Shown here: piece after piece, positions 1 through 64,000 of the stretch | Numbering within the stretch: position 1 is the first letter of the stretch | Layout: the number at the start of each line of letters is the position of its first letter | From: Amoebophrya sp. A120 | Taxonomy: Eukaryota; Protista; Dinoflagellata | Assembly (NCBI GenBank): GCA_905178155.1 | Contig: CAJINV010000003.1 | Span: forward strand, 1,607,557-1,671,556 | Length of the DNA: 64,000 bases | Direction: 5' to 3' | Position numbers and translations under genes: made by a program | Notes under the pieces: model-generated | Told to the model about the DNA's origin: nothing | Databases searched by the model: none | Seen by the model: only the letters and a program-made list of their open reading frames with translations

Positions 1-54
1 GAGACGGAAACGGACGTTCGCAGAGGCATCTCTGCCGGGACCGGCACACAGCAT

Positions 55-3000
55 GTGGCTCCGGAAGGGAGGAGTGCATTCGCACACGATTTGTCGATTT
101 TTCTGAACGACTCGCAAAAGGCAGTAGATGACGCGGACGCGGAAACCCCCTTCAACGAGACGCAGCACGCTAAGCCGGCAGCAGGAGTTGTTGCGCGCGA
201 CCCCATCGAGAACAACAGAGACGCAGATCGAGATCGTGCTGCACATCGCCGCTCGCGCGACCGTAGAAACCGCGAAGCAACTACGTTGGAAATGAATGAC
301 ACTCGCGAGGGTGGTCCACGTCGGGTAGAGAAACGCTCCGATACAACCACCGCCGTCAAGGACGTGCACTTGCACAGCCACAAAGACCACGAATATTACA
401 ACCAGCAGCACAAGAACAAAACCAGTAATGGCTCCGCAAGCGCGATGAAACGAAACGGGACGATATCTCCTATAGAACTTGAACTTCTAGCAGCTTCACC
501 TTCGGATTCTGATCCGCTACCAAGCAAAACTACAGGCGACGACGAGGACCTGGAACTACGCGCGAGAGAGCAGGGAGGTGCGGAACTCTGGCGCTTGCTG
601 TTTGAAGTGCTTTACGCCGTGCTAGCGGCCATGTTTTGCATCCCCGTCCAGGCGGCCGCTGGTGGGGGGATTCCGGAGGTGAAGTGCATGCTGACCGGCG
701 TGCTGCTGCCCGACTACGTGTCGCGGTCGGTGCTGGTGTGCAAGTCGGTTGGACTCGTCCTCATTTTGGCCTGTGGGATCCCTTCGGGACAAGAGGGGCC
801 CTTCGTGCACATCTGCATCTGTCTGCTCTCCATCCTGTATCAGGGAAAGATGCAGGTTAACACGCAGACGGTGCTCGCGCTCGTTGCCGTGGGGGTGGGA
901 AACACCTTCAATGCCCCGATTGGCGGGGTGTTGACCGGATTGGAGCTCATGATGCCCAACGTCTACGACGTGACCACCTACTGGAAATGCTTCCTGGCTG
1001 CCATGCTTTATCCTAAGAAATCAGTTGATGTGTCGTCGCTTTCCAGGTTGGTATATTCATCGCGTCGGAACGGACACAAGATTGAAATACATGCTGGCAC
1101 TACTTGTTTCGCATCTACTTACTCCTCCTAAAAAGTCGTATTTTACTGTCGTGCCGCATTGGCAACTCATAGATTCAATCATTTGTTGAAGGCAGAGGTA
1201 CCATCCCTATCCTCCAGTCCGTTTCGTGAGGCAGTTCTGTGGGCCTGGACAGCGAAATAGAAATTTTCTTTGAAACTCGTTCGACTTACATTCGGTACCT
1301 GCTTTGCTTCGCGACGGACGAGAATCCGAAACCCTACTTGTCTTCCGATCTCAGCCTGTATGAGGGCACCTTCCAAGTCAGCAGCGTGGCTTCGGCGGGC
1401 ACCGACGGACCGGCTACTTCCGCATCCGTTTTTCCGGGCAGAGCGCAAGAAACCGCGAGCAGTGACCAAGAAGGTCACAGTACTTCTGCCACGGTAGCAA
1501 GTCGAAACCTGTTTGCCACGGTGGGCGGCTGGGTGTTTTACTTGGGGGTCGTGCAGATCGTTATTGGTGCGGTTTGCGGCTTCCTAAGCGGGGTCTTCAT
1601 TTTGCTACACCGAGCGCTGGTGCAGTATTTCATGAAGCCGTACATTCTCCAGGGAGGCGGTTCGCGCAAGCGGCGGGAGCGCAAGTCGGCGGGGAAAAGG
1701 ATCATAGAATATGTAAGCCGCACATACGACAGGCTGACAACAGGCGCCAGGCTATCCACCCCGAGCGACACGAAAAAATCGCAAATTATGGGCGGCGATG
1801 TTGCAGAGAAGAACGAACGCAACGAAGAACGAGAAGATGCTGCCGCTCCCACGAAACAAAAGCAGCACGATGCTGGGAACAACTACGTTTCCGCCGATAC
1901 TTTCAGTGTCAACGTGCCCGACGAAGTAGATGCGGATGCGAAGTCCAGAGCTCATGATGGCGAAGGAGCAGGCGCCACAAAAACATTCGCCGCCGCACGC
2001 CCGCCCTCTCTCCTGCGGCAACGCATCTCAGGGCATTTGGCTGAGTTGCAGCAGGACAAGCGCTCGACGACACGGACCACCGTCTCTGCTGATCGAGCAG
2101 GCTTCGGTGAGGACCGAGAGGCCCACACTCCCGGAGACGCGAGGGCCCGCACCATAGGCGTCGCGATTGGACAGGAGCACCAGGATCTCGAACACCAGCA
2201 CCACCTCGACTCCGATCCCGAGTACACGTCCGAAGCGGTGTCTACTTCCTCCTCGTCGGGAGACGACCGGCACCCGCAGCGGGATCGCTTTCGGCACTCC
2301 GGCAAAGTGGTTCTTGCGAGACTGTTGAAACGCAATTTGCAGAAGCACGCCGACGACCATGACGGTGCGAAGTTGGCCGATGTTCTCCGCGCGGCGCTCA
2401 CGCGCGAGCGCGTGCGGCGCAAGCCAAAGTTCCACTTTTTCGAGGAACCTCCGGCGAGCGGCGAGGAGGACGACGAGGAGGAATTATACCGCCTGCAGAA
2501 GGAAAAGAACCGCGAGGGAGCTGCAGAAGAAGATGTGGAAAGTACTCGCGAGGATGACCACGACCGGAAGAGACAGTACAAGCCCCCCGCACTCGTTCTG
2601 CCCACCAGAGTCCTGTCGCGGGAAAGGCTGCTGGCTGCCTCACCATCCCCGAGGGCTGCGAGAGCCGCAGCGCGGAGCCCGAGAGCAGGTGGTGCCGATG
2701 GTGTGACGCCGACTGCGTCCACCAACATTTTTAACTTGGTTGCATCGCCGACCGAAAAGAGTAAGCGAATGATATTCGAGCTGCACCAGCGAGCCGCTAA
2801 AGGAGCGACAAGCGGCAAGGATCTGCAAGGTGCTCCAGCGTTTGCGTTTCCTGATCTCGACGAGTACGTGTTGCCAGCCTTGATTTCGCCAAGCTCTAAA
2901 GATCGACTAATTTTTGAGCATAGACGTGCCGCAAAGAAGGACTCGGGTAACAACACCAGCTCGGGCGCTGCAACGTTCTCCTTTCCTGGTGCCTCGACAG

Positions 3001-6000
3001 CCGATCTTGAGGAGGTGAATAGTGCCGAACAAGAACCGATGCCTACAACGCCACGGCAGATCTTTGCACATCACCAGCAATTATCATCGTCCGCAAAAGC
3101 GAAGTCCCGGTCTTCGAAGGCTAAAGCATACTTTGCGTACCCCGGAGCATCGACAGCGCAGTTGGGCGAGGGAGCGCTCATGCGGCGACGGTTTGCCTCT
3201 GGTGCGTCTTCCGCGGATCTCGACGCGAGTGCGATGCTGGAGGTACTCACTTTGTCGCACGTCACCGCAGACGACGAGCCAGGTTCCCTTGGAAAAGCAC
3301 AGGATGACAGTACCGACGAGGCAGACCATATCACGACAACGCAGCCACTCGTTGAAGCTGATTTGGCGCAGCGATTTCTGCACAAGACACGCGTCCCCTC
3401 ACCGACGAAGAGTTCGAAATCCAGTGCCTGTCCGACGCCGATTCGCAAGAGCAAGAGGGGCAAGCCGTCGGAGCTGCTGCGGAGCTTGCCTGATGACGAC
3501 AAATTGCACGAAAGAAGAACAAGAAGTACCAGTGTCGATGCTAGCATGCGAAAAAGCAAAAAGAGCCAGCACAAGGAACTGTTCGCGATGGAATCGTTTA
3601 ATCTCCGTGGTGACAGGGCCGAGATAGAAGCTGCAGATATTTCGGCGCTACCGGGAAGTCGGTCGAATTCACCTGCCTGGAAGCGGCTGTTAAAGCATCA
3701 TACTCATTCAAGTATACTAAGCTGATGAAAAATATAGATATACATCACGTGTTATCCGAATCCGATTCTGATTGTGATTTCGACCAAGTCGAACGTACAA
3801 CTCCCACTGTCCAGCTTGTGTGTCGTGCGTTACTTGTCGAATGCGTGCAAAAGTGAGTGATCGCAAAGATGCTGATGTACATAGTTGTAGTTCAACTTTT
3901 TCAACAGGATTTCAGTAAAAGCATCTGCCTAGATGTGGATCATATTCACAATAAAATCACATCTTCGCAGGTCAGCGGAAGCGACAATCGTACATTTTTT
4001 CCGATGCTCTGGCTCGGGCTGCTTACGATCCGCACGCGCAAGCCGAGGTTGAGCGGATTCAAAAGCGAAACGAAAGAACGCGGAGTAACTCCCGCGAGCG
4101 GGAGCCCGCAAAGAGTCCCGATAATTACAACCTTTCCAGCAGGAGTCCACCTCCCGAGCAGGACAACCAGAACCAGACCACTAAGGCCGCTGCGAGAACA
4201 AATAAACAGGAACAGCGTCCGCAGTACCGCAACGAGGAGCGCGAGCGTCGCTACGCTGCGTTGCAGGCGGGCACGTCCCCGCACCGCGCTGAGGTTCGGA
4301 AAGGAAGCTGGAACAGGCCATGGGGCACGCCGGTGCGCGAAACGCGGTCGCAACAGCTGCGCCGAGAATCCGTACGGAAGCAGCAGGAACAGCGAAAGTT
4401 GTCGAGCAATCTCTTCGATGGTACGGGCATCGCTCAGGGGCCTCTCGCTAGTACAACCGAGGCTGTCCTACCTGGCAGCCCAGAGAACAAAACCTCTCGC
4501 CGGAGCCAAGTGCAAGAGATTGCGCGGTCCAGTAAAACGCAAAGTGACAAACATGCAGTACCTACCAGTGGCAAGCTACACTCCGACCTCGCAGATCCGC
4601 TACTGACCCGCGCCTCTGCTGCAGAAAACGTTCCCGCGCGCGGAACTGCATTGTCATCTAACACATACGAGCAGGTAGGCATGGGACAGAAAAATCCGGG
4701 GGAGTACGAGGAGGGTTTATCCACGTCATCGGGCGCCGTCGAAGATGAAAGTGAGGCCGACGCGGATAAGAGAGCTGCCAGCACGTCGACGTTTACTGTT
4801 TCCCAGCGCCGCCAGTCCATCAGGCTAGACAAGAACGACCGAGGGACCGAAAATAAGAGATTGGGAACAAAAAACAAGACATCCGTGACCACTTTACTGA
4901 AGGGTCGTCGAAAAGTGGCACCGGATCATGCGCTGCCGGAAAAGCGCCCGAGTACCACCGTTACTGATATTCACATTTACCCGACGGAAACCTCCGCAGG
5001 CGAGCCACAGAACAATCGCGCACACGACCGAGGGCAGTTGACGTCAATCCTCGCGGGCTCCGACGATCATGTGGTCACCTCCAGTGCGGCCGCTGCCGGG
5101 GGCGGCAACAAGAAGGCCAAAGTGAAAAAGCCGAAAGTCCGTCCGCCCTTGGCCACGTTGATGTTGCGGCAGTGGAGACGTTTGCTTTTCATCGCCTTCA
5201 TCGCGGTCGGCTTTTTCTACCTGAACCGCGTCAGCTCTCTCTTGGAGTTGTCGGAGCCGGCGTTTCTCAATTCGTTTTTCTCGGTGGCCACGTACCAGTA
5301 CTTCAGCATTCCGGACCTGGCCGTGGTTTTGGTCCTCAAATTTTTCCAAACCATTGTTGCGATGGCGCTGCCCGTACCCTTGGGATGTGTGGCGCCGTTC
5401 TTGGTCATCGGCGCACTGGCGGGTCGCATCATTGGGCAGCTCTTTCTGCAAAATGCGCAATCTCTGCTGCTGGACAGTGGCTTGAGCATCTCCGATCATA
5501 CACCGGAGGTTCTCAGTACCGCGTTCCCCGGACAACACGGACAGGCCGGGATGAACGGCGATGTCGTGTTGGAGGCCGCAAGGCAAGCACGCTGGGCTTT
5601 GGTCGGTGCAGTTGCGTTCACGGCCGGCGGTTTGCGCGCTTTCTCCATTGTACTGATTTTATGATTTGGTGCATCTTTATTTTGAGTTTGAAAATGTTTT
5701 CAATACGACAACGACCGCGTCGTGCCATGTTTTAGACATGCACGTACTTGTTTTATCGAAAGAATTGGGAAAATTGACAAGCACCAGCGGAACTCAAACA
5801 AGGTTGACTGTTGACATTCATCGAAGCACTTCAAAAATATTTTCGAAACAAAACTGCAGATTGCCATCGTGATTGAGTTAATTTTCCTTCCGGGCCTGTC
5901 GACGGAACTCATCCTGGCAAGTTTTGTGAGCATTTTTGTGAGCGTGCAAATTACGGACTTTGGCATCCTCGACAGCATCGTGTTGATGAAGGGCCTTCCA

Positions 6001-7653
6001 GCCATGCCGACCCACCCCCCCGGCAACTTTTCGCAGCGAACGGTGCTGAATTGCGCGGTGAGAAGGTTCGTGCAGGTCCCCAGGTTCTGCAGTTACGCAA
6101 CTCTGTGGCATCAATTGCGAAAGGCTGCATACATCCACCACAAAATAACGCATGATCCGAGGACGAATGACTCGTCTGCAGAAAAAGAAAATCCGTCTGG
6201 TCCCGCGACACAGGTAGAGCGAGGCCAAGCCACACATCAAGTCGGAATAGACGCGCCCGGGGCTGCTCCTGCACCTCCGCATCAAACTCCAGCTTTCAAT
6301 TTCGCATCCTCATTTTTCAATAAAACGAAAAGAACTAAAACGTTCGAAAGCGGCGTGTTCAATGCCAGCTTTATGTCGAACAATGAAATGCAAATGTACG
6401 AGAAAAGTGACGAAGAGCGAGAGGGCAGCAGCACTTTTGACTATCCGGCGGACCCGCCGCCGGAGGGGTTTGGTCAGGAAGTCGTACCCATCGTCTCGGA
6501 CGGAGCGCTTGTGGGAGTCATCGGTGCTGTGGATATGCGCCTGCAGTTGCAGGAGCTGGGGCTCCCGCTGTGGAGATCGGAGTTTCCGAACGAGGCCGAG
6601 TATCAGACGCTGCTGAACTTCAACCACGAACGCGAAATGGAGCGCACCGTCATACAGCTGAGCGCGGAGGAGCATCTCCGGAGGACCACCAAGCGCGCAA
6701 TGTCGTCCACAACTCAGAAAACATTTGGTATTGGTGCAGCCGACAATTCGGGTAAAAATTCTAAATCTCTTTCACTTTCACCTTCTCCCCCTGATGAAGA
6801 TGATCCATCTGGCCCACCTCCTGCCGGAAGTACAACCGGCACGACACAACTGAAGACACAGTCATCGTCATCCTCCTCGAATGCTGCTTCTACCCAGCAC
6901 GACCTCACTGCTTCTCCGCATGTTGGAAAAAAACGGCCAAAGGCCGAGGGGGAAGCGCTAGACTTGGCTGTCGAATCCGTCATGAACCGGCCTCCCAGTT
7001 TCCGCATCAGCGAAAGAAGGTCCAACCAGGTCACCGAGGCTTTCCTTCACAGCAGAAACTTTCTTTTCAGTGCGAAACATCAAAACACGACTCAATCGCT
7101 GCTTGCGTCCCTGCGCGACGAGGAAATAACCGGAGTACTACCCGGTGGCGACACAATGATCTCCAGCAGTCTTCGGGGTGCGAGCAACCTGCAAATAATC
7201 AAGGAAATCGATCAGGAAACCATTGGTGGTGAGCCTGATACAATGGAGGTTACAGAGGGAGCAGACGACGACGAAGACATTATTCGAGCTGCACTTTCCA
7301 GCACCCATGAGCACCAACGACTTGCGCTTTTTCGCGAAGCAATCAGCGCCCCGATCGACCTTTTGAAGAGTTTGCATCACGTGCACACGCCCCTGCTGAT
7401 TGGGCACGAGATGCTGGCAACCGACGCGTTCACCCTGTTGAACTTCTTGCAGATGAAATACGTTTTTGTGCTGAAGCCGCACGGCGAGGACGCTGAAGCA
7501 GATGCAGAGGGAGACAACGAGCGAGAGAAGAAAACGATGCCAACCCCCAAAAAGCACGTCCTCGCAAAGCCGGACAAAGCAGTCGAATCGGAGCTACTCG
7601 GATATTGCACCATTGAAACACTGCTCAAGAAGGGTCATATTGCTCCTACATAG
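55..7653 (+). CDS. CLC-family chloride channel/transporter with C-terminal CBS region; multi-exon, probably 5'-incomplete
   Basis: CLC signatures are spread over ORFs 55-1131, 1239-3725, 4261-5664 and 5869-7653: GGGIPEVK, GQEGPFVH, FNAPIGGVL, YWKCFLAA, IGAVCGFLSGVF, LPVPLGCVAPFLVIGALAGRIIG, ALVGAVAF, IVIEL and LDSIVLMKGLP, followed by CBS-like segments. A frame-preserving GT-AG intron fits at 5650-5859. Boundaries near 1.0-1.3 kb and 3.7-3.97 kb are not resolved. Confidence 0.85.
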
Positions 7654-9101
7654 AAATGATAAAGTACGGAGACGCTCGACTACACCGAGGTAAACTGCAT
7701 GCAAAAGCTGATAAAAAATTGTGCATGCTGTAGATCAAATTCAAATACGGATACCAATTATTGACGAGTTTTACATGAAAAACATGTCGTCCTGCTGCAC
7801 ATTCGGGGCGACTAGCAATCCAAGTCGAGCCTGAATGTTGTTGTCACGTTTGCCTGTGCCTTTTCTAGCGGTAGTTGTGTGTTGATCTTATCCAAGATTG
7901 AAGCAGTATACCGACCAGTAAGCAGTATTTCGAAGAAGAAGAACAAGAAGAAACTCTCTGGGTTGTTGTGCCCGCGAGTCATTTTTGGTTGATCGGGGCG
8001 CGTCGCTCACCGTCGTCGCTCAACGTGTTTGCGAGACGTGAAGAACGAGTCGTGCCCGGAAAGTATCGGTTTCTGAGAAGTTCCGCCAGAAGATTTCTCC
8101 TCGAAGATCGGTGTTCCACAATATCTATGCATTTATCTTTGCGTTTTCCTTTTCAAATCTCCTGGCATTGATTGCAACCTCAACCTTCAAGCGTGGAAAG
8201 CGCCATATCCTGTGACTGCTGTGGTACATACACAGCAACAGGTCCTGATCCTCTCAGACGTCTTCCGCATTCCTCTTCCAGTACAAAAAACGCGGCCACT
8301 TCGTATCTCACTGGTACTAGCGTTCTTCATATATAAGAAATTGATTTCTTGAGGCCGCTCCTCCTGTGTGTCGAAAACTAAACAACAAGTCAGTTTCAGT
8401 TTTTGTCTTTGTTTCACAGGAAGGAGGTCGGCCAAAATATCGGTGTTAGTGCAGATGCAGAAGCTACTCGTGCTCACTTGAGCAACGGCCTCTACTTGAT
8501 GCACGTACATTAAGAAGTTTTCATTCGAAATCGTCTAAGTACCGTTACCGGTTTTAGAGCGCTCAAACCAAGAGGCCGTCGAGCTACAAAACGTGATTAG
8601 TATTTATTAGATAGATCGTTGTGCCCCGCTCCCGCTCGTAGTTTTTTCTGCTTCGTATCGACATCGATGAAATCGTCGTAAACGTACTAAAACTCGTCAT
8701 TTTCTTAATGCCCTCTTCCCTGTAGCTACGGGACAGTCGAGAATATTAAACATCGTGCCTTCTAAAACTTAAATTCAAAGGCAACAACCAGTAGAAATAA
8801 ACCATGTCCGTCGTAGTTTAAGGACAAAAATCTCGTGTCTGTGTCGTCCATTGCACAGACAAGCAGTACGAGGACAGCAGGAATTCCGAAAATCTTTCGT
8901 TGCCGCGGGCGCCGGTCGTCTTCATTTCTTTGCACAGCTACGTGGAAACGAGCCTTCGACTTCCATACGGCGATCCTTTTTTGTCGTGTTTCCTCCGTGC
9001 GTTGCCGAGCACGACGATCATGCTAAGCGTCAGCCTTGTCTAAGTGGCCGCGAAAGACCAGGCCGGGAGCTTCAACCTCCGATCCTCGGTCGCTTTGTTC
9101 G

Positions 9102-12100
9102 ATGTCGACCACGACGGACCTGCAGTTCGTCGGGGGTCCCCCGGAATCACCCCGGGTGGTGGACAACTCGCTGCTGAAGCAGTGGCAGTTCGTGAAGTTC
9201 CAGGGCACGCCCCCGCGGCAGCGCTCACTGCACGTGGGTATCGTGCTGAACGACTGTTTGTGGATTTTTGGCGGCTACGATGGCAGCAACCGCGTGAATG
9301 ACCTGCACAAGTTTGACTTTAAGCGGCAAAAATGGAGCACCATCCAGACCGGCAGCAGTCCCTCGGTGCGCGATCGCCACGTCGTCGTAGCTATCAAATG
9401 TAAAAATGTCTGGGTCTGGAAACTTGTGATGCTGAGTGGCGTAGCATGAGGAGGCCACAAGTGCGCGACAAACTGCGTCTCCGCATGACAGAGAAAAACG
9501 TCTCTTGGGCAATGTGCATGACAGATTTAAGAGTCATGCCAGACAAGCATGTGCATGACAAACATGCATTCTTCCAGACCCAGACACTTTTACATTTGAT
9601 AGTAGCCTACAAAGACTCTCTGTACATCTTCGGAGGCTACGACGGCAACAACCGGGTCAATGACTTCTGGGAGTATGATTTTTCTACGAAAGAACCTGTC
9701 ATCTGTGTCTGTAGATAAAAGTTTTTCGTTGACTTAGACCCATCCGCACCCTCCTCTTCGTGATACATATACCTGGAACAAGGGTCCTACTCGGCCTAGC
9801 TGATGATCAAGTAGATCATCTGTGTTTATTGTCCCACACGACCATCTTCAGGTTTGACACCGTGCAAAGCGAGTGGAGACAAGTGTTGGGGGAAGGCGCG
9901 CCACCCAGTGCTAGACATAGTCACGCTGGAGTGGAACACCACGGATCGACCTACATCTTCGCCGGATATGACGGCAACTACAAGAACGACTTTCACGAGT
10001 TCAATTTCGCAAATAGAAGGTGGTCTCCAGTCAACGTCCGCGGCCATCCACCAAAAGCAAGGTGCTTACTTCAGTATCTTAACAGTAAACGGAAACGCCA
10101 CGGTGTATTCAAGTTCTGCACTCAACGCTCATAGCGCAGAAGTTGAGCCGTCCTTTCTTACCACACGACTTGCCGCTCTGATTTGTTGGCAAGGCAGTTG
10201 TTGTCGCGACTGAGTGAGGCGATGCCTGCTCTCGATGGTGGAAAAGATGAAGACTTGTTTTAGTGGTTTCGCAAATCATTTATACAACTGAAGGTACCGC
10301 ACGTCCGCCGCGACTTACAAGAATAAGATGGTGGTAATCGGGGGCCACGATGGCCAGAAGCACCTGAATGACTTCTACCAGTTCGATTTTGAAACCGAAG
10401 TGTGGGCGCTCGTGGAAGTGAGCAACGGGTTCGCACCAAGCCCCCGGGATAGTCACTCCGCTTCGGTTTACGGGGACTGCCTCTACCTTTTTGGCGGTAG
10501 TACGGGGGCAGCAAGGAACGATCTGTATGAGTTCAGATTCGAGACAAACAGTATCACATGAAAAAAAAAAATCCACCGGCGCCTCGGATGAATGTGGCTT
10601 GGCTTGAGCATTATTTCTTGCTAGCATGTAATCTATGACTATGGAAAAAGCCTGCAATAAAAAAAGTGCGCTGTGGTTGTGCTTCCTTTTTGAGGCTCCA
10701 CGTTGAAGTTTGCGTTGACATGTTTAGCTGAAGTCACAACCAACCAAGCCGGATGCCGGACCAGCAACCTTTTTTGCAAATGATAAACGCGTGGCGAGAA
10801 ATAAAACCACTCACCGCCGACTCGCCACAGCAAAGCGACGGACGCGAAGGTATTAGTTATTCGTATACCTAAAAAAAACTTCGTTTGTACTTTTTTTAGC
10901 TGTCTTTCATTTCGCTTTTCTCGTTTCGACCAACACCAAGCCTTAGCTTGTCGCGGGCTCGTGGACCTGTCACAGTCCGATTTGTTTTGTTTATGCAGAG
11001 AAAGAACAAGCGCAGCTAGCGCACTGGTATTGGTGCTAGTAAGGAGCGCATCCCCCCCATCACCAAATTGATCATGAATATATATGAAAAATCCAGGCTC
11101 ATCAAGCAGCAAGTCCCAGAGTTGTACGCCCTGTCCCCGGTTTATGGCGTTCTCAAATGTTACATTCTCAACTGTTACATGATTTGTCATGCAAAATTGC
11201 CTTCAGAATCGACACCAGCAAGCTGCTTCGCATGACAAATTCTCAGAGGGCAAAACAGGCTGATAATCGGCGCCAAATCTGTCATGCAAGACGCGCAAGA
11301 TCCCCCCTATCACTTCTGGCATTCTTGCATCACAAACTCATGTAACAGTTGAGAATGTAACGTTTGAGAACGCCATACGGTTTTGCCACACCGGGGTCGT
11401 GTACAATAGCACCCTCTACATCTTCGGGGGCTATGACGGACAAAATCGGCTGAATGACTTCAAGGCGTTTCGGCTCGTGGATGAAGTCAACGTGGATATA
11501 CCGCCCTCAAGCATCGTCGCCGACATGCGCAACGCGTTGAATGACCCTAAATTCTCGGACGTCACGTTCCAGCTCGATGGTAAGTTCTTACAACTGGGAC
11601 TCGGACTCTATTTGAGTCTATTTGAGCAACGAAAGTAGAACCGTTGCGCGATGGCGACGCACGTCGTCGAATCGCAGATGGAAAATAAATCAATATACCA
11701 AAATAAAACAGATGGCCGGGAGATCCACGCACACAAGCTTTTGTGCATCAGGTGCATGTATTTCAAGGCCATGTTCGAAGGGCAACTACGGGAGGCGAAT
11801 CAGCGGGTAATACCCATCAAAAATATTGCGTACGAGGTATAACCTGCTCAGGTGTTACAATCTCAAACGTTACAATAGAATCTGGAATTTGTGTTGCAAG
11901 AAGTGCATGATCTACCCTACTCCCACAGGATTACGCATGACAAGTTTTGGAGTCCCAATCCGCACTACAATCTGGCGAAATTTGTATTGCAGAAAGTGGA
12001 ATGCTGTCCAAGTCTGTCGTGTTGATCATGCAAGACAAATCTCAGATTCTATTGTAACGTTTGAGATTGTAACGCTTGAGCAGGTCATACGAGGTGTTTC

Positions 12101-12758
12101 ACTCCCTACTCGAGTACCTCTACACGGACGACATCGAAATCTCCTTGAGCATGGCCATGGACCTCTTTGTGGCGGCAGACCAGTTTTTATCCAAGTCCAC
12201 ATCACAACTCTTCTCCCGAGCCCGACCTCATTAATTTGAAGGACGTGACAAGATGACCTGCGACCAACGAGGGAGCAGATGACGAAATGTAATTTCTGCG
12301 TGATGACAAGTCTGTGTACTATGCCTATGCGTTTGGTTATGGACGCTATTGGAGGTCTTTGCGGTCACCAGAAACTTGTCATGCAAGGTGCTGCTAAGAC
12401 TAAAAAAAAGGCAACAGTATCTGTAAATTTACAGTTCTTGTTGCGTTAAGTAAAAATACATAGTGCAGGATCGCAAATGAGGGAGAGCGCTGGGAGGAGT
12501 AGAGGTTGTGGACCACCGTGATACCTTGGCGTGGAACGTCTCAAGAAACTGTGCGAGAAGAAGATTCTGGTCTCCATCAACACGGAAAATGCCGCTACCA
12601 TCCTGCAGGCGGCGAACTTGCACCATGCTCTCGGCCTCCGCCAGTCCTGCATGGATTTTATCCTCACGCATTTCGATACCGTCTCCAAGACGTCAGCGTT
12701 CGAAGGAATGGGCCGCAACAACGTCGAGCTCGTCTTTGAGATACTCAAAAGACGCTGA
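9102..12758 (+). CDS. Kelch-repeat + BTB protein (LZTR1-like), about 9 exons
   Basis: Six Kelch repeats (IFGGYDG, IFGGYDG, IFAGYDG, VIGGHDG, LFGGSTG, IFGGYDG), then BTB (FSDVTF, IHAHK, YFKAMF, LLEYLYTD, ERLKKLCE). Frame-consistent introns: 9392-9606, 9673-9851, 10062-10293, 11143-11382, 11580-11711, 11837-12093 and about 12187-12527. The 10.55-11.1 kb junction is unresolved. Confidence 0.9.
9392..9601. mobile_element. Introner (MITE-like intron), TATCAAATG family
   Basis: 30-bp TIR tatcaaatgtaaaaatgtctgggtctggaa / ttccagacccagacacttttacatttgata with 1 mismatch; 5-bp direct repeat gtagc. Removing 215 nt restores HVVVAYKDSLYIFGG. No GT-AG placement is possible. Confidence 0.9.
11143..11377. 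mobile_element. Introner
   Basis: 40-bp TIR (tatggcgttctcaaa.gttacattctcaactgttacatga) with 1 mismatch; direct repeat cggtt. Removing 240 nt restores PCPRFCHTGVVY. Confidence 0.9.
11838..12089. mobile_element. Introner (can also be read as GT-AG)
   Basis: TIR of about 45 bp (tataacctgctca...ttacaatctcaaacgttacaatagaatctg); direct repeat cgagg. Removing 257 nt restores IAYEVFHSLLEYLY. Confidence 0.9.
12188..12523. mobile_element. Degenerate introner
   Basis: TATC...GATA ends and a decayed inverted repeat (gtccaca...ctccc / gggag...tgtggac), with internal TTGTCATGC. Removing 341 nt restores the frame (ADQFGVERLKKLCE). The direct repeat is eroded. Confidence 0.6.
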
Positions 12759-13548
12759 CCAGACCGCTGCTCGGGGTGGGATAAGGTGGCGTGTTCGCTC
12801 CGAGTGTCGAAACTTCTCCGGCCGAAGATGCACTTGGAATTTCGTTTTACTTTGTCACTTCTAGAACACAGACTGACCAGACGGTTTTTTTCAAATTATA
12901 CTAATACCACTTATGATTCACATTCTCGATAATGTTAGTCAATCAAGGAAAAAACGGACGCACTTTTTTACTCCAGATATAGTGCTGGATGGATGAAGAT
13001 AAATTGAATATTATGCTAACAAAACTGCGGAGCTTTCCGGTGGGAGAGACCAAATCCCCCTCATTAAGATGATCATCGAAATTGTCGGCGGATGTTGAGA
13101 CATGAACTGCAAGCCCGTGCTGAGTACTATGAAAGACGTCCTCAGTATTTTTTGTTCTCTGTGGCCCCTCCTCTTCGAGGGTCGCCATCGATGTCGTTCG
13201 GCGTAACCACAAAAAAAGAGGAAGATCAAAGATGTCACTCGAGTCCGTCGTGGGGACCACCGGAGTGAAAAGGGGCATCGATATCTCGTGAGAACGCACT
13301 TCCTGCCATCGAAGGCAGCAAGGCGAAGTAAAAAGCCTGGGTCGTCCTCGTCGTGTGGGCCCGTTTATATTATTGTTTTCGTTTCTTTCTGGAGCCGAGC
13401 GGAACTGGCAAGTGTCACTGGAGGTGTAATTGCTAACAATTCTTCATTGCACAGACGTAGGCGTAGCTCTCACCCTCTAAACTTAGTATTCACGAGAACA
13501 CGCTGAGCGCAGTTTTTTGGGCTCTTTGTCTATAGGAAGCAAAAAATA

Positions 13549-15142
13549 ATGGTGTTACCTTGCGCAGCATCAACACCAGGAAGGTCGCAACCAATGCAGC
13601 TGGTGTTGTTGGCATGCTTGGCGGTGTTTGTCCACCGCTCCGTGGCTCACGGCAATCTCCGGCACGGCAGTACCACCAGCGTGGCGCTGGAGGCGTCCGG
13701 CGAGAGCTCCTCCGAGGATGCAGCCAGGATGTCGAAGGAGAAGGAAGCGGAACTCGCCTTGGTGAAGACCCTTGTCGGCATCAGTGAGCCGCGAATGGCC
13801 CAAGGAATCAACTCCCCCTTCGGCGCTGTACTGCCCCCATTCGCGGGGGCCCTGGTTCACAATGCGTTGCAGCCGGCAATCAGTGATGCGGGTTACGTGA
13901 TGTGGGAGCGAGAATTACACCAGGAACTGGAAGGGATGGAAAAAAATAACCGCTTGTGGAACGCGCAAGCGATCGCGGATTGGCGGGAGGGTAAGGCGGT
14001 TGCCAGGCTTGTGCCGGACGTGGAATTTTACTGGGACTTTCCCGGTCATAGAGTGGAGTACTTGCACTCTTTGGTGACCTTGTTGCAAACAAAACTCGAC
14101 ATCCACCGCAAATCCGGACCACCCGCTTTCCTGGTGTACCTGCTCGGCGACAGCTCTCTCGACAACAAGCACTGGCTGTACCCCAACGATTGGAGTAAGC
14201 CGGACTTCTTTTTGAACAAGAACAAACTCGACTTGACAAACACCGCCTTTACCGCCCCCGCGTGCAACCGCTACGAGCAGGTGCTCAGCCAACCAGCGCG
14301 AAGCGTGCAGGATGTGTGTTACTGGCTGAACCGCCGGGCCGCGGACCATGGTGCGCAGCTTTTGGAAACCGAGCCGACATCCGTATTTTTGCACACGCCG
14401 CATCTCTACTTCGTCAACGCCGCGGTGGAGGCGTCCACCCTCGCCATGTGCCACAGCACTTTGCTGCCCCAGGACCAGGTTGTCGCGGACCGCGTGACGC
14501 CGGACGACGTTCTCGTCGTTTCTGTGGGTCACAACGACATGGCTTTTTACCGCACCCGCGACGTCGAGCACGTGCTGAAACACGGCACCACCGACGACAA
14601 GGTGGCACGGATGGCGGTCGAGCTTTTTCACGATGTGTACAAACGCAATTTAGAAGCCTATCTGAACAAGGTTTTGGACGGAAAGCGATGCAAGCTTCTC
14701 GTCGTTTGTATGTTGTACAACCTCGATGAGAACGACAACCAAGACGACGACTGGAGCCTTTTGAATGGCGTCGAACCGATGTACGCAAAAATCGGGTTCC
14801 GCAAAAATCCGGAGCTCAAGCGCCGTTTCAAGGTCGCGCTGCACGCCGTCTTTGAAGCCTTGATCTCGAAGGTGCAGGTGGCGAACGAGGACAAAGTGGT
14901 TCCGCTGGAGCTGTCGAGAGCGCTCGACGGAACGGATACAACCATGTACGAACTTATGAAAGCGAAATCTTGCGTCACAGTCACATCCGAGACGTTTTGC
15001 AAGGCGTTTGGCCTTACAAAACGCCTCTGGTGTGGCTGTGACGCAAGATTTCGCTTTCATAGAACTGCGGAACGAGCCCAGCGTCCTGGGCGGCAAGGCG
15101 ATGTCCAGCTTGATCTTTGATACCATCATGGAAAACTTGTAA
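13549..15142 (+). CDS. Uncharacterised SGNH/GDSL-like hydrolase, possibly secreted; 2 exons
   Basis: Motifs YLLGDSSLDNKHW, VNAAVEASTL, LVVSVGHND and VCMLYNLDE, with a hydrophobic N-terminal segment. Removing the 112-nt introner gives the C-terminus MYELRNEPSVLGGKAMSSLIFDTIMENL* (TAA 15140-15142). Confidence 0.7.
14955..15061. mobile_element. Minimal hairpin introner
   Basis: 107-nt element that is almost entirely one inverted repeat (tatgaaagcgaaatcttgcgtcacag...ctgtgacgcaagatttcgctttcata), flanked by the direct repeat gaact. Confidence 0.9.
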
Positions 15143-16257
15143 GTGTCATCGTAGAAGAAATCGATGCGACTGGAAGATACCGCAGCACAAGTTTTAGGGT
15201 AGCTGTTGAATCAGTAGAAAGTTGTCTCCAAGATGAACAATGAATGTAGTACGCGGCCGTGGCTATAAGCAAGACGCACAACCCTGACTATGTAAATGTA
15301 TCCCGACAAGCTGCTCCAGCTTAAGCAATTTTTTAAAAGTGCGGAACTTGTGCTCGTTGCAAGGAAACTATGTTTGTGTATGATGGACGAGAAATGAAAA
15401 AAAGAACATCAAAACAGACCCACATCCTCTTCAATCACACCTGATACAGATGAAATCAACCTAGAATGTGAATGTGAATGTGTATTGTCAAAGATTGTGT
15501 GGCAGAAGCAGAATTTCATCCATCTATTGCAATTCACTTGGCAATAAAGGCAAAAGCAGAATCCGCGCTCAAAATCGGCAGTCAATCTGTCAGAGGGCGT
15601 GTATGCCGTAATTTTTCTTTTCGATCATGATCTGATGCAGTTCATGTCCATGTGACGATCTGGAAGCCCAGCTACACCTACAGTGCTCATCCGGTAACGG
15701 TGGCACCGGAGCAAATAAAGGATCTCGTTCTTGGTTGCCGCCCCCGCATCTGGGCCCAGGCTCTTTTCTCGTAAAAGATCATATTATCAAGTTTTTCGCT
15801 GTCGATGTTGTACGTATTTTTTTAATGATTTCTAATTCTATCGCGCAGATGAGTGAAAAAATATATAAGGAGGTGGCCCTGGTGTTGCGGGCCGAGAGCT
15901 TGATGGAAGAATGTAGCTAGGAGAATCATTCAAGTGATCCGGTGTGTATTGAGACACAACGGACTTTACTTATTGCTGCGCACCGTAGGTAGAGGACTAT
16001 TTCTACTTCTTCTTTGCTCCCGCTCGTGGCATGATCTGCTGTGCTCACGGTGCATTTCATTTATACACTTTTACTTTTTTGTTTTTTCCAATGTTAGAGA
16101 TAGTGATAGAGGCTTGCGCTCGACGTTTCACCTGTGTAGAAGCGACGTGGTGCTCTCATACCCCAAGAGCAGAGCTACAACAATCATGCTAGTAGTGCCG
16201 ACGGCGATGGCCCGGGTGAAGTAGACGTCCAGCTGAAGTAAGAAATTGACAGACAAC

Positions 16258-19200
16258 ATGAAAAATTGCGAGGCGTCAGAACCTCCTCCAGCGGATCATG
16301 AGGCGATACGCTTTCACATTCCGCGCACGGATACTCTGGAAGAGGTTTTGCGAGGTGGTGGCACATCCAGTAGTCAACCGGCCGATCTTCATCAGGACAG
16401 GAACCGACGTGCGGAGGACATCACGGAACACAGCCAGAATTGCGGATCTAGTTCTCTCTTGTCAGACAGTCTTCCAGCGAGTATTGCGCAATATTCTTCG
16501 ACTGGTGCGAGGCGCGACGAAGCAATCCATCAGCATCATCCGTCAGACGGCAAGACGAGTGATGTTTGCAGCCAGCATGGGACAACTCACACAAGAGAAG
16601 CGGCCTGCACTGCTCCTCCCGGCAGCAACGACACGGTCAGCCCACCAGTGGACCGGAAAAACTATAACATTATACCAGCAGGTTGTTCTGGCATGAGCGC
16701 GTCAACAAGCGTAAACCACGACCGCGGAGAGATGCTGATGCGCGGCGCCGATTCATCAAATGGTCACCCTCACCACCGCTCCATCGCACCGTCGCTGACT
16801 GCTTCGCCAACTGCGAGTGCAAGCAGCAGCTGTTTTGGGCCGTCGAAAACGTCAGCTGGAGGTGGGTACCATGCTCAAGAACAGTTCCACCAAGTCCAAG
16901 GGCAACAAGGGATCCCGACCTCGTCAGCCAACACGACACATAACCTTCAACAGCGGAACACTCTGCAGGAGCGCACCACGCCGGCGATGTTGTCGCACCG
17001 AACAGGATCAAAAAGCAACCTGGTAGCTGCGTATAATGCACAACATGATGTTGTAGCGAATCTACATCAAGCGGTGAACAACAAGGCCGCGGGGGGTGTT
17101 TATGCACAACAAGCTACTTCGGCGGCCGCAAGGACGACTAGAGGTACTGTTGGGCCACCTCTGGGAGGAGCAGGTACTACACCTATGTCCTCCTCGTCGT
17201 CTGCCTCTGGTGGGTACGCTCAAGCGCACCATCACCAGCAACAGCACTACCACCGGGAGAATCAAATTCTTGATTTCGGCACGTGCTCCGCAGCCGCGTC
17301 GGTGTCTAGCCGTGCAGAACAACGGCCAAAAATCAAAAAGGTCCCGCAACTGGGCGCGGAATCAAGGATGCGGCTGCTGGGCCGACGGGAGAAGAACAAA
17401 AACTCTCCGAAAATGAGTACACAAATGACAAACCACACGACGTCGGCGCTGACTACAGCAGGAGCTGGTCTTCTGGGCGGGCCCAGCACGTCGTTCCACG
17501 GAGGTAGTAGCTCTTCCAGTGGTGCGGGAGCAGCTGGACCACCCTACCACGGTACGATGAAAATGAAACACAGCGAGTCGTCGCAACAGCTCGCACGAAC
17601 GCATTCTGTACGGTCGAACTGCACCAAAATAGCCAAAACCTTCAGTGCATCACCCAGCTCCAGCGTGACCACAAGCAGACGCGGCGGCGGAGGTGGAGGG
17701 CCCGCAAGCAGCGTGGGGGGCAACACCGTGACCTCCAACGTCGCCAATCAGCTAGGGCGTTCAACATCTTGCTCCTACACGAACGGTAAGTCCTCGTCGC
17801 TTTGGAACTTTCCAGCATTGCCCGGCGGGGGGCCATTATCTCACCCGAGAACCCCGAGCGAACAAATAACCTACGACCAACATCTGTTACAAACCGAGCA
17901 AGAATCACCGATGTCCAGCCTGAAGAACTACCAGCAGAAACTAACTACGTCCACCCAGCATATTAATTATCTCCAGGCAGGTACTCGCACCGCAACATCG
18001 AGCCGTGCGAGCAGCATAACTGCGCATCACCAGGCAAGAAACTACGGACAACATGGGCAACGAGGTTGCGCTGGAATTAAGGGCGGCGGCGCGATGTTGG
18101 TGGATCCAAGTGACGGTGATGCAGGGTCGTCAACCTATCGCGCCATGATTGAGGCCTCCGGGACGTCGCCCGACCTGTTAGTACAACGACCCCATCATCA
18201 TGACGAAAGCAGGCAGCGTCGCGATAATTATTACGTCGGCGACCACTCGGACGACGAACGCGGAACCGAGGAACGGCTCCTCGTGCGCGGCACGACGCAC
18301 CAGCACAACGCGGACGGATCGGGGCTATCTTCCGGCATGTTATCCGACAACCTGAGCACCTCGGAGGATGACCTTCCGCCCGCGATTCATCAGAAGCCAG
18401 CAAGGGGCGGGACCAGCACCACAACGTCGAAGCGCAAGAACGGCAGTAGAGTGTTGAAAACTAAACAGCAACTCTCTACCGCTCGCTCCACGTCGCTAGC
18501 TCGGACCTGGTCTTCTAGCAAGAATGCAGCTTCCACCTCTCACGCACAGTCTGCCACCACCTCGAAGAACCCGAGTGTAAGGGGTACCGAAAATGCGGGG
18601 GCAGAAGCTGCGGACGAAGGTCCTCGGAATGACGAATCTTCCGGGCACGTGGTCGCACCAGGTTGTTCGCGAGATTTCAAGTTCTTCGCTCGGAAACCAC
18701 GAGATTTGGGTGCTGCGCCAGATGGTGCACCCCGCCCCGGGGAACGGTATTACGGCGGTGCGATGGTGCACGGAGACGGCGGCCCAGTCGTTGCCGGCGA
18801 TTCGGCCCGGCAGAACAAGAACCGCCTGCATTCAGATTCAGGTTCATTTATTTGCGCTCCGGATGAGCATGCAATTATGAACAGGGACACCGAAACCAGC
18901 ACCAGCAGGCCGCCGGGCGGGCGAGACGGTGCGCGTAAAAATATGCCGACCACTTCTATCATGGAGCCTGATCTGCAAAATCCCTGCGAGAGCCACCTTT
19001 TCTACGGCATCAAAGAATCGGAGGAAGAAAACGAACAGGATGTTGAAGACGACCCATTACTGCATGGTGGCGAGGGACTCGGGGGAGAAATTCTTCGTGG
19101 AGCGGCTGTGCAACGGAAAAATCTTGACCGCCCAGAGCCGCATCTTAACGCAACAAGAGATCTTCAATTGCGCGACGACGAAGAGAACGACGACAGAAAC

Positions 19201-22200
19201 CTCTGCGACCTTGCAGAAGACGAAAACGAAACGGACGCGGAGGACGAAGACGTCAACGAGGAGTTCGAAGCTGGCGAGGAAGCGGCCAATTTTGCTGGCG
19301 AGGATGGTTGTAATGAGAATGGCAGCGAGGTTGAGGAGGCGACGGAGCACGAAGACGAGGAAGAGGATGACGAGTTCGAAATCCCCCCCGAGCACCTCAA
19401 TATTTGCCGCGCAAACCGCCCGCACGGCAGATTGCTCATTGACATGTTCCACACGCTGCTGGATCAACCGACGCCGCGCCTTTTATCACTCGTCTCTATC
19501 ATTTACATCGCGCACTACCTGCTCTTTGCATTCGTCTACGTGCTGCTGGATTTTCTCCCACGAACAGAGTTGCTCCTTTTACTCAGCGACGCTTGGTTCC
19601 ATGTCTCGGACACTTCTTCGCCGCACGACACTCCTAAGGTGAACTCAGCGGCCGGGGTAACTACAACAAGCGTGATAAGCAATAGCGCCACTGCTTCCAG
19701 CACGACAGGACTGACCACTGGTGGAATAGCTGCGGCTGCTCTTGCCCCCGCGGCCAGAGATGAATCTACTACCAGTGCCGCGTCAGGCTACTGTAATCTG
19801 GGTTTCCAGCCGGGCTGGAAGGCCTGGGTGGATGCCATGTACCTTTCCATCGAGACGTCCGCGACCATGGGGTTCGGCGCGAAGGACCCCTACTTCGGTC
19901 ACTGCATGGGGATGTGGGTTGTCTTGTCCCTGCAAATGCTGATCTCCATTCTGCTAGACTCCCTGATCATTGCCATGCTTTTTACCAGGCTCGCGCGCGG
20001 GAAGCAGCGGGCCGCGACGGTGCTGTTTTCGCGGAAGGCCTGCATCGTGCAGACCAAACGCGGGGAGCTGTACTTCCTCGTACAGATCGGCGAGCTCCGG
20101 GCGAGCCAGCTCCAAAACTGCACGGTGAAGGCCTTCATGGTGCGGCAAAACGAGTGCGGCGACATGATTACGGACTCGCTGCGCCTGCAGAACCCAGATG
20201 ACACCCTGCCCATGAATCTGTGGCTGGCCTTGCCAAACGTCATTGTGCATCGAATCGACGCGTGGAGCCCCTTTCTTCCCCCGCTCGATCGGGAAAGCTT
20301 GGACGGGGGTATTCACCAACAGAAAGCCAAGCCTGGAACTGCTGGATCCGAGGAAGCGGAGCAGGCGCTCGATAGAGATAGTGCGACGAGAGGACAAGAA
20401 CTTCTAGCGGCAGCTGGTGATCCTGAAGTTCTTGTTGGAAACAACGATGGAAATAATTCTATCAGAGACACGACTCGTTCGAACAAGCCGAGCGGCCCAC
20501 AACAGGACCACGCTATGGCGACAACGCGCCAAGGCATGACGCAGTCACAGTTTCACGACAGCAGCGGCAAGTGCGGAGGAGCGGTACTGCCAGAATGTGG
20601 TGCGCATAGCAGTGCCGACGGAGTTGGTGGCCAACACCGCAATGTTCCCGCTGCAACTAACGAAATTTCTGCGAGTTGCACAACGCATTCCACTGTCTCA
20701 CCGTCTTCGGACCGAATCGACCCAACGCAGCAGCCTGGACGAGAGCAGACGCAGAAGGACCACGACGGCGTGCATGATTTACGCTACAGTTCTTGTGCAG
20801 GTGGAGATGTTACCACTGGGTCTAACGGGCGCAACGACCAAACGACCCGTGACAGCAGGATGGTAGCTCCTGTGGTAGATCATGGGCGACATCATCAAAA
20901 GGGACACCAACAACGTGGCGCAACTGAGCTACAAAACTCGGATGATGAGAACGAAGGAGACGAAGAAGACGCGGAGGGGAGGGAGCCACTCTTGTACGGT
21001 GGCGGGGAGGGCGAAGAGGTTTTTTTTCGCCGCCGCTTACGATTACAGAAGTTGCACGACCGCGGCCAGCTCGTGGATGCCGATACCATGGAAGAGTGGC
21101 GGAAACGAAAGAAGAAGGAGCTTCGCAAAAAGAACACCTTAGGCCGTGAAGCCTCGTTTTCCCGGCTCGCGAATGCGCTGCAGCAACCTCTGCTTGCGAA
21201 TTGTTCATCGTCATCTTCCCCTGCCGGTGATAGTTGCTCACTTTCGGCACCATTGCTGCAACAACCTGCAGTTGAGGTAGAGAGGGGTCGACGTGCAGAT
21301 GGAGCGACGGTGTTGCCAAACGATAATGAAAATTCGGCGGACCTCCGTTTGGACTTGGAGAGTACAACGGGAACAAATAGATTGACAGCGAGAGCAGGAG
21401 CAACCTCCGACGCAATTGAGAATGGAACTGGAAACACAAACAGCGCTTACAACTCTTCTCATGGCTACACACCACCAAACGCGGTCTTAAATTCTTTCCC
21501 TGCAGCTCCACCCCACGTAGAAGTGCTGCCCTCACCCCCGGCGACCGCCACACTCGCCCAAACCGCGGCCCAGCCGCTGAGCTCCTGCTCCATTCCGGAG
21601 CTTGGTGTTCTTCCTAGTGGTAATGTAGCAGCGCACCATCCGCAGCAGCCCGCCTCCGGTGTGGTCGTACCCATGACGACCACGCTGCCGGGTCTAAACA
21701 GCACCAGCGTCATTCCGGACCCCGCTGCGGGGCCTGCTTTGGAGAAACCTTTGACCCGACGGGCGGCGCTTTTGTACGACCACCCCTTTCTTGTGGCAAA
21801 GGCCGAGCGCCACGGGTGGTCGTGTCGGCTGCCCTGGGCCGGGAGTTTGCGTGAGCGGGTGCAAGATGCGGAGAACGGCACCCGGACGGGCTTTGTGTGC
21901 ACCGCCTGCGGACGCGGCTTTCACTCCCGCGACGGCTTGATGCGGCATTGCCTCTACAAAGTGGAAATTGCTCGTCCAGTTGAGAAGCACTCGACGAGGA
22001 TGAAGCCAGGAGCAGGAGAACAAATAACCAGTACGACCCTTGCTGGTCACGGAGCTCCACTGCAGCCGCCGCTCGAAGATCACCACGCGTCGCGACAGGC
22101 GCATTTCAAGGCGGTCAAGCGAAAGTGCATCGTGCAGTCGTGCGAAGACGAGGCCCACCGGTCGCTCCTGGGCGAGCTCCTCCAGCACCAACAGAACAAG

Positions 22201-22830
22201 ATGCGAGGAAGTCCGTTGGTGGTACTCCCGAGCAATCAAATCGTAGCTTGTAGTTCCACGGCAACATCGATTGATATGACTGCGGCAAAGCGCGAGGCGC
22301 GGTCGACGACGGCCTTCGTTGGAAGCACCGGTTTTGAATGTGCAGCTACGCAGATGTCGCAAACAACAACTGGGACAAGAACTACAAGCGTGGGCAAGCC
22401 AGATCAACATCTTCAGGGCGGGTCTTTTGTCGCCCAGTCACAACAACTGACGAATCGTTCTCGCCAGCCACAACTGACGAATTTGGCTAGCACCGCTCCT
22501 CGCGGTAAGAACGACCAAAGTTCAGAAAAGAAACCCATGATGAAGAAACCGCCGCTGAGAAAGATTTTGGAGCACTACTTGCAGACGAAGTGGGTGGAAG
22601 TCTTAGTGGTGCTCGACGGGAACGAACCGACCACGGGGCATGCGGTGGAAGCGCGCCAAAGCTACCGTCAGCAGGACATCGTCTGGGATCAGGTTTTTTC
22701 CCCCTGCGTCACCACCACCTTCGACGACGCAACCGGAACGCGCTCGGCGCTGCTGGATTTCAAGAAGTTTCACAAGCTTCGCCCCTTCGATGGGCGAGTG
22801 GAGGATTTGAAATTGCAGAGTTACCTCTGA
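16258..22830 (+). CDS. Inward-rectifier (Kir-type) potassium channel, about 2,190 aa, single ORF
   Basis: DMFHTLLD slide helix, TM1, pore YLSIETSATMGFG, TM2 (LQMLISILLDSLIIAMLFTRLAR), VLFSRKACI, LPNVIVHRIDAWSPF, EVLVVLDGNEPTTG, ARQSY, IVWDQVF and DFKKFH. First ATG at 16258. Confidence 0.92.
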   Translation: MKNCEASEPPPADHEAIRFHIPRTDTLEEVLRGGGTSSSQPADLHQDRNRRAEDITEHSQNCGSSSLLSDSLPASIAQYSSTGARRDEAIHQHHPSDGKTSDVCSQHGTTHTREAACTAPPGSNDTVSPPVDRKNYNIIPAGCSGMSASTSVNHDRGEMLMRGADSSNGHPHHRSIAPSLTASPTASASSSCFGPSKTSAGGGYHAQEQFHQVQGQQGIPTSSANTTHNLQQRNTLQERTTPAMLSHRTGSKSNLVAAYNAQHDVVANLHQAVNNKAAGGVYAQQATSAAARTTRGTVGPPLGGAGTTPMSSSSSASGGYAQAHHHQQQHYHRENQILDFGTCSAAASVSSRAEQRPKIKKVPQLGAESRMRLLGRREKNKNSPKMSTQMTNHTTSALTTAGAGLLGGPSTSFHGGSSSSSGAGAAGPPYHGTMKMKHSESSQQLARTHSVRSNCTKIAKTFSASPSSSVTTSRRGGGGGGPASSVGGNTVTSNVANQLGRSTSCSYTNGKSSSLWNFPALPGGGPLSHPRTPSEQITYDQHLLQTEQESPMSSLKNYQQKLTTSTQHINYLQAGTRTATSSRASSITAHHQARNYGQHGQRGCAGIKGGGAMLVDPSDGDAGSSTYRAMIEASGTSPDLLVQRPHHHDESRQRRDNYYVGDHSDDERGTEERLLVRGTTHQHNADGSGLSSGMLSDNLSTSEDDLPPAIHQKPARGGTSTTTSKRKNGSRVLKTKQQLSTARSTSLARTWSSSKNAASTSHAQSATTSKNPSVRGTENAGAEAADEGPRNDESSGHVVAPGCSRDFKFFARKPRDLGAAPDGAPRPGERYYGGAMVHGDGGPVVAGDSARQNKNRLHSDSGSFICAPDEHAIMNRDTETSTSRPPGGRDGARKNMPTTSIMEPDLQNPCESHLFYGIKESEEENEQDVEDDPLLHGGEGLGGEILRGAAVQRKNLDRPEPHLNATRDLQLRDDEENDDRNLCDLAEDENETDAEDEDVNEEFEAGEEAANFAGEDGCNENGSEVEEATEHEDEEEDDEFEIPPEHLNICRANRPHGRLLIDMFHTLLDQPTPRLLSLVSIIYIAHYLLFAFVYVLLDFLPRTELLLLLSDAWFHVSDTSSPHDTPKVNSAAGVTTTSVISNSATASSTTGLTTGGIAAAALAPAARDESTTSAASGYCNLGFQPGWKAWVDAMYLSIETSATMGFGAKDPYFGHCMGMWVVLSLQMLISILLDSLIIAMLFTRLARGKQRAATVLFSRKACIVQTKRGELYFLVQIGELRASQLQNCTVKAFMVRQNECGDMITDSLRLQNPDDTLPMNLWLALPNVIVHRIDAWSPFLPPLDRESLDGGIHQQKAKPGTAGSEEAEQALDRDSATRGQELLAAAGDPEVLVGNNDGNNSIRDTTRSNKPSGPQQDHAMATTRQGMTQSQFHDSSGKCGGAVLPECGAHSSADGVGGQHRNVPAATNEISASCTTHSTVSPSSDRIDPTQQPGREQTQKDHDGVHDLRYSSCAGGDVTTGSNGRNDQTTRDSRMVAPVVDHGRHHQKGHQQRGATELQNSDDENEGDEEDAEGREPLLYGGGEGEEVFFRRRLRLQKLHDRGQLVDADTMEEWRKRKKKELRKKNTLGREASFSRLANALQQPLLANCSSSSSPAGDSCSLSAPLLQQPAVEVERGRRADGATVLPNDNENSADLRLDLESTTGTNRLTARAGATSDAIENGTGNTNSAYNSSHGYTPPNAVLNSFPAAPPHVEVLPSPPATATLAQTAAQPLSSCSIPELGVLPSGNVAAHHPQQPASGVVVPMTTTLPGLNSTSVIPDPAAGPALEKPLTRRAALLYDHPFLVAKAERHGWSCRLPWAGSLRERVQDAENGTRTGFVCTACGRGFHSRDGLMRHCLYKVEIARPVEKHSTRMKPGAGEQITSTTLAGHGAPLQPPLEDHHASRQAHFKAVKRKCIVQSCEDEAHRSLLGELLQHQQNKMRGSPLVVLPSNQIVACSSTATSIDMTAAKREARSTTAFVGSTGFECAATQMSQTTTGTRTTSVGKPDQHLQGGSFVAQSQQLTNRSRQPQLTNLASTAPRGKNDQSSEKKPMMKKPPLRKILEHYLQTKWVEVLVVLDGNEPTTGHAVEARQSYRQQDIVWDQVFSPCVTTTFDDATGTRSALLDFKKFHKLRPFDGRVEDLKLQSYL

Positions 22831-23701
22831 CGCAGCAAAATGATCGGGCATACGTACTCTGCAAAGCCGGGTGCTGTGTCTTCGTTGTTGGGGTGACAAA
22901 GAGCCAAATCGATGTGCTGTAGTATACTGGACTTCAGCGAATCTGGTCTACATGCTAGCGCTGACAAACACAAACGACTTTCGACAGCATAGCCAAATGC
23001 GTGTCACTTTTTGCTTTGAGTTTCCGAGGATCTTGAAAAGGCTCGACCTGTTACATACTTACAGTCACACTTCTCAGGTAATAAAACCCTTTTGTTCTTG
23101 TTTTGCTTTTCTTTTTTCTCGTCATCAAAAGTGGTAAACTACCTAGAAGTGCGGTCGCTATCGTGTTTATCGCGTTGCTTAGTTGCTGTACTGCTACTAG
23201 CAAGGTCGCCGAGATCTGAAAGAGGGAAGAGCGACGAGCGCGAGCGTTTGTGTTCGTTGTCGTACTAAAGTATAACCTCTCAGGCGCGGCAATCGTGGTG
23301 GTGGCGCACCGGAACTACACTTGATGCGTTTGCACGGTCGCGAGGTGGATATGCATTACGCACACGTCGAGAGGGTGACCGTGTCGCAAAACTAGCGAAA
23401 TAAGTGCTTCTCAAAGTAGTGCCTTTTACTTGCTTTTAATAATCGTGGCCCACTCATTCTCAGCGGGAACGTCGCTTGTCGCCTCGTCCGTTCTCACCTG
23501 CATTCAAGATGTCCGCAAACTTCACTGTCCTCATAGAAGAGACGTTGGACTTGAAAATGAAGAAAGACAAAGAGGAACTTGAAATGCATAAATGAATAAA
23601 GATTTTTTCCAGAGAAGAAGAACAAGAAGATGAGCGCGGAGTTGTAGCTCTATGGACCACGACCTGTTCGTGCAGAACGAGGTTGGACCAAGAGAAGCAA
23701 A

Positions 23702-24358
23702 ATGTCTGCCCCGGTGTTGATATCGATCTCTGACATCGAATCTCCGGACAACGCAGAGGAGGGGTTCTTTTTCGCGGACTCCCACGCGCACGAGGAGGAG
23801 CGGTTCACCAGGCTCGTGGCGTCTCTCGCAACCCTGGCCTTGCTGCTCTCCTTGATGGTGAGCGCACTGCTCTCCGTGCACGTACTGCGGAGGATGTTTC
23901 GGGTGCAGCGGACCCGCGGAGGCCTCCTCACCGAGGACGAAGACAATTTTTCAGTGTGGTCGGATGAGCCTCTGTCTCTGTCACCCCCGCCACCTCGGTC
24001 CAGCGACCCGAACGAGGGCGGTTTATCCGGGAAGATGTTTGGTGCATCAACTACCCGGGGCGAGGGAGAAGGACAGCGCGAGGACGTTGTGCTGGATCGT
24101 GGGTCCACGAGCTTGTCGCCGTTCACGAACCCGGGGGAGTGGCGCGCAATCGTGTGCGGGAACACCGTGGCGAACAAGGAAGTGCGTGTGCTGACCGAGG
24201 CCGAAGAAAAAGCTGCGAAGCGGCGCCGGTCAGCGAGGAAAAGCAACAGGGCGCTGCAAGGAAAGGACAACTACACCGTGCAGTGGAAAGCGTTTGAGCC
24301 AGCGGGACCCCGAGGTGTTGCACACTGCGAAACATGGATTGAGTACGAGCAGGACTGA
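23702..24358 (+). CDS. Hypothetical single-pass membrane protein; may continue in an exon near 24600-25058
   Basis: 218-aa ATG-initiated ORF on the co-oriented strand with one hydrophobic helix (LVASLATLALLLSLMVSALLSV). No family recognised. Confidence 0.35.
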   Translation: MSAPVLISISDIESPDNAEEGFFFADSHAHEEERFTRLVASLATLALLLSLMVSALLSVHVLRRMFRVQRTRGGLLTEDEDNFSVWSDEPLSLSPPPPRSSDPNEGGLSGKMFGASTTRGEGEGQREDVVLDRGSTSLSPFTNPGEWRAIVCGNTVANKEVRVLTEAEEKAAKRRRSARKSNRALQGKDNYTVQWKAFEPAGPRGVAHCETWIEYEQD

Positions 24359-26029
24359 ATCAACGACCAAGAAGTGGCGTAGACGGGGATGATCAACGCG
24401 TTGACGGTGTAGTTGTCCTAGTCGTTTTGCAGAATGAACGACTACAACTGTGCTTCATCAGGAATTAATCTCTCTGAAGCGCACACTGCAAACTTCAACT
24501 TCTTTGCGGCCCTCTTCGTCGCGGTAGTGCAGGTAACACGGAAGCCAGAATGCCGGAATGTTAATGTACTGACAATCCAAATCCAACTCCGAGGCCCGCA
24601 TGACGTCTTTCTCCTGTGTGGGCCGCCGGGTCACGGTTCCGAGTGGAAGCAAGTGCGTCCTTGTTGCCAGATTGCCAGTGCAGCAAGCGTACTTACTTGT
24701 TCTTCCAGTTGGAACACGGCGGGGGACAAGCATGCTGTGTGTGCGTGGAAGACCTTCCGCAGAAATTGTGGGCGTCTACTGCGGTGCAGGTACAGAGGAA
24801 CTCCGGCGTGCAGAAATCAAAGCGTTCCGTCGAGTACGGCGCGAGGTACTTGTGCAGCGGCGCTGCCTCAAGGCAGCACGCGGCGCACCTCATGGTAGCA
24901 ACCACGCATATGATCTGAGGCGCCTGCAATTTCAGTTTCACGGCATACTGGATCTGGATGCGATGCATCCCGGTATCTGGAACGGAGCCTTCGCAAATCA
25001 GGAGCCGACGCTGACGGCGGCGAAATACTGGTGGCAGGAAGGTGAGGACGGGTTGTAGCATCAGGTTTCATTCTTGCTCTACAAGGTGGAAGGACAGGAT
25101 CGATAATTTGGTATTGCTGCTGCTCGTTTGGTCCTAGTACGTTACACTATGAGCACACGCATGCATCAACCTGCGCTGCATGCTGTTGTGTGTGCACCCG
25201 CAAAACCAACATGGATGAACACTGCTAGTACTGGAGTATGTTTCACGATGGCGCAAACTACAATTAGCACCAGGACAAGCAGCGACATAGCAACAGGGTT
25301 TTTACATCAGCGTAGAGCATGTCATTCTCATTTCGCCCAGGTTGCCTGATCTCATATACAGATTGGCGTATGCGCAAGCTGCGGGCGGCAAATACATTAA
25401 TAGAGGGCACCGAAACAAGGCAATTGCATTTTTGTCTACGGTACTGTTTATGTGCTTGTTTCGATATTATATATGCTAGAGCTGGAATCACGCTAAGTGA
25501 ATCGGACATTATAAGCTTGTCCTTTCAACACATTTGCGTGGCCTCAGTTGCACAGCGTGCCCTCGTGTTCAGAGCAAGTACGGAACTGCACATTATGGTG
25601 ACGACCACTCAACGCGGGCGCAGATCATGAAGACAACCTTAAGGAAGAAGAAACAGAAGAGCAGCACTTTTTTCTGCTGCAGGTCATTTTGTTTTTTGTC
25701 TCAGGTCCAAGTTTTCGTAGCAGATCAAATGGTAACGATCTCTCCGTATTCCTTGAACCCCAAGAAATGCCAACAATGCCCACATTGGCATTGCGTTTGT
25801 TTTCCTTGCTCTGCGGAAGGTCATCGCTTCTTTGCGTCTTTTTATCACTGCTGTTCCTACAAGAACTCAGTTCTATTGTCTACCAATAAAAACCCAAACC
25901 GTAGCTGCTCTGTAGGGTGAAATCGTCCTCCGGGCCTTTCCCCAGAAAAATCTTGCTAACGCGAGACGATCTTGTCGTCGTGCACTTTATCTGCTGCTCT
26001 ACTACTTACACGACATCAGTAATCCAAGG

Positions 26030-29000
26030 ATGCGTTCTTTTGTGCTTTCTTGTGCTGCTGCGGCCTGCTGCACCGGGCCACTGCAGTTTGCCGTTGGGTT
26101 GCGACCGGGGGCCGGATCGTCGTCCGGATTTCTAGAACGCGTTCCCAACCAAGATGTGGACGAGGAGCTGATGAACCCGGACGCCATGGAGATGGACGCC
26201 CCGACCCGACGAGCGCAGACCTCCTCGCGCCCGGGCCTGATTCCGCGCACCCTGAAAAAGTGCGCGCTGGCCGGGATTGCGCTGACGGCTTTGTTTGGAG
26301 CCGGGATGGAGTGCGGGAAGCATTTTGGGGCCTCGACATCGACTGCCACTGCCACGGACAACTTCTACGCGGGCTTGCAGGACAAGGCGGCCGTGTCATC
26401 GATGTCCTCGGCTTCACCGTTTGGTTTCGCCTCGGTGCGTAGCAAATTCCCCCGATTCAACGAACGCGGTGGCGTAGACGCCATTGATTCGCACATCGAC
26501 CCCTCGGAGGTATGATTGATTGTGGTCAGTAGAGTTTGGGTTTGCGTGCTGAAATCAACATCAACATTGTATTTTTGAAACTCATACATCATTTCATACT
26601 GTCGGTCCTCGTTGAATTTATATATGGATCGGTAATACTAATATCCATATCTGTATGATACTAGCCTTATCCCGCTTCCCGTGTCCAGTAGCCTGCAGAC
26701 TTAATAGTATTCCGCTAGATGAATAATAGCCCTCAGCGTTTCTCTGTGGAAAATCGTCGTCGGCGCTTCAGCACAGGCAGGCCCATCTGCCTGCTATTTT
26801 CAAAGCGCCAGAACGGCATGGCCACGATCCGGCACCGGCGCGGCTGGCAGGTTGGCCCTTGCCGCCATCTTGCATGCTGGCACTGGCGGGGCCGCGATCT
26901 GGCGGCGGGGGGCGGGCATGATCGGGCACCGGCTTGGCCAGGGTCTGGCACCGGCTTAGCCAGGGCCTGAAACCGGCGTGGCCAGGGTCCGGCACCGGCT
27001 TGGGCATGATCGGGCACCGGCATGGCCATGATCTGGCACCGCCTACCTTCGCCGTGATTTGGCACCGGCTTGGCGATGCTCTGACACCGGCAGGCAGGCT
27101 TGGCCATGATCCATCCGGCACCGGCTTGGCCATGATCTGGCGCAAGGGCTTGGCCTTGCCATGATCTGGCAGGCACCGGCTTGGTGGCTGGCCTGGCCAT
27201 GATTTGGCACCGGCTGCGGCTCAGCCACGACCCGGAACCAGCTTGGCTTGGCCATGACCTGGCACCGGCTTGGGCATGGGCGAGCACCGGCCTTGCTGTG
27301 ATCTGGCACCGGCCGGCCTGGCCATGATCTGGCACCGGAAGGCCGGCAGGCTTGGCCGTGTATGATCTGGCACCGGCTCGGCTACAACCTGGCACCGGCT
27401 TGGCCATGATCTGGCGCCGGCTTGTCCACGACCTGGCACTGGCTTGGCCACGACCCGGGGCCGGCTTCGGCGTGATCTGGCGCCGGCTTGGCCATGATCT
27501 GCCTGGCACCGCCTTGGCCGCGACCCGGCACCGGCTTGCCTGGCAACGACCTGGAACCGGCGTGGCCATGATTTGGCACCGGCTTGGCCATGATCTGGCA
27601 CCGGCTCGCTTGGACGCGACCTGTCTGGCACCGGTTCGGCGATGATATGGCGCCGGCTTGGTAACGACCCACCTGGCACCGGCATGGCCATGATCTGGCA
27701 ACGGCCTTGCCGCTTCCTGGCACCGGCTTGGGCGTGATCTGGCAGCGGGCTGGCCATGTTCCGGCACCGGCGGGCCTGGCCACCAGAATCACTCGGAACC
27801 GGCCTGGCCATGATCTGGCGCCGGCGGGCAGGGTGGCAGACGGTGGCAGGCGAGGGCATGATCTGGCACCGGTTTGGCCACGGCCTGGCGCCGGCACGCA
27901 GGCTTGTTTGGCCTGGCGGTTCGGACCGCGCGCGACCTGGCGCCAGCGACCCGGGCCATGATCTGGCACGCACCGGCAGGCTTGGACACGGACGACCTGG
28001 CGTCGGCTTGGCCACGCCATGATCTGGGTGGCTCAGGCTCGCCCATGATCTGGCACCGGCTTTGTCATGATCTGCCGGGCACCGGCCGGGGGGGGGGCTT
28101 TGCATGCCCCGATCTGGCACCGGCCGGCTAGGCTTGGCCGTGTATGATCTGGCACGCATCCATCGGCAGGCTTGGTTTGGCCATGATCTGCCACCGACCG
28201 GCCTGGCCACGACCGGGCACCGGCAGGCTTCGCCAGGAAGGATCTGGCACCGGCTTGGCCACGGCCTTGCATTGGCTTGGCCAAGATCTGGCACCGGCTC
28301 GGCAATTATGAATGACGTGGCGTTGGCTGGTAGGCTTGGCTGGCAGGCCATTGGCCCGGCACCGGCTTGGCCATGACCTGGCACCGGCAGGCTTCGCCAC
28401 GACCTGGAACCGGCCCCCCCGACCCTGATCTGGCACCGGCGCGGCCACGACCTGGCTCCGCTGCGGCTTCGCTGCGGCGTTGTTACTTCGAGGCCGCGTT
28501 GCTTCGAGGTTTTGTTGCGGCTTCGAGCGGCCTGCGCTGCGGCTTCGAGGCTTCGCTGCGTCTTCGGGGCTTCGCTGCGGCTTCTAGGCTTCGCTGCGGC
28601 TTCGAGCCGTCGCTGAGGCTTCGGGGCTTTGCTGCGGCTTCGGGGCGTCGCTGCGGCTTCGAGGCCTCGCTACGGCTTCGAGGCTTCGCCGCGGCTTCGA
28701 GACTTCGTTCGCTGCGGCTTCGAGGCTTCTATCTTCGCTTCTATCCTCGCCTCGGGGCTCCTTTGCTTCGGGGCGCCTCTCTTCGCTTCGGGGCATCTCT
28801 CTTCGCTTCGCGGCTTCTTTGCTTCGGGGCTTTTATCTTCGCTTCGGGTCTTGGCCATGGTTCGGCTTGGCCATGCTGAATGGCCCGGCACCGGCTCGCC
28901 TCGGCCATGGTCCGGCACCTTCTCGGCTTGGCCATGCATGCTCCGGCACCGGCTCGGCTTGGCCATGCATCGTCCGGCACCCACCGGCTCGGCTTGGCCA

Positions 29001-32000
29001 TGCATGGTCCGGCACCGGCTCGGCTTGGCCATGCATAGTCCGGCTCGGCTCGGCCATGGTCCGGCACCGGCTTGGCCTTGCCAGGGTCCGGCACGCACCG
29101 GCCCGGCCTTGCCATCCATGGTCCGGCATGCACCGGCTCGGTCTGCTCATGGCCCGGCACCGGCTCGCCTTGCTTGGCCATGGTCCGGCAGGCACGCACC
29201 GGCTCGGCTTGGCCATGGTCCGGCACCGGCCGGCGCGGCTTCGTCGAGGCTTTACTGCTTCGGGGCCCCGCGGCTTCGGGGCTTCGCGCGTTGTTTCGTA
29301 CGTTGTTGCGCCGTGGCTTCGTGCGTTCGTTGCTGCTTCGAGGTTTCGTACGTTGCTGCCTCGGGGTTTCGTACGCTGCTGCCCCGAGGCGTCGCGCGCT
29401 GCTGCTTCGGGGCCTCGCACGCTGCTGCCTCGAGGTTTCTCACGCTGCTGCCTCGAGGTTTCGCGCGTTGCCGCCTCGAGGTTTCTCACGCTGTTGCCTC
29501 GAGGTTTCGCACGTTGCTGACCCGAGGCTTCGCACGCTGCTGCCTCGAGGCTTCAGACGCCGCTTCGAGGCTTCAGGCGCTGCTTCGAGGCCTCAGGCGC
29601 TGCTTCGAGGCCTGAGGCGGTGCTTCGGGGCTTTGCTGCTTCGACGCTTCGCTGCTTCGAGGCTTCGCTGTGTGCTTCGAGGCTTCGCCGCGTGCTTCGA
29701 GGTTTCGCCGCGTGCTTCGAGGCTTCGCCGCGTGCTTCGAGGCTTCGCCGCGTGCTTCGAGGCTTCGCTGCGTGCTTCGAGGCTTCGCCGCGTGCTTCGA
29801 GGCTTCGCTGCGTGCTTCGAGGCTTCGCTGCGTGCTTCGAGGCTTCGCTGCGCGCTTCGAGGCTTCGCGGCGCGCTTCGAGGCTTCGATCGCTGCGCGCT
29901 TCGAGCTTCGCCGCTTCGAGGCTTCGAGGCGTCGCTGCTTCGAGGCGTCGCTGCTTCGCTGCTCCCTTCGAGGCCTCGCCGCTTCGAGGCTTCGCTGCTT
30001 CGAGGCCTCGCTGCTTCGAGGCTTCGCTGCTTCGAGGCTTCGCTGCTTCGAGGCTTTGCTGCTTCGAGGCTTCCTTCGAGGCTTCGTTGCTCCCTTCGAG
30101 GCTTCGCTGCCCCCTCCGAGGCTTCGCTGCTCCCCTCGCGGCTTCGCTGCTCCCCTCGCGGCTTCGCTGCTCCCTTCGCGGCTTCGCTGCTCCCTTCGAG
30201 GCTTCGCTGCTTCCTTCGAGGCTTCGCGGCTTCGCCGCTCTTCGAGGCTTTGCGGCTCTTCGAGGCTTCGCGGCCCTTCGAGGCTTTGCAGCTCTTCGAG
30301 GCTTCGCGGCTCTTCGAGGCTTCTTCGTTGCTTCGAGGCTTCGCTGCTTCGGCGTTTCGAGGCCCCTTCGTTTCGAGGCTTCGTCGCTTAGAAGCTTGGG
30401 CGCTTTGTCAGCATTTCGTTGTTGTTGTTTTTCGTTTCTATTCTTTGTTTTCGTTTTTTGTTTTCATTCTTTGTTTTCGTTTTTCGTTTTTATTCTTTGT
30501 TTTCGTTTTTTGTTTCCATTGTTTGTTGTCGTTTCTCGTTTCCATTCTTTGTTTTTGTTTTTCGTTTCTGTTCTTTGTTTCTATTGCGGAATACTATTAA
30601 ATAATGGGTTTTCTCACCTTTCGCTAGTCATTGTAGAGATTTGTGACTTGAGTGGAATGCGGCACCGAGTCATGCAGCTACTGTAGGATTTGTGACGCGG
30701 CATTGGCCCCTATTTATCCCAGGAAATTGTGATTTGCAAACGTTCTATCTTCAACCGCCGCTAATTTCATTGTCTCACAGGGTCCGGTTACGGTGCCGGT
30801 CCAGGTTGGTGGCGGTCCTTGGTCAGAAGAACCCGGCGCAGCGGCCCCTTTCGACTTCCCCAAGCTCGACGGCAAACAGGAGGTCGGGTTCGGCGGCAAG
30901 CTCCTCGGCACGCTCCTCAGCATGGACCTGATCAACATGGGCCAGATCCCGTGCGGCTGCCAGAGTATAAACACATTGCTTTTAGTTTTCACTGCATTTT
31001 TTTCAGCATATTAATTTGAATCGATCTCTGTCTCTCCATATACTGCGCCTGGAGCTTGATATTCATATGTGTTCCGCAGATATTGACAGTAACCGAATCA
31101 AGAGTTCTCATACCGGACCTATTTCCTTTTTCAAGGTAGTCTAGAAGAGTTCTTGTAGGTAATGTCGTAGCACATTTTTGATAATTCGTCAATTTGCTTT
31201 ATTTTCCCAATATATAATCACAACAGCGAACTTCTACTTGACCAAAGCCCCCAACAACGACTCCCCAATGACCTGCGACTCCGGCGCGAACGGCTACGGG
31301 TGCCCGGAATTGGACTTCATGGAAGGCAACTCGCAAGCGCTCGGTACCACTCTGCACCTCTGCGACAGCACTGGCGGGGCCCGCGGTGTCTTCACGTGCG
31401 GATGGCAATCGGGCTGCCTGACGAGTAACCTGGCCGGAAAGCAGGGCGGAGTATTTTTTTGTTCTCTCTGTATGATGAAGAGAGCTTGAGGTCGCTTTTC
31501 CAAGTTACTTCCCATGGAGACTTGTGGTTGCATCTTCTGGATCAATCAACTGCCACGATAAATATGAAAATCATAATCAGTGTGATGAAGTGTAGCACAA
31601 GGAGAAGGTAAGTATCCCATTTGTAACAAGCACATGGACGACGAACACAATGTCAATGTCTTGTTGCTGACGACAGTAATACCGCATCTCTCAACAGGGT
31701 GCCACTTGCGATGCGTGGGGCTGCCAGACGAAGACTGTCGGCATGAAGCACTGGGGTCAGAACGCATATGGTCCGGGCGGGTACATCGACTCTAACAAGG
31801 ACCTCAACATGCAGGTCTACTTTCAGCCCGTGGCCGGCAACCTAGAAAACGTGTGGGTGCAGCTCTCCCAGAAGGGCAAAGATCCGCTTGTCTACTCGGT
31901 ATAATATCGGTTTTCTCTTTACGTTTTCTTGTATCCCTGCATGTACAGAAGGCTTAGCCTCTCGAATACGACGAGGCCATTGAGCCTGCTGCTGCTGCTC

Positions 32001-32338
32001 AGCTCAACTAGTGCAACACAAGAAGCGCGTTGCTGGTAGCAATTCTGCTCGGTGCTCAGCCAAAATCCAAGTACGTATAATTATGCGCGTATGGTTGTAA
32101 ATAGAAATTGTTCACGAACACTCGTCATAACACACTTTAGGCCTGCGTGAACGCCGACTACAAGCGCGCCGTGACCCACGATTTGATGACGGGGTGGTCC
32201 CACCATTCCACCTACTGGGGCGGCTTCGACGGCATGGAGTGGTTGAACGGACCCTGCCCGAACCACCCGTCGACTTGCAGTGGCAACGCGGCGGACCACA
32301 TTCACAACGTCAAAGTGTACAAGATCGACAACGTATGA
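26030..32338 (+). CDS. Secreted glycoside hydrolase family 7-like (cellulase-like) protein, 5 exons
   Basis: Exons 26030-26509, 30781-30964, 31227-31450, 31698-31898 and 32141-32338, all GT-AG and phase-consistent. Translation gives IPCGCQTNFYL, TCDSG, CPELDFMEGN (ExDxxE catalytic motif), TTLHLC, CDAWGC, YGPGGYIDS and YWGGFDGMEWLNGPC. Exon 1 has a signal-like N-terminus; joining it across the 4,271-nt intron is inferred. Confidence 0.8.
26810..28455. repeat. Degenerate minisatellite, about 22-bp unit GGCTTGGCCATGATCTGGCACC
   Basis: Dozens of imperfect copies of ggcttggccatgatctggcacc are directly visible. Confidence 0.9.
28456..28850. repeat. GCTTCG-based low-complexity satellite
   Basis: Repeated gcttcgctgcggcttcgagg-type units. 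Confidence 0.85.
28851..29235. repeat. Variant minisatellite GGCTCGGCTTGGCCATGGTCCGGCACC
   Basis: Imperfect tandem copies related to the 26.8-28.4 kb unit. Confidence 0.85.
29236..30390. repeat. GCTTCGAG satellite, including a near-perfect 20-bp tandem array at about 29670-29885
   Basis: The unit cgtgcttcgaggcttcgc(c/t)g repeats with period 20; A is strongly depleted on the + strand. Confidence 0.9.
30410..30590. repeat. T-rich simple repeat (TTTTCG/TTCTTTG)
   Basis: Runs of ttttcgtt and attctttgtttt close the satellite complex. Confidence 0.85.
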
Positions 32339-33700
32339 GCAGGAGTGTTGTCTACTAGCGCGCGAGCTTGTCCTCCTTCGCAGCCTGTGGTCCAGCGACG
32401 TGTCGTTCAGGTCCGTCGTTGATCAACGCGATGCTTGTTACTGACAGGTCGCTAGTACTAGACTTGGTGAAGCGACCAACTCTACTGAAGATATATTCAC
32501 TGTGTTACTTTTTTCTCCCCATCCGGACGTCATGTGGTTCCTACAACATGGCACTGGCATGGTGAGTTGTACTTGTGTACGTGTACATTATTCACAGTAC
32601 ATCCTTCTTCGACTGCAAAAGTTTACTTCTGCTTGTGAATATAGGTTTCCGTTTGTTTCGTTGAGAATGTTCACTGTACTAGTCATTGCAGCACGCTGTG
32701 ATTTTTACTCAGTAACAACTCTTCAACGTCTTTGCTAAAAGTAAATCCTTACTCGTTCTTTCTAGCACGTCTTCTTCTGAATGAAAAATGGTAAATTTTG
32801 CGTATTTGTTCCCGCCGATGCACGATATCTGTGTCGGTGGGTCTTCTTATCACGCTTTCGACAGTGATCTACTTCTTCTAGAAATACATGAGCACTTCTA
32901 CGACTACGCGTACATTGTTTTCTGCGAATAAAGCTCTAGTTCCTTCTTGACTCACCACTCAATGCCAATATCCGCTTTAACCAAGCATGCCACGACAAGC
33001 CGCCTAATCTTCCAAGGCGGTGTCGATATTTTTCTTCTTCGCTGCTTTTTTGCCAACTCATCTGTTGAACAACTCCATCCTCCGTGGTTAACCCACGAGG
33101 AAAAAATTGAAACTTCTACGAAGAACAAGATAGGCACTGACCACACGAGGGTCCTACAAAGATGTTACACAGCCTGCATACTGGCTTTTCTCGTGTGCTG
33201 CGCTGTGTGCTGTTTCGACGTCACTCGTATGGACCGTGTATGAGAGAAGCAATCGTTTGGGCCGTTGGTCGTGTAGGGGTTGCGTGGGGAGAAACAAGTA
33301 GACTTTTTCTGTCGTGCTCGTCTGCTATTACTCGAACGTCGGTCGTCACTCGGTGTCGCAGGGATGCCAGTCGTGCGTGTGCATGTGTTTTAACGCAACT
33401 GGGAAAGGTTGCATCTTCGTGGGGCAAAAATGCGCCACCTCGCTCGTGATGTCGGTGGTAAGTATTGAATTTGGATATTAAGTACTGTGTCATCTGTAGC
33501 AATCACCAAGCTTTCACAGCTCAGGAGTAAGGTAGAGTTCCTTTGAACCAGTGAAAAAGTATCAAGTAATAGCTCGATAGTAATCGTCACGAGCGCAATC
33601 TCAATCACAATGTCGGATGGTGTCCGTCCGTCGTGGCGGGTAGGGTCAGCGGTCGCTTGGTTGCATCACTACGCGCTGCAGGGCAGGTTTCAGCAGTCTC

Positions 33701-35942
33701 ATGGTCATTGCGACAAACGTGGTCGAAGCAAAAGAGCGCCGTTTTCGTAAAGCGCGTAAGCCAGAGGACGCAGATGACGTCGCGCAACATACGCAATCCC
33801 AGTCTGTCACATCGTTCATCGACAAGAGCAGCACCGAAGAAGCAAACCCCAGTACCGACGGCGCAGCGAATCGCATGGATGTCGCAGCTGGAGTGTCGCC
33901 AGACGGACAAGTCTCTAACGACGCGGCTACTCATGGCGGCGAGAAAGTGGTGTCCTTTGCTAACACTACCGGGAAGGATGCTGATGGAAAGGATGCGGCA
34001 GCGGAGCTGCAAAAGCTGTCGACCCAGGATCAAGAAGCGATCGCGGCCTCCGCGCCCAGGCCGCTAGAGGTCTCTCCGTTGGAAATGAAACGAATTTCCG
34101 CAGCGGGTGATTCCGATTCGCACCCCGGTGCGACGTCTGCGTCTACCACTTCTACCGCTCCGATGCCAAACGGGCCCGGTCCTTTGCTGAGCCAAGAAGC
34201 CTCCGACCTTGCTGCTACGAAATGGTAGAAGACTGGTCAGTCTTCGACTCTGCACTTGGTCGCTTACCGCCGTAACCTCGCCGAAAAAGCAAGGACGGGA
34301 TTCCTGGGCATGATGCATGGGTCCACGTACCCGTACGACATCTACTTTGCAACGGACGACGACATCGCATCCAACTTGCGCCAGAGTCAATGGAACGACT
34401 ACGCAGCATACGGCACGGCCGCCGTGCCGGTGGCGCATACGAAAGAAGTAGAAGAGCGGCTATTCTTCAAGCAGCGGCTCACGCTCTTCCTCGGCGGCAC
34501 TTTCCTCCCGAACCGATTCCTGACGCGCGCCTACACGGAGGCTCGTGGCCGGTGGATACCGGAGGCAAAATTCGAGCACCGCTTTCTGTATGTACAACGG
34601 AAGACGATGGTACTGGCGGGGAACTCCACCAGCACCACCAATGACGGGGCAGGAAGCGCGAACGGCACCATCTCCCGCAGCGTCAACAATCTTCCGCAGC
34701 GCATCGCCGCCGGCATGCGGGGCGCGACAAACGTGGCGCTGCAAGGCACAGGGCTGCGGAATCTCGGCACGAGCGGCAGCATCTGGGAATTTGTTTCCGG
34801 CACGCCCAGCTTCGAAGGACAGCCGGAGATATCCGGCAGGTTCGCTGGGAAGATTTTCGACGGACTGCAGCCAGCTGCGTATCAGTTCGGATACATGCAG
34901 TGGATCAAGGTACGGAAAGCACTTTAAGAGTACTTCTAAGTATTCCGGGCTAGACTTGTTATCCGCGTTGTAGTATTCTCAAAGCATATCGTTGAAGTTC
35001 TTGAAAATTAGAAATGTTAACGGCGTCTATATCAAAATTAATGTTGCTCATGTTGACATGAGTAACCATAACCTTCACCACTAGGCTCCTAGTCCTTCTG
35101 TTTCAAGTGTCTCACGGCTATGCTGAATGCAAACCAAAAATGTAAATCAGAAATCCGCGCGATCATGAATCCAGCAAGAGTTAGTGCTTAGAATGATTAA
35201 TATATAATGTCAGCTGATTTGTCCGCACTGCGCGACGCACTCGATATCTTGGCCGCGCGATTTCCAGAAGAAAGTTGGTGCGCCCCGACGCATGAAGACG
35301 CACGAAAAGAAGTGCTGCGCGCAAAGAAAGCTCGATTTGAAATGCGATCCGATTCTTGAAGAAGAAGATGAGAACGACACTAGTGACGTTGCGGAGAGTT
35401 GAGGAGTTCGATAAATTGGTAGTCTTAGTACACGACGAGCCACGATGTGCGAAGCTGCAGTGACAAAACCCCGAGATGCAGCTTGAAACGAACTCGAACC
35501 CCAACCCCTCCGCACGTCCCCCCCTAGTGCAGGATAAATGATGATGATGATAATCATAAAAATCAATCACAAGGTTGGCGATCGTTTTGGCTACAAATAC
35601 AATGACAAGAAGGAAAGCTGGATGAAGGCGGCGGAATGGTTTTTCTATCGCTACACGGCAGAAGATTTTCGCGTCGGTGTGGGCCAGCATTTCAGCGGCT
35701 ACAGCAAGCAGAAGGACAGAAGTGATTGGGTGTACAAAATGTACATGCCGGATCTCGACGTGATCGGCTCGCTGAGCGCCTTCCACCGCCCGACCATCGT
35801 CATGAAGGACCGGCGCGACAACTTGGTCGCCAAGCTGGAGTACTTTGGTGGGCGATCGTGGCGTCCGTGGGAGTGGTGGTTCGGCGGCCGCTTTGCACTG
35901 CAAAAGCATCGCACATATCATAAATCGCATGACATCAAGTAA
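33701..35942 (+). CDS. Hypothetical protein (possibly tubby-C/scramblase-like) with one in-frame TAG; may be a pseudogene
   Basis: ORFs 33701-34228 and 34256-34927 are in the same frame, separated only by TAG at 34226-34228. A phase-0 GT-AG intron at 34910-35573 joins the 35538-35942 ORF. The fold suggestion is weak. Confidence 0.45.
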
Positions 35943-36713
35943 CTCAGTACAAGCAAGTAAAGTACAACAACTAAGAAAACGAGGATGAATGCAGAAAGCA
36001 GAGGGCTATGCAATTTAAGAAAAAGAGTCTTTTTCGTTTGTCTTTAAGACAAAAGGAAAAGAGGAGACTTGGCCTTGTCGAGTTGTCTTCATCTTCTTGT
36101 GGTGTACTTGCGTGTACTGTAGTGCTGGTATTATTCGCCGGGTTTTGAAGTCAAGAGCGTTATGCTAATGTTGTTTCCATGAATGCGATACTTTTGCCGG
36201 GTATAGCCGCAAGATGAAGCTGACACTCTTTCAAACAGACGAAGCGCAGCACGATCCGGCTTTAGTTACTTCGCTGTTACTCCGCTGCGACGCCGACAAT
36301 GCATCCTACAACTTTCTGAAGAAGGCCTTTGTCGGACTCGGCCTATCCACGAAAATATCATAGACTCAAGAGAAAAATAATTCTTCGCGCTTGCATGCCC
36401 TTGCACTGGCACTGCCACTGCAGTTGCACTCGACTCCTGCTTTTTCATCATCATCGACGCCGAAAGGCTATGTATTGTGCGTGCGAGCGATCATGGGCAA
36501 CCTACGCTTTTCTTTAAGAGACGGAAACGGAATGCATGAGCATGGATGTGGCCCGACAACTTTGATGTATTATTTGCAGTGGATATGGATTCGGTCTCGG
36601 TGCCGACCACCTGCATGGCTGGTTGCATCATACGGAAAACCTCGACGCCTTCCCAGGCCATCCAGTTGGCGAGATTGTGACGTTGATTCCGCCGATGGCC
36701 GCCGAACAGGCGG

Positions 36714-37427
36714 TTGAAAAAATCACACTGCTGGAGCCGCTGGTCTACGCGGTTGACGAGCAGGTCAAAGCCCACAACGCAAAGCATGCAAATGCGGCCA
36801 ATCCCTCCACCACGCAACAACTACCGGAGTAACTCGTGGAGGTCGTCTTCTATTGCATCGCATAGGCGATGGGGGCGCGTGCGTGCTCTGGGGCGCGTTT
36901 ACCGCCAAGCCTTCGGCTGCCCGATGGGCTCACAGTTCGGGACGCCCCTCTCGAACGGCTTCGCGTTGGCTACCGAAACTGCCTTTCAGTCCGGCAATAG
37001 GCTGCTCACGGCTCGGAGATTTGCGGACGACAAGTTTGCCATCAAAGCGGCGGGGAGCGCAGCCGATACGATGGTCGAACATTTTTACCCGGGTTGCCGG
37101 CTTGTTCTGGATACTTCGACCCCGCTGAAGGTCTGCGGCTTGCTTGTCCACATTCTGGGCACTACGATCAACACGGAGGCGACGCTGACCGGCAAACCCT
37201 TTGCGTCCGCCTACAGTGCCGGGATGCAGAAACGGCAGCGCGGTGTTGTTCGGGGCCACCTTGCCCGCCTGAAGCTCTCCAGCACCATATTCCCAAAGAC
37301 CGCACTGCTTGGCACCATCTGCATGCTCACACAGCAGGGATATAGTGCGAAGATCCTGCAGCAGGAACTGATGCGATGCCTGGACGACATGCGGGAGCTC
37401 TACATGAACAGGCGCGGCGTCGGCTGA
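36714..37427 (+). mobile_element. Penelope-like retroelement reverse transcriptase fragment (truncated)
   Basis: VYRQAFGCPMGSQFGTPLSN (YxQxxGxPMGS), RRFADD, and a C-terminal QRGVVRGHLARLKLSS...LTQQGYS segment typical of PLE RTs. N-terminal RT motifs and a GIY-YIG domain are not seen. Confidence 0.7.
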
Positions 37428-38109
37428 CATACAGTTTTGAAGTGACCATGTGGTTTTGTTCCTGTTATTCGGGATGATGATGGTGTGTTGGTCGTTGCTG
37501 AATAAGTATTATTACCTCCCCACTGGATAGCTCGTTTTTACTGATCTATAGTGCTAATTTGCTACTCGGCACAGGAATGCCATAGACTGCGACTTTTAGA
37601 TCACGCGCATTACAGATTCCCGATAATATTAGCTCCCCACTGGATAGCTCGTTTTCCTTTTTACTGATCCTGCACGACGCGCCTTGTCCCCCTCTATTTC
37701 CATCAATTTGACCGGTAGCACATCTGTAAAAATCTCATGATCTTCACGCTCTGAGCATTTTCATACGTCTCGCCTTGTTCCACTGTATAACTCGCGGCAT
37801 GATCTCTCTAGCTTACTGTATAATTGTTACACTGGCATGCTCCGAAAACTCCCCACACGAAAACTTTGCTTTGTGTGAAATTCTGACAGGTTGACAGGGA
37901 TTGAAGTTAACTTTGCCATGCTTCTAGCTTTGGCCTTCCATGCAACGCACTCGAAAGCTGTTCTCTCTTCTTTGTTGTGTAGATCTATCAAGAATTGCAA
38001 ATACAATTGCAGCAGCTCAAGCAATGCAATCAACGACCTGCATCATCATCGATTACTAGTCTCGTTAAGTTTAACCTTCGCACCAGCAATAAGTGTCTTA
38101 CACAAAAAT

Positions 38110-39500
38110 TAGTCTTTCCACCTGACAGAAATACAAATTTATTAAGAGGAGCCCATCATACTTAAATCGAAGAGGACCCATCACAAATCGAAAATGTAAG
38201 AGTAATTGTTTATCACATCATCGTCTATGTAATAAGACAGCCCGGTAATCGAAAAAGATAAATGCACAACAATGCGCTCCTGTTCCACCAGAATAACATA
38301 TACATTGCGACTCTATCCAGAAATATTGGGGCAACCACGAACACGACAATGATAATGAAAAACAAAAGAATGAATCACTCACGACTGAACTTTTTCGAAA
38401 TCGGAACACATGGGAACACCACTGGAAATTTCTTCAATATAACCATCCATATGTATCTTTTAGGAAACAAATTCTTGTTGGGATAAATATTTCATGATGA
38501 ATTCCTCTTTCTCATTCTTTCTCTTCCTCATGATTTCCCATCGAAAAATTTCATCAATATGTTGTTCTATCAAATCAGAAATTCTTGATGATTGATATAT
38601 TTTTTCCTCTTCCATTGTCATATTGCCATTGTTGACTTAATTTCGTGAGCAATCGATTTCGTTGGTTTTAAAAAAGTTTCGACCATGGATATGTGTTAAA
38701 ATCGAAAATTTTTTGATTCTGATTCTAGATTATGAATGATTGATGGATTTCTTTCTTTCTTCTCATTTATTTCTGGTTATGTTTCAAATTATTTATATCA
38801 TGTTCTTGGATCCGACCCGAGATTTTCTGACATTCATCATATATTCTGTCTGATCATCATATCAATCATTCTCACAAAAAAATTCAATAATTCAAATTTC
38901 AATATCGAATTGTAATTTTCTCTTTATTATTCAAATTTAATTTTCATTTCGGAATTATTCATCCAATTTCATGATCAATATGAACATGAATATATTCTCA
39001 GATTCCAGAAGAAAATATTCATATTTCCCCAAATCTATTCGATCTCATCATCGAAACAAGAAAAAAAAAATCTTTCATGCATTCCTAGAACATGGAGAGA
39101 CCAAGAAAAAAAAATTATTTTTTTTATCGAAAGAAAAAAAATAATTTCATGCCAAAATTTTTTTGAATTCGATTTTCTTATGATCATGATAATTGGAAGG
39201 ATTTATTTCCAAGAAATTAGAAAAATAAATTCAAATTCGAAATAAAATAACAGAAAGATCTTGTGAGAAATGCTTTTTTTTTTTTCCATATCTCCCGCGA
39301 GTCGAATTCAGGTATTTGATTCTGAGAAAGAAGAGATGGATAAGAGAGAATTCATAATCTTCAATCTCTCTGATATGTCATGTGAAGGATTTAGATCTAT
39401 AATGGATTGGTCCAATGGTAAACAAAATGTATAGTTCTGATATGAAAGAATCATGGGGAAGATGAATGTAGTGGTTGTCTTCCATGAGATGAATTCAACA
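38110..39500. other. AT-rich island at the convergent strand-switch region
   Basis: Abrupt compositional shift with long A/T runs relative to the flanking genes; no recognisable protein in the frames I read. Confidence 0.75.
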
Positions 39501-39607
39501 GCTTCGGTGCCCACCACGACCGGGTATGGTTAATAGCCCATAACTACAGTTGTGCACGACCCATTGTGGTCTAACAATATGTAGAGTGTATTTTCATAAT
39601 TTCCATT

Positions 39608-42600
39608 TCAATTCAATGATGTTGATGATGTTCTCAATGCAACCATGATCATGTGCGGTGTAGTGACACAACTGAGGCCAATGAATATGATTTGCATGTG
39701 TATGCCGAGCGATACAATGGTTTTTGTCAGTGTGTGGCTCGGAATGAGGAAAAGAAGAAACGGAAAAATGCAACAGGGAGCTGTAAACCCTAATATTATT
39801 TTCCAGAAATTGAAATCGCTAGACGTTGCAGTCGTATCATTTTCTCTAACAGAGGTAGTCGTCGGCACCATCTTCCCTGCATGCTCACGCCCATTGTGGT
39901 AGTTCGTTTCGGTGTCTCCTATCGTTGCTGCGCTATCCGTCCTGGTTCCTCCAGGACAACTCGTGTATGGACGTCGTTGCGAACTCAGTGTTTGAATTTT
40001 TCCTTTCGAAGTGCTATGCTGGTTTCGGTTTGTCAAGACCTCAGCCTGCATTTTGGTTCCGTCCGCGGACGTCCCGATTTCAGGTCGTAGCCCCGTGGGT
40101 ATTGATTGTGCTGATGTACCAAATTGCGTCAGTTCGATCTCATCCGCGTCATTCTCATTTTTCCTGCTGCTGGCAACATCAAAAACTTCAGAATCATTCC
40201 TCATGCCGGCGGTGCGGCTGCGGTGTGCTGGTGGCGCTACAACATTTCCATCTTGGGCGAGGGCTTGGTCCTGCAGGTGGAATTCCGCCCAGATGGAGTA
40301 CAAATGCCGCAGCGAGTGGTAGAAGTTGAAGTAGATTCCGAATGCTATGAGTGGCGGCAGCTGGCGAAACAACAGGTAAACGAGGATGAGCTCCACAAAC
40401 TCGAACAACTGGAGGTTCAGGCGAAAACAAACCGTTGGCACGCTGAGGCATGTAGAAGATGCACGAGAAGTTTTTACTGGCCTTGGAGCAGAGGCAGAAG
40501 GTGTGCGAGCAGTAGATATTTTCGCCCTCGCGTCGCGAAAGAACGTAAGGCCGCCGATCACGACACGGCGAAGATTTATAGTGATCACCAGATCGCGGTC
40601 CTCGGAGGCTTGAGCGTATCCAGGTGGGTGCCCTCCGTGTTCACAATATGCCGACTTTTGTGGTGTCGTCTTTTCTCCTTGCATAACGAGAACGAGAAAG
40701 AGGAGAAAAGCCAGGAAATGTACCTGGTAGAGGCTTTGCAGGAACTGGAACAGCTGGAACAGCGCCTCCTCTTGGCCATCATCTGCAGTCACTTGTTCGC
40801 CCGCCACGAGTTCGATGGTGTTTTCAGCGCCGGCGTTGTGTATTCCTTCTTGGCTTGTTTGTGCCGTGATAGGCACGAACGCGCGGAGTGTGTCTAGGGG
40901 TGCTTGCGCTATCGCCACCAGAAACATGCCACCGCGGACGTAGAAGGCCAACATCGTGCGGAGGTGCGAGGTGAGTTTTTTCACCAGCGCGCGTTTTCCG
41001 GTCCGGAGTTGCGATGCACCGCGCATTGTCGACGACGGGTAGGTGGAGGTGCTTCCTCTGGCGTTCTTGTATTGATTGTCCTCTCCAAGCGGACGAGCTG
41101 ACTTGAGTTCCGTCCACCAGAGCGTATCGCCTTCGCCGAAGTGGTAGATGGAGGTAATCAGGAACAGCTTCAGAGCCAGCACGGGTGCCACCGACCACAA
41201 CACGAACGTAAGAAACATCAGCGTCAAATACCACACAAGCCAAATTTGAAACTCCTTGTCTCTCAGCAAGAATTGCACTATGCTGTCCGTCGTGCTCGAA
41301 CCACTTGACGCGCTGCTCGAGAAGGACGCAGGAGTGGATGCTCGCGATTTGCTTGGTGGATTCTTTTGCGTCTGCTCATAATTTTTCATTCCTCGCAGTC
41401 CCATTATCGTCAGAAATATTCTTTGCAGCGTCCATGGGTGGGCTTTGTTTTTGCTCAGTCGTGATGTAGTGTTGTCGGTATAAAAATTTGCGCCGCTGGT
41501 CGTGGTAGAGAAGTTGTTCTGCGATAATTCCGATTCCGATGCCAGGGTTTCGATGTCGTCCCTCTTCTTACTCACACCAGCCTGCGGAGTGGTTGCGAGG
41601 TAGTTCCACGTGCGTCGTTTGAGAAGCCACCAGAGAATGGGATCCGAAGCGCCGTGCGGGAGGCCGAACAGTGGAACCGACACGAGTAAGAAAAGCACCT
41701 GTGTCGAGAGCGACAAGGGCGTTTCGGACGACCCGAATTGAAATTCCAAAAACAGGGTGAACAAACACCCCGCCAGACCGATCGCGTTCGAAAACAGCGT
41801 CGCAAGTAGCGCGAGGTCGATATCACTGTAGTTATTTCTCTGTGGTGCAACTGTTTCTGTTCGAGCAGACGGCGAGGGGGGAGCCTCCTCTGAGAGCAGA
41901 GCACTTCGTTGACCTAGGTGCTCGTGCTCGTCTGGAGTAGATTTGATGACGTTCTCGTCCCGCAGATGGATGGCCCATAGATGGACGGCTCGGAGTGCGT
42001 CGACGAAGGTAAAACGGTGGTCCTCCGCTGCCTGCAGTTTGTACACACACACCACGGTCATTGCCAAGTGCAGGCCCGATACGCACATCGCTGAGGTGAC
42101 GAAGAAGAAGAAGGCCTCCTCGAGCGGCAGCGCGAAAGAGAAGGGTTGCAGGCTGATCGGCGCCACAAACACGGGGTTGATGCGCCACACCCCGTTTCGG
42201 ATCGCCCACACGTATAACAGTGCACAACTCCCCCTCGTCCCGCTCAGTTGCATAGCATGAACGGCAATACAAGTATCCACAAGAATGCCGGTTTTGCACG
42301 ACACATTTGCCGCGCTGGAGTGTAGTGCTATTTGGGCTACCAGAACTTGTCATGCAACTAGTGCCAAGAACGAAGCAACGGGTGGATTGGGTATTTTGCA
42401 TGACAAATGAGGGGGAGGGGGAGTTGTGCACTGTTATAACACGTCGGTGAGGGACAGAAAGATGGTGGAGAGGAGCGTTATTTTCAGAATCGACAGCCGG
42501 TTCTTGGCGACGCAGGCCGCACCGTACACCCATTGCAGCCAGAGGACGGGCATGGACCAGACTAGAATATCGCAAGAAAAAACTGTTTCACTGTGAACTT

Positions 42601-45600
42601 GTGATGCATAGCATGGAACACAGAACTATTTGTCTTGCTACACCTGCAAGACCTTGACTCTTTAGGGGTGTTTTCCCTTTGGAAGCGCGCAAGGCAAATT
42701 TTCTGTGTCATGTGTAATAAACTTGTCATGCAGATCTTGCAAAATCATCACAGTGAAACAGTTTTTTCGTGGGATATAGAATCAGGCCCAAATAAAGTCC
42801 TGAGCTGCCTTCCGTTTCGCGAAAGGCCGTAGAAGAGGACGTGCCGGCGTGGTCAGAGATGGTGCGGAATTGGAGCCCGCCTGCTAGGTGGATCAGACCC
42901 GTACCAATAAGGAAAAGCGCCCAGAGCAGCACGATTCCGCAGCGGCGCACCCGCGGTTTCAGGGTGGTCGTCGCTTCCGAAGTGATGCTGAACATGTTCA
43001 TCTTGGACGAGTCGTCGTGTCGCTCCTGACCCTGAGCCGTTCTTGGGGCATTATCGAAAGTTGGCGTGATATTGCGATGAAAATGAATTCTGTCCCGCAC
43101 CACCGGCGGCATTTGCATCTCATCCACATTTGGGAAATGCAGCGCCCAGAGCAATGCGCAGAGGATGGTCTCCAAAGAGAAGAATGCGTACTCCTCAATG
43201 GGCACGTAGCCAATCACGAACAGCACACGGGACCCTACTTCGTAGCCCCACACGCCGCGGTACACGAGGTAATTGTCCCAGGCGACCGTCCACGTAGTCG
43301 CAACGACGCACAACACCACAGTCCAGAACCGCCACGCGTCGAGGTACCATGACGTGTTGCCATCCATAGTCGGGAAGAAGTAGCTTGCTACGAGCGAGCA
43401 CTTCGATGTGGAGGTGCGCTGTTGCGTGTCGAATGGCGTAAACTTTTTCTTTACCACACGGACGTCGCTTTGGTGCGAAGTTCCGTCATCTTCGGATCCG
43501 GAAGAATCTTTTGGACCTTTTCTCCTTTCGGTATCATATGGAAAACCGAAAATTTCTCCTTCTCGTTCTCCCCCGCGGCCGGCGTGATTTCGATTTGTTC
43601 TACTTGTCGTGCCTGTCGTCGTGCCCGGGCCGCGAAGGGGTCGGCTGCCGCACAAAAACAGAGCTGAGAGCCCGAGTCGTTTGGAGCGCAACCCCACACG
43701 AATGTGCAGGAGTCGGCGGAGGATGTAGATACTGGGGAAAATCCAAATGCAGTGGTACTGGAAATACGTGAATTCGGTGACGAACTCCGGTAGATTTTTC
43801 ATCTTCTGCAGGTCCTCTACTTCTCCGTTCGTGTCAACGTCTTGGCCAAGGATCTCGAGCACCAACGTCGCAAGAGCCGACTTCCCGAGGCGCAGCAACT
43901 TTTCGAAGTGCGGCGAATGCGTCAAGAAGCTCAAGATCCCGAGCACCACCACGGGGACCAGCATGCGCATAGCCCACGAACACAGGACGCTGACGAAGAA
44001 GATGCGCAGCAGCTTTTATGAAATGCAAAAATGTCTGGGTCTGGAAACTTGTAAAAATGCTGGGTCGGGAAGAGTGAATGCTCTATAATGCACGGCCAAG
44101 CATGAGAAATATCCGCGCTGCTTAGTATTGCGCTTTCCGCATGACAAAGTGGGTTTGTGCATGACAAGTAAACGGATCTCATCTTGGACACGCATCACAA
44201 ACTTTTCAGTCATGCCAGACACGCATGACAGACTTCGCATTCTTCCAGACCCAGACATTTTTGCATTTGATACCTTTTTGATCGAGACCAGTCTCGTAGC
44301 CAGCTGGAGCTTCTTGCGGAAGCTCACGCGCGCGCGGTTCTGCTTGCCGGCGTTGTGCGCAAAGATGTGGTAGTTTTTCGCGAACCGAATTTCCTCGTGA
44401 ATCTTTTGGTAACAGATACTGGAGAACAAAATCAGGTCGCTGACTTCTTTGGGCAAGGCCGCGATTCCGGGTCGGGCCTCGGTGTAGTACTGGTCCGCGA
44501 TGGCCATCATGAACTCCATGAACCGCGTCCATTGTGAGTAGTGCTTGGCGACCGGCGGCTGGTCCACTTTGTGCCAGAATTGCTCCAGTGCCTCTCGGCT
44601 GCTCCGGTGCATCTCGAGCTGCCCACTTTCGACCTGCTTGCGCTTTTCGTTGGTCGCAGCCAGCCACGAAAGCGACATATTCTGCTCCTTTTTCTCCAGG
44701 TCAATGTCGAAGAAGTCAACGAGGTCGCTGGGCATGTAGACGCGGTGGTAGTCTAGGTCTTCATCGATGTCCCGAATCATGTTTGTCAGCTGAAACGCGT
44801 TTCCGAGCGCGCGCGCGGTTGGCAGCAGCTTTTTCCGCACGTCCAGCGCGCGTTCGCACAGGTCTGCGGCCTGCGGGTCGTGCTCGAAATACTTCAGTAT
44901 GATATTTCGGGTCGACTTGTGTAGCTGCGTTGTAGCCGTGTGCTGCGGTTGATGTCTCACTCCTAGAGCAGTCGCCGAGTTTAAGTTTTCATCTACAAGT
45001 CGCACTTCTAGTTGTACCTGCTCGTGGTGTTTGTTCGAACTGCTACTGCGGCTCTTGCCTAGTCTCTCGTTTACGCAAAAGGCGCGGGCATCGGCTTCGA
45101 ACGTTTCGACTTGAGCCACCAAGGTCTGGATTAGCTGCGAGGCGGGCGCTCTTGGTGTTGTCGCCAAGTGCGAGCTGTCTTCGTAGTTATGAGGCGTGTT
45201 GTTCTTGGAGGTGAGCTTCGTTCCCAACAACTCTTGAGAATGATCAGTACCAGCGGTTGTGGTGTAGCCAATGCGTGCTCGCGGGCCATCGGGTGTTGCT
45301 GTTGCAGCGGTGCAGGTCGGAGTAGAAGACGACGCCAAACTGGAGGAAACCGACGTTGAGGCCAAGCTCTCGGTGCAGCTTGCAATGCTGGTGCCAGAAG
45401 TGGTCTCAGTGGCTTTAGTAGCAGAGGGACTTCCACTTAGCTCGCTTTGGCTTCTGTTACGATCATTTTCCTCCTCCTCGCAGCACGCGATCTCGTTCTC
45501 CAGCACTTCTCGCGGCAAACACGCGGACAGACCGGGGCACAGAATTGGCAACATGAAGTCGCCGATCACGGCGGCAGAACCCTTCATGTATTCTACCAGG

Positions 45601-48600
45601 TCGTCAAAGTTGCGGCAGCGAACCGTTTCCGCGCCGTCGATGAGCATGGACTTGAAGAAGTCCCGAAAGAGGGTGGAGGGGTACTCGCGCCGCAGCGAGG
45701 CGTCCATCACGGCGGGCAGAATCGGGTGCCGCTGGTAAAACAAGTCCATCAGCAAATCGGCCTTGTCTTCATCCGCATCGTCGGGCCCGTCGCCGTCGTG
45801 GTCGTCTCCAGATGCTGAATACGCAATTCCAGGTCGTGGTCCTGCAGTTCTTCCTCCAGGAGCACCTCCGGATCTTCTTCCGTCGTTACTCCTCCCGTTG
45901 CGCACCGCTAGCTCCCAGCACTCCCAGAAATCTTTGATGAAGGCCTCCAGACGGGCTTTGCGTGGGGCCTCGTTGTCCACGGTGTCGACGTAGTCGTCAG
46001 CGATGCGAAAAAGACCGTACATGGCGGCGGTATCCAGGAATCGGCGGAAGTCCATCAGCGTGGCTGCCCCGAAGTAGGTTGTCCCGTGCTTCCACATGAG
46101 ATAAACCGCGAGGCAGTAGGACCTTGCAAGCTTGTCGCGCCGGATCTTTTGGATGGCGAACAACAGAAAAAGAACCAGCGGAATGGTGACGCACAGCAGG
46201 CTCAGGTTGACGTGCCGCAGTGCTTCCGCAAAATACCGCTGGCGGGTGGCGAAGGCGAGCGTGGAGTCTGGGGCTCGAAAAGGGCGTTCGTCCTGCGGGC
46301 TGGCTCTGCCGGGATCCGCTGCTGCTCCAGGCACGTCGTGGAGCAGCAGGTTCTCACGCGCAGCCAGAGATGGTGGACCTGCGTCAACAATATCCGCCGA
46401 CGTAGCGGTACTACTAGCGCCAGTCAACATGATCTCCTCGGATGTTCTTGTGCCCGGCATCAGTTTGGCCAGTGTCCACGCTACGCTTTGCAGAAGGCTT
46501 TCAGGGATTTCGTGGATGCAGAAGTAGTAGGAGTAGCGCACAATCGCCCACAGCGCAAGCAGGACGTGATTCGCGAAAAACAGGAGATACTCCGGACGGG
46601 ACAGCGTTTCCGGATCTTCTGCTGCAGATTGTCCTGATCTTGTTCCCCCCGTTGTGCCACTTTCTTGAAGCTTACGGTCCAGCAAGTTCGCTGCTACCAC
46701 TCCGCTAACGAGCGAAGGAGGCACACCGGGACCCGGACTCGTGAGGTGCCCAGCGAAGACGAGGTTGGAGACCTGTGTTACGCACAGAAATTTGAACATG
46801 AGGCACTAGGGCTGCGTGGGATAGTACACCAGGTTGAAATAACACCGTAGAGGTTTTATTTCTTGGCCTAAAAAGCATGATACCTGAATCCGACGAGGCG
46901 GCTTCTAAATGATACTTGATCAATCTATTGGTATTGGTATTGATGTCATACCTTGCTCTCCAGACTGGGCTTGAAGATGAGCGACTGCGTCAGCGTGTTT
47001 GCGAGGCCGAAAGCGTTTCCGCGGAAGGAGTTGAACCCCTGCTCAAATTCCCGTGTGCCCGCATGCCGCTCGTAGACAAGCGTTTTCTTCAGCTGCCCCG
47101 ACGGTAGCTGAAGTCTCTGCTCCATGCGGATGAGGACTTGGTGCAGAAGCTTCTTCCAAAACTGGGCCTGGCACGTACTAGGTTTGATGTTGGAAGATGA
47201 TGATATCTCGCGTTCATCTTTCCCGATCCCGACCGGGGGATCATAATCGATGTCCGCGTGCTGTTGGTCCTCGTCCTTGTTACACCTGGACAGGAGGTCG
47301 TTCATCGTGTACGGAGTCGGAATGAGAACAAACAACGCCTCTCCGCCCCGCACTGCGCCCTTCGGGTCCGTTTTGGTCGTCGCGCTCACGTAAAAAGTGA
47401 AATTCTGTACCGCGGCGTTCAGTGCCTCGTCCAAAACACTTGTTCGCTCGTAGTTGCCATTACGATGCTTTGCCGGCTCCAGGGCGAACACAGCCTCCAG
47501 ATGCGTGTCCAGGTCGGTCTCGAAAAAGAAGTTGTGGTGCAGGAGGTTGGGGATGGTCTGGTTGAAACCGAGGTAGAAGAGGAGAACCGACGGGGAAAAA
47601 ACCATCTGCTCGGACCAATACTTCTCCGCGTCATACCGCCGATATCCAGTGCAAAAATATCGCACTCGTAGTACTTGCAATTATGCATTACAAATCTCCA
47701 TCCTAAGGGAAAACAGCATGACAAATTCCATTCGAATCCGTTATGCTGAGGTAATTTGTGATGCAATTGCTACTAGTACGTGTACGATACTTTTGCAATT
47801 CATAGCCGAAAACGTTTCGGCAGCAACTTCTGCTCCACAAACCGATAGTCGGCGGCGGCGACGACGCCAGTGTAATCTCCGTGGCAGATACTAGTAGGGG
47901 GCATCTTGCTGGTCTCATGGACGTTCTGTTCTTCTGCGATGTGCTGGGTGGACAAGCTAGAGGTTGGCTTCTCATAACCATCTGTGGTCGACGAAACCTT
48001 ATCCAGTTGCAATGCGTTTTCAGTTTTCTTGTGAAAGCAGACGGCGTGCACCTTTTCCTCTCCACTGTCCGGGTGCAACATCAGGCGGGACAGTCGCTCT
48101 GCTTGTGCAGTCCTTGGAATATCCGGCCTCGCGGAGGGTTTGGCGTGAGTACCGGGCGGCTTGGTCATTCTTACACCAGAGGCTGGAGGTGTTTGAGATA
48201 GAGTTGTAGCTTGCGGCCTCGTCGTCCCTGCAGCACGTACACCGTCGTCAGACTTAATGTTAGAGCGAGCAGCTGCGTCTTTCGAATTGTTTCCGCCTCT
48301 ATTTCGCAGGTCGTGGTCCTCGGAAAATTCCAAAGCGTCCACCTCGGCACTGAGTTCAAACTTGACGCCGTTCCTGCGCGCGAGTTGCTCGAGGGCCTTG
48401 ACGGGGGCGCGGAACCCCTCCCCGTTCTCGGGGTACCAGGTGCCGAGCATGTGGCCGCCGTAGGTCATCAGGCTGTACAAGGACGGGGCCGCCTGGGGGC
48501 TGGCGCCGACAAAGATGACTGGCCACTTCAGAAACCGTCGGTTCCAGGGATCTTTCACGAACTTCGCGATATGGTTCTGGAACGAGTTGAACATGTCCAT

Positions 48601-49477
48601 CCGGAGCGCTGCGGATACCAGTTTGGGGTCGAGAAACTCGGTGAAGGAGACCATCGGTTTCCAAATCCATTCGTAAATGCCCGTCTGGTACTTCTCCTCC
48701 GCTTCCGCCATGAATAACCGCAACGAAATTCGCTCTGCGGTGGCAGCTCCTGGGGAGGCTGCATATTTTCGACCACGTGAAGACGCTGCGGGTGCGGCAG
48801 GAGCTGCATCTGAGGAAAATACAAAGGCAAGTTGTTTTGATGGCACAGCCGCATTTTTTTCAAGGTAATTAAGGATCGTCCCCTTTGCCTCTACAACACG
48901 GTTTCTTCTTTCTGAAGGCGAAGGGGAAGCATGTGCATGTACATGTATGAGCACCAAAGGTCTTTCTACGTTTAAAAATACCTCCGATCGATTCCAGCAG
49001 GTGCCTGCGCTCGCGATCTGCGAGGAAGTTCAGGAGATCCTCCGGTTCGCCGGGGATGTCGACAAAGCTTTCGCTTTGTGGGCCCGCGTCTTCACGGGTT
49101 GTAGAAGACGTTTGTTCCAGTCCCCCGGATGACGGATCGTGCCGTGGGGGAGGAGGAATCTGGACTCGGTACGCGGGGTCAAGTTTTTTCAGCGTGTAGA
49201 ATTCACTGACCTTGCCACCAAACCTCTCGAAAATCCGCTCGAAGACATCCGGAAACCAGTACCAGGACGGGCCGAAGTCGAACTGAAAGCCGTCGCCGAC
49301 TATGTGCTGTGCGCGACCCCCAACGGCTTCGAGCCGCTCGTAAACAGTGACATCGTACCCTAGACGGTTCAGTTCCAGACTGGCGGCCAAACCACTGAAA
49401 CCACCGCCGATCACGGCGACCTGTGGTCGAGCGAGGTAGTACTTTTTTACTTCTTTTTTCGTCGGCATGATCAGCAT
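39608..49477 (-). CDS. crtIBY-blh: Tetrafunctional fusion: phytoene desaturase (CrtI) - phytoene synthase (CrtB) - lycopene cyclase (CrtYc/d type, two repeats) - beta-carotene 15,15'-dioxygenase (Blh/Brp)
   Basis: CrtI: VAVIGGGFSG, FDFGPSWYW, GNAFGLANTLTQS, NLVFAGHLTSPGPGVPPSLVSG. CrtB: RIADDYVD, YMKGSAAVIG, AFQLTNMIRDIDED. Cyclase: WDNYLVYRGVW/PIEEYAFF and AIRNGVW/LPLEEAFFF. Blh: GLPHGASD, YHFGEGD, YHSLRH, VTTPHM. Introns of 70 (48912-48981), 167, 179 (46773-46951), 261 (44013-44273), 214 and 231 nt each give exactly the needed frame change. The result is 8,748 nt (2,915 aa) from ATG 49477, or 2,967 aa with the distal first exon. Confidence 0.9.
42213..42438. mobile_element. Introner in the second cyclase repeat
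   Basis: TIR tataacagtgcacaactccccctc / gagggggagttgtgcactgttata; direct repeat acacg. Removing 231 nt gives LSLTDVWAIRNGVW. Confidence 0.9.
42568..42776. mobile_element. Introner in the second cyclase repeat
   Basis: TIR tatc.ca.gaaaaaactgtttcactgtga; direct repeat tagaa. Removing 214 nt gives YLGLILVWSMPVLWLQW. Confidence 0.9.
44017..44272. mobile_element. Introner, TATCAAATG family (can also be read as GT-AG on the minus strand)
   Basis: TIR tat(g/c)aaatgcaaaaatgtctgggtctggaa; direct repeat (g/c)cttt. Removing 261 nt fuses CrtB to the cyclase (SIKKLLRIFF). Confidence 0.9.
47643..47804. mobile_element. Introner with diverged TIRs in the CrtI domain
   Basis: Imperfect inverted repeat of about 50 bp (tgcaaaa.tatcg...gcaatt...acaaat); direct repeat gccga. 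Removing 167 nt gives LPKRFRRYDAEKYWS. Confidence 0.85.
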
Positions 49478-49607
49478 CAGAGTGACGAAGTAAAATAATA
49501 CGGTTACTGGCGGCACGACGGGCCACAGACGACGCCCTGAGAACCCACGAAGATCCTGAAAAGATCACCCCCGACACCCCAGGGGGAGGGGTCGGAAAGA
49601 TTCGGAG

Positions 49608-51024
49608 CGTCCGCCCCTCTGTAGCTTCCAGGGACAGCCTGCCGACGAAAGGGAAGCATAGACCGCTCGTGTAACGCGCGTTACACGAAGGTATGGTAGA
49701 TGTGAGAAAGGGCCAGACGCCCCGCGGGCGTTGCCACAGGCGCTAGCTTGCTGGGAGTGACAAATAACCACGCCCAACAAAGGCGAGCGAGTGGTCGCGC
49801 GGTTGTAAAAGCCCTGGCGCGACGCGGAACAATCTGGGGCCCGGCAATGGACGGAACTGCCCCCGTCCGCAGGGTCCATCTCGCTTCCATGGGCCAGATA
49901 TACCCGAGCCCGAGGACAAGGCCAGGTCGGAAATGGTCCAGCAAAAGACGGCGCACTAGCCCCAAAGCGAGTTTTTTTTTTGATTCAAAAACGAAGCCGC
50001 TGAATTTGTTGAATCAAAGAAACAGCCCGTGTTTCAAGGGTAGAAAGGCCACTTCTTGAACCCCGAACAAAGGATCCGACCAAGGTTCAAACAATGTTCA
50101 AAGTCGCCAATCACGGCGGTATGGCGAAAGCTTCAGAGGCCAAAAAAAAGTTCCTAAAAAGTTCCGTTCAAGATCCGATAAAGTTCCGATCAAGATCCTG
50201 TCCAGAGGACACTTTTTTGGCCACTTTTTTGCGCCGCCAAATCCATAGATTCTAGGCGGGGGAGGGGCCAGGAAAAGCGGCGAAAAAAGTGTCCTCTGGA
50301 CAGGATCTTGATCGGAACTTTTGAAAATGGAGATGGCGGCCATGAACTCTGGAAAATGGCCCCGTGCCTGGCCGAATTCCACTGGAGAATGCTCCTGAGT
50401 ACAAAAATTGTGCCGCGGGGAGAAAACTCCCACCCTTGTTTGACATGCTTTCTGCAGGATTGGCCTGCCGATCCCCGCGACCCCAAGAAGCAAAACACTT
50501 GGCACCACATCGCGCCAAAGGCCATCGCCTCTCTGCGGGCTCCCGGATGCTGGGCAGGTAGAATGCCTGCGGTCGAAACACCTCCGCGCCACCCCCTTTC
50601 CAATGTCCAAGACTACCGCGAAAAAACTACAGAAGCACACCAGAAGGGGGGGCAAAAGGACACGCTGGCCGCGGCGGGCGGCGCGTTCCCTGGCGGCTGG
50701 CCCGCGCCAAGTTTTGCGTGGCCGTAAAATACCGACATACCCCCGCAACGGGAAAAAAAATCGCGCTTCCCAAACAGGGCGGCCCTCGGGATAGGCTCGG
50801 CAGCTATGCGACACGCCCAGAAAAGGCCGCGCAAATTTGCTATACAAAGGAGGCAAAGCGAAGGCCAAAACATTGGGCCTGATTCGTAATTTCGGGGCGC
50901 CGAAGTAGCCCAGCGGCCAGGATCTTGATAGGATCTTTTTCGGATCTCAGACGAGCTGAAGTGGCCCGGCGTTCCGTGAGTAATACGGGTTCCTTGAAGC
51001 CTTACAACTGGACAACTTCTGCGA
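49608..51024. repeat. 1,417-bp direct repeat, copy 1
   Basis: Near-identical to 51921-53337 (offset 2,313). I noticed only two substitutions, and the ORF-track entries are duplicated. Confidence 0.95.
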
Positions 51025-51920
51025 TGATATGGATGACACTGGACAACTTACAACTTACAACTTACAACTGGACAAAGACCGAAATATTTACAAGGCCGCC
51101 ACCCAATAGGAGAGCGGCCAAAAAAACAACTTGGAAGAAAGCGCATGGCAAAGCGAAAAGGAAACGTCCCGCCCAGGTGTGGTCTTGTGTCATTGCAGAA
51201 ACATTGCAAAAACCCACAAGAAAACTTTACTAGGCAAGAAAGAAACGAGAAGCCCACGCGGTTTTGAAGCCGCCTACTTCGAACACGCATGCTATGACGC
51301 GTTCGATGGAGCAAAAAGACCCAAATTCAAAAAATGACAAAAATCGATTTTCGCGAAAAAAAAAATGAAAAGAGAAAAAAAAGAGAACGAAAACTCTCGG
51401 AAACATTCGCAAAATCTTTCCGACTCCGCTCGTGTTTACGGAAACTTTTTGAAAGGGTATGAAGTTGGGAACTTTTTTTGGTAAATTTAAAAGGAGCAAC
51501 AAGGCAAACCGGAAAAACCGGAAAGCGCCTTGTATATGATCACAGGGTCGATGGTGTTGTCGATCCGGCAAACGGAATAGAAAACTAACTGCGCCCACCA
51601 CACAACCTCCAATCGGGATGAGAGGAAGCCCGCGAACTTCAGCAAAGCGCTTAAAATATGAAGTGAATCGCGAAGCAAACTGGAAAAATAGCCCACGCAT
51701 GACTTGAAGCCAGGGAGCACAACGCGCCACGGTGTGTGGCGTTCCTCGCCATGGGAAAAAAAGAAGTTTGCAAATTTTTGTAGTCTTTTTTCCGACATTT
51801 GGCCCTCATGATCCGGAGCCTCAAGCATCAGAGTGGCAAAGTAAAATAATACGGGTTCCTTGAAGCCTTACAACTGGACAACTTCTGCGATCTTCTTGAA
51901 GCCTTACAACTGGACAACTT

Positions 51921-53337
51921 CGTCCGCCCCTCTGTAGCTTCCAGGGACAGCCTGCCGACGAAAGGGAAGCATAGACCGCTCGTGTAACGCGCGTTGCACG
52001 AAGGTATGGTAGATGTGAGAAAGGGCCAGACGCCCCGCGGGCGTTGCCACAGGCGCTAGCTTGCTGGGAGTGACGAATAACCACGCCCAACAAAGGCGAG
52101 CGAGTGGTCGCGCGGTTGTAAAAGCCCTGGCGCGACGCGGAACAATCTGGGGCCCGGCAATGGACGGAACTGCCCCCGTCCGCAGGGTCCATCTCGCTTC
52201 CATGGGCCAGATATACCCGAGCCCGAGGACAAGGCCAGGTCGGAAATGGTCCAGCAAAAGACGGCGCACTAGCCCCAAAGCGAGTTTTTTTTTTGATTCA
52301 AAAACGAAGCCGCTGAATTTGTTGAATCAAAGAAACAGCCCGTGTTTCAAGGGTAGAAAGGCCACTTCTTGAACCCCGAACAAAGGATCCGACCAAGGTT
52401 CAAACAATGTTCAAAGTCGCCAATCACGGCGGTATGGCGAAAGCTTCAGAGGCCAAAAAAAAGTTCCTAAAAAGTTCCGTTCAAGATCCGATAAAGTTCC
52501 GATCAAGATCCTGTCCAGAGGACACTTTTTTGGCCACTTTTTTGCGCCGCCAAATCCATAGATTCTAGGCGGGGGAGGGGCCAGGAAAAGCGGCGAAAAA
52601 AGTGTCCTCTGGACAGGATCTTGATCGGAACTTTTGAAAATGGAGATGGCGGCCATGAACTCTGGAAAATGGCCCCGTGCCTGGCCGAATTCCACTGGAG
52701 AATGCTCCTGAGTACAAAAATTGTGCCGCGGGGAGAAAACTCCCACCCTTGTTTGACATGCTTTCTGCAGGATTGGCCTGCCGATCCCCGCGACCCCAAG
52801 AAGCAAAACACTTGGCACCACATCGCGCCAAAGGCCATCGCCTCTCTGCGGGCTCCCGGATGCTGGGCAGGTAGAATGCCTGCGGTCGAAACACCTCCGC
52901 GCCACCCCCTTTCCAATGTCCAAGACTACCGCGAAAAAACTACAGAAGCACACCAGAAGGGGGGGCAAAAGGACACGCTGGCCGCGGCGGGCGGCGCGTT
53001 CCCTGGCGGCTGGCCCGCGCCAAGTTTTGCGTGGCCGTAAAATACCGACATACCCCCGCAACGGGAAAAAAAATCGCGCTTCCCAAACAGGGCGGCCCTC
53101 GGGATAGGCTCGGCAGCTATGCGACACGCCCAGAAAAGGCCGCGCAAATTTGCTATACAAAGGAGGCAAAGCGAAGGCCAAAACATTGGGCCTGATTCGT
53201 AATTTCGGGGCGCCGAAGTAGCCCAGCGGCCAGGATCTTGATAGGATCTTTTTCGGATCTCAGACGAGCTGAAGTGGCCCGGCGTTCCGTGAGTAATACG
53301 GGTTCCTTGAAGCCTTACAACTGGACAACTTCTGCGA
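51921..53337. repeat. 1,417-bp direct repeat, copy 2
   Basis: Near-identical to 49608-51024. Confidence 0.95.
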
Positions 53338-54546
53338 GGATCGCCGGGCGAAGCCCGGACCGTCCTGCCGAAGCAATTTTGCGTCCGATCACTTGCCCGC
53401 AGCGGGCCGGCAAGAGAACAAACGGCCGGAGCCGGCGCCCGCGTTAGCAGCAATTCTGCGGCTTTGCCGAACTGCTAAGCACATTGAGAGTCGCCACTCT
53501 GGGTGATCTGGGGCACGAACGGTCTTTCGAGACTAGAACTTCTTTCAGGACAACACCCACAGAGAGGTCTCGGACCCCCTCTCAATAGTTGAGAAATGTG
53601 CCCTCATTTTTGGGCTCCAAGATTCACCAGACTGCACGGCATGGTCCGAAAAACCTCAACTATTGAGAGGCCCTCCGAGACCCCTCCGAAAGGGCTCAAT
53701 CTTGGAGCTTCTCTCAACTATTGAGAGCAAATCCGGACGAACCTTTGTCAGCGAAGAAGCTAGGGGACTTCTGCCACTTTTCCAACTAAAAGAAAGCGAT
53801 GTGGCCGCGCCTAGGCATCGCATGAGCGTCCACACCTTCTCGCCGGGGTTGTGGGGTGGGGCGTGTAATTGAATGGGAGAACTTGACGCGTCGCATTCAT
53901 GTTGCGTTAGCCATGGCATGATCGCAGTAGGGCTCTGCTGGACAAGCCCGAAAGATACCGCCGAAAGGCATCAGCTGCGCGGCCCAATGATCTCCAGAAC
54001 ATTGGCTACGAGCTGCGCCCCCCGTTGTGGCTCCGCTAGGGTGCGCTGCACTTTCGTCGACCCGGAATAGCTTTGGGCTAAGCTTGCGCCAGCTCCGGCT
54101 GCGCGGCAGATACGCGGCCGACATCGTTGCAGAGCTCCGCCGCCCTCAGTTGCCCGCACGCGCCGGCGCAACTCGACAGCACTGGCGCGGCAGTCTAGAC
54201 AGTGCCCGCTATATCGTGTTGCCAGACATGACAGATTCGCCCTGTTTTGGGATCAAAAAAGGGGGCAATAAGTGGGCACAAAGACCACACTGTCATCCGC
54301 TGCAAGCCAAGCAGCTTTGCGTCACCTGTTGCCATTGCCTCCCTCTGCTTTGCGGTCTGCATAGTTGGGAGCTTGATGGACGTTCTCACACGCCGCAAAA
54401 ATTTTTGTGAATAGTTCAGATTTCAATACCTGAGAGGCTCATAAAGCCTTACAACTGGACAACTTCTGCGATGATACGCAAACTTTAAATTCAAAATCTA
54501 GGGGGGGCAGCTGCGCTGCATGACAACATATATCTAATCTTAATAC

Positions 54547-54759
54547 TTTGCTTTTGGTTGTGATTCCGCTCGCAGCGTTGTGACGTTGGTTTCCGGCGTC
54601 GCTTATTCCGCGGCCGACGTAATAGAGAATGGTCAGGAGAATGGCGCCATAAAACGTTCCCACGAGCGCAGGGAAGACCAGGTCAGCTGCCCGTGGGGGA
54701 ATGTGGGCGGACAAGTTCTGCAGCACATGCAGCCGCCGCCGCGAAATAAAGTGGTGCAT
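54547..54759 (-). CDS. Probable distal first exon of the CrtI-B-Y-Blh gene (71 aa, one TM helix)
   Basis: ATG at 54759 and hydrophobic LVFPALVGTFYGAILLTILYYV. A phase-0 donor AAA|GTATTA (54546) pairs with the acceptor CCACAG|GTC (49421), giving ...ITTKSK|VAVIGGGFSG. Confidence 0.55.
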
Positions 54760-55843
54760 GATATTCTTCAAGAACAGGAGCTGGCACTGAGTGAGCACGC
54801 TACTTCATTCTGTTTCTGGTTCGCATTCTTCGACATGGTCGTCGATGGGTCTCCCTCGTTTAACGAAGACGAAAAGATAAGTTAGCTTTTTTATCGTGAA
54901 CAGACTCAAACCTAAACTTTAACTTTCTTATTTATCTTAGTTGTAGAAGTACTCTGTCACTGTCTGTGGTCGATTTTATCGGGGACGGATCTATTATGTG
55001 TGATGTAATGACGAAAACCGACACCGACCACGTCAATGACAATGTTGTTTCCAGCATCTTCTCATCGATCTAGTCCACGTTTATGACAACCGACTTTTTT
55101 ATTTTATGCGCAGCCAGGGCATGTCGGGGAAAAAAAAAGCCTCAGCGATGTTTTTGCGTTGAAAAAAAAAACACAGTGACACTATTTTCGAACACGTCGG
55201 ACACACACGAATTCTCGTCTCACACGAGAGCTGAGCAGGAATTTCATTAAGATTTCTAGTGGATACAACATATTTATACCGCTAAAGAGAGCAGGAGGCC
55301 CTCTGGGTTTTTTTTGTGGTGTCGTTGCATCTGTAGCAGCACAGGTTTTTGAGTCGTTCGATGAGCAGACGCCATCGCTCTAGGGAAAGTGTGAAATTAA
55401 TTTTCAGCGTTCCGCACAGATGCAATGCGTCTTTTCTTCAGTCGACCCAATAATTCGTACTGGTTAGGTGAAGTGCTAGTGCACTGAAATTGTTCGAAGA
55501 ACGTCGTCGAAAGGCAAACGCCACAGAGACCAGTTCCCGATTTACTTCGGAATGAGGGCCACGCAACTGAAGTAGTGTGAGTTGGGATAGTTTATTTTTT
55601 GAAGCGACAACAACAACATCAACACCGTCAAGATCCTTGTCAGCATGCCAATGCTTGCGCACTTCACAATGGAGAAGAAATCGAGCCGCGCAAATTCAAA
55701 AACCAAAAGTGGTCAGCAATTCCATGCATAATCATTTTCTGACTAGTCGACGGCTTCGCGAAGTGTAGCAGGTTACGCAAGTCCTCCTCTTTGACTCAGA
55801 AATGTTTCAGGGACAGTATCCATTTGATTTTCGTTCCACACGA

Positions 55844-56005
55844 TCAGGATTTCGTCGAATAAACTCCATTCTGATTTTCGTCAGGATTTCGTCGAATAAA
55901 CTCCGCGGAGAGCAGCAGTTTCCGACTTCTTTCAAAAGGCTGTGCAGGAGCTCCTGTAGTGGTGGATGCAAACGGGGATTGTAGTGGTGGATGCAAACGG
56001 GGATT
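55844..56005. repeat. Two short local duplications (24 bp x2 and 25 bp x2)
   Basis: tcaggatttcgtcgaataaactcc at 55844 and 55881; tgtagtggtggatgcaaacggggat at 55955 and 55980. Confidence 0.85.
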
Positions 56006-56220
56006 TTTTTGTACGGACGAGTAGAAATTGAAGCGAAATAAATTGTGCGGACGGAAACAAGACGAAAATAATGGAACAGCCCTTAAATTTATCGCTCCGC
56101 TTTTCGTTTTGCATATTACTGTGTTCTCGATGTCGTGGACAGAGTCGAATTGTCGTTGAAGAACCAAAAACGCAAGAAGTAATATTTTATACATAGAGCA
56201 CAGCCTCGTCTTTAGCTGTA

Positions 56221-57380
56221 CTAGGCGATGCGCTGCCGCTTCTTGTCCGCCTCCGCAGATTCCTCCTCGCGATCTTCATTTTCGACCTGGTCTTGCTCAT
56301 CTTGGTCTTCCTCGACCTGCGTGTTGTCGTCAACCCCTCCCTGGACCTCGCTCGCTTCTCCTTCTTCCTCCACGGCGCTGACTACTTCCGCCTCTTCCTC
56401 CGCCTCGCTGTCATCTTCTAACTCGCTGTCCTCCTCGACCAGGGCCTGGCTGTGCTCCTCCTCTTCCTCGATTTCCTCGTCGCTCTGCTCCTGATCCTGT
56501 TCGACGACGATAACTTCTTGCACGTCGACTAGCTCATCGGAAATCTCCTGGCTCCGGATGGGATCCGCTTCGTCCTCGGCGCTCACACTCCTGATTGTGT
56601 CCTCGCCTTCCCATGGAATAAGTTCGTGGGGTACGAGCTCGCCGTCACTGTTCACAGCCACTTCCACGACTTGTTCCGCCTCTATTCCGGGCAAAAACGT
56701 CCCCACTCCATAGTCAAGCTCGTGCTAAGTCTGCAACACAAATCTCCAGTTATGCATGACAAGTAGTTTCGGTCTGTGCCTCTACCTGTAGTATAGTTCT
56801 GCCTAGCAAGGACAGTCGCATCTTCACAAAAGCGCCTCATTATTCTGTTAAACAACATATACAAATCTCAGAACACGATGACTATAAACCCCCCACATGT
56901 TGGGGATGCGCACTCCAGATGTTTCATTTCTGTAGGTGCAAATCTGCGCGACAACTATGGGGCGGGAACGTTTTTACATGCGATGCCCTCGCTGTCTTCA
57001 TCTTCCAAAACGACTTCCTCCACCAGCACGTCGTCATCTAAATCATCTCCTTCTTCTTCCACCTCGAGCAGCTGCACGTCGCCGTCTGCATCTTGGACTT
57101 CGCTGACATTTTGTCCGTCTTCGTGCTCGTCGAAATCCTTGTCGTTGTTTTCGCCGTCACTGCCGTCTTGATGTTCCTCCTGGTCGTTGTCTTCCCCGCC
57201 ACTGCCAGCACTGCCAGCATCCTCCTCCTTCTCCTCCTTCTTTTCCTCACTCTCACGGTCGACAAGCAGCGGCCCCTCCTCTGCCTGACCGATGCGGTCT
57301 AGCTCGTCCGCCACTCTCTGCTGCCACGGGGCACGACCGCCCTCGCCGGTTTTGTCCTGGATGTCTTTGGGAGAGGACAT
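56221..57380 (-). CDS. Highly acidic (D/E-rich) hypothetical protein with a C-terminal basic NLS-like motif; 2 exons
   Basis: ORFs 56955-57380 and 56221-56706 join in frame when about 305-308 nt are removed; the protein ends KKRQRIA. Confidence 0.7.
56683..56985. mobile_element. Degenerate introner
   Basis: Inverted repeat aaaaacgtccccactccata / tatggggcgggaacgttttt; direct repeat (g/c)cctc; internal GCATGACAA. Removal restores the frame. Confidence 0.7.
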
Positions 57381-58569
57381 CTGGGAGGATGTCTCTTTCT
57401 CCGATTAAAGTAAAAGAATTCTTTTCGTCGCCGATTTCAAGAAAAATTAAAATGTAGATGTGACCGAAAGAAAAGGCAGACTGCTGTGCGTGAAAGCGTG
57501 AATAGAGTGGCAGTGTGCTGAAAGAAAAAGTAGACCACTGCTGTGGTATACGTATCTACTTTGCAAAGATCGATCAATACCATACGTGGGACGAGTATCC
57601 ACGTCTAAGAGTAAGAACGTCGCAAATGAGCCGCCGCATCACGATACTTGTTTCCTCAATCTTTAATCATGATCGTTGTCGGGATCATCTTCACCAGATA
57701 ACTGGCCATGCCATGACCTCCCCGATGTTGAAGACAATATTAGACACGACGTAGCAATAGACCGCTTGTTTGATCCAGTATAGTGAACCTTGGTGACCCG
57801 CGTGGGCATATAATGCCGCGTTCAGATGCTGATCATGATCCATCAAGGATTGGTTCAATATCTTTTATCCTCGAGATGTTGATCACACAGTTTAATCCGT
57901 CAGCACGGTAAAGCAGACAAGGAAATGGCACATCACAGACGTGTTTGATCTATGCTGGTCGAGGTTGTAATATGCCGTGATGAAGACGAAGAGGAATTCC
58001 TTGGCCTCATTGGTCGTGGAATCGATGTTGCCTTGCACTTATTGTCTATGGGAAGATTAGATCTGAAGGCCGAGCACTTGCGTTCTGCGCGTTCTACTGG
58101 GGTGGCTTACAGCCAGGAGATCTCTTTATCTTGGTCCCGCACTTACTGCAACAAGCGCAAGTAGAACCCACTAACGATTTTACAGTTTACAGTAGTCGCG
58201 CTTTGCGCGAGGGCGAGACCACTTCATCCACTCAAGATAAGGAGTCTAATTGAGGAACTTGATCTTGAAGAGCTTCCCAATTTCAGATCAATGCACTCGC
58301 CAGTCTCCAGTCCGCGAGGCCCCGGGCGCAGGGGGGGCCTCGGCTCGTTGTGCACGTTGCTTTCGGGTGGCGTCAACGAGCTAAAAAAAACCGCGCGAAG
58401 TTGTAGAACAAGTACAACGCTCGACCTCTCGTTCCCTTTTCCCAACTTAGTCAGCCAACCTCGCTCCACCTTGACCTCATTTCGCCAAAGAACTACTTTT
58501 TGGCTGGCGTTTTAACTCAAACTTGTTATGAATGTATCAAAACTCTAACTCGAATCATATGAGCTTTGA

Positions 58570-59541
58570 CTAAGAGGATACAAAGAACGAGGGCGGAACG
58601 GAACCAGGCCACACCTGCCGTATGCGCGCCACCGCGAGCCGGTGCAGACGCGCTTCAGCAACTACGTCGCTTCCCTGTGCCTTTCTCAACGCAAGTTCCT
58701 CTGCTGCCGCAGAGTCCCAGTCTTCAACTGTGGTTTTCACCGCCACAGCTACTGGAGCCCCAGTGCCGCCCGTAATTCGCCGCGCACGAGGTCGTGGCAC
58801 CGAAGCAGGTCGTGGGTCCTCTGAAAATATTTTACCTTGTGCCCCCTTGTTGTCCACCTCTCGTCCTCCCGGATCATCAAAATCATCAAAGTCCAGCTCA
58901 AACTCGACCTCGTCGTTCTTTCGGGGGAGCCTCTCAAGCGCGTCGCGGAGGTGGAAAAAGATGCGGTGGCGCTTGCTAGTATTTGGAAGTCGAATGTAGC
59001 CCCAGAATTCCGAGAGGTTCTTGATCATCTGCACTCGCCCACGCAAAATCCTTCCCCTGTCGGTCGATGGCGAAAACAGTGGTCTACCCGTAGTCCGCTG
59101 CGTTGGGAGTTGTGGCGCAACTACCGGTCGTGCAGCCGGAGGCCTGAGTGAAGAAGACCTGCTGCTCGTCGTCGTGGTCCGTTTCTCGTCCTCCGCTACA
59201 GGAGCTGAGCCTTCAACCAAAGAAGTCGCTTTGATGCCGTTTTCCTGGTTTTCGCACACGATACTCGCAGCCGAGCCCGGGGGACGCAAAATTTCGTTTT
59301 TTTCATCGGCGGAGAAAGGACTCTGCGGCTCGAACTTGACATCAAAACTGCCAGAGCCGTGTGCTTCCTTGTCCTCGCCAGCAAGACCATTCGCCCGCCG
59401 CCCCATGGCGCTTCTTGCGGCTGCTCCACGAGTCGGAGTCGCCCGTAACTTTGTTCGGTGCAACAACCCCGAGAGTTCCGCGGGCAGAGAACCCGCACCG
59501 ATACGGAAGAAGGTTGGCCTGCACCGAGAGATGATAGCCAT
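58570..59541 (-). CDS. Cold-shock/OB-fold domain protein; further 3' exons likely
   Basis: LRGRVQMIK, FWGYI, IFFHLRD, DEVEFEL and RARRITGG match the CSD pattern. Probable donor at 58614; downstream exons are not resolved. Confidence 0.7.
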   Translation of the reverse strand: MAIISRCRPTFFRIGAGSLPAELSGLLHRTKLRATPTRGAAARSAMGRRANGLAGEDKEAHGSGSFDVKFEPQSPFSADEKNEILRPPGSAASIVCENQENGIKATSLVEGSAPVAEDEKRTTTTSSRSSSLRPPAARPVVAPQLPTQRTTGRPLFSPSTDRGRILRGRVQMIKNLSEFWGYIRLPNTSKRHRIFFHLRDALERLPRKNDEVEFELDFDDFDDPGGREVDNKGAQGKIFSEDPRPASVPRPRARRITGGTGAPVAVAVKTTVEDWDSAAAEELALRKAQGSDVVAEARLHRLAVARIRQVWPGSVPPSFFVSS

Positions 59542-59942
59542 ACTCGCACCTGCAGATGATAGCCATACTCAACTTATTTGTCTTTCAGATTATCTTCACG
59601 GCCCATCTTTAACTTTATCTGTTGGCGTTGCTGTTCAGACCTTCGTGATCTTGTTCACAGGTTCAGGAGCGAACAAGCTAGGTTCATCTTCACGAGAGGA
59701 ACCAGGAGCACTTTTTTTTCTCGAATGCCAACGCCGTGTAGTTCCACTTTGTCAGCTGGATACAGCGTACAGTCTGTTCAAGAATTGCCCACATGCTATA
59801 CGCTTTGGGTTTTGGAAGTTTTGTTGTTTCTCTTCGAGATCTTGATCGTATGCTGAAACTTACATGTGGAATACCAATATCAATGTCTAACGAACTCGAA
59901 GATTTCTTGTGCCTTAACAGGAGTCAGTTTTCCTCTTGCCTT

Positions 59943-62399
59943 TCAAAGATCTCCATCCGTCCTCTGTGACCATCCCTGTGATTGTACACCAGGTTCTTCA
60001 ACACTGCTGGTCTTGCTTTTCAACATTGATTTTGGCGCAACTACCGCATCAATAGAGGGGAAGTAAACTGGGCCAGGGTTGTTGCGATCAACAGAAGGAC
60101 CAAAGCCGTTGGCTATCGAGCGGATGCCACCATAGCCATTGAGGTAACGTGAACAGAGGTTACGCAGGGAGATTTTGTCCTTTGCCGGTTGTAGTTCCCC
60201 AGATCCAGTGCAGTTAGCAGCGTGTGAAGTCGATGATAATTCTGTGGTGACATCATGCGTTGCCTTCGGCGTCAATAATGCCTCGTCCGGAAACGAAATC
60301 GCCGTTTGCGCCTCCACGTCGTGGTCCCTAAAAAAACTGTAGACGGACAGCCCTCGCGCGTCGTGGCTCGTGACATTGGGCATCACACGGTAAGCCACGA
60401 CCCGTGAGTCCAGTTCTACTTCCGTTGCGCCGACGCCGTGTGCGTCGTACGGAAACTCGGATTGAAAGAAATACACCCGGCCATGCTGTCCGTACCATCG
60501 TACCTGGTCCCTGAGCACGTGCTCCGCTGCTAGCCCGTAAATTGTCACCGAGTTACCGTGAACTTCTAGCGCGTGGTCCACGGGGTTGCGCTCTTTCCGC
60601 ACGTCGCCGCCAATATCGTGGTCTGCGCGCCAGAGCCAGAGGTTCTCGAGCACCACGTGGGAAGCGAGTATGGTCATCATGCTTTTCGCACGCACTTCTA
60701 CCACCCGGCTGTCGGTGTCCCCACCCACCCTGACGAAAATGTCGTATAGAAAAATGTGGTCCTCCGGTTCTGGGGTGACTCCATGAACAACATTCTTGCG
60801 GCTAGAACAACTAGATGTGCAAGTGCTTGCCCTTTCATCTTCTGCTCTATTTTGGTCCCTGTCGTTCTTTTTCCCGATTTGCACGAGCGTGTCACCCCTA
60901 AAATCGGGCGCAGGCTGCACAATCAAGCCGGAAATGCGACTGCCACGCGCTTTATCAGTGACGACCAAGCACGGCTGGGTTTCGCCATGCGCAACGAGAG
61001 TCGCGAGCCCGATGCCCAGCAGGAGAGTTTCCGGACGGGAAATGGTGACCGATTCATTTCCGCGACAGTGGTAGATTCCCGGAGTGAGAACTACAGCAGG
61101 CGGGAATTCGGTAGCTGAGGAAAGAACGTGATTGATTTTCGCAATCACGTCCGCATCGCTCGGATCTGCAACGAATACACGCTCGAAAGAAATCCGTCTC
61201 GGTTTTTTATTCAGGGCACGCGGTGCCGGTGCCGCTTCATCTTTAGGAATAATCGTAGCTGTGCGCGACGTGGTGGTCTCTGCAGCCGGAACGACGATGA
61301 AATATTTCTGGTGTTGTAATCCTTGGTTGTCTTGGTGTGCGCCTGCAGGGACATGTTCATCACTCTCGTTGTTGCGCTTGGTGCCAACATTTTGCTCTGC
61401 CACAGTGTTGTGTGCCACGAGGAAGGGCTTTTTGGCAAAAATCGGGAGGCCGTCTACTTTCGTAATTTTTGGCAGTGACGCATCGTCTCCGCCTTGTTCA
61501 AAGACACAGTCTAACAGTACAAAATTCCACGAACCCGGGACGAATCTTCCCGCTGCCTGGACGTTCCGAAAGCAAAATTGCTGCTGCGACCCACTGTCTA
61601 CGTCTTTTCCGACGACTACATCCGCCACGAAGCCGCCGCTACTGTAGCCAAAATTGAAGCTCGGCCAGTCCATGCCGGACAAAAATAGACTACCGGCCAC
61701 GGAAACCCGCCGGAGCGTGCTGGCTTGTGACACCCACCAATTCAGGTCGTTGGGAGTGTGGAAATTCTCGGCCTTGCGCCAGAAATTCGTCAGTGCGCCA
61801 GCTCTGAAGTCGGGGGACCCGTTCAGCACCTGGACTTTTTCGATCTGAGTTCGCTTTCTAGAACGCGATTTGTGATTTTTGTGAGTAGTGCGAGAAGTTG
61901 ACGTTGCGTCTGAACTTCTCTTGATTTCGTCCGCAGCTACTTGAACAAGATGATGACTCTCATCTACTTCCCCATCTTCACCCAGCCCCAGGACGTGGTG
62001 GTAGTAGCCCACATTTACCGTGACCGAGTGCTTCCCGGGTAGGAACAGGAAAGCGTGACGCCTCTGACTGAACTCGCGCCCCCTTTCCTCGAAGTAGCCC
62101 CGGGCGTCGTGTACCGTGTACGTGCCGTGTTCGGAGAAAATGTCGTCCAGAATGGCCTGTTTATCGGCCGGCGACTGTTCCTCATCGGGGCGGAAAACGG
62201 TCACCGCTCCTTTCGGCCACGCCGGTGGATTTGGGTACGTAGTTGGGGCGGGTGGCAATCCCTTCGATGTTGTTCCCAGCAACGCCTGGTCGGCAATCGC
62301 GAAATTTGTAGATGACCTTGTCAGGAGCAACATTGATGAAAACCAAGCAGCACGTAGGCGACGAGGAGATGAGAAAAAGCAAAAAGCGGAAGGTGACAT
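59943..62399 (-). CDS. Bacterial-type GH55 exo-beta-1,3-glucanase (laminarinase), secreted, intronless
   Basis: FLFLPG, VGYYHHVLGLG, ALTNFWRKAENF, VSQASTLRR, GYSSGGFVAD, SGSQQQF, LTPGIYH, DIFVRVGG, NLWLWRADH, GLAAEH and FFQSEFPYD. ATG at 62399 with a hydrophobic leader. Confidence 0.85.
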   Translation of the reverse strand: MSPSAFCFFSSPRRLRAAWFSSMLLLTRSSTNFAIADQALLGTTSKGLPPAPTTYPNPPAWPKGAVTVFRPDEEQSPADKQAILDDIFSEHGTYTVHDARGYFEERGREFSQRRHAFLFLPGKHSVTVNVGYYHHVLGLGEDGEVDESHHLVQVAADEIKRSSDATSTSRTTHKNHKSRSRKRTQIEKVQVLNGSPDFRAGALTNFWRKAENFHTPNDLNWWVSQASTLRRVSVAGSLFLSGMDWPSFNFGYSSGGFVADVVVGKDVDSGSQQQFCFRNVQAAGRFVPGSWNFVLLDCVFEQGGDDASLPKITKVDGLPIFAKKPFLVAHNTVAEQNVGTKRNNESDEHVPAGAHQDNQGLQHQKYFIVVPAAETTTSRTATIIPKDEAAPAPRALNKKPRRISFERVFVADPSDADVIAKINHVLSSATEFPPAVVLTPGIYHCRGNESVTISRPETLLLGIGLATLVAHGETQPCLVVTDKARGSRISGLIVQPAPDFRGDTLVQIGKKNDRDQNRAEDERASTCTSSCSSRKNVVHGVTPEPEDHIFLYDIFVRVGGDTDSRVVEVRAKSMMTILASHVVLENLWLWRADHDIGGDVRKERNPVDHALEVHGNSVTIYGLAAEHVLRDQVRWYGQHGRVYFFQSEFPYDAHGVGATEVELDSRVVAYRVMPNVTSHDARGLSVYSFFRDHDVEAQTAISFPDEALLTPKATHDVTTELSSTSHAANCTGSGELQPAKDKISLRNLCSRYLNGYGGIRSIANGFGPSVDRNNPGPVYFPSIDAVVAPKSMLKSKTSSVEEPGVQSQGWSQRTDGDL

Positions 62400-62912
62400 C
62401 TTGATTGATGCAGAATGGGTACTAGTATTGCCATTGAGTGTCAAATACGTTCATTTCATTCACGTGGAACCGCAGGGGATATTTACTTTCACAACATGAA
62501 CAGCATCATACAAGGATTGCGCTACTTACTTATCTGTTCATCCAGTGTATGCTTTGACTTTGTACAGTTAGAGGCAATAAAAACGAGGACGATGAACTCA
62601 GAGTTTTTGGGTCAAATAGATCGATTTGCAGAAACGTGTACTTCGCCACCCCGATAGTACCTCCATCACGGAAAAAAAGTCGAGCGGCTTTGCTTTTGAC
62701 GAGACATACTCTGTCAAGCTCATCGGCTTCTTTATCTTCTGGGGAACACACTCACACGTTTTGAATGAATCCACAAGCGAATATATTACTTCTTGTGCTT
62801 TACTATCAAGACTAAGTGTTAGTACATATTGATTTCTTATTTGTTCAGTACCCTTCTGTAGTTCGCGGAAGAACATGAAGATGCTCGTGGTCGTTTTTTT
62901 TCATCTGTCGCT

Positions 62913-64000
62913 TCATCTTTGCGGCCCAGCACCAGCTGCATTTAAGTCGTTCAACGTCTGCATGACTTGTTTGCATTTGTCTGTGACTCTATCGAATTCC
63001 CGTGGGTCCCGTACGAAGGGCTTCACGCGTGCCAAAAATTTGTCGGGATGCCACCGCAGCAGCAAGACCTTGCGTTCTTGCTTGGAGGTAAGCGAAAGCC
63101 AATCCAAGTCCATGGCCCGCTTGCTCTTGTTTTCGAAATCCTGCAACCCGCGGGGCCACGGGATGTCGGAGTAGGTAATTCTGTTCTTCTCCGCGATGCC
63201 CTGGCCTTGCACGAACGAGGACCAACGCCGCTCGTCCTCCGCAAGACCATCCTTCGCGCGTTCCGCCCGTGTCTTGGTAGGTTGGGACGGATATCAAATG
63301 CAAAAATGTCTGTGTCTGAAAGGTTGGAGCTTGTGATGCTAGCTTTGGACTCTAGAAAAAACTGTATTGCATGATCAGCAAGAGGAGTCTAGTTTGTGCT
63401 ACGCGGGGAGGGCATTTGTCATGCGGAATAGGCATCAGGAAGCCCTGTAAAAATCTGTGATGCTAGGTCATGCATTACAAACATCATGGGTCATGCAACA
63501 TATGCATGACAAACCCGGCAATATTCCCGACCCAGACATTTTTGCATTTGATAACGGACCGGCGGGGGTGAACTCGCGCGCCGGCGGGAGCCCGCTGTTC
63601 GGCCGCGGCTCCGGGCCCGCGGGGCGGTCGTAGGGAAGGTCTTCTGCGTCTTGATGCGAAGCACCCGCGGGCCGGTATTCCTCCCGCGAGAACCCGGGGT
63701 AGTACGTCGGCGGTGGTCGCGGCCCCGTAGGCGCCTTGACGTTTCGGGTTTCCTGTTTCTGCTGCTCCGTCAGGTTTTTGTACATGCGGTCCTGCCTGGT
63801 CTGGTGCGAGTTCAAGGCGGCGTCTCTTTGGCGCTCGCGCGCCTCCGCCTCGGACTCCAAGTGTTTTTGTTTTTTGCGCTGCCTCTGCTCCAAAATGTCG
63901 TCCACCCAGGAGTTGTTGAAGTTATTGGGCCCGCCGCCGGCGGCGCTCTGGGAGCTGTAAAAGCTGTCGAAATAGGAGGTTGACCGCGCGGAGGTTCTAG
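62913..64000 (-). CDS. NFKBIL1-like protein (DIPWP...RWHPDKF domain), 5'-incomplete
   Basis: ITYSDIPWP and LLLRWHPDKF motifs. ORFs 63468-63905 and 62913-63212 join when 267 nt are removed; the frame stays open to the window edge. Confidence 0.7.
63292..63553. mobile_element. Introner, TATCAAATG family
   Basis: TIR tatcaaatgcaaaaatgtctg / cagacatttttgcatttgata; direct repeat acgga. Confidence 0.9.

Follow-up and report, generated by a model that had tools for sequence, protein, structure and literature searches.

A four-enzyme CrtI-CrtB-cyclase-Blh fusion gene, unusually long and split by introners, in Amoebophrya sp. A120

In bacteria, proteorhodopsin-linked carotenoid genes form crtEIBY-blh or crtIBY-blh operons, whose Blh, as has been shown, yields all-trans retinal by cleavage of beta-carotene (Sabehi et al. 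2005, PMC1175822). In eukaryotes, fused versions of the pathway have been described. T. trahens has a quadrifunctional CrtI-CrtB-CrtYc/d-Blh protein (XP_013761525.1), and in A. limacinum a trifunctional CrtIBY is, as judged by knockout, the sole carotenoid pathway; Oxyrrhis has single-domain and Noctiluca bifunctional genes, which belong to the same gene clades as those of T. trahens and the thraustochytrids (Rius et al. 2023, PMC10016063). The introners of Amoebophrya end in inverted repeats, carry short direct repeats where they are spliced, occur in many copies and are precisely removed (Farhat et al. 2021, PMC7789003).

Here we describe a gene of Amoebophrya sp. A120 that lies on the minus strand of a 64-kb window (the whole stretch of DNA that was analysed), runs from 49477 to 39608 and consists of seven exons and six introns (Table 1). 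It starts at the first in-frame ATG (49477) and ends with the stop codon at 39608-39610; the joined exons make up 8,646 nt, that is 2,881 codons plus the stop, and frame arithmetic finds no in-phase internal stop. Domain profiles, run on each exon separately, place CrtI, CrtB, two lycopene-cyclase repeats and Blh in this order in the single frame. About half of the protein length is lineage-specific low-complexity insertion, located both between and inside the catalytic cores. A preliminary description of this DNA had proposed a single frame of about 2,900 aa after removal of six introns, which is what we find, but assembled it from five ORFs plus a small exon where there are six long open frames and a 124-nt exon. 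It had correctly seen that CrtI continues into CrtB and the cyclase into Blh, each boundary lying inside one exon (exons 4 and 7, respectively), and its 261-nt intron between CrtB and the cyclase is exact, at 44273-44013, and readable as GT-AG. The N-terminus may possibly extend by about 34 aa beyond the 2,881: an upstream candidate open frame would encode a hydrophobic stretch, LWPVVPPVTVLFYFVTLMLIM, which resembles the N-terminal anchor of the homologues, several of which start with a hydrophobic segment in the alignment.

Table 1. Exons, introns and candidate 5' extension of the fusion gene, in the direction of transcription (positions are those of the window)
Feature	Position	Strand	Description
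Candidate 5' extension	49478..49659	-	From sequence reading: ATG 49659-49636, 80-nt GT-AG intron 49635-49556, open frame 49555-49478
Exon 1, CrtI (phytoene desaturase) start	49477-48982	-	NAD_binding_8 52.7 bits; crtI_fam profile positions 1-93
Intron 1, 172 nt	48810..48981	-	Plain GT-AG, no terminal inverted repeat, single genomic copy
Exon 2, mid CrtI and ~110-aa low-complexity insert	48809-47805	-	NF058655 positions 117-252, 123.7 bits
Intron 2, 167-nt introner, TAT...ATA type	47638..47804	-	Direct repeat TCGGC, imperfect inverted repeat of ~35 nt
Exon 3, C-terminal half of CrtI	47637-46952	-	crtI_fam positions 288-452; FRGNAFG at 47026-47006
Intron 3, 179 nt	46773..46951	-	Plain GT-AG, single genomic copy; crossed by X1 contig
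Exon 4, CrtI C-end, hydrophobic linker and CrtB	46772-44274	-	SQS_PSY 102.7 bits
Intron 4, 261-nt introner, CrtB to cyclase	44013..44273	-	Inverted repeat 30 nt (29/30), direct repeat AAAAG, GT-AG readable
Exon 5, membrane linker, lycopene-cyclase repeat 1 and start of repeat 2	44012-42777	-	TIGR03462 44.4 bits (cut-off 39.4)
Intron 5, 214-nt introner	42563..42776	-	Inverted repeat 30 nt (28/30), direct repeat ATTCTA, ends TA..TA, no GT-AG reading
Exon 6, 124 nt, middle of cyclase repeat 2	42562-42439	-	PVLWLQW 42550-42530; separate piece of X1 contig
Intron 6, 231-nt introner	42208..42438	-	Perfect 24-nt inverted repeat, direct repeat (A)CGTGT, ends TA..GT, no GT-AG reading
Exon 7, end of cyclase repeat 2, Blh and several long inserts	42207-39608	-	PF15461, TIGR03753, X1 contig

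Every catalytic motif that we checked is present and, in the alignment, common to the homologues, as the preliminary description had stated for GxGxxG, the Asp-rich CrtB motifs, the two PxEE and the Blh histidines. CrtI carries the FAD-binding GGGFSGL...E...GGR (49408-49313, exon 1), an instance of the N-terminal GxGxxG...E...GGR pattern, the GASPQAAPSLYSLMTYGGHMLGTWYP motif (48507-48430, exon 2) and the C-terminal signature NLVFAGHLTSPGPGVPP (46766-46716, exon 4), which follows N-x-V-F-A-G-x-x-T-x-P-G-P-G-x-P-P and is common to all fusion homologues compared. NAD_binding_8/Amino_oxidase matches and colinear crtI_fam pieces are spread over exons 1 to 4, with CrtI profile (TIGR02734 / PF01593) positions 1-93, 116-252, 288-452 and 456-494 following each other in order; because each exon was searched alone, none reaches the whole-protein cut-off. 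CrtB scores 102.7 bits with PF00494 against a cut-off of 26, and has both Asp-rich motifs, DDYVD in RIADDYVD (46007-45984) and DIDED in FQLTNMIRDIDED (44795-44757), as well as YMKGSAAVIG and RVYMP; a Ser/Thr-rich insert of about 230 aa interrupts it in exon 4. PxEE is found in both tandem cyclase repeats, as in all homologues: repeat 1 shows WDNYLV (43280-43263) and PIEEYAFF (43202-43179) in exon 5, and repeat 2 PLEEAFFF (42127-42104) in exon 7. Repeat 2 gives only 22 bits with TIGR03462 on exon 7 alone, against a cut-off of 39.4, because two introners spread it over exons 5, 6 and 7.

The Blh domain (Brp/Blh beta-carotene 15,15'-dioxygenase, BCD) reaches 89.6 bits with PF15461 (cut-off 28) and 91.2 bits with TIGR03753 (cut-off 95.25), the latter in four matched stretches broken by inserts. 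Exon 7 contains GLPHGASD (41665-41642), HFGEGD (41143-41126), YFNFYHSLRH (40333-40304) and TTPHM (39664-39650). Four conserved histidines, presumably the iron ligands, align with those of the homologues in PHGASD, HFGEGD and YHSLRH (two His), and the C-terminal TPHM is conserved too. The long inserts within CrtB and Blh could impair catalysis.

Is this gene expressed as a single message? Public reads were compared over 40901-46900. Run X1, RNA-like by the tool's guess, yielded one contig of 9,034 nt, with a depth of 54.4 and no mismatch, which as a contig rather than a single molecule would hide minor introner-keeping isoforms. It matches 40901-42207, 42439-42562, 42777-44012 and 44274-46774, and exactly skips introns 6, 5 and 4 (42208-42438, 42563-42776 and 44013-44273). 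Its loose end behind 46774 corresponds to 46954-46983, the end of exon 3, and intron 3 is crossed as well. At the other side it continues for 1,323 nt beyond its exon 7 match and reaches about 30 nt past the stop; its length equals 358 + 8,646 + 30 nt, with 358 nt upstream of 49477 if the splicing of introns 1 and 2 follows the model. Because the contig is unbroken over 44274-46774, the insert of CrtB is kept in the message. A single message of at least 9 kb, from which introns 3-6 have been removed, spans the C-end of CrtI, CrtB, the cyclase and Blh. Transcripts keeping the introners, or ending near 44016 or 42726, had been envisaged beforehand; over introns 3-6 the X1 contig is of neither kind.

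The other runs bear on the gene differently. In the DNA-like run X5, contigs run from exons into introns and show none of the X1 splice joints, and a very high depth at intron 4 marks a repeat family. Raw RNA-seq run X8 gave 86 reads only, all on a copy of the introner and none on the gene, and X9 gave no reads, which by the tool's mark is no test. A profile search of the 115.5-Mb assembly found no second Blh or SQS_PSY match; therefore, no intron-less DNA copy could have yielded the X1 contig.

One transcription unit could still deliver separate working enzymes, CrtI-CrtB and further products, by proteolysis in the linkers or through minor transcripts that keep introners. Indeed, the linkers are long, with poor conservation from strain to strain, relatives split the pathway (Oxyrrhis into single-domain and Noctiluca into bifunctional genes; Rius 2023, PMC10016063) and rare isoforms drop out of contigs. 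However, only one transcript form was recovered, with introns 3-6 all spliced out and a uniform depth. Moreover, the frame is open at all junctions in three Amoebophrya strains (A120, A25 and AT5.2) whose aligned segments share 31-77% identity, which would be unexpected if the downstream parts were untranslated. We consider separate enzymes unlikely. As to the effect of retention on the frame, intron 4, if kept, leads to a stop at 44016, and intron 5 to a stop at 42726.

The preliminary description saw the fusion as hidden by introners. This is true of introns 2, 4, 5 and 6; introns 1 and 3 are single-copy GT-AG introns, and no introner repeats were found at their ends. Three of the four introners are unreadable as GT-AG, intron 2 among them. 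The family of the latter is abundant in the genome, with 2,781 first-look candidates, the 40 that were scored showing 80-86% identity over the full length. The removal of introns 1 and 2 is predicted from the frame, homology and strain comparison: at intron 1, AT5.2 g9536 has a linker of 34 aa, versus 33 aa in A120, and the junction formed at intron 2, LLPKRFR/RYDAEKYW, matches MMKLLPARFRRYEE of AT5.2 g9540. Each excision of an introner takes out one copy of the 5-6-bp direct repeat and restores conserved codons.

The other strains and more distant relatives support the same architecture. Exon 1 is colinear with residues 66-211 of AT5.2 g9536, which joins exons 1 and 2, and AT5.2 g9540 (1,836 aa) is colinear from the exon 2/3 through the exon 6/7 junction. 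A25 CAD7950531.1 (1,312 aa) is colinear over exons 4 to 7, with junctions at residues 175/176, 558/559 and 600/602; exon 5 is 42% identical to its residues 176-558, and exon 6 aligns to residues 559-600 and to AT5.2 residues 1551-1591. Public annotation gives this gene as truncated or split models in both A25 and AT5.2. Against full-length tetrafusions of T. trahens, Chromosphaera and others, each of the seven exons aligns in its proper order, exon 2 being colinear with five full-length fusion proteins (BLAST); the four-domain fusion is also found in Chromosphaera perkinsii, the diplonemid Namystynia karyoxenos and several uncultured organisms (metagenomes).

Where was the fusion made? In the CrtB tree A120 and AT5.2 group at 100/99 within a 100/100 clade of fusion proteins, and in a quick Blh tree A120 and A25 fall in a 99% SH-aLRT clade with every tetrafusion Blh included; Oxyrrhis and Noctiluca sequences were absent from both trees. 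These clades are made of tri- and tetra-functional proteins of unrelated eukaryotes, and therefore the gene was probably inherited or acquired already fused rather than originating in Amoebophrya. This speaks against the earlier suggestion of an operon collapsed into a fusion in this lineage. A horizontally acquired gene decaying without function, its frame open by chance, might be suggested by the share of low-complexity insertion and by four transposon-like elements in the coding region. Yet a stop-free frame of 8.6 kb after exact removal of six introns is no chance outcome, the gene is expressed and spliced, its motifs are kept in three divergent strains, and the genome, with its opsin genes, yielded no second Blh or phytoene synthase gene. 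Decay is thus extremely improbable.

Opsins of the proteorhodopsin type are encoded at six or more loci of the genome; the lysine motif for retinal binding, YNxADLxNK, occurs in 6/6, and a DTE-type helix C in all five loci translated. The preliminary description had advised looking for opsins and for a GGPP source; the first search succeeded, and the second, made in six frames with PF00348, TIGR02749 and the P0181 query (PF00348 domain), detected no polyprenyl-diphosphate synthase in the genome. Amoebophrya has no plastid, as fits the apparently non-photosynthetic protist already proposed. Plastid isoprenoid genes have been reported absent from it (Farhat 2021, PMC7789003), and three RPE65-family carotenoid oxygenase loci are present. 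These three observations would suit a gene of which only the Blh end matters, cleaving to retinal the beta-carotene, or other carotenoids, of the photosynthetic dinoflagellate host, CrtI, CrtB and the cyclase being relics or otherwise used. Against this, CrtI keeps its FAD motif intact, as do CrtB its two Asp-rich motifs and the cyclase both PxEE motifs, and identity between strains peaks in the conserved catalytic blocks and drops at the long inserts, which argues for selection on all four activities. A six-frame search can also miss fast-evolving, intron-split genes, and a GGPP synthase may have escaped it. We regard a role limited to Blh as very unlikely. The gene raises the question of where a plastid-less parasite without a detectable prenyl synthase obtains its GGPP.

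We are fairly confident that the locus is one nuclear gene, orthologous to the quadrifunctional gene of T. trahens, whose single message encodes an intact, membrane-embedded, retinal-making polypeptide. The enzyme activities, the intact state of the polypeptide and its link to the opsins we infer, the steps following what is established for each of the four families. After precise removal of the two ordinary GT-AG introns and the four introners, CrtB would condense two GGPP to phytoene, CrtI would desaturate phytoene to lycopene, the two cyclase repeats would make beta-carotene and Blh would cleave it to two all-trans retinal, which would load the opsins encoded elsewhere in the genome. More speculatively, and with considerable doubt, the fusion could be ancestral in dinoflagellates and later split in Oxyrrhis and Noctiluca, with plastid-less Amoebophrya, in which no isoprenoid pathway and no polyprenyl-diphosphate synthase was detected, using host prenyl precursors for retinal that charges its proteorhodopsin system of at least six genes, a system that powers the free-swimming, non-feeding dinospore. 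If true, an obligate parasite would here possess a light-energy module of its own making.

Compared with the known systems, the closest is the T. trahens fusion, so that the four-enzyme protein, whose novelty had been left open, is already published (Rius et al. 2023, PMC10016063). A 1,458-aa sequence (P0158), taken to be this protein from its label, four domains and Blh C-terminus, is colinear with all seven A120 exons (BLAST) and shares the motif blocks. In both, a single polypeptide carries the four domains in identical order, their CrtB and Blh lie in the same well-supported clades, and both hosts are opsin-bearing heterotrophs; GGPP-to-retinal conversion is predicted for both. However, the A120 protein is twice as long, through lineage-specific inserts within and between domains, its gene has six introns, of which three are non-canonical, and its host is a plastid-less parasitic alveolate instead of an apusomonad. 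The thraustochytrid CrtIBY (Aurantiochytrium, Schizochytrium, Hondaea) shares the CrtI-CrtB-cyclase order, the CrtB clade, the N-terminal hydrophobic anchor and the hydrophobic linkers, but has no working Blh domain, and its end product is therefore beta-carotene and not retinal. The bacterial crt(E)IBY-blh operons have the same enzymes and order beside a rhodopsin system, as had been noted before; this likeness is one of enzyme and order alone, the genes being separate, with crtE (GGPP synthase) included or nearby. Oxyrrhis and Noctiluca belong to the same wider lineage, the dinoflagellates, and differ in their separate or bifunctional genes.

Introns 2, 4, 5 and 6 share terminal inverted repeats, short direct repeats and many copies with the Amoebophrya introners of Farhat et al. 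(PMC7789003); precise removal is seen for introns 4-6 and predicted for intron 2, and we noted no difference. The gene thereby offers a clean case in which non-canonical introners sit inside conserved catalytic repeats and are exactly removed.

In conclusion, the A120 gene is an unusually long, introner-split further case of a published four-enzyme design. The quadrifunctional fusion, published for one apusomonad, thus occurs in three strains of syndinean parasites as well, besides Chromosphaera, the diplonemid and the uncultured organisms named above, and it predicts a home-made chromophore source for the Amoebophrya proteorhodopsins. This wider spread bears on the question posed by Rius 2023 (PMC10016063), whether the pathway was already fused when it spread among eukaryotes.

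On the minus strand of the window, between positions 49477 and 39608, lie seven coding pieces: six long open frames and a further exon of 124 nt. The seven exons (E1-E7, see table) add up to 8,646 nt, that is 2,881 codons and a stop, read in a running phase that is free of stops. Per-exon searches and frame arithmetic bear out the limits of the gene given in the preliminary description, and the codon count agrees with the ~2,900 aa estimated there. Its 261-nt GT-AG intron (intron 4) is likewise correct, as is its small exon, whereas its five ORFs have to be replaced by six long frames.

Exons of the fusion gene (window positions; intron placement from read joints, sequence and homology) and opsin and RPE65-family (carotenoid cleavage oxygenase) loci elsewhere in the genome (contig:positions)
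Feature	Position	Strand	Remark
E1	49477-48982	-	
E2	48809-47805	-	
E3	47637-46952	-	
E4	46772-44274	-	
E5	44012-42777	-	
E6	42562-42439	-	
E7	42207-39608	-	
Opsin L001	C13:2466166-2467316		
Opsin L002	C8:4244364-4250101		
Opsin L003/L006	C8:4176145-4176804		
Opsin L004/L008	C3:6393336-6394138		
Opsin L005	C4:6131540-6136390		
Opsin L007	C3:1400852-1401154		~205 kb from window
RPE65 family	C15:39574-43339		
RPE65 family	C1:9261929-9263263		
RPE65 family	C2:10096515-10097572		

The domain scores are those of single exons, and the Pfam and NCBIfam figures do not refer to the whole 2,881-aa protein. CrtI is matched by NAD_binding_8 and Amino_oxidase, and by crtI_fam positions 1-93, 116-252, 288-452 and 456-494, ordered over four successive pieces. 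CrtB is matched by SQS_PSY (102.7 bits), the lycopene cyclase by TIGR03462 (44.4 bits in piece five, and 22 bits where the final piece begins), and Blh by PF15461 (89.6 bits). As had been described, the CrtI-to-CrtB transition lies inside a single exon, E4, and the cyclase-to-Blh transition inside E7. No neighbouring ORF of the window rose above a curated Pfam cut-off, and no GGPPS domain is fused upstream of the gene. The catalytic motifs are also present: GGGFSGL...E...GGR, the block GASP...MTYGGH..GTWYP, FRGNAFG and NLVFAGHLTSPGPGVPP in CrtI; RIADDYVD, YMKGSAAVIG, FQLTNMIRDIDED and RVYMP in CrtB; WDNYLV, PIEEYAFF, PVLWLQW and PLEEAFFF in the cyclase; GLPHGASD, HFGEGD, YFNFYHSLRH and TTPHM in Blh. 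In our alignment each of them is common to Thecamonas trahens and the other fusion proteins. The product is about twice as long as its relatives because it carries long low-complexity inserts, such as the ~230 aa inside CrtB.

Evidence for an uninterrupted message comes from public sequencing runs, compared over 40901-46900, a segment that comprises all three inter-domain links. Run X1, whose 'RNA?' tag is an automatic guess on run type, gives a single contig of 9,034 nt (depth 54.4, zero mismatch) placed on 40901-42207, 42439-42562, 42777-44012 and 44274-46774, and thus skips exactly 231, 214 and 261 nt. The loose end of this contig beyond 46774 corresponds to 46954-46983, the end of E3, so that intron 3 is removed as well. 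The low-complexity inserts within 40901-46774 are retained in it. Its length can be decomposed into a 358-nt leader, 8,646 coding nt and a 30-nt trailer, which is consistent with the model and no proof for introns 1 and 2. Run X5 is DNA-like: its contigs pass from exons into introns, all the X1 joints are missing from it, and its depth is enormous over introner stretches. Since Pfam BCD and SQS_PSY have no match elsewhere in the 115.5-Mb assembly, there is no intron-less DNA copy from which the X1 contig could derive, and it is best read as mRNA. Runs X1, X2 and X3, from the same sample, each contain 0.85-0.86 of the sampled words, and the exonic share of the segment is (6000-832)/6000 = 0.86. 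The X1 contig, in which introns 3-6 are out, thus supplies the continuous transcript over the domain links, to the extent that the guessed RNA status of the run is right. Separate products could still arise by protein processing or from isoforms that retain introns; next to a message spliced across every link, we hold this to be unlikely.

No reads from the gene occur in the raw RNA-seq runs X8 and X9, but this does not test whether it is silent. That the gene is dead appears very improbable, given its open frame and the X1 message. X8 does contain 86 reads falling solely at 44241-44272, inside intron 4, all with G>A at 44263 and with unlike flanks; these are transcribed copies of the introner family of intron 4 at other loci, and not of the gene.

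Other Amoebophrya strains supply the proteins closest to the exons. The 1,312-aa protein of strain A25 (CAD7950531.1, P0001) runs colinear with the last part of E4 and then with E5, E6 and E7, with junctions at 175|176, 558|559 and 600|602. In strain AT5.2, the N-terminus of g9540 (P0171, 1,836 aa), MMKLLPARFRRYEE, corresponds to the E2|E3 joint, and E3-E7 are colinear with joints at 279|280, 1078|1079, 1550|1551 and 1591|1593, while g9536 (P0212, 501 aa) carries E1 and E2 with 34 residues between them, against 33 in A120. This colinearity gives outside support to every junction of our model, at only 31-77% identity to A120 over the aligned segments. The public models are fragmentary: that of A25 starts inside CrtB, the AT5.2 gene is split in two, and the g9540 model is devoid of the stretches holding Blh His1 and His3/4. 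Protein searches with E4 and with E2 gave no match to A120 itself, which, given the length window of these searches, carries no information on the annotation of the gene in A120.

The gene had been described as hidden by introners. This holds for introns 2, 4, 5 and 6, which are elements of the TAT...ATA type, bounded by terminal inverted repeats (24-35 nt) and with splice points inside 5-6-bp direct repeats (TCGGC, AAAAG, ATTCTA and ACGTGT, respectively), like the Amoebophrya introner elements of Farhat 2021 (PMC7789003). It does not hold for introns 1 and 3, which are single copy in the genome and have neither terminal inverted nor direct repeats. Of the four introners, intron 4 allows a GT-AG reading; introns 2, 5 and 6 do not, wherever the cut slides within the direct repeat. 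A first look at the genome gave 2,781 candidates for the family of intron 2, and the 40 scored have 80-86% identity; introns 4-6 have extreme depth in X5. Introners 5 and 6 are located within cyclase repeat 2, and their excision gives back YLGLIL|VWSMPVLWLQW and LTDV|WAIRNGVWRI, as in homologues. Open frames beside the last opsin exon of L004 (minus strand, reverse complement ~nt 2250-2400) and of L007 (~nt 2700) read ...SGPGRMQILSCTCLAWLDLEKKLVMRVQEE and ...MSGSGRMHVCHACLA, similar to what intron 4 of the fusion gene gives when translated in frame, MSGSGRMRSLSCVSGMTEKFVMRVQDE. To judge by these sequences, the opsin genes too seem to be interrupted by the introner family of intron 4.

The first in-frame ATG lies at 49477, and the open frame reaches up to 49564. 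The open stretch upstream of this ATG codes for a hydrophobic segment, like the N-terminus of several homologues. A candidate first exon (ATG, 49659-49636), followed in phase by a putative 80-nt GT-AG intron (49635-49556), may add 34 residues and provide a hydrophobic N-terminal anchor. A tblastn search of the upstream region with the AT5.2 N-terminus gave no significant match, and the idea is therefore a reading of the sequence. A GC-rich, hairpin-like stretch, CCGACCCCTCCCCCTGGGGTGTCGG, is found within the putative intron.

What could such a protein serve? The genome contains at least six loci matching Pfam Bac_rhodopsin, each intron-split. The helix-G motif YNxADLxNK, with the retinal-binding lysine, was found at 6/6 opsin loci, and the five opsins translated have a proteorhodopsin-type helix C, YRYxDWxxTVPLQxxEF. 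A blue-tuned proteorhodopsin had been noted earlier in Amoebophrya (Coesel et al. 2021). We think it probable that a single message encodes a single membrane protein which channels GGPP to retinal for these opsins: within it GGPP would be converted to phytoene, lycopene, beta-carotene and finally retinal, which would be supplied to the opsins. The data show directly how the gene is built, that introns 3-6 are spliced out, its frame and motifs, their conservation among strains, and the opsin genes; that the enzymes are active, that the polypeptide stays whole and that it serves the opsins physiologically is what we infer. The three RPE65-family loci are a possible second route to apocarotenoids besides Blh.

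The source of GGPP is less clear. No trans-polyprenyl-diphosphate synthase (FPP/GGPP/solanesyl-PP) was detected genome-wide with PF00348, TIGR02749 or the query P0181, which carries the PF00348 domain, while both profiles match 14/14 control genomes. The same kind of search did recover opsin and RPE65 exons, and fast-evolving, intron-dense genes can escape it. We thus treat GGPP synthase as not detected rather than absent. Amoebophrya is reported to have lost the plastid and plastid isoprenoid synthesis, and COX10, a farnesyl-using enzyme, is present as the sole 'farnesyl' entry of the supplement (Farhat 2021, PMC7789003). Blh alone might act on beta-carotene taken from the host, which we consider improbable beside the conserved motifs of all the upstream domains; synthesis from GGPP remains our preferred reading.

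The domain order is that of bacterial crt(E)IBY-blh operons, in which Blh forms retinal (Sabehi et al. 2005, PMC1175822). This operon context is taken from the literature because our search of genome contigs for loci related to P0002 found none. Relatives are abundant in marine metagenomes, in the P0002 cluster (cyclase and Blh, 618-621 aa, 30 members) and in the P0172 cluster (CrtB, ~680 aa, 32 members). The longest contig is 81,742 nt for both P0149, of the former, and P0187, of the latter; perhaps these two are adjacent parts of a single gene or operon of an uncultured organism and lie on one contig.

The preliminary description saw in the gene an acquired operon collapsed into one enzyme; our trees argue against a new fusion event. 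The CrtB sequences of A120 and AT5.2 group together (100/99) inside a clade supported at 100/100 whose members are tri- and tetra-functional fusions; the only bacterial sequence with a name, from Nocardioides, belongs to a separate group of six. For Blh, a quick tree places A120 and A25 in a clade (99% SH-aLRT) containing all the tetrafusion Blh sampled. Neither tree, both without Oxyrrhis and Noctiluca sequences, settles the deeper order inside the fusion clades. Known fusions include a quadrifunctional CrtI-CrtB-CrtYc/d-Blh protein in T. trahens and a trifunctional one, CrtIBY, in thraustochytrids; the genes of Oxyrrhis and Noctiluca are split or bifunctional, and the spread of a fusion by horizontal transfer has been discussed; Amoebophrya, Syndiniales, diplonemids and Chromosphaera are not mentioned there (Rius 2023, PMC10016063). 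In our searches, the architecture with all four domains turned up in T. trahens (P0158), the ichthyosporean Chromosphaera perkinsii (P0168), the transcriptome of the diplonemid Namystynia karyoxenos (P0004/P0142) and further assemblies (P0003, P0010, P0014, P0169). The Amoebophrya gene is real, expressed and well-conserved, and is a new, unusually large and introner-split member of this published fusion family.
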